From Trichosphaerium sp. ATCC 40318 (taxonomy: Eukaryota; Protista; Tubulinea), in contig JALMLS010000589.1 of the NCBI GenBank assembly GCA_038496445.1, positions 62,001-126,000 of the forward strand: 64,000 nt of DNA. Reading direction: 5' to 3'. Shown here one piece after another: positions 1 to 64,000 of this stretch. The position numbers and the translations under genes were made by a program. Every line of letters starts with the position of its first letter. The stretch's first letter is position 1. The notes beneath the pieces are model-generated. The model was not told where the DNA came from and searched no databases. It was given only the letters and a program-made list of their open reading frames with translations.

Positions 1-2030
1 ATATCCAGGCTGGTCTTACTATGACTAACACAACAAGGACGATGATGACAATCAATAAAATGGCAGCTGTAATTCCACCAATTAAGTATTTAGTTGTGGT
101 ACTTGTTCCGGATGACTTGCTGGCATTGCATTCAGTGTCATCAACAATCAAAAACAAAGTACTTGTTTCTAAGTATGAGTAAGAAGTACGTTGAAAGTAG
201 TAATATGCTACCTTGTTTGACATTGCCATTACGACATCCATCAATCTCAATATTGGGAACAGAGTCTACTTTGCAGTTGGTTTCGTCATAGCTGGCAAGT
301 GTTGAGCTTTTCAGAAGATCTGCTGCTTCATCCACAATCATATTGGCCCCTTAGAGGAGAATTTTGAGCACTCTTTAATTTGTGATAGTCTTACCTTCAA
401 TCTCAATACATCCTTTGACATCGAAAGTTACAGTACCATTAGTCATAATCGTACTTCCATTTGTCCAAATCAAGTCACCTTTAACATATCAGAAAATGAA
501 GCATGACTGCGTTATGGTTGCATTGTGGTACCTAGAATTACAATGACTCCGCTTTTTAATATCAACAAAGGCGGTACTACATAGTCTCCAAGTACTGTCC
601 ACGTGCCATTCACACATTCTTGTTCCTCAATTAATTTGTCTCCTATTTCACAAATAGAATTCTCGTCTGCAAGTTGCAGTCCCGAATCAGAGTTGTACCA
701 AAGTTCTCCATTAGGTCCAAATTCAGCGCATTGAACACCCGATTGATTTTTATGGCTAAATACAATATTTCCTGTACGCCAATGAGAAACCAATGAGGAA
801 AAAAAAAGAAAAACAAGAAAAAACAGCGAAAAAACCAATACACAGGTTTGGTCAAATATTAAGTGCGTTGTGTAGATCATATGTACCTTGTATGTCTATG
901 ACAAGTACTTCTTCATGTGCTGCAGCTGCTATAAGACCCGTTTGTTTATTGTATCTTATCCTTTGTACTTTTTTTGGATCATATTGTTTTTTGAAGAAAA
1001 CAGAGTTCTGTGTAGGGTTACCTGTAGATGGTTTATTAGCTCATTTTCGTGACAAAATTTTTGATACCTTTGTAAGATTAACAACCTCTTACAAAGGCTG
1101 CCTGACACAAAAAACAAAGTTACTTTGGGGCTATTTTACAATATTTTAACGAAACTGTGAGTGAATTCCGATTTAAAGATAGATTCTTTGCTCAACGTAC
1201 GAACATCGTATTTGTAAATCTCATATCCATTACTTACAAGCAACTCATACTCTGAAATGAAGGTACATCCCTTTATTTTTAATGTCAAATTTTGTGATGT
1301 TGAAAATACTGAAAACTTACTTGTGCTCCATACTGGTCCCAGTTAGTTCTGGCTATATTATAATCATGGTGATATAAACCGGTTGATTCATCTTTTTTAT
1401 AAGTCAAAGGACCAACACCACTTATTCTAATGTTTCCAACAACCAAATAAGTGCCACTTGGGTTAAATTCAAGGTGTCTGAAATGGCGTGATGGAATATA
1501 ATCTGGTAACTCTATTTCGTCAACATATTTTATAGATGGCCACTCAAACATCACCTTATTGTACTCATTAGAAAGAAAAATCAAGAAAAATCTAGAAAAA
1601 AGGACGCATCGAAATGCTGTTTTGTTGAACACGAAAAAAACAAAAAAAAAAGCATTTACGATTTTTTTTGTGGATGAAGCACTAGCGTAGAGTATATTTC
1701 CATTGATTGCCAAACCTATTTTATTAATGACATAAATGTTAGCTTTAAAATAACCAAGCAGGGGATAAAATCACGGTACCTTGAGGTTGAGTTGGGGCAA
1801 ACTTTCCATTATTCTGCCATGTCTCTATTTCGAAACCAGGTATTAAACAACCTATTTGTTGGATACTGTTTAGTAACAACTTGTACAATATGACGCACAC
1901 CTGTTGCATTCATTGCTATAATTTTGCCCGCGTTGTCGTCTGTTGTAACAGCCAAAAGAGCAGTATTGTCATCTATCCATAGCATATCCTGTAAACCATA
2001 TCCATCTTCCACAATATCACGACAATTTGC
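1..2030 (-). CDS. Type I membrane surface protein (beta-propeller-like ectodomain, Cys-rich stalk, C-terminal TM), tandem copy 1; runs off the window; 5' exon uncertain
   Basis: Exons join through GT-AG introns (DMLWIDDNTALL, LEFNPSGTYL, AEFGPNGELWY, TM IGGITAAILLIVIIVLVVLVIV). Collinear with 2549-4563. Confidence 0.75.
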
Positions 2031-2548
2031 TTTTAGAAAAAAGAGTCAGTGTCCGCAAGTATCGGGATTGTGGCCTTTTATCACATGATAAAAATACCCT
2101 TGTGGTGGTATCATACAATATTGTAGCACAAAGCAAAGAAAACTTTTAGTCGACTAGCAATTTCGATTATGAACCAAAAGACCAATTGGGACGCTACTTC
2201 CGCGTAGACATAACCAATACTCTTTAAAAGAGAGTATATGACCACAAAGTACGCTAGTATTTCTTTTTTTTAATGTCACGTGCTAACACTACACCCAAAA
2301 GAGCGAGAAGTGCTGTTTGAATAAAATATCGACGTTTTTACGTACAAAGCAGTATTTGTGTTGTAAATATAATCCACAGGGCAGTTATAAATTGAGGATG
2401 TGTTGCCATTTGTATTTATAACGCGAACCATAACCGGAATATTGTTTTTGCGTTTACACATCGTACCCAAAAGTAGCTGTCCGCGCTCTTCAAAAAAGTC
2501 ATAAACCAAACTTGATAATCGAGTTTCCTTTGGCGATTCAAACGGTAA

Positions 2549-4563
2549 TTATTTATTGACATTTATAACTTTGCCCGTTTTGTGGTTTTTCATTGTGTAT
2601 GGAAATATCCAGGCTGGTCTTACTATGACTAACACAACAAGGATGATGATGACAATCAATAAAATGACAGCTGTAATTCCACCAATTAAGTATTTAGTTG
2701 TTGTGCTTATTCCTGATGACTCGCTGGCATTGCATTCATTGTCATCAACAATCAAAAACAAAGCACTTGTTTCTAAGTATGAGTAAGAACAATGTTGAAA
2801 GCAGTAACATGCTACCTTGTTTGACATTGCCATTACGACATCCGTCAATCTCAATATTGGGAACAGAATCTACTTTGCAGTTGGTTTCATCGTAGTTGAC
2901 AAGTGTTGAGCTTTTCGGAAGCTCTGCTGCTTCATCTACAATCATATTGGCGTCTTAAACAGAATACTTTAGCGTAAATAATACATATCAGCCTTACCTT
3001 CAATCTCAATACATCCTTTGACATCGAAAGTTACAGTACCATTAGTCATAATCGTACTTCCATTTGTCCAAATCAAATCACCTTTAACATATTAGAATGA
3101 TGCATACTCATACATTGTGGTACCTAGAATTAGGATGACTCCGCTTTTTAATATCAACAAAGGCGGTACTACATAGTCTCCAAGTACTGTCCACGTGCCA
3201 TTCACACATTCTTGTTCCTCAATTAATTTGTCTCCTATTTCACAAATAGAATCTTCGTCTGCGAGGAGCAGTCCGGATCCAGAGTTGTACCAAAGTTTTC
3301 CATTAGGTCCAAATTCAGCGAATTGAACACCTGATTGATTTTGATGGCTAAATACAATGTTTCCTGACTTAGTGAGAAAACAAAAAAAAACCACTGTGGT
3401 GGAAAATAATACGTGTACCTTGTAAGTCTATGGCAAGTACTTCTTTATCCGCTGCAGCTGCTATAAGACCCGTTTGTTTATTGTATCTTATCCTTTGAAC
3501 TTTTTTTGGTTCATATTGTTTTTTGAAGAAAACAGAGTTTTGTGTAGGGTTACCTACAGATGGTTTATTAGCTCATTTTCTTGACGATTTAAAGATAGAT
3601 TCTTAGCTAAACGTACGAACATCATATTTATAAATCTCATGTCCATTACTTACAAGCAACTCATACTCTGAAATGAAGGTACATCCCTTTATCAAGTAAC
3701 AAATGAGATTCAATTCGAAAATATGATAGGGAAGACCAACAACTTACTTGTGCTCCAACGGCGTCCCAGTTACTTCGGGTTATATTATAAGCATGCTGAT
3801 ATAAATTGGTTGATTCTCTTTTTTGATAAATGAAAGGTCCAAGAGGATGTTGTCTAACGATTCCAACAGCCAAATAAGTGCCGCTTGGGTTAAATTCAAG
3901 GTGTCTGAAAAGGTGACTTGGAAGATAATCTGGTAACTCTATTTCATCAACATATTTTATAGATGGCCACTCAAACATCACCTTATTATACCCATTAGAA
4001 AAGAACCAGGATGATAGACGCTGGTTTTGAACACGTGATATTAAACAAAAATAAGGAAAAAAACCAGAAAATACTTACGATTGTTTTTGTGGATGAAGCA
4101 CTAGCGTAGAGTATATTTCCATTGATTGCCAAACCTTTTTGTAATAACCGCAGACATTAGGTTATAAATACTCGGTTTAGATCCCGTACCTTGAGGTTGA
4201 GTTGGGGCAAACTTTCCATTATTCTGCCACGTCTCTATTTCGAAACCAGGTATTAAACAACCTATTTGTTGGATACTGTTTAGTAACAACTTGTACAATA
4301 TGACGCACACCTGTTGCATTCATTGCTATAATTTTGCCCGCGTTGTCGTCTGTTGTAACAGCCAAAAGAGCAGTATTGTCATCTATCCATAGCATATCTT
4401 GTACAATAAACCCATCTTCGACAACATTACCACAATTCGCTTTTAGAAAAAGAGTCAGTGTCCGCAAGTATCGGATTATGGCGTTTATCGCGTGATTTAG
4501 ATGCCCTGAAGCATTGTGCGCCACTGTAACAACGCAAACAAAACCGCTAAAACTGTTTTTTCA
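2549..4563 (-). CDS. Type I membrane surface protein, tandem copy 2
   Basis: Same exon chain as copy 1, ending RPAWIFPYTMKNHKTGKVINVNK*. The putative signal peptide needs one extra A in a homopolymer near 4556-4561, so the start is uncertain. Confidence 0.75.
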
Positions 4564-5347
4564 TTACAAAAGATCGACTATGAAAAAGGACCAATTGGGA
4601 CGCTACTTCCGCGTAGACATATCCAATACTCTTTCAAAGAGTACATATACTCTATATGACTACTAAGCACGCTAGTATTTCTTTTTTTTATGTCACGTGC
4701 TAGCGCTACACCAAAAGAGCGAGAAGTGCTGTTTGAATAAAATATCGACGTTTTTACGTACAAAGCAGTATTTGTGTTGTAAATATAATCCATAGGGCAG
4801 TTATAAATTGAGGATGTGATGCCATTTTGTGTATTTATAACGCGAACCATAACCGGAATATTGTTTTTGCGTTTACTTATCGTGCCCAAACAGAATTGCT
4901 GTCTCGGCCAATCTTGACTTTTGTTCCGAACACAAATTGCTGCACGCATAGCCTAGTAACTAGACCTGCTAGCCAACACGCCTCACAAGCTGGCAGTGTT
5001 ACCGTGGCTGGTTCTGCGCAAGTAGTTTCACAATGACCTGAGGTATCAAGCCAGGATTGGTTTTACCTTTACCAATATCGTAACGTACTCATACAACTTA
5101 GGTTGCATGAAAACTTGGCATTCGTAACAAACTAGTATCTGAGGTGTATTCAATGTGTTAGAAACCACAAGGAGTTTGGCAATTCAAAGTGTATAAGTCG
5201 GGATACTCCGCTGTGTGGCGGAGGTAGTAGTTGTTACATTCCCTTCTTTAAAGAACTGCGCTATATGACAGAATAATTGACACGTGTAATTAGTAAGGGT
5301 TAAGTGCAGCCTTAAGCAATAAAACTGGAATTTACAGCTACCGTAAG

Positions 5348-7556
5348 ATGACCGTGCCTACTTGGTGTTTATTTGGTTTATTATTGGCCAATCTTTGCAT
5401 GTTTTTGCCAATGTGTTGTGGTACGTAGTAGAACTATTAATAACAGCGACGTAGAAGCTGGATAAGGTCCTACTATACTCCGACAGTTGTTATTTATGCG
5501 TAGTGCTTCACATACTCAAGTTTAAAGGTGTTGTCGGCATAAATACCTCCTTAGCTTCAAACTCTTGAGATCTTTGATAACGCCAAAACGGCAATTTCTA
5601 GAATTTTTTTGATAGCCACAAATGGCTGTTTTTAGTTATTAGAAAATCACGTGATCTCACAGTTTTTTTTTAAGGCAAGACCGACTGGTTACAAGATGGG
5701 GACATATTTGAAGAGATTGTGTGGGTTAATGATGACAAAGCGTTTGTAGCTGTAACAACTGAAAGTGACCCAGGAACGGTCATTTCTGTTGATGCCATAG
5801 GTAAACAAAAACGATGCTTAAGTTTAAACAGTAAAACACATTTAAGGAAACCCTACTGGTGAGGAATTAAAAGATTGGGGAGGTAGCGGGAAGTTCCGGG
5901 ATGGACATCCACAAGGTATGCGTTACTAGTAAACGAAAGGATGAGAGAAAAAAAACAATCTTAGCTTTTTCTTTGTAGGCATTGCCATGCGTGGTGATAT
6001 ACTATACATCTCCTCGGCCGAAGGGGGCTTAGATATAGTACGCTCGCGAGTATCCTAGAGTCGGTGGTGTTAACAAGTTAACCTAGGTAATGTTCTCGCT
6101 GTCAAACCTGACATACATTGATGGCTTCGATATCCCAGAAGTTCGTTTTACTTCTAAACTAAGACAACTCGCTTTTAATCCAAGCGGGTCTCATATGGCG
6201 ATTGGTGTAAGTATTAATAGAGATAACGATACCTTAGAACTAGGACCAGTCATCTATAAGTTCAATGCTTCAAGCGACATAATTCCTACGTACGAACAAA
6301 CAATTACACGACAAAGTTGGTCGCAATGGGGAGGTCAGGTATGCGACTTAAGTGCTTTAAAACGAACTGATTTTGTTATCATTCAAGGGATGTACTTTCA
6401 TCTCAGATTATGAGTTGCTTGTCAGTAATGGTCATGAGATACTAAAATATGATATTCGTACGAAGTGTTCGAACTAACATGACTTAAGTCCAATGCTGTA
6501 TAATACTTACTTCTTTCCTAGGCGACCTTTCTTCCTTCTCAATATTTGCATCCTTTTCAGACAACAAAACACAACGGATAAACTTTGCATACAATGTAGT
6601 GACAGCCGCTGCTTTAGATTTAGTTCGTGTATTGAACACTCAAGGTTAGTGGTTATTAAGATGCATTCAAGTTCACTCAAAGTGTAGGTGACATAATCGA
6701 AGAGCGTGAAACACCTACGCAAAAAGCACAAGTAGCTGAAATAAGTCCAAATGGGGAGCTATGGTATTCTTTGAATAACCAACTTACCACAGTGAATATT
6801 TCATCAAAATTACCATCATTCGAAGCCAATGAACCAAACCAACCTGTTATATGCGTTCAAAATGATTGTACCTGTGAAGGACAACCAAAATTGATTGTTG
6901 AACAAGAGTGTGTAAATGGTACATTGATTATAGTCGGAGACTATGAAGTTCCTCCATCTTTGGTCATTGATACTGGTACAATTACTGTTCTAGGTACGCG
7001 TAAAAAGGATGTGTTGTCAACACGTTGTTATTTAATGTTTGTGAAATAAGGTGACTTGATTTGGAAGAATGGGAGCACTGTTACGATCAACGGCACAGTT
7101 ACCTTTAATATAAAAGGGTGCGCGAATATTGGAGGTACGGAAAAAAAGTATCTTTAAGGACAGATTAAAATTCACTTAACAGGCGCGTACTTGGTTGTAA
7201 ATGATGCAGCAGATCTTCCTAAAAACTCTACATTGATCAACTACAATGATACCAACTGCGTTGTTGATTCAGTACCCATGGTTATGGTTGGTGGGTGCAG
7301 TGATGCTGAAGTCATTAGAGGTACTTGTAGCTCCTTTTTTGAGTTATCTTAACACGTGATTGCAGCAGAAACAAGTGCTTTGTTTTTGATAGTTGATGAC
7401 ACTGAATGCAATGCCAGCGAGTCGTCAGGAACAAGTACAACAAAATACTTTATTGGGGCATTCGTAGCGGCATTCTTGTTGATTACTATCATTGTTCTTG
7501 TTGTGCTACTAATACTAAGACCAACATGGCTGTTTCCATTTCAATTTAACAGTTAA
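5348..7556 (+). CDS. Type I membrane surface protein, diverged inverted paralog (copy 3)
   Basis: Signal peptide MTVPTWCLFGLLLANLCMFL. Exons match copies 1 and 2 (QLAFNPSGSHM, EQECVNGT, ETSALFLIVDD, TM, RPTWLFPF*) and intron positions are shared. Confidence 0.8.
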
Positions 7557-8035
7557 CTGACCGAATAAAAGCTTCGTATTTCAAGGTAGCGTTGCACGGT
7601 CACAACTCAATATGCAAGTGGGGTTTTTTGTACTACATCGTAACCAGCTTGCTATTAAGTCTGAAATGATTTTGTAGCTAAAAAATCCAGGCATTCCTAT
7701 CTATCAGCCACCCTTATTGTAAGATAGACCTTCATATTAATCCCTTACTATATCCGTCGTACCATCTACATAAGCTTATGTCGCAATAAGCGCTGTATAG
7801 CTCGGAATCTCACAGCCCATTGAGTCTTTAAATTAAATTGTTGATATCTTCACTTATTAAAAGTGGTGCCTCAACCAAAGCTTTCAGGTTGTTGTATTGA
7901 GATAATACGCTGGAAACGTCGACATGATTTATTACACACGTGATTTTTTTTTTCATAGTGGGTAAGCTACCTCAATCGTACATTCACAATCTACCAAAAT
8001 GTGATTAATTAAGATTGTCTTTTAGCTTGTTAATA

Positions 8036-9386
8036 ATGTGTCTACGCCCACTTCTCGTTTGTTTATTACTTTCATCGATCGCATTTGTATCTAGAGCTCA
8101 ACGTAGAACCCTAGCGGCTGTAGGATATGGTGGCTCAAGACCTTTTCAACGTTTCCACCTGGAAGATGGCACCCTTGTTGGCGGACGTACGTTCTAGCCC
8201 CGCTTTTTCTCTATCTAATACCTTTATAGCTTGTTTAATTTCAGGCGAATTTATTGCTTCAATGAGTGCGTATTACATTACAGCAAATCATTTTGGGTTT
8301 CGGGGCCCTTAATCTAATCTCAAAATACCAAATTTTTTTCTTTTGTTTTTTTGTTTTAACTCACGTGTGCAAAAAATTGCCAAGTTAAACTAGTTTTTGG
8401 TTAAAAGAAGTTTCGTTTTCCTTGCGTCGTTCAATTTTCGGGTACTCGCGTTTTCGCTGTAAATGCTGCAAACCAGCGTAAATTAAAACCATCTTGATAT
8501 TGTTTGTCTACACTTGCTCATCTTGATTAGCGTTTCTACAAAATGGAAATCTTGCTGTATCTTATGAGGCTGAAAGCCCCAGAGATGGTAGTGTGCTAAC
8601 TTTCGGACCTCAGGGTTGCGCTCCTGTACGCTATAAAAAAAAAAGAAAATCGATGTGTTTTGTTAACATGTGATACAGATTGATTCTTGCGCTGAAATGA
8701 GTAATGTTGGAACAAACACAAACATGAACATTGATCCTATAACTGGTAATTTGTATGGTACACTGGACAATAGTGTTGCAGTCAACTTGTTTACATCACC
8801 TTGTCAACCTTCTGCCGTATGTACACAAATTGTAACAGGACCACCCACCCCTGCAATCAGTACGATTTGTGACCTTGTGTTTTTCATGTTGCTCAATTGT
8901 TTTTCACTTCTAGCCGTTGTTATTGGGACAACAGCATACATGGCAAACTCTAATAATATTGAGCGTATGAGCTTACCCTCAACACCTGGAATGTGCTCTA
9001 TGATTGGTGAACCGATCATGTCACCATGTGCCCTTATTACAGGTAACATCCGACAAAGCAATTTCTTTGAACTTATTTTTTTAAGGATTTGCTGTATTTG
9101 ACAGCACACGGATTCTTCTTGTTTGTGGGGGATTTCAAGAGTTGGGAGACTCTCACTTTTTCGACATAAATGATGAGTCTTTCACAGAAACAGGCTTTGC
9201 GCTAATACCTAATCCTAACCTCATTGTTGCACTAGCTGTAGGTGGAGAAATTCCTTGCAATGAGTATGTATCTTTTCGGTTCACTTGATCATTCAATCTC
9301 ATTCTTTGTTTTATAGCCTTCAAGTTGATAGTGATGCGCGTAGAGCCCTACTTTCGGGATCTAGTGGTTATGGCGGAAGCAAATAA
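8036..9386 (+). CDS. Secreted Cys-containing beta-propeller-like protein
   Basis: Signal peptide MCLRPLLVCLLLSSIAFVS; blade-like segments (AFLQNGNLAV, IDPITGNLYG); an in-phase exon chain to ...GYGGSK*. Confidence 0.6.
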
Positions 9387-10079
9387 AGTCTTAAAATTGG
9401 TTGTGGAGGAACATATGCTATTGTACCTAAATACGAAAAGTTTTACTATTAGTATCACAATAATTCTCAAAACTACCCATAAAAAAGAGCTTGTTTACAA
9501 GGATGTCCAGCTTTACAGCTGTACTGAAAGAAGTCCAGACCACTTTCTTGTTTAAGTAGGCGGCAGCGAATCAAGCAAGACAATGGCGCTGTTGACTTGC
9601 GGATTGGGTTGTGCTACTCTTTCTGACATTTCTATTGTTAACTTTCCAGTTTGAAAGCTTCCCAACACGAGTAGTTACTAGAAAAACAAAACTTTTAGCA
9701 CTGCAATAGCGTCAACAGGGAACACTGATGCAAACAGTTGCTGTTTGTCGTTGTTGGGACACTAAGCCCGTTTTATGCTTTTTTACGCTACCTCACGCAT
9801 CCCTATAGCCCCTAGTAGCGTCAGTGATGATTAAAGAATTTGTAGTTTAATTTCAAGTAGTAGGGAATGGAATTACTTATTTTCCGTGTATGACGTGATA
9901 CAAAAAATCGCCTAATTTAGAATATTATTATCTTTAAGTCACTAGGTACAACTTGAAAAAATTGTAAACAATAGAGCATACAAAACAAAGACGTATAGCA
10001 AAAGTTTATCAGTTAAGTCTTGTGATATTTTTTAATATCAGAAAACGCTCTTAATTAAGTTTAAAAAAAGCTGGATAAA

Positions 10080-12504
10080 ATGAACGAAACAAACGCTTAT
10101 GATCAGTGTTACCCTAGATTACGATTAAATGGATGCCCTAGAGACTGGGAAGGTGGTCTTAAACGATATTATGGAGCTGTTATCCTTGTATTTATATTTC
10201 TATTGATAGCTCTTTCGATTAAAGCTTTAGTAAGGTACGTAAGTAAAAACGCGGTTTTTAGCATACTAAATAGAAAAAAAAAATCAGGTACTTGAGACGT
10301 GGAGTATTGAGTTATGGACATTTTACGCTGTTTCTCGCTATTACAGCTGTAGCAGGTATGATACATAAACTCTTGGAAGTGTTTTCTTTTTTTTTCGCTT
10401 TCACCTAACAAAAACGATCATTCTACTTGCTATGAGGTCCTTGTACATAGTAGTACTGAGGACAATACAGCTACTTTTTGTATTAATTTCTTCAAAAAAA
10501 GTTTCGCGAAATTACTTTGGGCGCTTGCTATTTATTAAGGTTATTGCGTGATCTGATATTTTTTAGCGAAGATTTGTTTTTCAATTCTGCGCCTCACTGG
10601 AGCTACAAATGATTTCGCCCTTGCTTTATCCGTTTGGTTATGGAATATATCTGGATACATAACCATTAGCGTATTCGCACCTCTCGTCCCTTTTTGGTAC
10701 GGTAGAAAAATGCTGTCTTGCGAAAAAAAAAATTCACATAGTGATTGTTTTAGGCAACAACTTGCGGATCCTAACCTGATATTTGTTGACTCGACGAGAT
10801 CAATCTATACATCATGCATATTCGTGTTTATTATTTTTATACTATCATCTATAACTCCGTTATTGGTACAAACATCTTGTAGTTTTTTGTTGTATTAACT
10901 CAGTTTGATACAGATTACAATTGTCCCAAGTCTTTCTGATTATTGGGTAATAACGATTGACCATTGCTTGCTAATTGCTTTGACAGCTGGTGTATTTATG
11001 TTACTATTATATTTTTGTCATGCTAATATTGACAATGTGAGCAAAGATCAAGTACGTGAGTCATAGTCACCATTGAAAAATCAATCTAAATTTTGATTGG
11101 TAGCGAAGAATGTTCTTTACACTATTACCTCTTTGTGCTATCACAAGCGCACTTCTACTTCTCTTAGGAAGTGTGCTGGCCCTTATTATCGAGTATAATG
11201 GGAACGAAGATAGTTTAGCGTTACATGTAACCACTGGTACACTTACAATCGCTACATGTCTACAGCGTGTTACTATTTGATCTCATAACCGCTTAGATGT
11301 CACATTCAATTTGTTTCAAGTAATATTGCTTGCAATTTCAAGCAATATGATAAAGAATGGTGAGATAACAAGACAATCAATGATGTCTGATGCTCTTAAA
11401 AAGAGACATGTCGTAAAGTTAGGATCAAAAGCTAAAACAGGAAAAGTTGCTTCTTGTAGCAAAGCTTTTAACAAAGAAGACATAGAACTAGCAGCTCAAT
11501 TAGTACGTACCACTATCTTAGTTTGCTTCAAAATAATCGTTATACTATTTAAATTTAGAACTCTGTTTTGCATACTACTAATGTGCGCACGTGGAAAAGT
11601 AGTTACAAGTTAGTCAGTTTTTTTTTTCAGTGAACGTTTGTGTTATTTACTCTTTTTCTAGGAGCTACCTATTTGGGTTCGTATGCCTCAATCAATATCA
11701 GAATGGTTTCGATTTCCTCATCCTATTGATGCAAACTTATTCAGAACAAAATCAGCTTTAATTCTATGTGAAGTGCTCTTTGCAATGATACTAGATTACA
11801 CAGTTGATTTTCCATATGTCCTTCTCTGGATTTGTTCCGGGTTCTTTCTTCGGCTTTTGTTTGGTCCAAGACTTTCACCAGAGGTGAGTATACTGAGAAA
11901 ACAACCTTTTTATTACTCAGGTTGCATTCATAGAAAATAAGTGTTTGTAGGCGTGGGTTGTTATGTATTGTTTCAAACCGATTATTAGTTTATTTTCATC
12001 AAAGCCAAATTATAAGCCTGGTCCTCCAAAACGTTTTGCACAAGCTATAGGTTTTATGTTTACTTCTGTTGGGATTGTATTGAGGTTCACAACAACAAAG
12101 GATATTACATACTGGGTACGTCAAAAAAAGAAAAACAATCTGTTTTTTTTAAATTAGAGTCACAGAATTACTGAACTGAGCGTGAACAAGCTCCTGTATT
12201 CCTCACCATCATTTACTTTTAATATATACATCACGTGTTTATATTATGTATTCTTCCTACTTACTTATTTGTTCAGTTTTTGGGATGTCTTTGTGTTGCT
12301 ATTGGATTAGAAGCTTTTTTTTCTATTTGTTTGGCATGTATATTCTTTTCTGTTTTGATCGTAGCTGGTATTGTACCAGAACCAGTATGTAAAATGTGTG
12401 CTACAATGTTTGAAATTACAAATGAAGATGCAGAACAAGACTCTGATGGCGTACCAACCATACCAAAACGATCGCCAACATTACGACTGATATTTAAAAA
12501 CTAA
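10080..12504 (+). CDS. Multi-pass (7TM-like) membrane protein fused to a C-terminal DUF4395-like domain
   Basis: About 7 hydrophobic segments in the 5' exons. The C-terminus has FFLRLLFGPRLSP, PGPPKRFAQAIG and LEAFFSICLAC, typical of DUF4395. The two parts join through a phase-0 intron at about 11503-11661. Confidence 0.7.
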
Positions 12505-12922
12505 GCAAACAATACAAAAAAAACACTCTTGATAATTGTTGTACTGTACAATACCATTAAAAACAACCTTCTGTAAAAAAGTTTCATAGTTAGTGAGTCC
12601 AAGCCCTGGACTTACACTATTCAGGATTGCGCTTGACTTTCATAGGTTCACGTGATTTATGTATAAAAACTGACATGTCCACCTGGCAAAACGTAACCGC
12701 TGTAGGAAAATAACAAGTACAGGTCTTCAGCTTTAGGTGATTAAATTGTAATAGGTCCAAAAGACAAAAAAAATACAGTTAGAGGAACATAATGACTTTT
12801 AATCCTTTAACTCAAACACTAAAATTAATGAACATGCCAGACAAAGCATTGCGTTAGATAGAGTGCTTTTTAACATGAACCCATTAATAAATACCACCTC
12901 TGGGCAGTGATAACAACATATT

Positions 12923-13904
12923 CTATAAGTACCAGCTAATGTTTAGACCGTTAACTTTAGCCATGTAGATATCTATTGGGGAAACTCCAGTTAATGCTTT
13001 GATACCGTTATCTGTTACACAAGTACAATTAAGGTCTATTGCATGAACTCCTGCTAACGCTTTGATGCCTTCATCTGTTACCCTTGTTCCAGAAAGATCA
13101 ATAGTATGAACTCCAGCAAGTGCTTTCACACCTTCATCTGCTACTGACGTACCAGCAAGGTAAATAGCATGTACTCCAACAAGTGCTTTAACACCTTCAT
13201 CTGTCACGTGTGTATAAGAAAGACTAACAGTATGAACTCCAGCAAGTGCTTTAACACCTTCATCTGAGACATATGTACAAGAAAGATCAATAGTATGTAC
13301 TCCAGCAAGTGCTTTGACACCTTCATCTCCCACTTTTGTTTTACAAAGATTAATAGTATGAACTCCAGCTAATGATTTGATACCTTCATCCGTTACCTTT
13401 GTACCGCCAAGGTAAATGGTATGAACTCCAGCTAATGCTTTTACACCTTCATCCGTTACCTTTGTAACACAAAGATCAATCGTGTGAACTCCAGCTAACA
13501 ATTTGATAAGTTTATCTGTCACAATAGTACTAGAAAGGCCAACACTATGAACTCCAATCAAGGCTTTAATAATCTTCTTATCTACATATTTACCACAAAT
13601 ATCGACAATAAGCTTGATGAAGGTATTGTTTATAATATTTTGCCTTCATTTCAAAACAAATCTCAACTTTGCACGTGCTTAAATGAAAAGGACACATGAG
13701 TATATGATATTCTTTTAGTTGTTCCTTGTTTTCGATTGTAACAGTAAAGTCTGGCTTGTATCCCATAAAATCTCTTGCAATATGCATAAATAAAGTACAT
13801 ACAACTCTGATAGGTGGTAAGTAAATGTTTTGTATACAACTAAGGATTATAACCCATATTTCTGTCGGTAAACGATCAAATATCACTGTAGTGTGTGTTT
13901 CCAT
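12923..13904 (-). pseudogene. Intronless F-box/LRR gene with one frameshift (pseudogene or assembly error)
   Basis: F-box FDRLPTEIWVIILS..IRVVC in ORF 13590-13904, and 9-10 21-aa LRRs in ORF 12923-13561. Removing one base near 13640 fuses the two frames. Confidence 0.75.
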
Positions 13905-14079
13905 TCTGTTGTTGTATGTAATTTATGAGTCTAGTGCTATTTGATAAAATACAGTCTTGTGTAAGGCTAGATGCTATTTACTTATGTTGACTTAAGTGCT
14001 ACTTTTTTTAACAAATCAATAAACGGTTAAAACGGATCCATTCAAGGAACGGCTAATAGAAGCAAAAGACAAAATTACA

Positions 14080-14225
14080 ACCAAGAGGTGGCCGTGGTCC
14101 AGTCCCGGCTAAGCCGGTTACAAAATGTAGCCGGGTCATTTACAGAAGTCAAAAAAGTTATGTTGCAATATTTCAGATCAATGGACTTAAACCGCTGTGA
14201 TGGTGGTACCACAAGTACCACATAC
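14080..14225. repeat. Dispersed GC-rich repeat (ccggcta/tagccgg motifs); probable non-autonomous transposon end
   Basis: gtggccgtggtccagtcccggctaagccggttacaaaatgtagccgg aligns with atggtcgtgttccggcctggcttatccggctaccaaaatctgtagccgg at about 45110. Confidence 0.55.
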
Positions 14226-14681
14226 CATATACACATATGTTAGTGTGGATTAAATCACGTGTCCTTTTGAGTAGAAGCGAATAAAAAAACCCGAATTGGT
14301 GATTTTACGAAGTTTCTTTTTTCTGTTTGAAGTTCGGCATACCCACGTGACAAGTACCCAACCACTGCGATCGCTGAAATGCAAAAAAGTATATCTAACT
14401 TCCGCCTGTTCGATGGCTGGAACCAAACCAAACTGTGTACTCCTTGCGACAATAAACCGCTCTACTAGGTTCTGTTGTACAATGCTTATTCTGATAGTTT
14501 TAGCTACTATTGAGTTGTGAAAGGTGTTCCTGTAGTCGAACTGTCAAAAATTCATAGTTCTAATAACCCTATCAAGTTACTTATCGATTGTGGGTATACC
14601 CATGTTGAATGGGTAAACCCAAAGCACATCAGTTCACACAAGATATTGGCCAATTTTAACCCTTTTTATAAAACAAGGAGC

Positions 14682-16427
14682 ATGTACAAAGCATCACTTC
14701 TAATACTGTTTGCTGTATCCGTTTCGTTTGTTACAACACAGCTAATAGATACGCTGGTTGTTCCAACCAGTGACACTACTACTACATACGGTTTTGCTAT
14801 GGTTCCCCTTAGCAACCCAACTGAACCTATAGTTGGTTACAACGGCCGCGAAATAACTGGTGTGGTTGTTCTTTTACCCGTTTTTTAACTCACTCTTGTG
14901 CAGACCTAGTGTGCCCGACTGACGAAGCGATAATGTCAATGGCCTACTATAACGATACAAATACTTTGCTTGTTAAAACTACTAACTCTCTGTTGGGTAT
15001 TGATCCTTACACTTGTGAACAAAAAGTACGTTCAACTTTTTTCGATACTTCATTGACTTTTTTGTAGTTTAAATGCCCTGGTCTCAGAGAGAATCTCTTC
15101 ACCATTTCTGCTTTCAGAAATTCTAAATTTGTTCTAATATCTCATGGAATCCATATCTTTACTGTCAACATTGCTACGTGTGATATTTATGAATGGTGTA
15201 GGGCAACCGACGGAAATTGGATGTATGCCTGTACGTATCAACATAGTGGTTCAACTCCGAATCGACTTGCTTTTTTTTTTTGAAATCCGACTGGCCCCTC
15301 GAGTCGAGTGTATTTTTTTGCATGTATTTACAACATTTAAACAGTTGCCAGGCTAAAAATTGTCTACTTGCACGTGATTTTTTACGTAGACTCAGTCCGG
15401 CCCAACATGACTATTTTTCTTGACTTTGAATTTGTCGACTCACCCTCGGCTTAAGACAGAGTTCATACCTTGATTTTTTCCTTTATTAAGTTGTTACAAT
15501 AGTAGAAACTGTTGGCGGATATGTATATATTGCCACTCACCAAAATTTGCTACGTATTCTAGATAACGGACAACTTTGTATTCATTACGACACTTTTCCA
15601 TTTCCAAACGCAAATAATTGGGCTGGTAAGTACTAGTCATATACTCATCACTATATTTTGTTCCCACACTTTAAATAACTTACTCACCTTTAGAAATGAC
15701 TCAAATATCAGAAGATGAGATATTAATAGTGCCAGAGCTTAGTGGAGAAAGCTATGTATACAATATCATGTCGGAAAGTTTCACATTGTATCCTAATTCG
15801 ACTGTAAAGTACCAAAATGGCTTGGCATCGCTTGACTACACTGCATTAATACCACCGCCAGCACCACCTACAACAGCCCCAACATTTCAACCAACGCTCT
15901 CACCTACGGTGGCACCAACAAACCCGCCAACACCTCAACCAACACTTGCGCCAACATTATCACCAACAGAAGCACCAACGCTTGAGCCAACATCACAACC
16001 GACATTATCACCGACAGTAGCTCCGACATCACCACCAACAGCAGTACCAACAGCTCAGCCAACAGCCACTCCAACATTATCACCAACACCCGAGCCAACA
16101 TCTCAACCAACAGCTCCACCAACTATAGCACCAACGCCTCAACCTACGAGCGAGCCAACATCTCAACCAACAGCTCCACCAACTGTAACACCAACGCCTC
16201 AACCTACGAGCGAACCAACAACAGAACCAACAATGCCAACAGCCCCGCCAACCTCTCAACAAACACCTCCACCAACGACAGCTCAGCCTACAGAAGAACC
16301 ACTTACAACAACAAGTGCGCCAGTAGAACAAATCGAACCAACAGCAAACATGCCGCCAACGTCAAGTGCTGATATACATAGTCTATTAGCAACACTACTA
16401 TTAGGTATGTTATTAGTAGTATTGTAG
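14682..16427 (+). CDS. Secreted/GPI- or TM-anchored surface protein with a Pro/Thr-rich mucin-like stalk
   Basis: Signal peptide MYKASLLILFAVSVSFVTT, a globular spliced N-terminus, PT repeats, and a hydrophobic C-terminus LLATLLLGMLLVVL*. Confidence 0.75.
15850..16320 (+). repeat. Coding PT(x)xP repeats, including a near-perfect 60-nt duplication at about 16090-16209
   Basis: EPTSQPTAPPT(I/V)(A/T)PTPQPTS occurs twice. Confidence 0.85.
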
Positions 16428-17013
16428 AGGGCAACATGACCATCTGATCCTCAGCTAAAGTTTTAATAAATGGATATTACAATAGATATCGGTTATGTTG
16501 AGTTATACTTAAAGCCTACTGCAGCCAAATACAGTACCTGGGACTCGGCGAAATCCGGTGTTCTGCTACACTTGCTATCCTAACTAGTGAACAAAAACTA
16601 AAACATTTTTTTGATTGTGCAAAGTTTTGGACATTCAGTATCCCTCCGCTACATCTATCACTTGTAGTGTAAACAGTACCTTTGTTTGTGAGTAGTTTTG
16701 GCGTTTCAGCACCAATGTTACTTACCACTTCCCATAGACACATTTGCGTGTAAAGACACCTTTTTTGATGACGTACCAATGACATAGAAAAAAGAATTAT
16801 TCACTGAACTTTCACGCGAAATGTATCCATAGTCACACATAGTGGGAACTCAAATATTGAACAGCGTGTTAGCTGTATTTACAGTATATCGCCATAGCGT
16901 CTAGGGTAACTAAATTGTTTTGTAGACTTAACTACCATAAGCGCTAGCGCCATTTGTTGAGCTTGTCCTTAGGAATACCACTACTCGTGAGTTGTCATCT
17001 GTTTTCTCAGAAG

Positions 17014-17517
17014 ATGAATATTTCAGAATCTTGCAGTATTTTTGACCTTCCTGTTGAGATACACCTCGATATTATTGACTTAGACTTTGATGTATATTTA
17101 AAATGGCCTATCTTATCTAAACAATTGGCAATGATATCAAGATTTGATTCCGATATGAACAAGCACTATAAGTGGCAGAAAAGAAAGAAAAAAAGTAGAA
17201 AAGTGAATTGTACAGCGTACTGGAACCATGGAAAAAAACATGGTAATTGCAAGTACTGGCATGATAACGGGGAACTAAATGAGCAATGTGATTATGTTGA
17301 CAGTAAAAAAGACGGAGAATATAAGCGTTGGTACAGGAGTGGTCAGATACAAGCTCACTGCTTTTATGTAAAAGGTAAACTTCATGGAGAATACAAGTAT
17401 TGGTATGATGATGGTATGTTGTATGAGCACTGCAATTATATACATGGCATCCGAAAAGGTAAATGCAAACGTTGGAATCCAAAGAAACAAGCATTCAAGG
17501 AGTACAACTACGCTTGA
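17014..17517 (+). CDS. Intronless F-box protein with MORN-variant repeats
   Basis: IFDLPVEIHLDII, then GKKHGNCKYWHDNG, KKDGEYKRWYRSG and GKLHGEYKYWYDDG. Confidence 0.8.
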   Translation: MNISESCSIFDLPVEIHLDIIDLDFDVYLKWPILSKQLAMISRFDSDMNKHYKWQKRKKKSRKVNCTAYWNHGKKHGNCKYWHDNGELNEQCDYVDSKKDGEYKRWYRSGQIQAHCFYVKGKLHGEYKYWYDDGMLYEHCNYIHGIRKGKCKRWNPKKQAFKEYNYA

Positions 17518-17900
17518 TGTAATGGGAAACAAGAAACCACTTTATTCTTAGTACAGTTACGATAACAGCCACCGTTTCTACAACCTCCCTTACCGTAGAA
17601 TCTAACAAGCTCTTTGAATACACTCAAACGGAGAGTTGGAAAAATAATGTACGTTTGAAGGTGCAAAAGCCAATAAACCTTCGAGCTTTATTAACCAAAT
17701 AAATATCAAAAAGATCACATTGTCACATTCAAACCGCTTTTTTTGGGCTATAATAGTAGCTTCATACCAAAAATAAGACTTGCATAATCTTTCAGGTAAT
17801 AATATTAACAAACAAGGCGGTTGTACTTCATCAAAATGAGCAAGTAAAGTAAGGTTGTTTTTTTTAATGTTTATTTACAGCGAAAAACTAAACAATATCA

Positions 17901-20071
17901 TTATTCATTGTCCACACGCACAATTCTTTTACGAAGTCCAGATCCTGCTCCAGGCTCATTTGGCTTCTCAGTGGTAGATGGTTTCATAATTGGTTCCTCA
18001 ACTTCTGTCGAAGGATTACCATTCTTTGCAACTTCTTCTTTTTCTCTTTCTTCCTTTTCATCCTCTTCTTCTGTTGTCAACTCTGAAGCACATTGTACAG
18101 CATCAAGAGGTTCTTCTCTATGTTTAAGAAGATACTCTTGTATATGTGCCATAGAAAGATTATCTACAAGTTTCTCACTAAACTCCTTTGCATACGCTCT
18201 AGCTTTAGCATCTTTTGTGTTTATATCAGAATAATAAAAATGCAAAAACAGATTGTATGACTGTTCTCTTGAAGCATTTCCAAAATAAAGACGTCTATCA
18301 GCTCTTCCAGGTCTAATAAGAGCAGGATCTAAAAACAAAGTATAAGAATAAAGAACGAAAGAGAAAAACAAGAACATTCAAAGAAAAAGAAGAAGAAAAG
18401 AACATACCAAGAACTTCCTTATGATTTGTTGTCATGAAAAGAATTCTACCATCTTGCGTCTGTACGCCATCGAGTGAATTCAACAACCCACTAAAGGTAA
18501 CGCCAGTATCATTACTGAAACGTCCACCCATACGACGAGACAATTGCACATCAGGTGTTGGTGGTACTGCTGCTACAGGTTCTTTCTTTTTACCAAAAGC
18601 AGCATCAATATCTTCAAGTAGCAGAAAACAGCTACAAAACACGTGTTAAAAACAACAGCACTTGACATGTAAATATGAAACGTACTCTTCAGGCATAGTC
18701 TGAAATAATTGCATCAAATTTGAGTCATTTAGACCAGGATTAGACAAACTCAACATACAAATATTGTAATTAAGTTCACCGGCTATTGCTTGAACAAAAG
18801 ATGTTTTACCATTTCCAGGTGGTCCGTAGAGTAAGTATCCTAGCAAGCAGTTAATACACCACTCCAGACATCCTCAAAGAAACAAACAAATGGGACGTAC
18901 CTCTTCTGTGGTTCAAGCCACGGTCTTGATACCATTTGGCAAGAGATTTGAATGTTTTAATTTCATTCAATAGTTCATCACCTCGTTGGCGATCAAGGAT
19001 AACTGATTTGAAAGGACGCTTTGGTTTCATAGCTGACCTTTGCCAATAAGCTCTTCCTTGAACCACAGCAGTGTAAATGATAGTCTAGGGTCAAAAAATT
19101 AGACGAGAGAACGAAGTGTTGAGATAACAAAAATAGTTTTAATAAAATGTCAGATGACATTTTGTTTAGCGGAGTATTATCTACTGCAATATGTAAAATC
19201 GTTTCTTACCTTTTCAGAATCCAACTGAGCTGTAAGATCACGTGCGTTATATACAATCTTCTTCAAAAACTCAATATCACGACCATATGTCGATATTTTT
19301 ATAATCTCATTATTCGCTTGTGGTATACCCATAACAGCTGCATTTTGTTGCTCTAAAACATATATATAAGCACACATACAAACAATTTAAAACGACAACT
19401 ACGTATTTGGACAAAAAGCTGTTTCTGTGTGGCACAGTAACCAAAAACAAAAAAAACACTAGAAAGCTCTGAAACGTACTTTGATTTTGTCCACGGTATA
19501 TCCAGCACATGCGACCTTTAACCCACGTGACGTGGTAGCCAACAGCCGGTAGGAAGTATACCTTAGTGTCTGTTGTCTTCTTTTTAACAGCAGAATTGCC
19601 ATAATGGCGTACTACTTGCGTGTGGTTTGGTTTTCTGGCGAAAGCGCTCAAATGGCGTGAAGTTGCTTTTGATTGGCGTTCTGATAGCCACATCATCATC
19701 CATGTGTATCTATTGCGAGTTTAGATGACGTTTGGGTAAATAACACGTAGAAATATTAAAATGTCCCGTTTTTGGTATTAGAGGGTTAAATAGAGCGTTT
19801 GGGGTTTAAACCGGGATGTCGATTTGTTTTTAGAACAAACGTTTAGTTTTTTTTTGCTAACAGTAGTAATGCAAAGGTTTACGTACGCTCCATCAGTTGC
19901 TTTGACTTCTACGCTCACAATGAACGCTTTTTGAAATTCTGACCACAAATAACGACAGATACTATAGAATAGTGCTACACCGGAACTAAGGAGTCCTAAA
20001 ACGATGGCCCCGACAAAGAAGTCGTTTTGCCCTAATGAAGAGCCGAGTTTCTGCGTAATGAGCCTCTGCAT
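17901..20071 (-). CDS. BCS1: BCS1-family mitochondrial AAA ATPase
   Basis: [71 protein letters not shown]. Confidence 0.93.
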
Positions 20072-21287
20072 GTTTAATACGTGTGTAAATTGATAGCTTT
20101 TAGGTCGTTAATACGCTTCACGTAAGCTATTTAGCGTAGGTGCGTTTTCTAAGAGATGTTGGGTTTTTAGAAATTTCGACACATTTCGACCTTCTGTTCA
20201 TGTGACACCCATTGCTTTGCGATTTCTTCTTAAAAACTTCTCATGACTACTACACTACCTACTGCCAAACGTCACACAACTTTCTTCGCTTTGCAAACGT
20301 TGCAAGGCTATTCACCCATACAATTCTTCTTTCACGCGTTATTATTGCACTTGTGGAGTAATGAGACTCTTTGACTGTATTTGGTTTAGTTTTTTGACTT
20401 TTGTCTGAAGAAAAACTCGCAGCGTTCGTTTCAGATTGAAGTGGCGAACTAAATAGATGAACGGATCTCCGTACTCCCCTACGTCGTATAGAAATAGGCC
20501 ATCCCCTACGGTTACAGCGTATCCGGCTTTAAGATCTGGTATTACGTCTGCGTTTCCACGGTTTTTATTACACCACGACGGATTGTTCCTAGAGATACCA
20601 GTAGACGAATATAAAGTTTCGGTGCGTAAATAACGAGCAAATCTTGTCAAGTCGCTGAAAATGTAAAAATATGTAGGACAGCGTAATCATAGAGGCGTTT
20701 GATGTTATTAGACAACGTATAGATTCAACATTAGCCAACGCTCAAAATTTTAAAATGACTTTGCTTGCACAAGGTACACCACGTTGTATTATACATTATA
20801 CAGTATTTTCGTACTTTTGGACATGAACTATGACAAATTGTATCTATTACCCACTAAACAAGCGTAGATGGCACTATAGTTGAAGCCAATATGCAAGGAA
20901 TGTTTGTTCTCACTCAAGCAGCGCAGTGGAAAAATACAAAAGATTTTGTTTTCGACGTAGTGGTTTTTCAGTACCCCACGGTTGGTCTTGACGCAAGAGT
21001 ACGTTTTCGCAATGATTGAAAAAAGACACAAAAAACTTTTCGTCTATTTCAATTTAAAATAATCCTAAACGCTATCAACGTACATATATACACTAAAAGC
21101 GTACTTATATAACTATTAGACATATTGTTTCCTTTCTGGTGCCTTGGTCTCCTTTGGGCTCTTTGTAACATGGATGTATCCTCTTTAACGCATTTTTTCA
21201 CCATAGATTGCCCATTTTAAAGCGATAATTGAAGCTTAGACGGCTTCTAGCGCTTTTTTTTTGAAAAACTGTTTTTTTTCTTTAACG

Positions 21288-22915
21288 ATGGCCAGATTGT
21301 TCGTTGATTACTTTGATGAGTGCTACACGGATAGATATGGGAGCTCAAATACACTGGCAGAACGAATACTTCGTGTTTTGGCAGATATGGTAGCAAGAGT
21401 TTCAATAATGGCTTATTCGTTTTCTTGGATAATGTCTCGTTCTACTTGGCATGGACGTATGACTGCACTTTATACAACATCAATGATGGTTTTATGGTAC
21501 AGAGAAATATATTTATTTACGCATTTTATTTATTGTGTTGGTAAACCTCCATCACGTGATTTTTTTTGGGGTCGTAAAGAAATAGAAATTTTTCTTCTGT
21601 TTTTTTTTTCTTTCTTTTTTCTTCGCTGAGAATAGTTTATAATATTGTTATGTAGGTACATAGGATTTGATGGTCTTGTTGTTGGTCTTAAACAAGCTTT
21701 TGGAGATTATGGTTGTAATGTTCATGCTAACAGGTACGTTTTTTTTTACATGTATTTTTGTTATGTTTTTATTGACTCACTCAAGCATCTCTGGCCACTA
21801 TTCATTTCATATTTTCTATATTATGACATTATTCATGATATGGCAACGCCATGAAACACCATATGGAGACATATACAACGCGTAAGTTACACTACGCGCA
21901 TACCAGATTTTTTTCCTTTTTTTTTCCGCATTTCTCTGTCAAAATGTCATTTGAACATCCATGTCATTGACATGGTGTCATTATTATTGTAAAGAGTTAT
22001 TTTTCCCTAATCATATTGTATAGTGTTGTTTTACCCGATTGGGCAAGGCGTGTTATGCGTTATTGCTATGTGGCGTTCGTAGTATCAACAGTGTATATCC
22101 TGTATGGAACATACTTTAGTGGGTATCATAGTTTGCGTCAGATATGGTATGGTATTGGTGCTGGGGCTATATCTCACATAGCGTTTCTTTTATGCTTAAA
22201 TAAAGGTATGGGAAGAAAAACCCAAACGGGAATCTTTGTGGTTAAAAACCTTTTTTTTTTGACATTGCTTACTTGGCATGCCCTGCTCTTTTCAACATTT
22301 TACCTTATGCGTAAAATATGCAACCAAATTCCTGTGTCAGTGTAGTAAACGCCGTGAGGTTGCTTGCATATTTTATGCTGGTTCATGAGTTGATCAGTGT
22401 CTTTGTTTTAGCTTTTCCTTGCTAACTTTTTTCATCAAGTTAACCAGATATCTTTCTTGTCTTGGGGCTACATGTTAAATCTAGCATATGTTCTTCTTCT
22501 ATTGGCAGTTGGATCTGGTTGGAGTTACAGTGTAGGGAGACTACATATCCATATGTCTGAGTTTACTATTGCTATGATTGCATTCACTCTAAACTTTTAT
22601 GCAACATGGTACGCTTTCTTCTTCAAGTCTTTTCAGGACTAGCTGTTAAATTAAATATATTACAGGCAAAGAAGGAATTCAATTGATTACACACTCGTTC
22701 AGTTCTCATCGCTTTTTTAAAGCAAGAAGACAAGAACAAGGGTAAAAACCGAAGACAAAAAAAAATTTGTACTATAAATAAAAACAACAGGACGCCTTCA
22801 GTGGCATTTTCATCCATTCAAAGAATTGATTGGTATATTTGTACTTGTCGTTGGCAATGCCTTAGCAGCGTACAAAGGTGTTGAACAACAAATGTGTGTC
22901 TATTTGCTTGGCTAA
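21288..22915 (+). CDS. PAP2-superfamily-like multi-pass membrane protein
   Basis: Spliced motifs LKQ...SISGH...YFSGYHSLRQIWYG, plus additional TM segments. Confidence 0.6.
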
Positions 22916-23768
22916 TGCGCTAAACTGTACAGCCACAAGTCGTTTTTTTTGTGTTCAAAACACTACACATGGTCATTAGGTTATCATTACTTTTCTTATG
23001 AGCCTCTGGCTTCTTCTCCGTGTTTGTACAAGTAGCATTGTTGATCTCTGTGTGCTTTTTCGTGATAATCGCTGTGCTTGCGATGCTGTGGGTGTCATGT
23101 CTTGCCATTTTTTACGCACCAAGTAGAGACATGATATTCCTTGCCTGCGGCAAATATCTTACTACTCGTATCTCGGTTATGTTTGCAGAGTTGTTGTAAA
23201 TAGTCAGTCTATTTGTTATAAACTTGCAACGTTTCAATAAGTCAAACCGTGATTAATCATTAAAGCAGTTCACAGTTACCCCTTAAAAAACTTAGAAGTA
23301 CTGAGATGATAATGCAGAGTCACTAGTAAATACATAAATAGACGTTGCTATTGCCGAACGGATATTTAGTGTTGAAATCGTTCTCAAGACTTTCTTGTTA
23401 CAAAGGTAACAGATGACGGTGGAAAAGCATTCATGTAATCAAAGTTAAGAAGCATTGGCTGGTCAAGGAAACATTGATTTCAAACGCAATAATTGCTCGC
23501 AAACAATAAGGGATGTATAAACTGTAATATTTATGAAGGTTAAAGTTACGTGCACACATAGCGTTACATGTCATCAGAACCGAAATAAAAACCAAGTCCC
23601 TGCTTTCATTGAATATTTGTAATATTGGCCTTGTAGTAAACGCTATTCTTTGCAAGATTTCAAGCCACAAAGGTGACAAGTTGATACAAAGTACGTGATA
23701 TCTTTCTTTAAAAAAACCGCTCAAACGCTGTTGAATCAATATTAATGCTGTGTTTAAGCCAAAACGCT

Positions 23769-24842
23769 ATGAAACACGTTAAACTTCATTGCAGCAATGA
23801 GAATGGCGTAGAGATAACTACTAAGTATGTTATACGTACTCTTAGGATAGATAAGTCAAAGGTCATACCTTTTACGTTATTGGATATTTATTCTAGCAAC
23901 AAAGAAAACTCTGCGTTCTATCTTCGCTTCGAATCGAAAAAAAAAAAAGAAGGAGTGACTTGTTGTAGCTTTAATGGTAGCTACTATTATATTGGAATGT
24001 CTGGAAGTGATAGTAACAGTTGCTCTTATACGGCAACATGTGATAAGGCACGTGATTTAATAAAACATGTTGTGCTCTTTTTTTTGTTAACTTCGGAAAT
24101 AGATTGATGCAGAAAAAATTGCAAAGGCTCTTGGGAAGAAGTTGTATTTACGGAAAGATCCTGGAATATCTTTCAAGGCTCACTTTGATATTTCAAACAA
24201 TATTTTTAGCACCAGCGATCCAATAATAGGAACATTCCAGCTTGAGAATACGCACAATGTTGCCTTCAGGTACTTTACGTTTTTTTTACTAAAAAACTAA
24301 GAAAAGCATTCCGGAAGTAAAAGAATTTCCGCAACATGTAGTACTATGATATCTATAGCATTTCCTGTTTTTTGTCATTGGATAGAACCTATTTTACCTG
24401 TGTGGTGTCGTCTCTGGGTCCATTATTTAGTGTTACATTCCTTTTTGTTCAAGTTGTTTTTAATATATTTATTAGGTACAACCATGGCGGTAACTACAGA
24501 GGAACTTACAATGGCCGTTGTGAAACTTTCCAATTTGAAGCAACAGATAGTCAAGGTGTTGGTTTGCCAGTACTAGGACATAACAGATGTAGGGGTGGCA
24601 GAGTCATGATGCCTGAAGTAAAACCGGGCGAAAAATCAGAAAAAATATCTTTCAATCTAAAGGACTGGTTTGCGTTTGTTCCTGGATTGTACACCGTCAA
24701 GTGTAGATATAACCTAACTGATATTAAAGAAGTAAGAAACGAACAAATCATGTCTATTGCAGAACGTACATCACTACGATGGGAGTATGTAGCACAAGGT
24801 GATATTGAGCTAGAAGTTGTTGAAACAGGGAAGCACGCTTAA
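23769..24842 (+). CDS. Hypothetical protein with a beta-sandwich-like C-terminus
   Basis: Four exons join in frame, one through a GC donor at 24048. Contains YNHGGNYRG, VKPGEK, LKDWFAFVPGLYTV. Confidence 0.65.
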
Positions 24843-25770
24843 AAAAAATTCAGTGCTGCCAGTTCTTACACCATATATCAGCCGATCGATATTCAATATT
24901 TCTTTGTATCCAAATAATAAAAGAATAGGAGAAATCAGCGGTTAAAATATCACTAGGGTTTGGTGTCCAAGACACCTTTTTAAACTCATTTATTAGACTG
25001 CTTTATGCACACAAAGCTGTAACATTATTTACTGACATTTATCCACAAGTCAGGCTTTTAATCCCTTGTCTTAATTCAATTGCATTGACTACCCATGGAG
25101 TCGATAACAAAGCACAAGGACATAGTGCAAGACTTTCACTGCATCATAATTCGGTTATCACTTGACATCTCAAAATACTCGTAGGTTTTTGTAGTAGACA
25201 AACTGACCACAAAAATTATTGTGGTTTACGTAGGCGGTTTAGTAGCTATGACATCTTGTTGTAACAGTAGGCGTCCAGAGTCATGTAGAAGGCTAAGTTT
25301 GGCTTATCGTTCTTTAACAAACAAGTTTTGTCAACGCCAGATTTTGAGGTACTAATCAAAAAAGTTGCGTTTTGAGCCAAGATGTATTCAATCAAAGGTG
25401 ACCAAAAAAGTTGTCTTACTTATCGGTGATGGCAGCAATAACGCCAATCATACCTTTTTCGAAGTTAATACGGTTGCAATGTTTTTCGATGTTCCTTGAC
25501 ACGTTCCGGACGGACACGCTTACTGAAATAAAACATAATGATATTGCTCCATTTTAACCAACTACAGAGGATCTCAAAATTTCTTCCGTTTACTGAAGCG
25601 CAAGGCACATAGAATGCGAAAATAATCCAAAAGAAGGAACGTTCGAATAGATGAAAGGAAACGATAGTTACATTGTTAAAATAATTTCTTCCAAGTGAAA
25701 AAAAGCTGAAACTTTTGTGAAATTTCACTTCTTTTTCACAACAATATAAATTGTGTATTTGTAAGGCACA

Positions 25771-27396
25771 ATGGCAGCATCAGAAATACGTTTAGGAGTT
25801 GATATGGGCGGAACGAAATTACTGTTACTGGTAGATGATAACTATGAGTCTAAAACACACAGAGTACCAACTGGACCTGATTTCACGCCAGAAACGCTCG
25901 TTTCGACTCTTACACAATTTTTAAACTCTGTCTATCCTCATGAGTGGTCTGTCACAAGCTGTGGCGTTGCTGTTTGTGGTCTTACAGATTCAGAAGGTAT
26001 TTTAAAACATACGCAACGTTGCTTGCTTTTAAACTGTTTATAAACGTATTGTAGGCGTAATTAAACTGTGTGAGCTACCTAGAATGACAAACTACAATAT
26101 CAAAACAGGCCTTCAAAAAGTTTTGTCATCAAACGACGTTTACATCATAAACGACGCAGATGCAGCTTTAAAGAAGGTCCACAACGACTATAAAAAAGCA
26201 GGAAAGCCATGTGATAACATAGGGGTGTTTGTTTGTGGAACCGGCATCGGTACAAAGACTCTTTCTTGTCACATTCTTTTTTTTTTTTTTCATTTTTCTG
26301 ATACCACCTAAATCATTGCGATCAAACTCAACTCTCTGTAGGAGCTGCTCACTATGTAAACGGAATGCCACTTCAAGGTACAAACGAAATGTAATGGCCA
26401 GTAGAAGTGATGTTCAACGATAGGACCTTTCCTTCTTGGTATTGGATCATGTCCAATTATGATAACAGATTCAGATAGAACAGTATCAACACAAACAGCT
26501 GACGCTTTGGGTGGTGCGACTTTCTATGGTGTCTTAGTAATGAAAGATTAATGTTTTTCTACAGGTGGGCGTCATATAATTGCAGAACTCTCTCCTATAA
26601 CTCCACAAGAAGCAATAAAGCTTTTGAAAGGCCTTGAAGATAGAAATCTTCTTGAAAGTAAAGATAACAAAGGGCTATCTCCTGACGAAGTTAAATGTCG
26701 TGATGTAATACAAAAAGCTGGTTATGCATTAGGTGTTGCACTGGCTATCATATTGGGTATGCTTAACCCTACATCCATGGTATTAGCAGGTGGTGTTTTT
26801 AATTTTCCAGGGATAAAGGTGAGAACTAAACGATAGCAAGAATGTTGTTTTGACTAGTTGTTAAGGATGCTGTGCTTAAAAGTGCGGCTTTACAACATAA
26901 AGAAATGTGCCCTGAAACTTTCACAAATTGCGAGATCGTAGAGAGTTTACAACGGAACGAACTTGTAGCAGCAGGCGCACTTCTTCATGGTGTTTCCAAG
27001 AGAAGAAAAAAGTTATCAGACTGCCTTAAACTTCTTGCTGAGATACAAAATCACAAGGACGCATGGCCATTTAATGCCCCTGTGGACCCTATAGCACTAC
27101 TCATACCAGATTACTTTGCTATAATCAAGAATCCCATGGACTTACGCACTATTAAGGTGGGCACAATTTCGAAGTTGTTTTTTTTTTTGTACGTGGTTAA
27201 CATTTTTTGTTATAATCAGTCCAATATTGAGAATGGAGTCTATAGAGATGCTAAGGAATTTCACGATCATGTTATGCTTGTGTGGGAAAATGCTTGTACA
27301 TACAACATGCCAGGTTCAGGGATACATAATATGGCAACAGAGCTTCGCGTTTTTTACATACAAAAATGGGATAAGCTTGAAAGCGATTGGGCATAA
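25771..27396 (+). CDS. ROK-family sugar kinase fused to a C-terminal bromodomain
   Basis: ROK motifs GVDMGGTK, INDADAA, GTGIG, LNPTSMVLAGGV. Bromodomain motifs AWPFNAPVD, PDYFAIIKNPMDL, VWENACTYN. Six GT-AG introns. Confidence 0.88.
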
Positions 27397-28542
27397 TAAA
27401 CAATAAAAAAGTTTCAAACCTTATTTTGTAACATGATGGCAATAATCCCGTTCTTTTCACTTGAAGTATTACACATGGTTAAGAATCATATTTGTCGCAA
27501 AACGCTGAGTAGTGGTTAAAGGTAAGTGCTCAGAAAGGTCGAACTTTTTTTTTATCACTAGTTCTTCTTACCTTATAGCCTTACGTTGTTATTGAATCCC
27601 AATGAGCACCTGAATGTTTACGGAAATTAATTTTCGTTATCGTACCAAGTCACATTGAAAGAACCCCAAAAAAAGAAAAAAGTTGGAAAAGAAAGTTGTG
27701 GGTTTATGACGGAAATAATAAATATCCTTTGTTATTAATCTACGAGCACCTTTAGTAATCCTTACGCCTGTTCGGTTATGTGCGCAAAGAAAAACTTTCG
27801 AGACAAAGCGGTACAATACCAATTTGAGCGAGTTTTATCGGGTTTTATTAACTCCAAACTATACAGTCTCATTTCACCGTAAAAATGTTACGAAGACTAC
27901 CACGACAATAGTCCAGCCTTGTACGAAATGAATCTTGGGGTTTCTCAGCTTCAGATTTTTCGTAGATAGTTCAAAACAGCAAAGGTAAAGAAGCCCAACT
28001 GAAAGACAAGTTCGCTAAAACAGACACAGCGGTTTTGCTGAATTACGAGTGGCTTAACATCCATAGTTATGTCAGCTTAGAATTCTGGCACACTGCTCCT
28101 AATAGCACCTAAAGCAAGCAAAGAATAAGGTAAGCAACGTCATGATAGTTTCATGTCATTTGAAGCACCTTCAAACGCACGTGAAGATAACTTTTCCTAA
28201 AAAACTTCAACCAATACCTGTTGCCCACCTTGCATTACATAGGATTTTAACACTGTTTAAAAGTTTCACGCATGGACACGTAAAAATGGACAAGGAAGCG
28301 CAAAAAGCCTGGGATTTGACATGAAATAACCATTTTGAGTTATCGCCTGATTTTTCCGGATATTTTGTAGACCTTGTGCAACTCTGCACCATCCTTACGG
28401 ATTAATTTACGTGAGCATAAGATCAGAAACTCACGTGTGCTACAAATCGGAGACCTTTAAAAGTAGGCTTAGCGTTAAGTAAGATTGCGTTATTCAATCC
28501 TAGCGCTTCAGCCATAAAAACATTGAAGGACAACTGGTATGT

Positions 28543-31320
28543 TTATTTATTTACACCTCTTACTGAAAATTGTGTTTCTACAAGATTCAAATAGGCAGGC
28601 GTTGATGTGAGCAACTCCTAGTAACAATGTTAATTCTTATTTCATTGAGAGACTTACTTGATGTGTTCCTTTTCCTATCACTTGTCCGTCCTCTAGAACG
28701 ACTATTTGATCTGCATGAATTACAGTTGAAAGCCTAAAAAAATGGTTAGGTACATATTATATGTTATGTTAGAAACACGTGAGATGTACCGGTGTGCAAT
28801 TATTACTTGAGTTACGGTATGATGGAGTTGTTGTATTGAGTCTTGAATAGCCTTTTCAGAGATACTATCAAGAGAACTTGTGCTTTCATCAAGTATAAGT
28901 AAGGAAGGATTTAGTACTAAAGCTCTAGCAATAGCAACGCGCTGTCTTTGTCCACCTTGTCAAGATAATGAGCGAAGAAGATACGCGTATGCCAAACAAA
29001 AAAAAACCAAAAAGAAAGTGAACCTGATAACTTAATACCACGTTCTCCAATTAACGCTTGGTATCCTTTAGGCGCTTTTATTATAAAATCATGAGCATTA
29101 GCACTGCGATTCAGAAAGGAGGTTAGTAGCTGAGAAACCAATGTGGGCAAAGAACTGTCAAGAAAAAAATACCGTTTTGCTGCTGTAATGATTTCTTCCA
29201 TAGTTGCTTCCGGTTTTCCGTATGAAATATTGTCTGCGATAGATCTATCAAATAGACTGCTATCTTGCATCACAATAGAAACCTTTCGTCTCAGAGATTC
29301 TCTTTTGGCTCCTTTTAGATTAATTCCGTCCCATAGGATGGATCCTTCTTGAGGATCATAAAAGCGGAGCAAGAGATTGGCCAGAGTAGTCTTCCCAGAA
29401 CCAGAATGGCCTAAGTAGTAGTTGTTAGTAAGAAATACCACCAAAGGATGTTCTTTATGCTTGACACATGCGAAGTTGAGAACAAGTGTCAGCTGGTAAA
29501 ACAACTTTTTTTGTATAATTTTTTGTTATATATAAGCAACGTACCAACAAGAGCTGTTGTTGTTCCTGCTTTGATCGAAAATGAAATCTAGGATGTTTAT
29601 TGTTTGTTATTTACCCTTAGTTGTGTTTATACGTACACGTTTGATAGCTGGAGTAGCACCTTTTATTTTATTGTAAGTGAAAGAAACATCTCTAAGTTCT
29701 ATTTCTTTGTTTAAATCTGGAAGATCTTTTGCGTTTTTTGCATCCTTGAGCGTGTCCTCTGTGGCAATTATATTGTATAAATGTATTACCTTACTAATAC
29801 TATTCATCATTCTACTGTAACCACCAGCAAACTTATCTAAGAAGATCCAGCCAGTAAGCAAAAAAAAAACCTTCAAAAAGCAAAGACAATTATCAAAACA
29901 CAAACACATGCGGATAAATCACATTTAAACGACTTTTTTACAAGTTTTGGTCAAATAGTACATACTCAAAGGAAATAAAGTCAAATCTTGATATCTTATC
30001 AATAACAACAAGGTACCAACAGTCATAGTTCCATTGTTTATCTGCGATACACCGTAAAGTATTACAGCAGCTTTAGTAGCTGCCTCTACTAGTTTCTGAT
30101 ACCCATTTCTATAGTACATTAAAGCATCTTCTTTGTATCTAGTTGTATGATAACCATGCCATCGTTGAACAAAACGAAATACTTCAGCAATACCTAGAGG
30201 AAAAAAAAGATGAGAAAAAACCAAGATAAAAAATGGCTGTGGATGTTTGTACCTCTTCCGAATGATTTAACAGATCTAATATTAGATACACCATCATATA
30301 GTGTTTGATTAGCTCCCGCATAATAATGGTGTTGGAGGGTGTGAAGCTTTTTCCGAGCACCATACCAATAGTATCCGAAAAAAAAGTTAACGGATATTGT
30401 TGGTACGAAAAGCCACCAAGGGGCTATCATAATCGCCGAGTACAAGGCCATAAGGAAAGGTAATAAGTCCAGTAGTAAGTATTGACCGTATATTTCGTGT
30501 ATTAGAACCCAGATATTAGCTGCGCCTTTCTCGATTTTAGCACCGATTTCACCTAAAATTTGGTTAGCTTCACAGCGTTCTGTGGTTTTTCTCTTATTTT
30601 TAAAGCCTGAAATCTCTTAGTACCTGCATTGGTGTTATCGTGCCAATCAACAGGTAGGTTGTAAAAACACTTTAGCCCACAATAACGCCAAGAATCATCA
30701 ACTTGAGTTGCCATATACATTTTTAAGCTATCACATAACATTACGTTTAACCTTCTTAACATTACAACAACAAACCAATACCCAATAAACCACTAAAAGA
30801 AAAACACTATCAGAATAAACCTTCTCAACTACAAAGTGACTAAAAACGTAATGTCCACAGTGAGTGGTCAAGAGAAGAAGCGCAATTTGAAGATTTTTAA
30901 GTACTTTTAAAAAAGGGAAGAGAAAGTTGCCACGTGCGTACCTTCATCTTTGGAGATGTTGGGTCTTTTAAAATAAGATCAATGATATTTGTCAATAATA
31001 AAGGCATGGCAACACAAAGAAGAGAGTACGTTACACTAAAAATAACACAACAGGCAAGTAATCTTGCATCTGATCCCAACCTAGAAAAGTTGTCAACATT
31101 TATTTGGTCTTTGGCTAAAAACTAGGCTACGCCGAACACGGTCTATTCATGAAAACCCATAGTACCAAGCTGTCATTGAGACGCTTTTGATAACTTTGAA
31201 TTCTGGGCTATCTGTTGATTTGCATGTCTGCTTAACAACCCTCTCAACTATTTCAGCGTTCTTTAGAGTTCGCGGTTTATCTTGTACAAACGAAAGAAGA
31301 GGTGTTGCTTCGTCTGTCAT
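28543..31320 (-). CDS. ABCB-type half transporter (TMD-NBD)
   Basis: Walker [11 protein letters not shown]-loop VMQD, signature [26 protein letters not shown], and N-terminal TM exons. Confidence 0.93.
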
Positions 31321-32172
31321 GACGTTAAGTTAAGATCTCTTTTTCGGTAACAAGTCACGAATAAGTCACTTTTATTTTCTTCATACGCACGTGACCATAG
31401 TTTAATGGCGTACTAGAGTAATTTAAGAATAGTTTAGTATTATTTGATCAAATAGGGGTTAATGAATGTAAGAATACTACTAGAATTGATAGCGAAAACG
31501 TTAGACATACTTTTGTGGCACACAAAGTCTAAGTTAACTAGAAAACTCTCTAACTTTTCAAAATATTGGCAAACAGTCGTTTTGCTGAAATCACAATCGA
31601 AGGCCTTCACGTGATTACTAAACCATAGCGAGCAAAAATTGAACCCCTAGGATGGACAACATTTGCATGGCTAGTAACCAAGTGGTCGCTATACATTGAT
31701 AAATTAATTATTATAAAGACCCTGTGAAGGATCTAGCGTACCGGAAAATTGTAGAATCCCCTTGTCCCCTTCATACTTGCAAGTACTTTGACTGACAGTC
31801 TACATAAGAAACAAAACTTTCATCTCACACAAGAGTTACAACGTTTCATTCTAAAATCAGACGTCCTGGAAGAGTTACAACCAGATAGTCGAAATAGAGA
31901 ATTGATACGAAAGTAGCGTTACAACCGGTCAAACCTGGTTCTTAGTTTACTTTGAAAAGAAAACCATGGCAAATACAACCAACAGTCACAAGTTGAATCA
32001 GACTTTGAATTTTATTTAAAGTTTCCTCTGTTATCCAAAAACACAGCGACAACTACAAGGTTTGATGATGACTTAAAGAAACATGGAAAGCGAACATACT
32101 AAACTGTTCACATTGAGTGCAAGCGACTTAAACGTTGCTGTCTTAATGCAAAATCACAAAAATTCAGCAACA

Positions 32173-32803
32173 ATGAAACTCCTCCTCGTTCTCGCAATTA
32201 CCCTTGTAGTAGCTGTTACTTACGCAAACGTTATTGAATGCGATGGTACGTACTGTTAATCTTTTTTCTGACATTGGATCGTCACATCGGGCCTAACACG
32301 TTTCTCTTGTCATCTAGCTTGTAGAGTGGTTATGAATTTTGCCGAAAAGAAGGTTACTTCGTCCTCTACTCAAGCAGAGATCGAAAAAATACTAGATGCA
32401 GCGTGCAAAGTAGTAAAAGCTTTCGAAACCAAGGTCCGCTTTATTAGCCAGAAAAAACCAATTTCTTGCGCGACTTGTGTTCTTTTTGGGTTTTTCACTC
32501 TTCCCACGTGATTTTTTTTCAAAACAATCGAAACTTCTTGTTGGTTTTCGCATTTGGGTTTTCTACTCTAGTACTCCAATGCCTTGTACCTCTCGCTTGG
32601 TAAAACGATTGCGTATCATACAAAAAAAATAATACCGCGAAACGTTTATCTTACCTACAGTGTAGTGTGAAAGCCTTGTCGCCAAGGAAGTACCTAAATT
32701 AGCCCAATTATTGAAGGATAAAGAAACACCAAAATCTATCTGTCACGCCCTTGGAGTATGCTCTACTGCCGAAGCTGCACGCCCACTTGGATCAAACTTT
32801 TAA
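32173..32803 (+). CDS. Secreted saposin-like protein (SAPLIP, amoebapore-like fold)
   Basis: Signal peptide, then six Cys in saposin-B spacing: ECDACR...AACK...KCESLV...SICHALGVC. Confidence 0.88.
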
Positions 32804-33308
32804 TTGTAATGATTAATAAATCACCTGCGTCGTCGCATGTTCTACGTAATGACGTTTTCTACCAATGAAATCATTATCAAACCTTGTTATCTTTCTTTAA
32901 GTATCATGGTAAAGAGAATGCAAAACAGATTTCTTGACCAGAGCTCTGTGTGCAGCTTTAACACATATATATCTGTCAGATAAACCTTTGGCGATCTTGC
33001 CCACCACCGCCGCTACCTCCCATCTCCTGTTCTCAAACAAGTGCGTTTGGGTTGTCGCTGGTCCACTAACTGCTAGTTTTCCATGGAAAAAAAAGTTCTT
33101 GACAATTGTTGTGTTTTGGTGTATCCTATATTGAATTTATCACGTAATAAAAGATGTCAATTGGGTGTTTCTTTTTCGGATAGTTCAACTTGTCTTTCGG
33201 GCTAACTTGTTGTGTATGAGTTTGTTTTTTGCTTTAAACTGTTTCTTATTAACCCCTACCATTTTTGTGAAGGGGTACTATCAGTGTAGTACATGAACTG
33301 TATGTCGT

Positions 33309-35092
33309 TTATTTAGAAGGTTTTTCAACTACAGCTACAAGGCAAAGTCCCATTACTCCATCATGGTATACCTAATTAACCATTAAGTATTTAAATAAGG
33401 TGTATAAATAGCTTATGTCGTACGTTGCTATGGTAGTGAGCAGAGAGGGTCATTTTGTCACCTAGATGCGAAAAAGTTAAAAAAGTTTGAAGCTGTATGT
33501 AGGACTATTTACCTTTGAACATTTGGTAAGGTTTTGGAAAGGATTCTGTTGTAATGGCCACAAGGTATCCTTTTTCATTTCCAGCGGTAGTACCGTTACC
33601 ATATGTAGGGTATGCAGTGTAAATAGGTTTATCATTAACAGAGAAAGTAACTAAAAAAAGATAAGAACAACATCAGCCTCTACGTCAACAGAAAGTCGGA
33701 ATCTGAACTCAGCGTTTCCGTTTTGCTTGTTTGCGTACCATTGATACCACCTAAATACAATATACGTCAGCTACGCAATTGCTTAAATTTTTAATCACGT
33801 GTTTTTCACGTGCGACGTACCGATGTGCATGTGACCAACGAGTATTACAATATCAGCATCTACCTTTGCGGTGTATGAAGATTCTCTGAAATCGACGCAA
33901 TCACCACCCTTGCAAGCAGGAACTAAAGTTTCTAGGTTAGATACTGTTCAAGCATTAAAGTCAATAGGAAACTTACCATTGTACTGGAAGTTGCAATCAG
34001 CAACGTCAAAGTTATATATTGTTAAAGGTGTGAGGTTATCTTCAAGTGGTTGCCATGTAACAGTATAACGAAGGTAGTATGTTTTCATATCTGTTGGAGA
34101 ACCAGGGAACGTTTGGCAACTGATATTTGTTTCCGCTAACCAAGAGTAAGTTTTACTCCAAATAAAAAAGCGTACCTGTTGTTGGACAACATTGTAAACC
34201 TCCTCCGGCATTATCGCCACCAGGACAATGACCTTGAGAAAAGTCAGGTCTAACTTCGTAGAAATAGTAGAATCTTACACTCGATGCAATGCTTAACGTC
34301 CTCTACATGAGTTGTTCTTAATACGTGAATGGAAGCCATCCAGTGCATTTCTGGTTTTAGTGGAAGGCCGTATCCAGCAGGAAAGCGAATAGGTGTGCCT
34401 ATTTGAAACAAATGAGCTGACGTGAGAAAAAAACAGAAGTAACACCTCTAGTTTCAGCTCCGACACCCAATACGTATGTCAAAGATTGACATGGACCTCC
34501 GTTGCCAAGTGCATCACCAAGAATCCTATAATATAGACCATGAGAACCAAGACGAATACAGATAACGTACCAGTGATGTAGGTACACTTCATCTAAAAGT
34601 ACGCTCTTATTTTGAGAGTCAACAACTTGAGCGTGGAATCCCTAAACAATCATTATTCCCAAATAATCACGTGATGAAAATTTTTTTTCTGGTTGTTACC
34701 GTAATATAACCTGACTCAGGCATCTTCATTGGTGTTTTTTCGGCATCGGACTGAATGACCCAACCTAAGAAGGCGTAAGTGGCTTACAACAAAAAAGGGG
34801 AGAAAATATTTGCCGACTTTGCCGTAAAGCCTCAATATCGGGTACAGCTCTTGTCTTGTGCTATTTATTGACATAATTACCTGGTCTGAGAGGAAGAGCT
34901 GGAGACAAATACGTCTGCTCGTGTGTTGTACCGTAGACGTTATGTTCTACCTCTTGAAATTCGCCAATGATGTATGCGAAAGAAACAGCTACAAACGGCC
35001 GTTGTTAGTAAATACACAACTGCGTTATTTACGACAACAGTTTATATTCATGTACCTACGCATATGACAAGTAAAGAAACGTTGCGCAACAT
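33309..35092 (-). CDS. Secreted SURNod19-like protein
   Basis: YLHHW, GPCQSLTYVLGVGAETRG, YYLRYTVTW, GHMHIGG, HDGVMG. Confidence 0.75.
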
Positions 35093-35992
35093 TGTTGAAG
35101 CTTTACAGAATGGTGACTTGACGTGACAAGAAAAATCAGCCGGACTTTTTTTTTGTGTATTGTTTTTTGATGTTGTCTTGTTTTTAAGGGTAAACACTCT
35201 CATTGTCTATATCACGTGCTCTTAGGGTATCTTATTTTTTTCGGAAATACGCCGGTTTAGTTCCACTAAACACATGTGTTAAAAAAAAAGGCAAGTTGAA
35301 GACGTGCGCGTAGAACGTCAGTTACAAAATAAACTGTGGTGTAAAGCATCACTGAAATGTTGTCTTTTTGAATCTGGTAACAAGCACCAACAAAGAGAAT
35401 TTTTTTATTTCACCTATACTTTTAGGAATAAATGTCACCTCAGTGATTTGTGCATTGCCTTTTTTTTACACTTCTCACGTTGATTGTCGTTAGCAAAGAG
35501 AACTAGTTAGCTTCTTGTCAATGTGTCTTTTATTCTTTCTTAAAACAATAGGTGTAAATCCTGGTGTTTACTCGTTTATTCTTTGGCTGTTGGAATAAAT
35601 ATTTCTGGCATGAACCAATAATACACTCAAGTGTACAACGACGTAAGCATCACCGGCATTACTCTATGATAACATAGCAAGCATACATCTTGTAGTCTTG
35701 ACCGCTATTTGGCGTTGCTGTAAGCATGGCTTATAACAGGTGACCGCAAAACCAAGTGTCAGATATCTATTACATGATGTTTCAACATACCAAAAATAAT
35801 TACACGTGACGCCAACTACTGTTTTAGCAACAAACCTCTAACACCTCGTATATCTCTTGCTTCTTTTGCGGGCTTGTACTTACCAATACCACTTGAAATT
35901 ACAGCACAATACGTGCGGTATTTCTAAGAAGAGACAGAGACTGCAAACGACTAATTTGGCGGTTTTTTTTTATTTCAAACCGTTAAATAACA

Positions 35993-37750
35993 ATGACATC
36001 TGTTGCGCTTCCTAATGGTATTACTCTCAAAGAGATTAAATCTACAGCATCTGCTTTTGTTTTAAAGTACAACGAGATTGAAGTAACCGAAGTCCAAATC
36101 AGAAGGCACCTGGTACGCCTACAGATACTCTACGTGTACATGCTAACGTTAAAAAGGAGAAAAGCTACGATTTAGACCGTAACGCCTTAGAACAAGCAGA
36201 TATTATTAAAAAGCTCTCTACTATCTTCTCTAGCATCCGTACAGAGAAACTAGAGGAGCACGCGTCAAAAGAAAACGCTGATCAAAACATGTCAGATACG
36301 AACAGATCAAAAAAACGTAAACGCGGACTTGTACGTACAAACCCTTAGCGAAGCACCTAACAGTAAAAAAAGCAAAACAGAAAAATTTAGCCGTTATTTT
36401 CTAAATTCGTACTAAATCTCTTAAAACTCTTCCGTTACTTATTTTTGTGCGTGAATATCATCCTGAATACTTTTTTTACGCATTTGAAGCTTTTTTACGC
36501 GATATTTTTTCTGACGTTTTTTTTAAAGCCAAAGCCAGTGATGAACGACAGCGAGTCAACAAACTCACCACGTAAGAAAAAAAGAAAGATTATTATCAAG
36601 CGTACACCAAAGAAAACAACTACTCCTGCTTCGCCTCAATCTCCAAGAAGAATTATTAAGATAAAAAGAAAGCCAACAACACCTAAAAGAGCAAACAAGT
36701 ATGTAACTATCAAGAAAAAATCCAACATGAAGAAAAAGACCGAAGTAACTCCAAAGAAGAATACGTAAGTTGTTGCCTTTCTACACCCTCTAGCCTCTTC
36801 GTTTTGTCCTCTTTCTTCGATGATTTACTAACGTATATATGTCTAGAGACGTAGAGATCGATGATTACGTACCTCCAGAGGAGACCGTAGCGAAGAAGAC
36901 CAAGACACCAAAGAAGGTAAAAAATCAAAACAAAAAAATGTCTTTTATGTTTTATTTCACGTGGTTTATCTTTTTTTCCTTTTCTCCTTTTCCCCTCTCG
37001 CCTATCATACATTGCGAACAGGTGGAATTGACGACGTCTCGATATATACGTTAATGACTGAGTTCAAAAAGAAATAGATAGAAATTTCACTAAAAAACTG
37101 AAATCCGAGTTTTTCTTTCTCAAACTTTTCTGCTTCCTTGTAGCCCCCTTTTACCTATGGACTACCAAGTTGATTTATATCAAGTATACTGTATTAACGT
37201 TTTGCTTAGGGTAAGACAACTAAGAAACAAGAGGAGACTCTAAAACGTGTTGCTCGTAAAACGAAGCTTCTTAAAGAAATTGGTGTACACCCTGGTCCTA
37301 TGGCACGCATGACACCTGATGAGAGACATGAGAAAGTAAAAGATTTAATGGAGCAATACGGCGCTAGCTTTTCCCTCTCTAAGAAAGAACGTGAAGCTCT
37401 AAAAGACAAAATCACAACTCAACGTGCGTTTAATAAGTCTAATTATTTCTCGGATTTTTTTTTAATATCTGTTCGCTTGTTGTTTACTCAGACAATTGGT
37501 TGGTTTGAAACTTAGTATTATTATAGGCGAACTTGATGACTTGCTGAAGACACGTTATTACCAGAAACAGGACATTAAATTGGATGGTACGTGATGAAAT
37601 TCTATTTTTTTTAAATTTTTTGACTCTTTTCTGATTTTTCTTTGTTTAGAGGATACTGAAGGACCAAGTACACGTAGGAGAAGCAAGATTAACTTTAAGC
37701 CAGAAGTAGACTATGGTCTTTCTGATGAAGAAGTTTCTTTCGATGAGTAA
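35993..37750 (+). CDS. Basic nuclear protein with a DEK-C-like N-terminus and a CHZ/HIRIP3-like C-terminus
   Basis: VTEVQIRRHLEKSYDL, a Lys-rich middle with SP/TPxK sites, and a helical C-terminus ...QRELDDL...STRRRSK. Confidence 0.55.
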
Positions 37751-38047
37751 TTTATGTTACCAAACTAGCAATTGTACAATAAAAAAAACATTGTTGTTAC
37801 TTTTTTTTTTTCGAAAACCATAGGTATGTTTCGTGTTTGTAAATCGAATAAATTGACAATTGATATTGCCCTTGCTGTTGCCTGTACCGTACTATATGCA
37901 AGGTTTTCTGTCCTCGGAAACAATGAACACAAACTACACTTGACGCAAAATGTACCTCATTTAAACTCCGTGAACTCGGCTATGACTTAATCTGCTTTAT
38001 TTTAGGATACATTATTGTAAGCAACGTTAATCCTACGTACTATAACG

Positions 38048-39437
38048 ATGGACACGAAAAACAACGGCAATGGATACTTTAATTGGTTGTACAATATGTT
38101 AGTTGTACGAAACGCCGTAAAACAACTCAATTTCGCTCACATAGTAAAAAACAGGCTCCTTTTACGAGTATTAGCGGATTTATACGGTATTTGACTACAG
38201 GCATTTTATACGCTCAAAATAGTCGTATTTTAGCTAAACCAGGTACGCTTTAACGCTTAAAAGGCGTTAAACGGTCTTCAATGTTCACAAATTGTTTTAT
38301 CCCTAAAACTTGTTTCAAAGGTAAGCCACTGGCCGAAACTCTACCTAGCGAGATTCAAGAGTACATTTGCTCGTTTTCACCGGACGCGTTTACAAAATGG
38401 CACACGCTATCAAAAAAGACGGCTACTGCAACGCATTACGATAAGAATATGCAACAGCGAGGTAAATGGCTTCGTTGGCATAAAGGTGGCGCTCATGTGC
38501 AAAGAGAGTATATTCGTTTACCAAACGGACATCAATCTGTACGAGGCTGGTATTCTAATGGCGTACGTGGTTTTTCGAATATTTATTTATTTGCAAAGAG
38601 TGAGTTCACTGAGTTTTCAATTGGACACGTGTCACAGTTTTCGAAACCAAACATGTGTTGATTCTGGAAGTACTTCTTTGTTAACAAATTTCTCCTTAAA
38701 ACCGTTAACACAAGAGCTTATCAGCAGACATACTTTGGATTGGTTTCAAGTGTTGCTAGAGTGTTGTTTGTTCGCAACTCTTTTGATGTCTTTTTGAAAG
38801 TGTTTCATCACGTGATTCTTTACGTATAATTTTTGTTTGACTTTGATTTAAGGCTTTGGAGCTCAAGTACATAAAAGTAAGTTCTACAACAGCGCACGGA
38901 AAGCTTGAAAAGTGGCATAAAAACGGTCAGTTACAGATTGAAGAGTATTATAACTATGGTGTACCAACAGGAACAAGTACAGAGTTTTATGACAATGGTA
39001 AAAAGAAAACAGAAAAAAGTTTTGATAGTAATGGTAAAGAACATGGTTTAACAAAACACTGGTTTGAGAATGGTCAATTAAAATTCACTATGACTATATC
39101 ACATGGTGCTATTCAAGGCGAACATAAGACTTGGTATGAAAATGGTCAGTTAGCTCAACATTTCTACTTTGAACGTAACCTTCTTAATGGACCTTGTAAA
39201 TCATGGTTTGATAATGGTCAAGAGATGTTTGTGGGTACATATTTTGATGGAAAACAACATGGAGAATATGAGGAATGGCATCGAAATGGAAGAGTTAGAA
39301 TGGTTGCTGTACATGATCATGGAAAGCCTCTACCAGGGTATAGAGTATTTAATGAATACGGCCAGCAAATTCCTAATTATAAGCTACTTGATGAGAAGCT
39401 GAATAATGGGGAAGTGGCACCTACAAGCCCGTTTTAA
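38048..39437 (+). CDS. Intron-containing F-box protein with MORN-variant repeats
   Basis: LPSEIQEYICSF and repeated HG..(W/F).NGQ units. The 5' exons are approximate. Confidence 0.75.
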
Positions 39438-40009
39438 CATTAAGTCAAAAAAAAAAGTATGTAAACAATAAAAAATACTTTTATGTCAATTAAACTGTCT
39501 GGCACTCACCAAATTATGCCACTATACCCTGTACTGAACGTTAAGTTCAAAGTGTTGGATATACCTATGAACCATTACCAGGTTTTGGTAAAATTTTGGG
39601 ATATAGGAACCAGTTAGACTATTGATCGATAGTCCATATTTTATAAACAAGGCAAATTTTTGCAAGAATTCCAAGTTTCGACTCGTTCGTTATTGGTGTG
39701 GGCGTAGTTTACTAATGTAAGCACATAGCAAATTAGAACTCTTACAGTACAGCTATTGCAACTTTAATTGCTTGAAAGTTAACCTGGTTAACGGGTAACA
39801 ACAAAAGTACAAAGGATGCAGATAGTGATGTTAAACGACTGAAGTCAAGTCGACTCAAAATTTTGGCATCGGCTGACTTGGGCGACTTGAAATGGCCTCA
39901 ATTTCAGAAAAAATTAGGAAAAATACAACGCCCTCAGCACTTTGGTGGCATCACATTGGTGTGTCACGTTAGATGTCAATTTTTTTTTATCTTTAGGTAA
40001 TTTCACACT

Positions 40010-41615
40010 TCATGGATCTTGTGGATACACCAAGCCAATCTGTTTTTTAACTTCATCAATAATTTTACAAAACACCAGGGATTCATCCAATGTCATCAAT
40101 GGACTTTCAAGTTTACCCTGTTTGGTTCTTGGCTAAGAAAAAAAACTGGAATTTGTTTGTTGTTTCTACTTACCTCTTGCATGCAATGAGTAACATGTTC
40201 AGCTTCATATGCCATTCCTGTTCCATTTGTAAAATGGATTTTTGATAACTCTGGATCTTCGTTGAGTAGTACATTAGGTGGTAATGGAAAATCAAAAACT
40301 TTAGGTGTTGCTGCCTCACCCTCGAACAAATGAACCTGCATGATTCAAATTAACATCAAAAAGTCGTAAGGACCTTACCTGTGATGGGCACCAAAACGGC
40401 TTTGGAACAATTATACGACCTTTAGTACCCCAGATACTAGCTGAGTTATCTTGAGGTGTGATAAAACTCGACATTAAAGTAGCTTGTCGACCATTTTCAT
40501 AGCCTACAAAAAGTGAACACAAACTCGACAATTATTAATAATTTTTTTCGTACCAAGCAAAATTGCGTTCTGTTCGTCAAACTTTTCTACACTATCAAGT
40601 ACTCCAGTAGCCTTATTTATGAAATATTAAGAAGTGTTAGTTAACGGTTAATGCGTACTTTAATAGAACAAGGCATCTGCGGCCCAAGTATCATAGACGC
40701 AAAAGCAATTGGATAAACACCAATATCCAATAATGCTCCAGCACCATATTCCAGTTTATTCTACACCACAAGATGTTAATGATACTGTTAAACTAATCAT
40801 CTTTGTAAACATACGTATCTTGGATTATCTATAGTTGTTGCATTAAACCCAAAACTAGCTGACACAGTTTTAACCTTCAAAAAAAAAAATCAATTAATTG
40901 TTTCATCTGCTTTGTACTACGTACTTCGCCAATTGCTCCCTCAGTAATGAGCTCCTGAACTTTTTTAATTGCAGGAAAGAACCTGAAAATAAATTACGGA
41001 TTAAATCACGTGACAAAATTATTCCGAAAGCTTGTTACAACTAAAATAAAGACGAAGCGAAAAATACGAATAGCAGTAGTTACCTTGTCCACAAAGCTTC
41101 CATTAAAAACACCTTGGCTCGTTTGGCCGCGTTTATAACGTTTTCTCCTTCTTTACCATTCATCGTAAGAGGCTTCTCGCATAATACTGCCACACCTATT
41201 AATGAGCGTAAGAAGCTATTACTTTATCGTTTAATCGAGGTTACTTTGTACCATTGTTTAAATACTCCAAAGCAAGCTTCTCGTGATGTGTATGTATAAC
41301 ACCAATGTATACAATATCGATAATACCACTTTTAGCAAGTTCCAAGTGAGATCTATGTACTAGCCTTTAAAAAACAAATTTTTGACTAAAATCACGAGCC
41401 CAAAAGCGTTGGGTATGCCTCTTATTGTTGCGAACTTTTTTGCTTTTTCAAGTGTTCTACTCGCAACACCAGTGACTTCAGCGCCTATAACTGTAATGAG
41501 TGAATACGCTGAGCGAAGAAAGAACACCTTTTACGCTTTTTAGAGCTGCAAAGAAATCATCACTTATTTTCCCTGTTCCAGCGATACCCCAGTTGATTGT
41601 CTTTGCAGTAGACAT
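40010..41615 (-). CDS. DHDH: Gfo/Idh/MocA oxidoreductase (dimeric dihydrodiol/xylose dehydrogenase)
   Basis: INWGIAGTGKIS, DIVYIG, LCEKPLTMN, LMEALWT, GALLDIGVYP, PFWCP, GMAYEAEHV. Confidence 0.92.
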
Positions 41616-41929
41616 TATGAATGAACAGAAATTCGCATTTCGTAGTCAATATTGTTCTAGTTATGTTAAGGCACTGTGTTGCTGTGAAATTCTAGTACCA
41701 AGTCTATCTTATGCATCTACAATAATGGTAAAAGAAAGAAGGTGAGAATTGCTAACTGGTATACTGCTTCGATCGACAGCAAACAAGAAGGAGAGTAGCA
41801 AGTGATGGAAGAAAACAGTCACTTGTACAATTATTGTAATTACGATAATACAAACACCTCTCGTTGTAACTTTTGAGCACATATGTAACGTGATTTTAGT
41901 GGCTACAAGACTTAATTGTAATTTTGGAA

Positions 41930-42137
41930 TTTCGTTGTTCTGCTGTCCCTCTGATCTGTAAACACTTTCAAAAGTGTATAAATCTTTTTTCCAAATATCC
42001 TTAGGAGATGTTGCAGCAAGTTTGGCAATACCTTTTCTTTTGTTTTCAAGCTCTTTTGAATACTTTTCGATGTATCCAGTGCTTAGGCAACCTGTCGGAA
42101 AATTGAGGATATCTATGTCATCCACAGGCAAAAACTG
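41930..42137 (-). pseudogene. Orphan fragment resembling the C-terminal end of the DNA topoisomerase II core
   Basis: DILNFPTGCLS...LAATSPKDIWKKDLYTFE resembles Top2 YLLxMPLWxLT...SPxDLWxEDL. There is no room for the rest of the gene. Confidence 0.5.
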
Positions 42138-42738
42138 TTAACAATACAAAATGAAAAAAAGATGGAAAAAAAAAAATAGGATTGACTAATTCGCTTCTGT
42201 TGTTCCTGTTAGGAGCCGCTTGTTGACTTATTTGGTCAATGACTTCACCAATTTTATCCACTTTTATTTGTGATAGCCGAGTTGATTTTTGTGCTCTCCA
42301 TCTTTGAGTTTTTTCAGCATTGCATCCTACCTCTATAAGCTACTTTACTAGTTCACAAAGCATTTTGGGATTCGTTCCAGCTGTACTGAAGAAAAGTACT
42401 GACAGTCAGAGCTATTTTTTTCAAACAATGTCAAAAGCAGTTTTTGGGGAGACTTCTTTTTCTTTAATTTAGCTAAATTGAGTCAAAATGGCCTTGCTGT
42501 TAAGTCAGATTTACTTGATCTACTCCAAAATCTCACAATAGGTTATGATCCTCTCTAAAACGTACAGGTGGCGAGCTGGAAGGCGTACCACTCAGTGTAC
42601 CAATAGAAAGCAGAAATCTTTTGTAATTACACGTACAAACGCTACAGCAAACATTCAACGTGGTAATAGCCTTATTCTACCGTTTTTGGCACGTAAACTA
42701 TTAACCGACACGAATAAGCGTTTTGATATACTCTACAG

Positions 42739-44929
42739 GCTTTTGGGGTTATTGGCATGTACCTAGAAGACAAATTCAGCTTGTTGGCACTCTTTAACAG
42801 ACTGTACTTTCTTAACGACTTTGAAAGCGAACTTAAACAACTCCTTGGTGACAGGTTCGATCTCTTGTGTTTTATTATCACGTGATAAATTATAAATAAT
42901 TTTATTTAGATGTGACACTTCTATTGCATGTAGAGAGAGTGTAAGACCTATTGGAAAGTGAGCAACACAAGGGTGAGGATAATTCTGCTTTTTCTAATTG
43001 TGGGTTTTTTTTTGTAGTTTTGATACTTCTTTCGTTCAAGCAGTCTTGTTCCCTGAGACTGTAGAAGAAATACAAAAGATAGTGACACTTTGTAACATTC
43101 ATCAGAAGCCTATAATACCTTGTGGATCATGTACATCTATAAGTGGACAGCTCACAGTTCAAAGCCCAGGTTGACAGGAAAAAAGCCTTGTCGAAGTTAA
43201 CAAGATATACTTAGCTGTAGCCTTATCAACAAAGCGAATGGCAAAGATACTAAGGTTTTCTGAAGATGATATGGACGTTACTGTACAACCAGGAGTACGA
43301 CACTTTCCCAGAAAGAACTACAGCTCATATTCTACAAAGGTAAGTTATGAGGATCTGAACGAATTTCTGGAACCGTTTGGTTTGTTCTTCCCATTAGACC
43401 CTGGTCCAGGTGCATCCATTGGTGGCATGGTAAGTTTCAAAACTCGGTTACAGTTATGTGATTAAACCTCTTAATAGGTAAGTACAAGTTGTAGTGGCCC
43501 TAATGCTGTCCGTTATGGAACAATGAAAGAAAATGTTTTAAGTTTGAAAGGTGAGCAAGTCTTCTGACTTGAGTATTCTAAGCAGTGTTAGTCGTTACTC
43601 CTGAAGGACAAACTATATCTACAGGGAAACGTAGTAGGAAAAAGAGCGCAGGGTATAACTTAACAACGTTGTATATTGGCGCCGAAGGCACTTTGGGCGT
43701 AGTAACAGGCATGTCAACTTATGAACTCTAAAATCGTTTCTTAATCACAGCCTCATTGTTCAACTGACGTCTTTAAGAAATAACTCTGAGATTACATCCT
43801 ATTCCTAAATCAAGGTCACTAGTTGTATCTACATATGATACAGTAGGTATGCAATCCCTTGCTTGTTACTACAACCCATCCAGTTCTCCTTAAAAGTTGT
43901 TTACTTGGTTTAGATCAGATAGCAAAGGTAGTTTCTACTTGCTTAAAATCTGGTATAAGTGTTGGACGTGCTGAGATTATAGATGCTGTACAAGTAAAGG
44001 CAATCAATATACATAATGGCTCAGATATGCCAGAAAAAAACACGTTATTTGTTGAATTATCAGGAGCAACAGGTTCGTTTGCCTGTAGTCTTACTAAACC
44101 AGATTCTCATGTAATATAATCTATAGACCAAGTATTATCAGACGCCAAGGCTGTTAAGGCCATTGCATCTAATATTAAGGCAACAACAATCAAGCAAGTT
44201 GATGACGATGAGGTTGCTGAATTTTAAGCAAACACATTACAACTAACGTCTTCCAACTGATAGACAATGCAAGAGTTGTGGACACTTAGAAAAAGCGCTT
44301 ATTGGTCTTGTTTTGCCTTAAAAGAAGGCGCCCAGAGTATTGTTACAGGTACCACAATTCAAAAACTAGAAAAACTTGTTGAAGTTAGTTTTGGTCTTAC
44401 TGTCAATTATTAGATGTTTGTGTTCCAATATCGTCCCTTGGTACAGTTCTAGAAAGTGTTGATAAAGATATTAAAAAGGCGGGATTACTTGCACCTATGG
44501 GTATACTAGTCTTTCAGCAAACAAACCAATTACTTACCGTATGAGTAGTTGGACATGTTGGTGACGGGAACTTCCATCTTGTAATCTTGCATGGTGAAGA
44601 AGATGCGCATTTAGCAAAAGATATAGAGCATAACCTAAGTACTACAAACTCAGTCTCTCAAATCTTTTCTGGAGCAAGAAATAAGCTCAACTCAAACACT
44701 TTCAATGAAACTGGGGTTTTTTTTGACTTTTGTTTTAGTGAAACGTGTATTGGAACTTGAAGGCACGTGTTCAGGTGAACACGGTATAGGTATAGAAAAG
44801 AAGAAATGGCTTGAAGAAGAACTTGGGTTAGAGTCAGTTGATATTATGAGAAAAATCAAGAAAGCTATTGACCCTAATGGTATATTTAACCCGGGTAAAG
44901 TTTTCGACATGTCATCTCCAAAAAAGTAA
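42739..44929 (+). CDS. LDHD: FAD-linked D-lactate dehydrogenase; 5' end uncertain, may extend to about 42430
   Basis: FFPLDPGPGASIGGM, NAVRYGTMKENVL, SAGYNLT, EGTLGVVTE, TDVCVP, GHVGDGNFH, GTCSGEHGIG, DPNGIFNPGK. Confidence 0.92.
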
Positions 44930-45099
44930 CAACAAGAAAAAAAAAAGTATATCAACAGAATACTCATTGCAGCTGAAATCTCGAATGTGACATTAACAAG
45001 TGATAATTTGTTGAATCCTGTGTACAAGTACCCTCACTATAAACTCAGCCTTAGACTTTCATGCCTTTGCCATAAAACCATGTACAAAAACGCTTTAAC

Positions 45100-45240
45100 T
45101 GACCACTAGATGGTCGTGTTCCGGCCTGGCTTATCCGGCTACCAAAATCTGTAGCCGGTTAACCTACAGCTAAGAAACTCAGCAGCCAAATCTGTAACCA
45201 ACAAACCGTTTGCACATGTTGTACCGTGGCACCACCATGC
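45100..45240. repeat. Second copy of the ccggcta/tagccgg dispersed repeat
   Basis: Similar to 14080-14225 in the same orientation. Confidence 0.55.
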
Positions 45241-45304
45241 TTTTGTTAAGTTTTTACATGCTATAAAATAAATGGCTTTGAAATTTGGTTCTGTCTGTTT
45301 GATA

Positions 45305-45423
45305 AGAGATGTTTAGATATCTGAGATATCTAGATATTTTACAGTATCTAGATATTTGTGAAATATCTAGTTTTGCGAAAAATATCTAGATTATCTAGAT
45401 ATTGTAGATATCTAAACATCTCT
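45305..45423. mobile_element. 119-bp MITE-like element with perfect 18-bp terminal inverted repeats
   Basis: agagatgtttagatatct (45305-45322) and agatatctaaacatctct (45406-45423), with internal (t)atctagat(a) motifs. Confidence 0.8.
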
Positions 45424-45947
45424 ATACACAGTATTAAGAAAATGCAAAAAAGGTTTGAGTTTCCCTTATTTTTCTTAGCCGATAGCCGTTCCATTTGGGC
45501 CAAAAACTTGAATGGCAAACCGGCGATTACTTTTTATCTTGTACGCAGTAACTTACATAAATAATATCCACATATATCTGTAAAGCGTTCGAGGGAGTAT
45601 AATCAAAATTTAAAGGGTAAAAGTTAACTTGTTTAAATTTTCAGTTACTCCTACAGCTAGCGATAAACGAAAACTGTGGGTTATGTAAGCCACTGAGGTG
45701 CGTGTGCTCAGGAGGTTGAAATGGCTATTCGAGGGCGAAGAAAAAGCAAAAAATAGTCACGTGCGATTCCAAATTATTTTCGCGCTATCTCAATGACCAA
45801 TAGAATGCGAGCGAGAGTGAAATATGTAACACATCTCCACGGAGTGTGATTCCTTGTAAACGGAGATCACTATCACACGGGAATAAATAAGATAACTGCT
45901 CCTCTTGCCGTACTCCCTGGATATAAACCATCACAAGACACAATATT

Positions 45948-47453
45948 ATGCGTTCCGCTTCAAAGGGTTGTAAAATCGACAATAATACTTGCGAGAGTTT
46001 GCTTCAGCTTCCTACAGAGATATTAGCACATATCTTGTGTCAAACAACCAAATCACGATTTGCAGCTTGTCAAACCTGTCGTTTTATTGCTTCTATCATT
46101 CATGATATTATTGGATACCACGCTATTAGACTTACAACGTTAACTCAATCAAAATCAGCCGTAAAACATCCTGGTATTGTGAAATGCACAAAAGTTGCCC
46201 TTAGCGGACACGTTTTTGATGACAATGTTATCAAACAATTTGCTGGTGTTCATACTATTTATCTTAATGATGACACTTCAGTAACTGATGAAGGCGTTAA
46301 AGCACTTGCTGGTGTCCATACTATTAATCTTGATGACACTTCAGTAACTGATGAAGGCGTCAAAGCACTTGCTGGTGTCCATACTATTAATCTTGAGGAC
46401 ACTTCAGTAACTGATGAAGGCGTTAAAGCACTTGCTGGCGTCCATACTATTAACCTTTGTAGCACTTCAGTAAATGATGAAGGAGTTAAAGCACTAGCTG
46501 GCGTCCATACTATTAACCTTAGTTACACTTCAGTAACTGATGAAGGCGTCAAAGCACTTGTTGGAGTTCATACTATTCACCTGGATAGCACTTCAGTAAC
46601 TGACGAAGGTGTCAAAGCACTTGTTGGAGTACATAGTATTTACCTTGGTGGCACTTCAGTAACTGATGTAGTAGTTAAAGCACTTGCTAGTGTCCATAAT
46701 ATTGACCTTAGTTACACTTCAGTAACTGATGAAGGAGTTAAAGCACTTGCTGGCGCCAATACTATTAACCTTAGTCGCACTTCAGTAACTGATGAAGGAG
46801 TTAAAGCGCTTGCTAGTGTCCATACTATTGACCTTAGTTACACTTCAGTAACTGATGAAGGAGTTAAAGCACTTACTGGCGCCCATACTATTAACCTTAG
46901 TTACACTTCAGCAACTGATGAAGGAGTCAAAGCACTTGTTGGAGTACATAGTATTGACCTTAGTTACACTTCAGTAACTGATGAAGGAGTTAAAGCACTT
47001 GCTGATGTACATACTATTAACCTTCGTTGCACTTCAGTAACAAATGAAGGCGTTAAAGCACTTGCTGGTGTACATACTATTGACCTTTGTCACACTTCAG
47101 CAACTGATGAAGGCGTTAAAGCACTTGCTGGCGTACATACTATTGACCTTTGTCTCACTTCAGTAACTGATGAAGGTGTTAAAGCACTTGCTGGCGTACA
47201 TACTATTAACCTTCGTTGCACTTCAGTAACAAATGAAGGCGTTAAAGCACTTGCTGGTGTTCATACTATTAATCTTGATCATACTTCAGTAACAAATGAA
47301 GGAGTCAAAGCACTTGCTGGAGTACATACTATTACCCTTAGTCACACTTCAGTAACTAACGAAGTTATTAAAACACTAAAAGGCGTCGAATATATTGAAT
47401 TGCATGGTTTTTTTTTTGTAAAGCAAAATAATAGCGTGGATGCAACAATCTAA
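45948..47453 (+). CDS. Intronless F-box/LRR protein with 18 x 21-aa repeats
   Basis: LLQLPTEILAHIL..ACQTCR F-box, followed by an LAGVHTIxLxxTSVTDEGVKA array. Confidence 0.9.
   Translation: MRSASKGCKIDNNTCESLLQLPTEILAHILCQTTKSRFAACQTCRFIASIIHDIIGYHAIRLTTLTQSKSAVKHPGIVKCTKVALSGHVFDDNVIKQFAGVHTIYLNDDTSVTDEGVKALAGVHTINLDDTSVTDEGVKALAGVHTINLEDTSVTDEGVKALAGVHTINLCSTSVNDEGVKALAGVHTINLSYTSVTDEGVKALVGVHTIHLDSTSVTDEGVKALVGVHSIYLGGTSVTDVVVKALASVHNIDLSYTSVTDEGVKALAGANTINLSRTSVTDEGVKALASVHTIDLSYTSVTDEGVKALTGAHTINLSYTSATDEGVKALVGVHSIDLSYTSVTDEGVKALADVHTINLRCTSVTNEGVKALAGVHTIDLCHTSATDEGVKALAGVHTIDLCLTSVTDEGVKALAGVHTINLRCTSVTNEGVKALAGVHTINLDHTSVTNEGVKALAGVHTITLSHTSVTNEVIKTLKGVEYIELHGFFFVKQNNSVDATI
46240..47375 (+). 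repeat. 63-nt coding tandem repeat (LRR units)
   Basis: Near-invariant cacttcagtaactgatgaagg..aaagcacttgctgg backbone. Confidence 0.95.
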
Positions 47454-47908
47454 AGGCACTCAGACCCTTTGTAGTACCAAGAAACAAGTAATAAACCATT
47501 ACTGAATTACTCACAAAAAGTGTAACTGCAATTAAATACCTATCTCTAGCAATAGAATTCAAAACTCGGAAGGTTATTTATCAATACAGAGTAGACAAGA
47601 TTCAATCTAAAATAGATCTGTAGTGATTTTCATTGAGAGATGGGAATGTGGAAAATCTAGCAGTTTTCTAGAAGTGTTTTTTTTCTCCCCAACCATAAAA
47701 TAGAGTCCTCAGCTGCCGGACACAGGCTATAACACCCCGGCTGCACAGACTACAGGTAAAGGTATAGGATCAATCTACAATAATTGATAGTTATCACAAA
47801 ATACAGAGCACACAGTACATGGTATTTTAATGATAAATGTAGTGTTTTTATTTTGATAAGTATCTAGTGTACAGGTTTTTTTTTTTGGGTTTTTTTTTTT
47901 GTTCAATT

Positions 47909-50900
47909 CTATTGTATATCTACGATATAAGGTGATTTATCTACAAGGCGGTTGTCTAATGTTATAGCAACATATATTTGCGATATATTTGATGTTTGGT
48001 AACTAAATGAAAGAACGTGTTAGGCAAGAAATAGTCAAAGGACTTTTTGCTTTGGTGGTTTTTTGTTTTTTGAAATGAAAAAGTTCGGCTTGAGCATTCG
48101 TTTTCTTCATTTTTATGACCCCATAGGTATACCTGCATACCTCAAATATATTGATTTGGAGTATACTAGTCGTTATTCATCCTTTTAACATCGAAAATAG
48201 CCGAGAAATGCTGTTTGCAAATAATATTGTTTCAATGAAAAAAATCAAGTGTTCAAAAGTTTGTTGATGTTTTGGTCTTACCTTATTGTATAATTACCAT
48301 CACGGTCATCTACAACATTAACATGTTTATTAAGTGATTTTGGAGACATTTTAACTGTCACTGTATCACCACCAAAAAGGCATGAAATGCCAACTTCATC
48401 ACAAGTTGTGACTGAAAAAGTTGAAAAATCATTAGGAGATGCAGAAACAACACCGTCACCTAAACAATGGTATTAGCAATATTACCCTCCAAAATAGTAT
48501 ACACGAATATTATTAATATAGATGAAGGGTATTTTAATATTAACAAACATAAGTAAGGTGTCTAAAGCCCAGGGAAAACATCATCCGCTCAGAAAAAAAA
48601 CAGAGAGATGATAAAAAAAACTTGCCTGATACAGTACTGTATTGAGCACAAGCCAATCCTACTAGCATATCAGCATCAGCTGATGTAATATCAACCTAAA
48701 CAAAGGAAATTAATAACCAGAAAAAAAATAACGTTTGTGTTGTTCTGTGTCACCTTAAAAACTGAACCAAGGATATCCCTTGCTTCGAAAAAATTACATA
48801 TTTTGTTTAGGACCATTGCATGGCATACAAGCTTTGCAAGCATTGGAGCTTCATGTTGTGTGTATACCTAGTATAGTAGTATTAATAAATAAAGTATTTG
48901 TTTGATCAAAAAACCTTGAGGGAGGTCCACGTACATGTTGAATGATGGTCGCCATCTTCGAAATATCTCTTATTTTATCCCTCAAGTTTGAAACAATTTT
49001 TGGCATTTGTCCAACTGGTAGACCGTATAATCGAACAGGTCCATTTGGTAGTGTATAAGTTATAGGTACAGCATGAGGCGTAATACCTTGTTATAAAAAA
49101 AGTTAATAAACACGAACAGAATACCAAGAAAAACTTCAAAAAAACGCATAAAATAAAAAGAAATAGATGAGTACCTATCAACTCAGCTTTACCAGAGATG
49201 GTCCCTTCAAGTATAGTATCACCATCTACTCTGTATCCCTAAGAATAGAAATATTACGATAAAGAACCACTATGATCTCCACAAAAACGTTTATTTTTCA
49301 ATCGAAAAAATAAGTGACAAAAAACAAAAAGTAAAAAACCCGTACTCTTATTGACACTGTCGGTGAATGAACAGCTCCAATATACTTCGAATTAAAAGCC
49401 CACTTTGTTGATAACGTCCCTGTAACTGTTCCAACTTGAGTTGGAAACCACCATAACCTTACATCAGCACTTTGAAAATGTAAACGCCTAAACTCTGGAC
49501 CATGTTTTCCAGGCTTCCATTTGCCACCTAAGTAAAAGGAAATCAGCAAATGAAATGACAAACAAGGGCTTTGAATCAACAAGTATTGAATCAAGAATAA
49601 AGTAAGCACCTGAAAGTTTCTGAAACAGTGCGTTCAAAGTCAACTTTTGAAGAACTTGTCTTGATAACTTAGCACCAATATATGGTGCTTGTGGGTATGC
49701 CATGTTATCTAATTTAACAGATATTCCAGCTGCAAGCTGCATATGACCACACATTACATAATTACCAACTCTTCTATTACCCTAAGTAGAAAACAGTCAA
49801 TAAGAGCGAATCAAACAAGAAAAAAACTACAAAATTAAAGAAAAAAAAACCAAGTTAGCACTATGCTATATAGCACTCTAACACATTGCTAAGCAATTAT
49901 AAAATTCTATGCTAAAACACTACATACAATAGACAATAGGTAAACAACATAGAGCGGTTGACTTAAGAGTAATGAAAAAGATCAAAAAAATTGTGATTGT
50001 TTTTACCTTTTTAACAATTTCTAGGTTCGTACTGACGCCTGTAACTTCAAACATACCTTAAAAACAAGTCAAAAAACAACATCAAGACAACTGAACTTAC
50101 CAGGTACAGGCTTCCAATAACTAGCACTTACGCCTACTGAAGCTCTGACTCTATCAAGAACAAAGTCACCATCTATTACTTTAAAGAGGAGTCTCAAAGA
50201 GGATCCTGGACTAGAGAAATTTATGTTTGGTGGAGGATCACCTACAAGAGAAATTTGTTAGTATGTATGCCTCCTAAGCATGCTCTTGTAGAACAAAATA
50301 TAACTTACTCATGTCGTCTGGTGTGAAGCCTGCCATTGATAGATGTTGCAACCCAACACTGTGACCATCTTCCAAGTTTGTTAAAATACCTTCATAATAG
50401 TCACCTCTATCAACTAGCTCAAGTTGAATATCTTCCGCTCCTGGCATGGATAAAATACCACCATACTTGGCGTGTATCTCAGTAAGACTTTCTAAAGGCA
50501 AAAAAAATGAGACAAAGCAAACTTTGCATCAAGAAACAACCAGTGACTTTGTTATCAAAGCTCAGGTCTTCTATTTGAACTGTTAAATTACCTGGGTCTT
50601 TAATGTCTATTTTTGCGAATAATCCAGATAGTTCTAGGAATTTACCATCCTTTAGTTCACCTTAGCAAAGTGTTAGTCAAATGGCAACAGAACGATATTC
50701 AAAACCAACAAAATTAAGAAAAACGTACATATTCTCCATACTTCATCTGGATCTACTTCTTTCTCAAGCTTCATTTGAGCTAGCTTGTATCCTGAGCCTT
50801 GGTTTTCAAATACCAAGAGGTTATTCGTAACAAGCTACAAGAGAAAATAAATGAAACGAATGAACATTCTGAGCGAGAAAAAAAACAAAGATGTTCGGAT

Positions 50901-53900
50901 CCTTATGGCTTTTTTACCTCATCTGCAAACCTCGCAAGTGAAGGTGGTAGAGAAGACGACTTTGGTGCATCCAAGAACGCTTTAGCTTTAGTGAACTGTT
51001 GTACGAGGTAATAAGGGGATAAAACCTATTTAAAAAATGAGAAAAAAACGAGAATAAAATGTTTTACTTCTTCTGAAACTGTCAAGACAACGTGTAAGTC
51101 GCCACTTGTTTGAACACGAACAATAGCCTCTGAAGTAACTTGTGAGTAATCTAAAGCACGAAGCCAAGCTTCACCAGATACTATCAACTCTATACCAAAT
51201 ATTAGTAAAATTAAAACTTACAATGTTGTCGTAGTAGCTCAATTAGTATACCTCTTATTGGACTCGCTCCTTTCAATCGCGTCATCTCACATTGTATTGA
51301 CATTTTAGTGAATAAGAGACTAAAGTTGATAAGCATTACTCAAAAACGCGACTCTAATGCCATACTTTTGGTTATGGAACTAAAAAAGGACGTACTTGTC
51401 CGATACTCCCCATAAATCGGATTCATCAGCAGGAAGACCAAAACTTAGTTTTTCCATACTATAAGGACATCCTCTACCACTGAATTCCATGAAAAAATTT
51501 GTTGGTGAACAGTGAGGGCTGACCTTTTTCAATGTTACAAACCAAGGCCTAAAAAAAACAACTGTATCGTACAGGGAAGGCGTGAACATCCGGTAAGTCA
51601 AGAGTTTTGCCTGTAAAGGCTCTAACCATATCTTGATAAGGTGAGCTTCCTTCATCATGAACACTATTTAGATAAGTCAATTATGAAGCAGGAAAGAAAG
51701 GTGCAATCAAAAAAAAACCCAATCAACAAAAACAGCAAGTACCTAATTGTAAAAAGCTCTCCTTCTTCAAGAATAGCCATAATATCAGCCAATGACTCTT
51801 CAACATCTGCCAATCCTTAACTCATATTTAGCTATCATATTTAGTACCATATATCGTTAATACCTTCACCACGACCAACAGTAACATCAACAAAAAGTTT
51901 GTTAAATCTACCTTGAGAAAATTCGCCAATAAAAATTTCTCCTCTTGCGCTTAGATCCACGTTGCACTTGTTTTGTGGATCGTTTATATTAAGAAGCATT
52001 TCAAGTCCGCGTATTTCAATAACAGGTGAGTTAACAATACGCCAATTAGAACAAAAAGTTCCAATACGAACAGTCTTAAGTTCATACTGTTCAGGTTGAT
52101 TTTTTTTAGAAGACTTCGTAACCCATCTAAGTATAAAAAGTAAGAATTTCGTTGAAAACAGCAAATATTGACGTACTTATCAGGTGCAACAACGATCTCC
52201 ATTGATGCTGTTCTTGAGTTTAATAGTGTGTCTATACCTGTAGGAAAGCCCGTAGGTAGACACTCTGTTGCTTCAGAGACAACACTATCGAGATCTCGTA
52301 TTTTTGTAAATCCGGGAATATTAAGTGCAGATTTTGGGTTCAAAAACTTTGAACCATCTGGCTTTACTTTTATAGCAAAGCTTGGATTCTTTTTGTTTGT
52401 TTTAAGGCAAGTGACCACGAGTTGAAGGTATTTATATTCATCATTATCAGAAAGATTCTTAATACCATAACCAGTAGCTTTGTCATTTCTGATTCTATCA
52501 TCATCCCATTTAACGCGTAATTTAACACCTAAGCAAAAGAAAAAAAATCATTAGAAATAACTTTCAAAAAATCACAACTAAAACTAGGTTATCTTCTTTT
52601 CAAAACCTTAGTTCTAGTACAATAAACATGTACAAAACTAAGGTATTTGAATAGAAGAGACTTTTAAAAAAATTGTCCTACTGTGTTTTGTACAGAGGTT
52701 CGTTTTCTCTTTCTTTCTTTTTTTTGTTTTTGTTTGCTTACCACAGTCTGTTACCGTAAACCCTTTGAATATCTCCCAATCAGGTACTTTTTTCTCAAAT
52801 ACAATTCTTCTTATCTCCCATGGCTCTCCTTCTTTATACTCAATCTTTTCAAAACGTGTATCAACGTCCATTTGCATTTGTGATAACTGGTTTGTATCTT
52901 TAACATGAAAAGTACTTGGGAATAGTCTATTAACATTATCAAAAGCTCTTTTACCACCAAACCCAGAATGTTCTTTAAAACTGAATTAAAACGATATATT
53001 CATAATAATTAGACTGTCGGACCTGTTATAGATGCAATCGTAAAGTCATCAGTTGGTTCAGACTCGATTTTTGCTTTAAAAAATATTAGTCTCTAAAAAA
53101 AGCAACACGTGAACTGTTGTGATTACGATTGTTACAAGAAATCCTTTTGAAAACATAATGTACCATCTAGAGAAGTGCTTCGGCCGCCTTGGATTACATT
53201 GAAGCGTAAAGACATAGGCGTTTGTCCAATCTACACAAAAATTAATTCGTTGATTCGATAATTGGTTTTTTAGCACTTACGGTCAATGATCCGGTTCCGT
53301 TTACAGTAATAACTGGTTCTTGAGATAACGGATCATTCACTTGGACAGTAATACCAACTGAATCAACATATAATCCATCACAAACTTCCCACAAGGTCTT
53401 TGCTTCTATAACACCTTTGTATTGTTGTAAATCAACTTTCCTGGTGTTTGCTGCAATAGTGAACTCTATAGACGCCTAAACAAACGTAAGCAATCATCAA
53501 CAGTATGTAACCAGTATAAGTACATTTGGTGATCTTAGAGTATCCGCTTTGAGTGGAAAACCATCAGGAAAGGCAAACTCGCGTATTTCTTTGACTAGGT
53601 TTATTTCTCCAAAAGAAGGTTCTTCTGCTATCTCATGAAGTGATACTTTCTTACTTAAGGGCTAAATCGAACAGTTATACCTTTTCAACACACATGTTCT
53701 CAAAATGGTGAGCGAAGCACGTGATTTTTATGCTCATAAAATATTGTTGTTCCAAAAAAAACACAAAGTTGTGAAAAAAAAAAAGTACTTGCCTTTACTT
53801 TCGCCAGAGTACTCCCATTTTCGCTCATTTCATTAATTACTTTAACTAAGAATCTCACACCTTCCGATGTCTGGACAAGACCCCATGTTACAGGATCAAT

Positions 53901-55464
53901 AGCATCTTTAGATAAAGTTACAATTTCTTGTACAGCATTACTGAATTGAGTCAGACTTAACTCTCCCTCAGTCTCTCTTGCTACAATCTATGCTCGTATA
54001 AGTTTTCTGACTTAAAACTATCCATAAATAAACCGTACAGGCTCAGTTGAGGTGGATTGTGATACGCTAGCTACTGATTTGGGTTCAAGAGTTGTTCGTT
54101 TTTGTTCTACAACTTTTTTCCGTTCAGGCTCAATTTTCTTGACTGGGTTATTACTATTATTATCTTTCTTTGGTTGGCTAGCTAATCCACTTGATTCCCA
54201 AGCAACACTACCAGAACTCCTGGTATTAAGTATGAGTACATTTTCACGTGATAAGGTTCGTACATTTCTTCTATTTCGTTTGTGACAACTCTTGCTTTTC
54301 TTGTGGCTTTGCTTGTGAGCGATGTAGAGTCCTAAGTATAAAGTTACTTTCGAAAGGAAATAAACCATACAAGACAATAAATCAACGTACACGTAATGCC
54401 TCTGTTTCAGCTTCAAGAGCTGCAAAGAAGCCACTACTACTATTCACATTTCGTTTTGTACTCTCGGTTACTTTCTGTGCGTTTTTCTTCTCATCTAAAA
54501 GAGCCTACTCATCATTAACACCTAATACTCTTCACTTAACCTTTACCTGTGCAAGCTCTGCAATCTCAACTTCTTTATCCCTAACATACACATTGGTAAA
54601 GGTATATAAAAGAGGTATAAAGAATCAAACAACTCACCTTACAAGCAACTTAAGGCCTTCCACCTGAAGCTTCAATGCTTCCAGTTCCATTGTTTCATCA
54701 TTTTCTGTTTTTATACTTTGTGTAGAATGATTTAACTTGCGTGAGGACGAAGAAGCACTTGCAGCTGACACATTTTTTAAGCTTTGTGGTGCTTTGTTAC
54801 GCTGAGGCGATTTTGCACGTTGTGGAGCTCTTGTGCGTTGTGGAGACTTTGCACGTTGCGGAGTTCTTGTGCGTTGAGGGGATCTCGCACGTTGTGGTTC
54901 ACTCCTAGGAGACTTCGCTTGTACGCGTCGTGTAGATGATGTATTTGGCTGTGCTGGCTTTTAGAAAGTGGTCAGACGCGTACAAAAAAAGTAATCAATT
55001 TAACGTACTGAAGTGCCAACCATGCTTGTCAAAACGCGTAACCACTCTTCTCTGTCCGCTTTATTTAGTGCCGAGAAATTGTAGAGCTTACCAGCCACCC
55101 GGAACTAGGAAATCGTTAATTTGTGACAATTGGGCTTTTTTTTGACAGACCTCAAAGCCAAATCCATCTCTATGGTGCGCAGTAACACTTTTTTGAAGGC
55201 CAACGGCTTGTTTTAACTGCGCAAAACTAGCTATTTGAGTACCTAGCGCAATTGATTAAAGTAAGCAACTACAACGCGTATATAGTCGTAATTTATTCTT
55301 TTTAAGCCGTTTGGCCTAAAAAAGTAAAAAAGATACGTACCAGGTTCCTTCCACCACTCTAATCTGTTTAATTGTTTATTTAGAGTACAATACCGCTGTT
55401 TCCACTTTGAAAACATGGTGTCCGACTTTTTGTACAGATAACCTTCCATAACTGCCTCTTCCAT
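47909..55464 (-). CDS. Large multi-exon protein: PH domain, SPQR repeats, coiled coil, long beta-rich region, C-terminal filamin-type Ig repeat
   Basis: MEGYLYKKSDTMFSKWKQRYCTL (PH). STVSGDG...GGDTVTV...DDRDGNYTISY...KSPYIV* (filamin). The junctions checked were in phase, but not all were checked. Confidence 0.65.
54785..54920 (-). repeat. 18-nt coding repeat encoding (S/T/A)PQR units
   Basis: EPQRARSPQRTRTPQRAKSPQRTRAPQRAKSPQR. Confidence 0.85.
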
Positions 55465-55881
55465 CGTGGCGTTATCTCAAGAACGCGGTTTATGGTATCG
55501 GTTGGGTTATGCGTTGTTCATTGTTTAGACAAAACCTTAATGATTAATATTAATAGCTTAACGTCCTCGCGTGCGCTTTCATCAAGCGCAGTATGGCGAA
55601 CATAGCTGAACATTTTGATGGTGTCAGTTTATCATTGACACTTCACTTGGTGGCCATGTTTGAGCAGACAACTAGCACCAATCCTAGCCATTGTCGGACA
55701 AATAGCCTAAATTCTGAACAATGCAAAACGAGTGTTATAATCAAAGCGTCACTTTACAGCAATGTACAACGTGAGGAGCAGTTTGTTGTGGAATACGAGG
55801 TAATCTTAACGAAACGAGAATTAAGTTTTTTCTATTGAATGAACATACAAACGTAAGATAACGTAAACGAGGTTGTACCAA

Positions 55882-57866
55882 ATGGGTTGTCAGCATTCAG
55901 GAGGTTCCAAAGAGGAAAACGAGAAGAACAAGGCCATTAACGGGTTACTCAAACGAGAGAGAGAGGAGCTACCACATGAAGTGAAGCTGCTACTACTAGG
56001 TACATGCTCTAGGATCCGCTTAATGATAATATTTGCGCGTTATTTTGATAAAAACGGACTATACACACGCAATGTAATTATTCTACAACACTTTTGTAGA
56101 GCGGGTAAAATATGCTCTTTGCAAAGTGGGAAACAAATGCTTTAAATTTTCCGCTACAACGATCTGTTTGAGCCTGACGTCATCATAGGCGCCGGTGAAT
56201 CCGGAAAAAGCACAATAGCAAAGCAAATGAAAATTATACATTTAAATGGGTACACAGACGAGGAGAAAAAGCAATTTATAGTAGTAATACATCAAAATAT
56301 TCTTCAAGCGGTACGCTAATAATTAATTCTACGCGAAGCAAAAAAACCAAAAATATTATTTTCTAATACCACCAATTCTCTAGATAAACTCCCTGCTACA
56401 AGCAGCAGAGACTTGTGAATATACTGTAAGTAAAAAGAATCGTAAATCAAAAGAAACTGTGGAACGATGCGAAAAATTGGTCGTTTCCCCTGAATTAGGA
56501 GGTATGTGGAGAAGTTTTATTTTTGCACGTGTTTGATTAGATACTACGCGCGTTGGTTCCTTTTTTTTTGCGTTTTTCTTTTTTGGTATTTTTTTTCTTT
56601 CCAAACCAACAATTATTAGAGCATATTGCAAAGTTATGGAGTGATAAGGCAGTACAAAAGGCCTACGCGAGAGCAAGCGAGTTTCAAATACTTGACTCAA
56701 CAGAATACTACTTTGAACATCTTGAGCGCATAACGTAAGTTTGGTGGTTATTATTAATGCGTTCTTTAGAACGTCGTTTGTTTTTTTGCTCGTATTATTA
56801 ATTGGATTTTTTTTTTCGCTTACTACGGCTTTTTAGGCAGGAAGACTACTTGCCTACAGAACAAGATATATTAAGGTCACGTGCCAAGACAACAGGTGTT
56901 ACAGAAACAGAATTTGAAGTGAGCAAGACACGACTAAGGTGAGAATTTTCACTATTTTTTTGTGTTCAGCGAAAAAAAAACAAACTTTTCGTTTGATTTC
57001 GTGCAGGCGGATTTTAAGAAAGTTTTTATTAGGATGGTTGATGTTGGTGGTCAACGTAGTGAACGTAAAAAATGGATTCATTGTTTTCAAGATGTGCGGA
57101 TAAATTATTTTTGAATTTTTATTTTATTTTATGGACTTCTTTCTAATTGCGTTCGCGAGCGATTCTTTTCAATTTTTTTTTATTTTCGACTTTGTAGCAG
57201 GTCAGTTCGAAATTTACTCATTGCCTTTAGGTTACTGCCGTAATTTTCTGTGTCGGCACAAGTGGTTATGATCAATGTCTTTATGAAGATAACAGAGTTG
57301 GACGTATTGACGAGGTATGTTATAGCGTGCATCCTTCTTTTAGTAATGACGTTCGATTTTATTTTTTCTCTTGTTGCGATAAAATTGTATATGTCACCAC
57401 ACCTCACGCGATCACTTTATTTATATTCTAATTTTTGTGCTAATTATTTTTTTATTTTAGTCCTTGAAGCTTTTTGATGAGATTTGTAACTCAGAATGGT
57501 TTACTGATATCTCACTAATCTTGTTTTTAAACAAACGTGACTTATTTGAAAAGAAAGTTAAGGTAGTAGATATGAGCTGCGCCTTTCCTGAGTACAGAGG
57601 TGGACTAAACTACGCAAAAGGTACTATCAACTAAAATTTATGACAACATGTTTTTGTTTACCTTAAAATATTTTGTGTACTAACATTTTATTATTATAGC
57701 TTCTGCTTACATGCGTAAAACATTTATAGAGTTGAACAGAAACCCTCAAAAGAAACAGATTTATCCTCATTTCACATGCGCAACAAACACAGATAACATC
57801 AAATTTGTATTTAACGCTGTCAAGACGATTATCTTCCGTAGAGCTGTGGCAGACACTGGGTTTTAA
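55882..57866 (+). CDS. Heterotrimeric G-protein alpha subunit
   Basis: MGC lipidation motif, [43 protein letters not shown]. Confidence 0.96.
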
Positions 57867-58670
57867 GAAAAAAAAGAGCCAAAATATGAAGGAAGAAAAA
57901 AAAGCATCGACCAGCTTTCTGAACGCTTTTCTTTTTTCATCAAAAGGAGAAGGAAGAGTTCTCAAAATTTTTTTTAGGTTCTTTTTTTTTTTTTTTTAAA
58001 CCTTGCAGTGTACAGAACAAAGAAAAAAAACGCGCCTTTCAACGTTGTTTTTGTGTTGCAACACATATTCACCGTATTGTAAAAGTAAAGTATAATTATT
58101 GAACTAAGAGTTAGTTGACTATAGAAAGCCGGTCGTAACAAACAAGTCCGAGCGTGAAGTTTTTTTTTAGCAGTTGATTTCTCGTCTTCCCTTTAGTCAG
58201 ACGTTGCGCGAGGTTTATAATACGTTGCCAAGTGCGGTGGTAATCGATACACAGAATAACACGCCTTGTATTCGATTTCTAAACTGAGTTTGTTTAAAAC
58301 AGCTAGAAATCGAAAGAATCACATTACGATTGTGTTGTCAGTGCCTTGCAAAGACCACTTTCCGTTTAAGGTATTCCAAGCTCAGTACGTCAGAAAAGTG
58401 CAATAACGGTACGTTTTCATAGACTATTAGTAGCGTAAAGAACGCATCAACGGAGTTTGATAATGTTCGGCCTTGTTGGGTTTTCGGCTGTTATTCTGGC
58501 CGCAATTTTTCACTCTCCCTCCCTAAGTCTCCTAATACCCTTTAAATACATAATAAATCATTGACGTATACTCGTAGACAAGTTGACAAAAAAGCCGCAA
58601 AAATCGGGCCGCTTTTTTTATCAAATTTATTTCCGAAGTTTACTTCATTTTCTATTAAACACAACAAAAG

Positions 58671-61204
58671 ATGAAGCTCTTGATCGCTGTATTACTTTGC
58701 GTAACAGGTATGTATTACTGCCATGTATTCAACGGAACAAACCCGTTGCAACATTAAGAGTTTAAGACCTTTCTTCTAAACGTTTTTTTTTCTCTAGTTT
58801 GTTACGCTGCAACTGAATTTAATTGCACTGCACCTGATTGGAGTGTACTCTTTACAAAATGTAGAGATGTATTAGCTCAAATTAAGAACGAAACAAGACC
58901 GGTATGCCCCTTTTAAACAATTAAAACGTCGCTTCGTTGTGAGTCTCTAATGTGCTCTACAACACTAAATTTTCAGTCAGTCCGAACCAATAATACCTAC
59001 TCGTAGAGTATTTTGTAGCTAAAAACAGAACAACCTTCAAAAACCTACTTCGTCAAACTTTTTTTCTCTCACGACACAAAAGTCAACTCAAGTATTTGAC
59101 ACTATTTTTTTTTTTATTATTCTGCGCTTCTCCCTCACAATAATTGGTGTGCTAAGTTTCCTTCAGGCTAGAAATGATAGTGGCATAAACGATTTGCCTA
59201 CATACTCTCCTACAAGAGACCTAACAAAACGTGCTGCAGTTCTTGAAGACTTCGAAATATCTGAAGGAAGATTGAATATTTGTGGAGCCGCATCTGCATG
59301 TGCTATTGAGTACAGGAAACAAGCTCGCATTATTGCTTTCTGCGCAAAAAATCAAGTACTCGCAGATGCTGCCAAAGACAATGAAACTGTCGAAGCACAT
59401 GGATTGCCTATTTTGAGAATAATAAACTTCTTGAGAGACCAATGGTACGACAAGAAACATGTCATTGTTTTCTGTTTTTCTCACCCTTTCTTTTTAGTAA
59501 ACCAGAAATTGTTGACAACAGATGTCCTGTAGTAATGAGAAGACGCTTTCTAGCTCTTGCCGATGCTGTTGTAGACAGTTGTTTCGTTAGAGACAATATT
59601 CTTAACGGTGTTTGTTCTGCTAGATGTGACTTTGCTCTTCGTGCTCTTGCAAACATTGCACGTAGATGTATTCACAGACCAGAAGTATTCGAAACAATGA
59701 GAAGACTAAAACCTCTCGTTGCTAAACGTAAACTAGTATGCGATAGAGTAGGAAACTGCTCCGCTTTGAGAATTCGTTTAACTGGTCTTTTCAACACTTG
59801 CCAAGAAGCTGTTGCTGGAGGTGTACGTTACTTGTTTTTTTCTTTCAAATTACAGTTAGTTTGGTTCTTACCTTCTTTTTAGAATTGCTCCGTAGCCTGC
59901 AGAGCTTTGCGTATTGCTGGACGTCGTTACATTAACCATTGTACACGTGCCAACATGGGTAACTCTTCTACAAACTTGACAGAAGAAGCACGTACTAAGA
60001 TTATTGCTATTGATGAAGTATGTGAATTTGTTCGTCGTGGTGATATTGAAACTGAAGAAGAAAGTAACGGTAGATACATTCGTACTATTGTGCGTCGTCC
60101 TATCGACTTCCCTGGATCAGCTGTCGCTGATGTACGTTGATACACATCTCATACTTATAGTTAATGTACTGACATTGAACTCTAGTGTATTTCCCAAGTC
60201 AAACAAGACAATGGTTCAAACTCCAAAGCTCCATTTATGAGATGTGCTTTCGCTGCATGCAAGAGCAAGGTTAATACTACCTTAGAGATGGTTTTCGATA
60301 GAATGTCCGATTGTCTTGATTCCAATATTGATGATCCAGATGCTTGTCTTGATACACGTGATATGGTTGAAGATGGTGAAGGTGAAGATTCAGTTGATGT
60401 CGGTGAAGGATCCGTTGATGCTAATGAAAACACTGGTAATGATGGTACCGGCGCAGAAGTAGCCACAACCGTCCAATCCATGTCTTTTGACGATGGCTGT
60501 CGTATGGAATGGAAATCACGATCTTCTTCAATCAATGCTACTGATGACGCTGATGATACACCTGTCGGTGCTGGCGTAGAAAACGTACTTGCATTGAGAC
60601 AATGTGTCCGTAAAAGAGAAAACACAACGTAAGAAGACAACAGCCTTTTTTTTGTCTTTGTTTAAGCTTGTTTTTTTCTCTTACTGACTCTTTTTTTTGA
60701 AGTCGTGTTGTCTCTCTTCATCTCCGCTGCAGTGCTACTTTTGGTGACCTCGAAGATGATCCAGAATACCCTGATTTCAAGAGAATCACATGCGGATGTG
60801 GAGGTATCTTCAGAGCCAAGAAGACTGGTACTTGTGTCACATGGGAAGGTGTAGAGAAAGAAGTTACTGTTGTGTTGAAGGTTATTACAAAGATTAACGT
60901 CAAGGTAACAAACCGTCAACCTAAAGGTGCTTCAATGCAACAAATCCGTGTTATCGGACAACTCATTGGAGGTGACGACTGTGAAACATTCGAGTGGGAT
61001 CCATCTGCTACTGTAAACGAAGCAAACTTGGATACTGCTACTACACAGACACCTACAACACCTATTATGCCTTCATCTCCTGTAGCCCCTGTAGCCCCTG
61101 TAGGTCCTGTAGCTCCTGTAGCTACTGATGCTCCAGCCAGTGGTGCTTCAAATGTTTTCGTTGCTTTAGCTTCAATTCTTGTTGCTCTTCTTGTTGTAAT
61201 GTAA
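58671..61204 (+). CDS. Secreted Cys-rich surface protein, probably GPI-anchored
   Basis: Signal peptide MKLLIAVLLCVT, a Cys/Arg-rich helical region, an acidic linker, FEWDPS, a PVA stalk, and an SGAS plus hydrophobic tail. Confidence 0.8.
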
Positions 61205-61382
61205 ATAGCCCTTGAGCAATAAACCAAAACAATTATAACAAAACACTCTGTTGAGTAACTGTTTTCAATTCAGATTGTCAATATTCAAAGGCAGCAAGCG
61301 ACTGAAAGGGATGTACTGTAGAATTTAATGATTTGTTTAGTATGCTTTACAGAAGCACGTGTTCTTTTCATTGTGTAATGTT

Positions 61383-61790
61383 TTATGATTGGCTTTTAAA
61401 TTCTCGTATCAACTTTGCAACTTTAAAGTGACCATTTCTTTGAGCAACTAATAAAAAAGTTAGAAAGAAACAACAACATCCTTTAACAAACAGTTGTTTG
61501 TTTGTTGCATACTTAATATAGCAGTAGCATTGAACCTTTCAACTTTAATATCAACATCTATTTCATCAGCAAAGCTTCAAGAAAGAACTTGACAACTTTT
61601 ATATGCCCACAAAGAAACAAAGCCTTTAAATAAAATGTTTTTGACAAAAAACCCTTTTAAATAACCAATAAGTGAAACTACTTACATCAAAAACAATGTG
61701 TTTTTCTAGACATGTGTAGTATCAGACTTTTTAGTTGTGATAAGCTTTTTAGCTGGTGATCGCACATTAATACAAACGCAAGTCAACCTT
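61383..61790 (-). pseudogene. Degraded ankyrin-repeat gene
   Basis: GHIKVVKFFLE and ATAILIAQRNGHFKVAKLI (spliced), with an in-frame TAG and frameshifts. Confidence 0.6.
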
Positions 61791-62531
61791 CATTGAATGG
61801 GTAGCTTCTTTTTCCTTCGGTTAACAAAAAGAAAGTGACTTAATTAGTCTACCACGTGATTAGTGTACTAACACGTTTGACAATGATAGCTGGTATACCA
61901 ACTGTACTCAATAGTGGTTGTTGGAAACGGCTTTTAATAACCGGCTTGTCATTTGGATGTTGAGAAAATTGTATACGGCTTAATTGGCTTATTTCGCTTT
62001 CGTTTCCAAGTTCTCACAATTTCAAAATGTACACCAAATCAATCCATGTAAGTATAAGATATTGCCAAACGAAGACCTACATGCTCGAAATGATGACCGA
62101 TATCAAGTTTTTCAGGTGAATAGCGTATTGGAATGCACTTACTAGTTGATTGCTGTCATCACTATGTGGACTCATACTCTTCATATTCAACTATTCGAAT
62201 ACCATGGATTTTAACATTGCCTCAGTCACTTTTGTATTTATAGCTCTCAGTATGAATACCTTTCAATACTATTATCCCATCATCACTAGCAGAGGTTTCA
62301 TTAACACACCTCAGAGTTAGCACCCACCTTTGTTTGATAAAACATTACTTAGTCATGAATACATTTTGCTTTAACTGTCATGAATACATTTTGCTATTAA
62401 CTGAGTCCAATTGAGCTCTAGTCAAGTTGATTATTTGTTTTCATACTAAACTCTTATCTTCATATTCTTGCAGGAACAATCACATTCCACTAATAGACAT
62501 ACATTTCAGCTACACAAACTGTAGTGTTGTG

Positions 62532-63690
62532 TTAGTCTTTTGGCTTGGTTTTATCTGTGCCACCTTCATCTTCTAATTCCATCGATAAAAAGGATTCTAT
62601 ATCATTTATCAAGGTGTTAAACTCCTAAATAAAAAGAAAGGTTAGAATCATAATAAATGCTCTATTTTACCTCTAAGTCTATAGTGTCTACTGGCTCCAT
62701 AATAAGTTCATTCATATCAAAACTATTAGGACTGAGTGCACGCTCGAGGGCCACCAGTTGTTCCTTGTAAAACTTTCTACGTTTGACCTTAAAATATATT
62801 TTTTGCTTTACATTGGTTCTAAATGAACAACGACACATGCCACTAATAAATTCAAGCATAGTTTCTATTTCATCATTTATATCAGTTATCTTCATTTCTA
62901 TATGTTGGGCACGTGTCTCAATCTATACTGAACTTAAAAAAAGGAAAAAGAAGAATTATTTTTGAAAAGCTTTCTTCAAGATGCAAAGACATGAATAAAT
63001 AAGTTCGGAAAAGGCGGTTTGCGGGTTGTCCTTATTTGTAAAACACGCCATAGTTTAATCAGTTTTTGGTAAGAGGGCACGTGGAGCTGAGTGGTATAAA
63101 CGAAAATATTTGAAGAATTTGTTCGCATAACTACAGGATTTGAAGCTAGCGCACTGAGGCGTTGTGGAATGTCATGTTTAAATGCTGTGGCTCGTTCACA
63201 AAGCAAAAAGTGGTGACTTTGCGGTCTAACTGTTCCAAAATGCAGTTTTAAAGAGAAAAGCTGTATAGATTGTTGAATTTAGGTGTTTTGTGCGTACTTG
63301 TTTATGTATCTGCGAAAGTGATGAATTAGGAGTGTTCCCTTTGTCTCTTTGAAATAACCGATTCATGGTGAATGTCTGTTTTTTTTTTTACGATACAATA
63401 CTTGCTGAACTCCTTTGACCAAATTAATGTTAGATCCCTATCATCCATTGGCCTACAAACACAAATACACCTGATTGGAGGAAACCCATCTTGTGGCTTG
63501 ACCGTTTGGTCGCAAATCCTGAGACCCTGTTTTATTAAAAGTTGCAAGTACATTGTAATCATTGCGTTGCCTTAGTTTCAGACATCCGTAAACCTGGTTT
63601 GTACATACATCAGACTTGTTATTTGCGATAAGCTTTTTAGCTGGTGTACCAGTTATCATTGTCAAAAGCAATAGTTACACTAATCATGTG
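62532..63690 (-). CDS. Hypothetical, possibly degraded gene
   Basis: Exon-like segments (IEMKITDINDEIETMLEF; LEEFNTLINDIESFL...KPKD*). A full model could not be built. Confidence 0.3.
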
Positions 63691-63811
63691 TTCACTTTTC
63701 TTTTTGTAAAACGAAGGAAAAAGAAGAGACCCATTCAACGAATTTAGGCTTAAGTGGTAGTAATGTACAGTAATATCATAGAGTAGAGCATTGTTACAAG
63801 TGTTAGACACT

Positions 63812-64000
63812 ATGGAAGAAAAAACGCAACCTGAAGGCGATTATACCATCGTAGACTTTCCCATGGAGGTATGTATACTGGTAATTACAAGATTAACGTA
63901 TTTTAGATAATACTCCACTTATTAGCGTTTGTTGATGATATTGAAGACCTTTGCGCTTGTATGCAGGTTAATAAACTCCTTTGTAGCTGTTGTAGCGATA
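63812..64000 (+). CDS. F-box protein, 5' part only (truncated by the window end)
   Basis: IVDFPME|IILHLLAFVDDIEDLCACMQVNK across a GT-AG intron. Confidence 0.75.

Follow-up and report, generated by a model that had tools for sequence, protein, structure and literature searches.

A spliced mRNA of an amoeboid protist joins a ROK-like domain to a bromodomain, a candidate ATP-using module targeted to acetyl-lysine

We describe a gene in which one spliced mRNA joins a ROK-like domain to a bromodomain. It lies in a window of 64,000 nucleotides (the whole stretch of DNA that was analysed; all coordinates below without a contig label are positions within it), and it is an intact, spliced and expressed gene of a microbial eukaryote. 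The product consists of an N-terminal domain of ROK/ASKHA fold (~310 aa) and a single C-terminal bromodomain, connected by a linker of 6-9 residues. Among the matches listed in our searches, the combination of ROK and bromodomain occurs in one lineage only. Judging from the residues that are kept and lost, the protein may be a bromodomain-targeted, ATP-using ROK-like module, acting either as a kinase for a non-canonical acceptor or as a nucleotide switch; this is the reading that we favour, and we give it somewhat less than an even chance.

Metabolism usually acts on chromatin indirectly, through the levels of acetyl-CoA, SAM or NAD. If our reading is true, an ATP/sugar-kinase fold hard-wired to an acetyl-lysine reader would couple the two directly, in a compact and testable form, and a bacterial-type enzyme domain would clearly have been recruited into the chromatin machinery of a eukaryote. 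Should the ROK part instead prove a dead scaffold, the protein would still represent a new eukaryotic pseudo-ROK.

The gene, its transcripts and its two forms

The coding sequence runs from 25771 (ATG) to 27396 (TAA) on the + strand, the limits given in a preliminary description made from the sequence, and comprises 7 exons, 1269 nt and 422 aa in the cDNA-supported model. The locus is AT-rich (~37% G+C), with short spliceosomal introns. Its features are as follows.

25763..27427 (+): mRNA unit with an 8-nt 5' UTR, 7 exons and a ~30-nt 3' UTR; the coverage of X4 record 10
25771..25996 (+): exon 1, aa 1-75, phase-1 end; ATG; phosphate-1 motif DMGGTK at 25801-25818
26055..26249 (+): exon 2; N108-D109-A110 (catalytic) at 26150-26158; GTGI(G) from 26237
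26342..26377 (+): exon 3, 12 codons, ..AAHYVNGMPLQ..
26424..26513 (+): exon 4, 30 codons; degenerate ExGH position G160-S-C-P-I164 (26444-26458), and a cysteine-free stretch in place of the zinc motif, up to D179
26565..26818 (+): exon 5, helical part of the large ROK lobe; adenosine motif A-G258-G259 (26786-26794)
26866..27156 (+): exon 6, the junction exon; ROK C-terminal helix to ~26994; linker SKRRKK at 26995-27012
27220..27396 (+): exon 7, second half of the bromodomain; Y392-N393 at 27301-27306; TAA at 27394-27396
25997-26054, 26250-26341, 26378-26423, 26514-26564, 26819-26865 and 27157-27219 (+): six introns, all GT..AG, from the X3 and X4 contigs

In exon 6 the end of the ROK domain reads ..NELVAAGALLHGV, the SKRRKK linker comes next, and the bromodomain follows from ~27022, with WPF at 27064-27072 and then PVD, PDY and PMDL, reaching as far as ..PMDLRTIK. 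The preliminary description had placed the ROK end, the linker and the start of the bromodomain in this one exon and had argued that the fusion does not depend on a guessed splice. It was right on both counts, and the exon is transcribed as well: the spliced cDNA contigs X3, X4 and X1 span it, and with it the junction region 26700-27300.

For the transcript mapping, contigs from 4 public runs, assembled separately for each run and not from the genome assembly, were aligned to 25000-28000; 5 runs contain part of the locus. X3 record 9 (1300 nt) covers 25753-27409 with zero mismatches against the window and the six introns removed, and X4 record 10 (1329 nt) covers 25763-27427 with joints identical to those of X3. 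Immediately 5' of 25763, X4 record 10 carries a SMART template-switch oligo tail, which marks it as cDNA and places the 5' end of the mRNA at ~25763, leaving about 8 nt ahead of the ATG. X1 record 3, from a 2015 study, covers exons 4-7, junction exon included, while X2, from a 2024 study, contains the exon 1-2 joint and has loose ends that match the spliced neighbours at both borders of exon 6. In all, the spliced fusion mRNA is seen in 3 studies (2015, 2023 and 2024), and the full gene in 2 contigs. Because the contigs were assembled run by run, the three studies cannot share one faulty assembly.

The borders of exon 4 appear as alignment joints (26375>26422 and 26512>26564) in X3, X4 and X1. 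A six-exon model with 26378-26564 as a single intron was also considered and is ruled out by the presence of the exon at 26424-26513 in the cDNA contigs. The mRNA is very compact: AATAAA stands at 27398-27403, 2 nt past the stop, and the contig ends ~30 nt past the stop. Intron 2 contains a run of 13 T at 26277-26289 (region 26269-26302), where reads appear to be cut.

A search with the junction exon as query (97 aa) against 1.84 billion representative proteins returned 3144 bromodomain matches, and among the best 150 of these a single one, P0001, reached the ROK end too. P0001 is an MMETSP transcript fragment, 92% identical to the query. Its 90% cluster includes P0155, a full-length protein of 425 aa from a 1303-nt spliced JGI contig, and the same fusion is present in two independent assemblies. 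The preliminary description had called the architecture unfamiliar, and our searches agree. No second ROK+bromodomain cluster was found among the matches listed in the protein-database searches, ESM Atlas included, the word-indexed ones being insensitive at such divergence; a Pfam scan of ten matches with a C-terminal bromodomain showed no ROK in them; and literature searches on ROK + bromodomain, sugar kinase + bromodomain and Amoebozoa bromodomain architectures turned up nothing relevant.

The gene exists in two expressed forms, each with an intact ORF. Over the ROK part, 5 synonymous and 2 non-synonymous changes separate P0155 from the window form; a further stretch stands out.

27002..27150 (+): divergent patch between the window and the sister form (P0155/P0001, X1)

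This patch holds a 9-nt linker indel (SKRRKK vs SKSPNPGKK) and, besides it, 1 synonymous difference and 7 that alter the amino acid, several of the latter through 2-3 substituted bases within a single codon; the flanks differ almost only synonymously. From this pattern, the patch looks like one left by gene conversion or recombination. The indel also bears on the proposal that SKRRKK is an NLS-like linker: the expressed sister form has SKSPNPGKK instead, so the basic stretch is not a conserved feature. X4 carries a third combination of variants.

An artefact (misassembly, read-through from a neighbouring gene, a bacterial contaminant or a decaying pseudogene) would accord with the fact that the architecture is seen in a single protein cluster among the matches listed. 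We nevertheless consider it all but excluded, given that both domain ends lie within one exon, that there are full-length spliced cDNA contigs, one of them identical to the window, and that the fusion recurs in the independent MMETSP and JGI assemblies. Further, the six spliceosomal introns exclude a bacterial contaminant, and the ORF is intact in two forms whose differences are mostly synonymous.

The two domains and their relatives

Both domains named in the preliminary description are recognised in P0155 above the Pfam cut-offs, ROK (PF00480) with 68.3 bits (cut-off 22.9) and Bromodomain (PF00439) with 70.2 bits (cut-off 21.7), and Pfam reports no other family. On single window exons the ROK model gives 27.3 bits for exon 1 and 16.4 bits for exon 5. 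Exon 5 also gives a NagC-like C-terminal match in NCBIfam, where the C-terminal half does best against the NagC and Mlc models, though far below their cut-offs. Exon-by-exon PDB and NCBIfam searches gave weak ROK matches only. For the ROK-like domain of P0155, the best PDB sequence matches, at 21-30 bits, are 2ap1, the Mlc homologue 1z05 and the human ManNAc kinase.

Four signatures have been described for ROK proteins (PMC5458393): the N-terminal nucleotide-binding motif DxGxT, a strictly conserved catalytic Asp, the sugar-contacting ExGH of ROK kinases, and a zinc motif of the form CxCGxxGCx(E/D). We aligned the ROK-like domain with 59 bacterial ROKs (alignment A5, 60 rows with the query). 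DxGxT is present as D11-M-G-G-T15-K16, and the catalytic Asp as D109, after N108, in a column that is Asp in 59/59 bacterial rows. The motifs DMGGTK, NDA and GTGIG lie at aa 11-16, 108-110 and 137-141. Retained residues are D11, G13, T15, K16, N108, D109, T138, G139, G258 and G259; the majority of their columns do not vary among the bacterial rows, six of them (D11, G13, T15, D109, T138 and G258) being the same in 59/59. The residues aligned to ExGH are S161-C-P163-I164, with Pro in place of a Gly that is invariant in 59/59 bacterial rows. Of the zinc motif only the acidic D179 is left, the stretch from I164 to D179 being free of Cys. The zinc-motif cysteines are likewise missing in 13/59 of the sampled bacterial ROKs. 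In the "LGE" stretch, the conserved Glu is Val in the fusion protein. Translation and alignment therefore bear out the pattern first reported for this domain, namely that DMGGTK, NDA and GTGIG are kept and that GExGH and the Cys-Zn motif are missing.

In the ExGH columns of A5, 25/59 bacterial ROKs have Trp for His, and 25/59 have Ala or Cys for Glu, the latter mainly in a Bacteroidota-containing clade. These substitutions suggest that ExGH is less universal in ROKs than the textbook motif implies.

The predicted structure is a two-lobed ASKHA/ROK fold by AlphaFold, Foldseek and ESM Atlas alike. The AlphaFold model of residues 1-318, computed from alignment A5 (pLDDT 91.9, pTM 0.89), has a sole dip in confidence, at 151-170, the former ExGH/zinc region. 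The best 50 Foldseek matches in the PDB are all ROK kinases or repressors (TM up to 0.77), and ESM Atlas, searched by shape and by features, gives nothing but bacterial ROK clusters, all of them lacking a bromodomain. An N-terminal winged HTH is absent: the Pfam ROK match starts at residue 8, and Pfam reports no HTH family.

Searches of 5.8 billion proteins returned four ROKs only, at 24-32 bits. Relatives were collected by scanning prokaryotic genomes and metagenomes for sequence patterns (the JGI contig that encodes the protein itself is not among the metagenome matches listed), and the nearest among the matches listed are short, zinc-less bacterial ROK-like proteins of ~260-280 aa, with 26-32% identity over the whole domain. 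They comprise five Acidobacteriota proteins (L002-L006/L084) and two proteins from 70%-GC soil contigs (L082/L083). In a 64-row tree, the sample for which contains no eukaryotic ROKs, the fusion ROK domain falls in a clade with nine zinc-less bacterial rows (SH-aLRT 99), although its branch is very long, at 5.63 changes per column, and the clade joins long branches. A bacterial ancestry of the ROK domain is plausible on these grounds; the ROK part would have come from bacteria, and the introns and the bromodomain would have been gained later.

The fusion protein shares with these bacterial proteins the lack of the Cys zinc motif, an Asp for Glu after the former zinc loop, and a PTGPxFTP-type N-terminal stretch. 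It differs in that the bacterial proteins are stand-alone, without introns and without a bromodomain, and in that they keep the Glu of ExGH (TELGY, GELGS) where the fusion protein has S-C-P-I. Since the relatives lack the cysteines yet retain the Glu, zinc was probably lost before the fusion arose, and ExGH would have been lost in the eukaryotic protein only. The clade appears to be uncharacterised. In one of its contigs, the ROK-like gene (L084:1912-2736) sits between a divergent LysR-type regulator (987-1883, -) and an overlapping MFS transporter (2661-3944, +), neighbours that suggest a small uptake/kinase unit; in another, a gene for D-3-phosphoglycerate dehydrogenase precedes the 70%-GC relative at L083:3010-3837.

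The bromodomain is found by Pfam in the window itself (61.7 bits over 26866-27393) and in its single exons (aa 53-97 of exon 6; exon 7 with 32.7 bits). Its best PDB sequence matches are BET bromodomains (BRD4 BD1/BD2 and BRDT). In the alignment with BRD4 BD1/BD2 the elements WPF, PVD, PDY, PMD and YN are in register, exon 7 running against the "YNKPGDD" region (YN-PG), and the acetyl-lysine pocket residues W334-P-F336, Y350 (of PDY), Y392 and N393 align with the "WPF", "PDY" and "YN" of BRD4. The elements listed in the preliminary description (WPF, PVD, the ZA-loop Tyr, PMDL and the Asn after Tyr) are accordingly all in place. The full-length model shows a four-helix bundle (helices 318-331, 363-371, 378-395 and 401-424) with ZA-loop turns, at pLDDT mostly >85. 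The BET family has two tandem bromodomains and an ET domain; the fusion protein has one bromodomain and no PF17035, and is for that reason not a BET protein. The domain is BET-like, with a complete acetyl-lysine pocket, and is a putative reader. The targets of bromodomains are not necessarily histones.

The full-length AlphaFold model, computed from a second, checked alignment (A6), has a pLDDT of 89.5 and a pTM of 0.73; both domains are modelled with confidence, and the linker residues 311-314 lie below 50. The disordered linker and the drop in pTM from 0.89 to 0.73 suggest two domains whose orientation is not fixed, with no reliable contact between them.

Possible functions of the fusion protein

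Under the reading that we favour, the bromodomain would bind acetyl-lysine marks, most probably those of chromatin, and the ROK-like domain thereby docked would perform an ATP-dependent step. This step could be phosphotransfer to an acceptor other than the classically bound hexose; alternatively, ATP binding or hydrolysis could serve as a conformational switch. Every element of the nucleotide site is kept (D11xGGT15K, T138-G139 and G258-G259), as is the catalytic base D109. That these residues persist despite extreme divergence points to continued selection on ATP chemistry, and not on classical sugar sensing. Zinc-less ROK kinases with an intact active-site architecture exist (PMC5458393).

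Among the closest enzymatic comparisons are zinc-less ROK sugar kinases (F. nucleatum NanK, L. monocytogenes Lmo2764/4htl and S. aureus NanK, 6q26/6q27), which share the ROK fold (TM 0.69-0.77) and the combination of DxGxT and the catalytic Asp without a zinc site. S. aureus NanK has this combination. FnNanK keeps DxGxT and the catalytic Asp without a zinc site, and LmNanK lacks the cysteines (PMC5458393). Unlike the fusion protein, which has neither motif, these kinases retain ExGH or ExGY, and they phosphorylate N-acetylmannosamine. Human GNE (UDP-GlcNAc 2-epimerase / ManNAc kinase) likewise combines, in a eukaryote, a ROK-family kinase domain with a further domain, and its kinase domain matches the fusion ROK (2yhw/2yhy/3eo3, 21 bits, TM 0.69-0.72); its partner, however, is a metabolic enzyme and not a chromatin reader, and it keeps ExGH and the zinc site.

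As ExGH is lost, its Gly replaced by Pro, and the Glu still present in the relatives, the ROK-like domain could be catalytically dead. The protein would then be a pseudo-enzyme scaffold in which a non-catalytic ROK domain serves as a dimerisation or interaction module, turning the single bromodomain into a bivalent reader or recruiting partners. The change of ExGH to S-C-P-I, including the otherwise invariant Gly, the missing zinc motif, the branch of 5.63 changes per column and the drop in AlphaFold confidence exactly at the former sugar/zinc region are all in keeping with such a scaffold. Many ROK proteins are dimers, and the structural matches include MecR2 (4ija), a ROK-fold protein with a non-kinase role. 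In FnNanK the large ROK lobe is the dimerisation domain (PMC5458393). We still regard a scaffold as rather unlikely, as the retention of the nucleotide-site residues and the catalytic Asp at ~70% divergence from the nearest relatives listed would scarcely be expected unless ATP chemistry were under selection.

The preliminary description had proposed a eukaryotic analogue of ROK regulators: a sugar-sensing chromatin reader, in which the ROK domain would bind a sugar without phosphorylating it, as in NagC, Mlc and XylR, and exert allosteric control, with the bromodomain in place of the HTH. In part this holds, for the fusion is real and both HMMs pass. Like the regulators Mlc, NagC, XylR and Lmo0178, the protein couples its ROK domain with one that would direct it to the genome, and the structures are similar: the ROK repressors 1z05, 1z6r and 5f7q are close, ROK-regulator clusters in ESM Atlas reach TM 0.79-0.80, the C-terminal half scores best with the NagC and Mlc models (though far below the cut-offs), and the cleft residues N108, D109 and D179 remain. 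What fails is the motif pattern, which is kinase-like and not repressor-like. In regulators DxGxT is usually altered and the zinc motif conserved (PMC3553997); here, in reverse, DxGGT and the catalytic Asp are kept, and the zinc motif and the ExGH sugar contacts are lost. The targeting domain of the regulators is an N-terminal winged HTH, whereas here there is none and the acetyl-lysine reader sits at the C-terminus, attached through a disordered linker and without a confidently predicted contact between the domains (pTM 0.89 to 0.73), so that no allosteric path is obvious. The nearest relatives listed are, moreover, stand-alone ROK-like proteins of ~260-280 aa without an HTH. A sugar-sensing reader is therefore unlikely in our judgement. 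The other option raised in the preliminary description, a kinase tethered to acetylated chromatin, fits the motifs better than a regulator does.

More specifically, the protein might be a chromatin-tethered ATP-using small-molecule kinase or a metabolite-gated reader that links the reading of acetylated chromatin directly to a metabolite, be it an acetamido sugar or some other acceptor that is not a hexose. An amoeboid protist would then have assembled it from a zinc-less ROK domain of bacterial origin and a BET-like bromodomain of its own. We put this forward tentatively, as a possibility that is on balance doubtful.

Other reading frames in the window

Just downstream of the fusion gene, on the opposite strand, an exon-sized ORF at 28917-29504 (-) carries a piece of an ABC-transporter ATPase (62.3 bits), and another exon-sized ORF, at 17901-18377 (-), carries a BCS1-like AAA lid domain (45.1 bits). 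MORN_2 repeat variants are found in ORFs at 16954-17517 (+) and 38856-39437 (+), with 45 and 66.5 bits, respectively. An intronless 501-aa ORF at 45948-47453 (+) combines an F-box with a strong LRR_6 repeat signal (143.7 bits).
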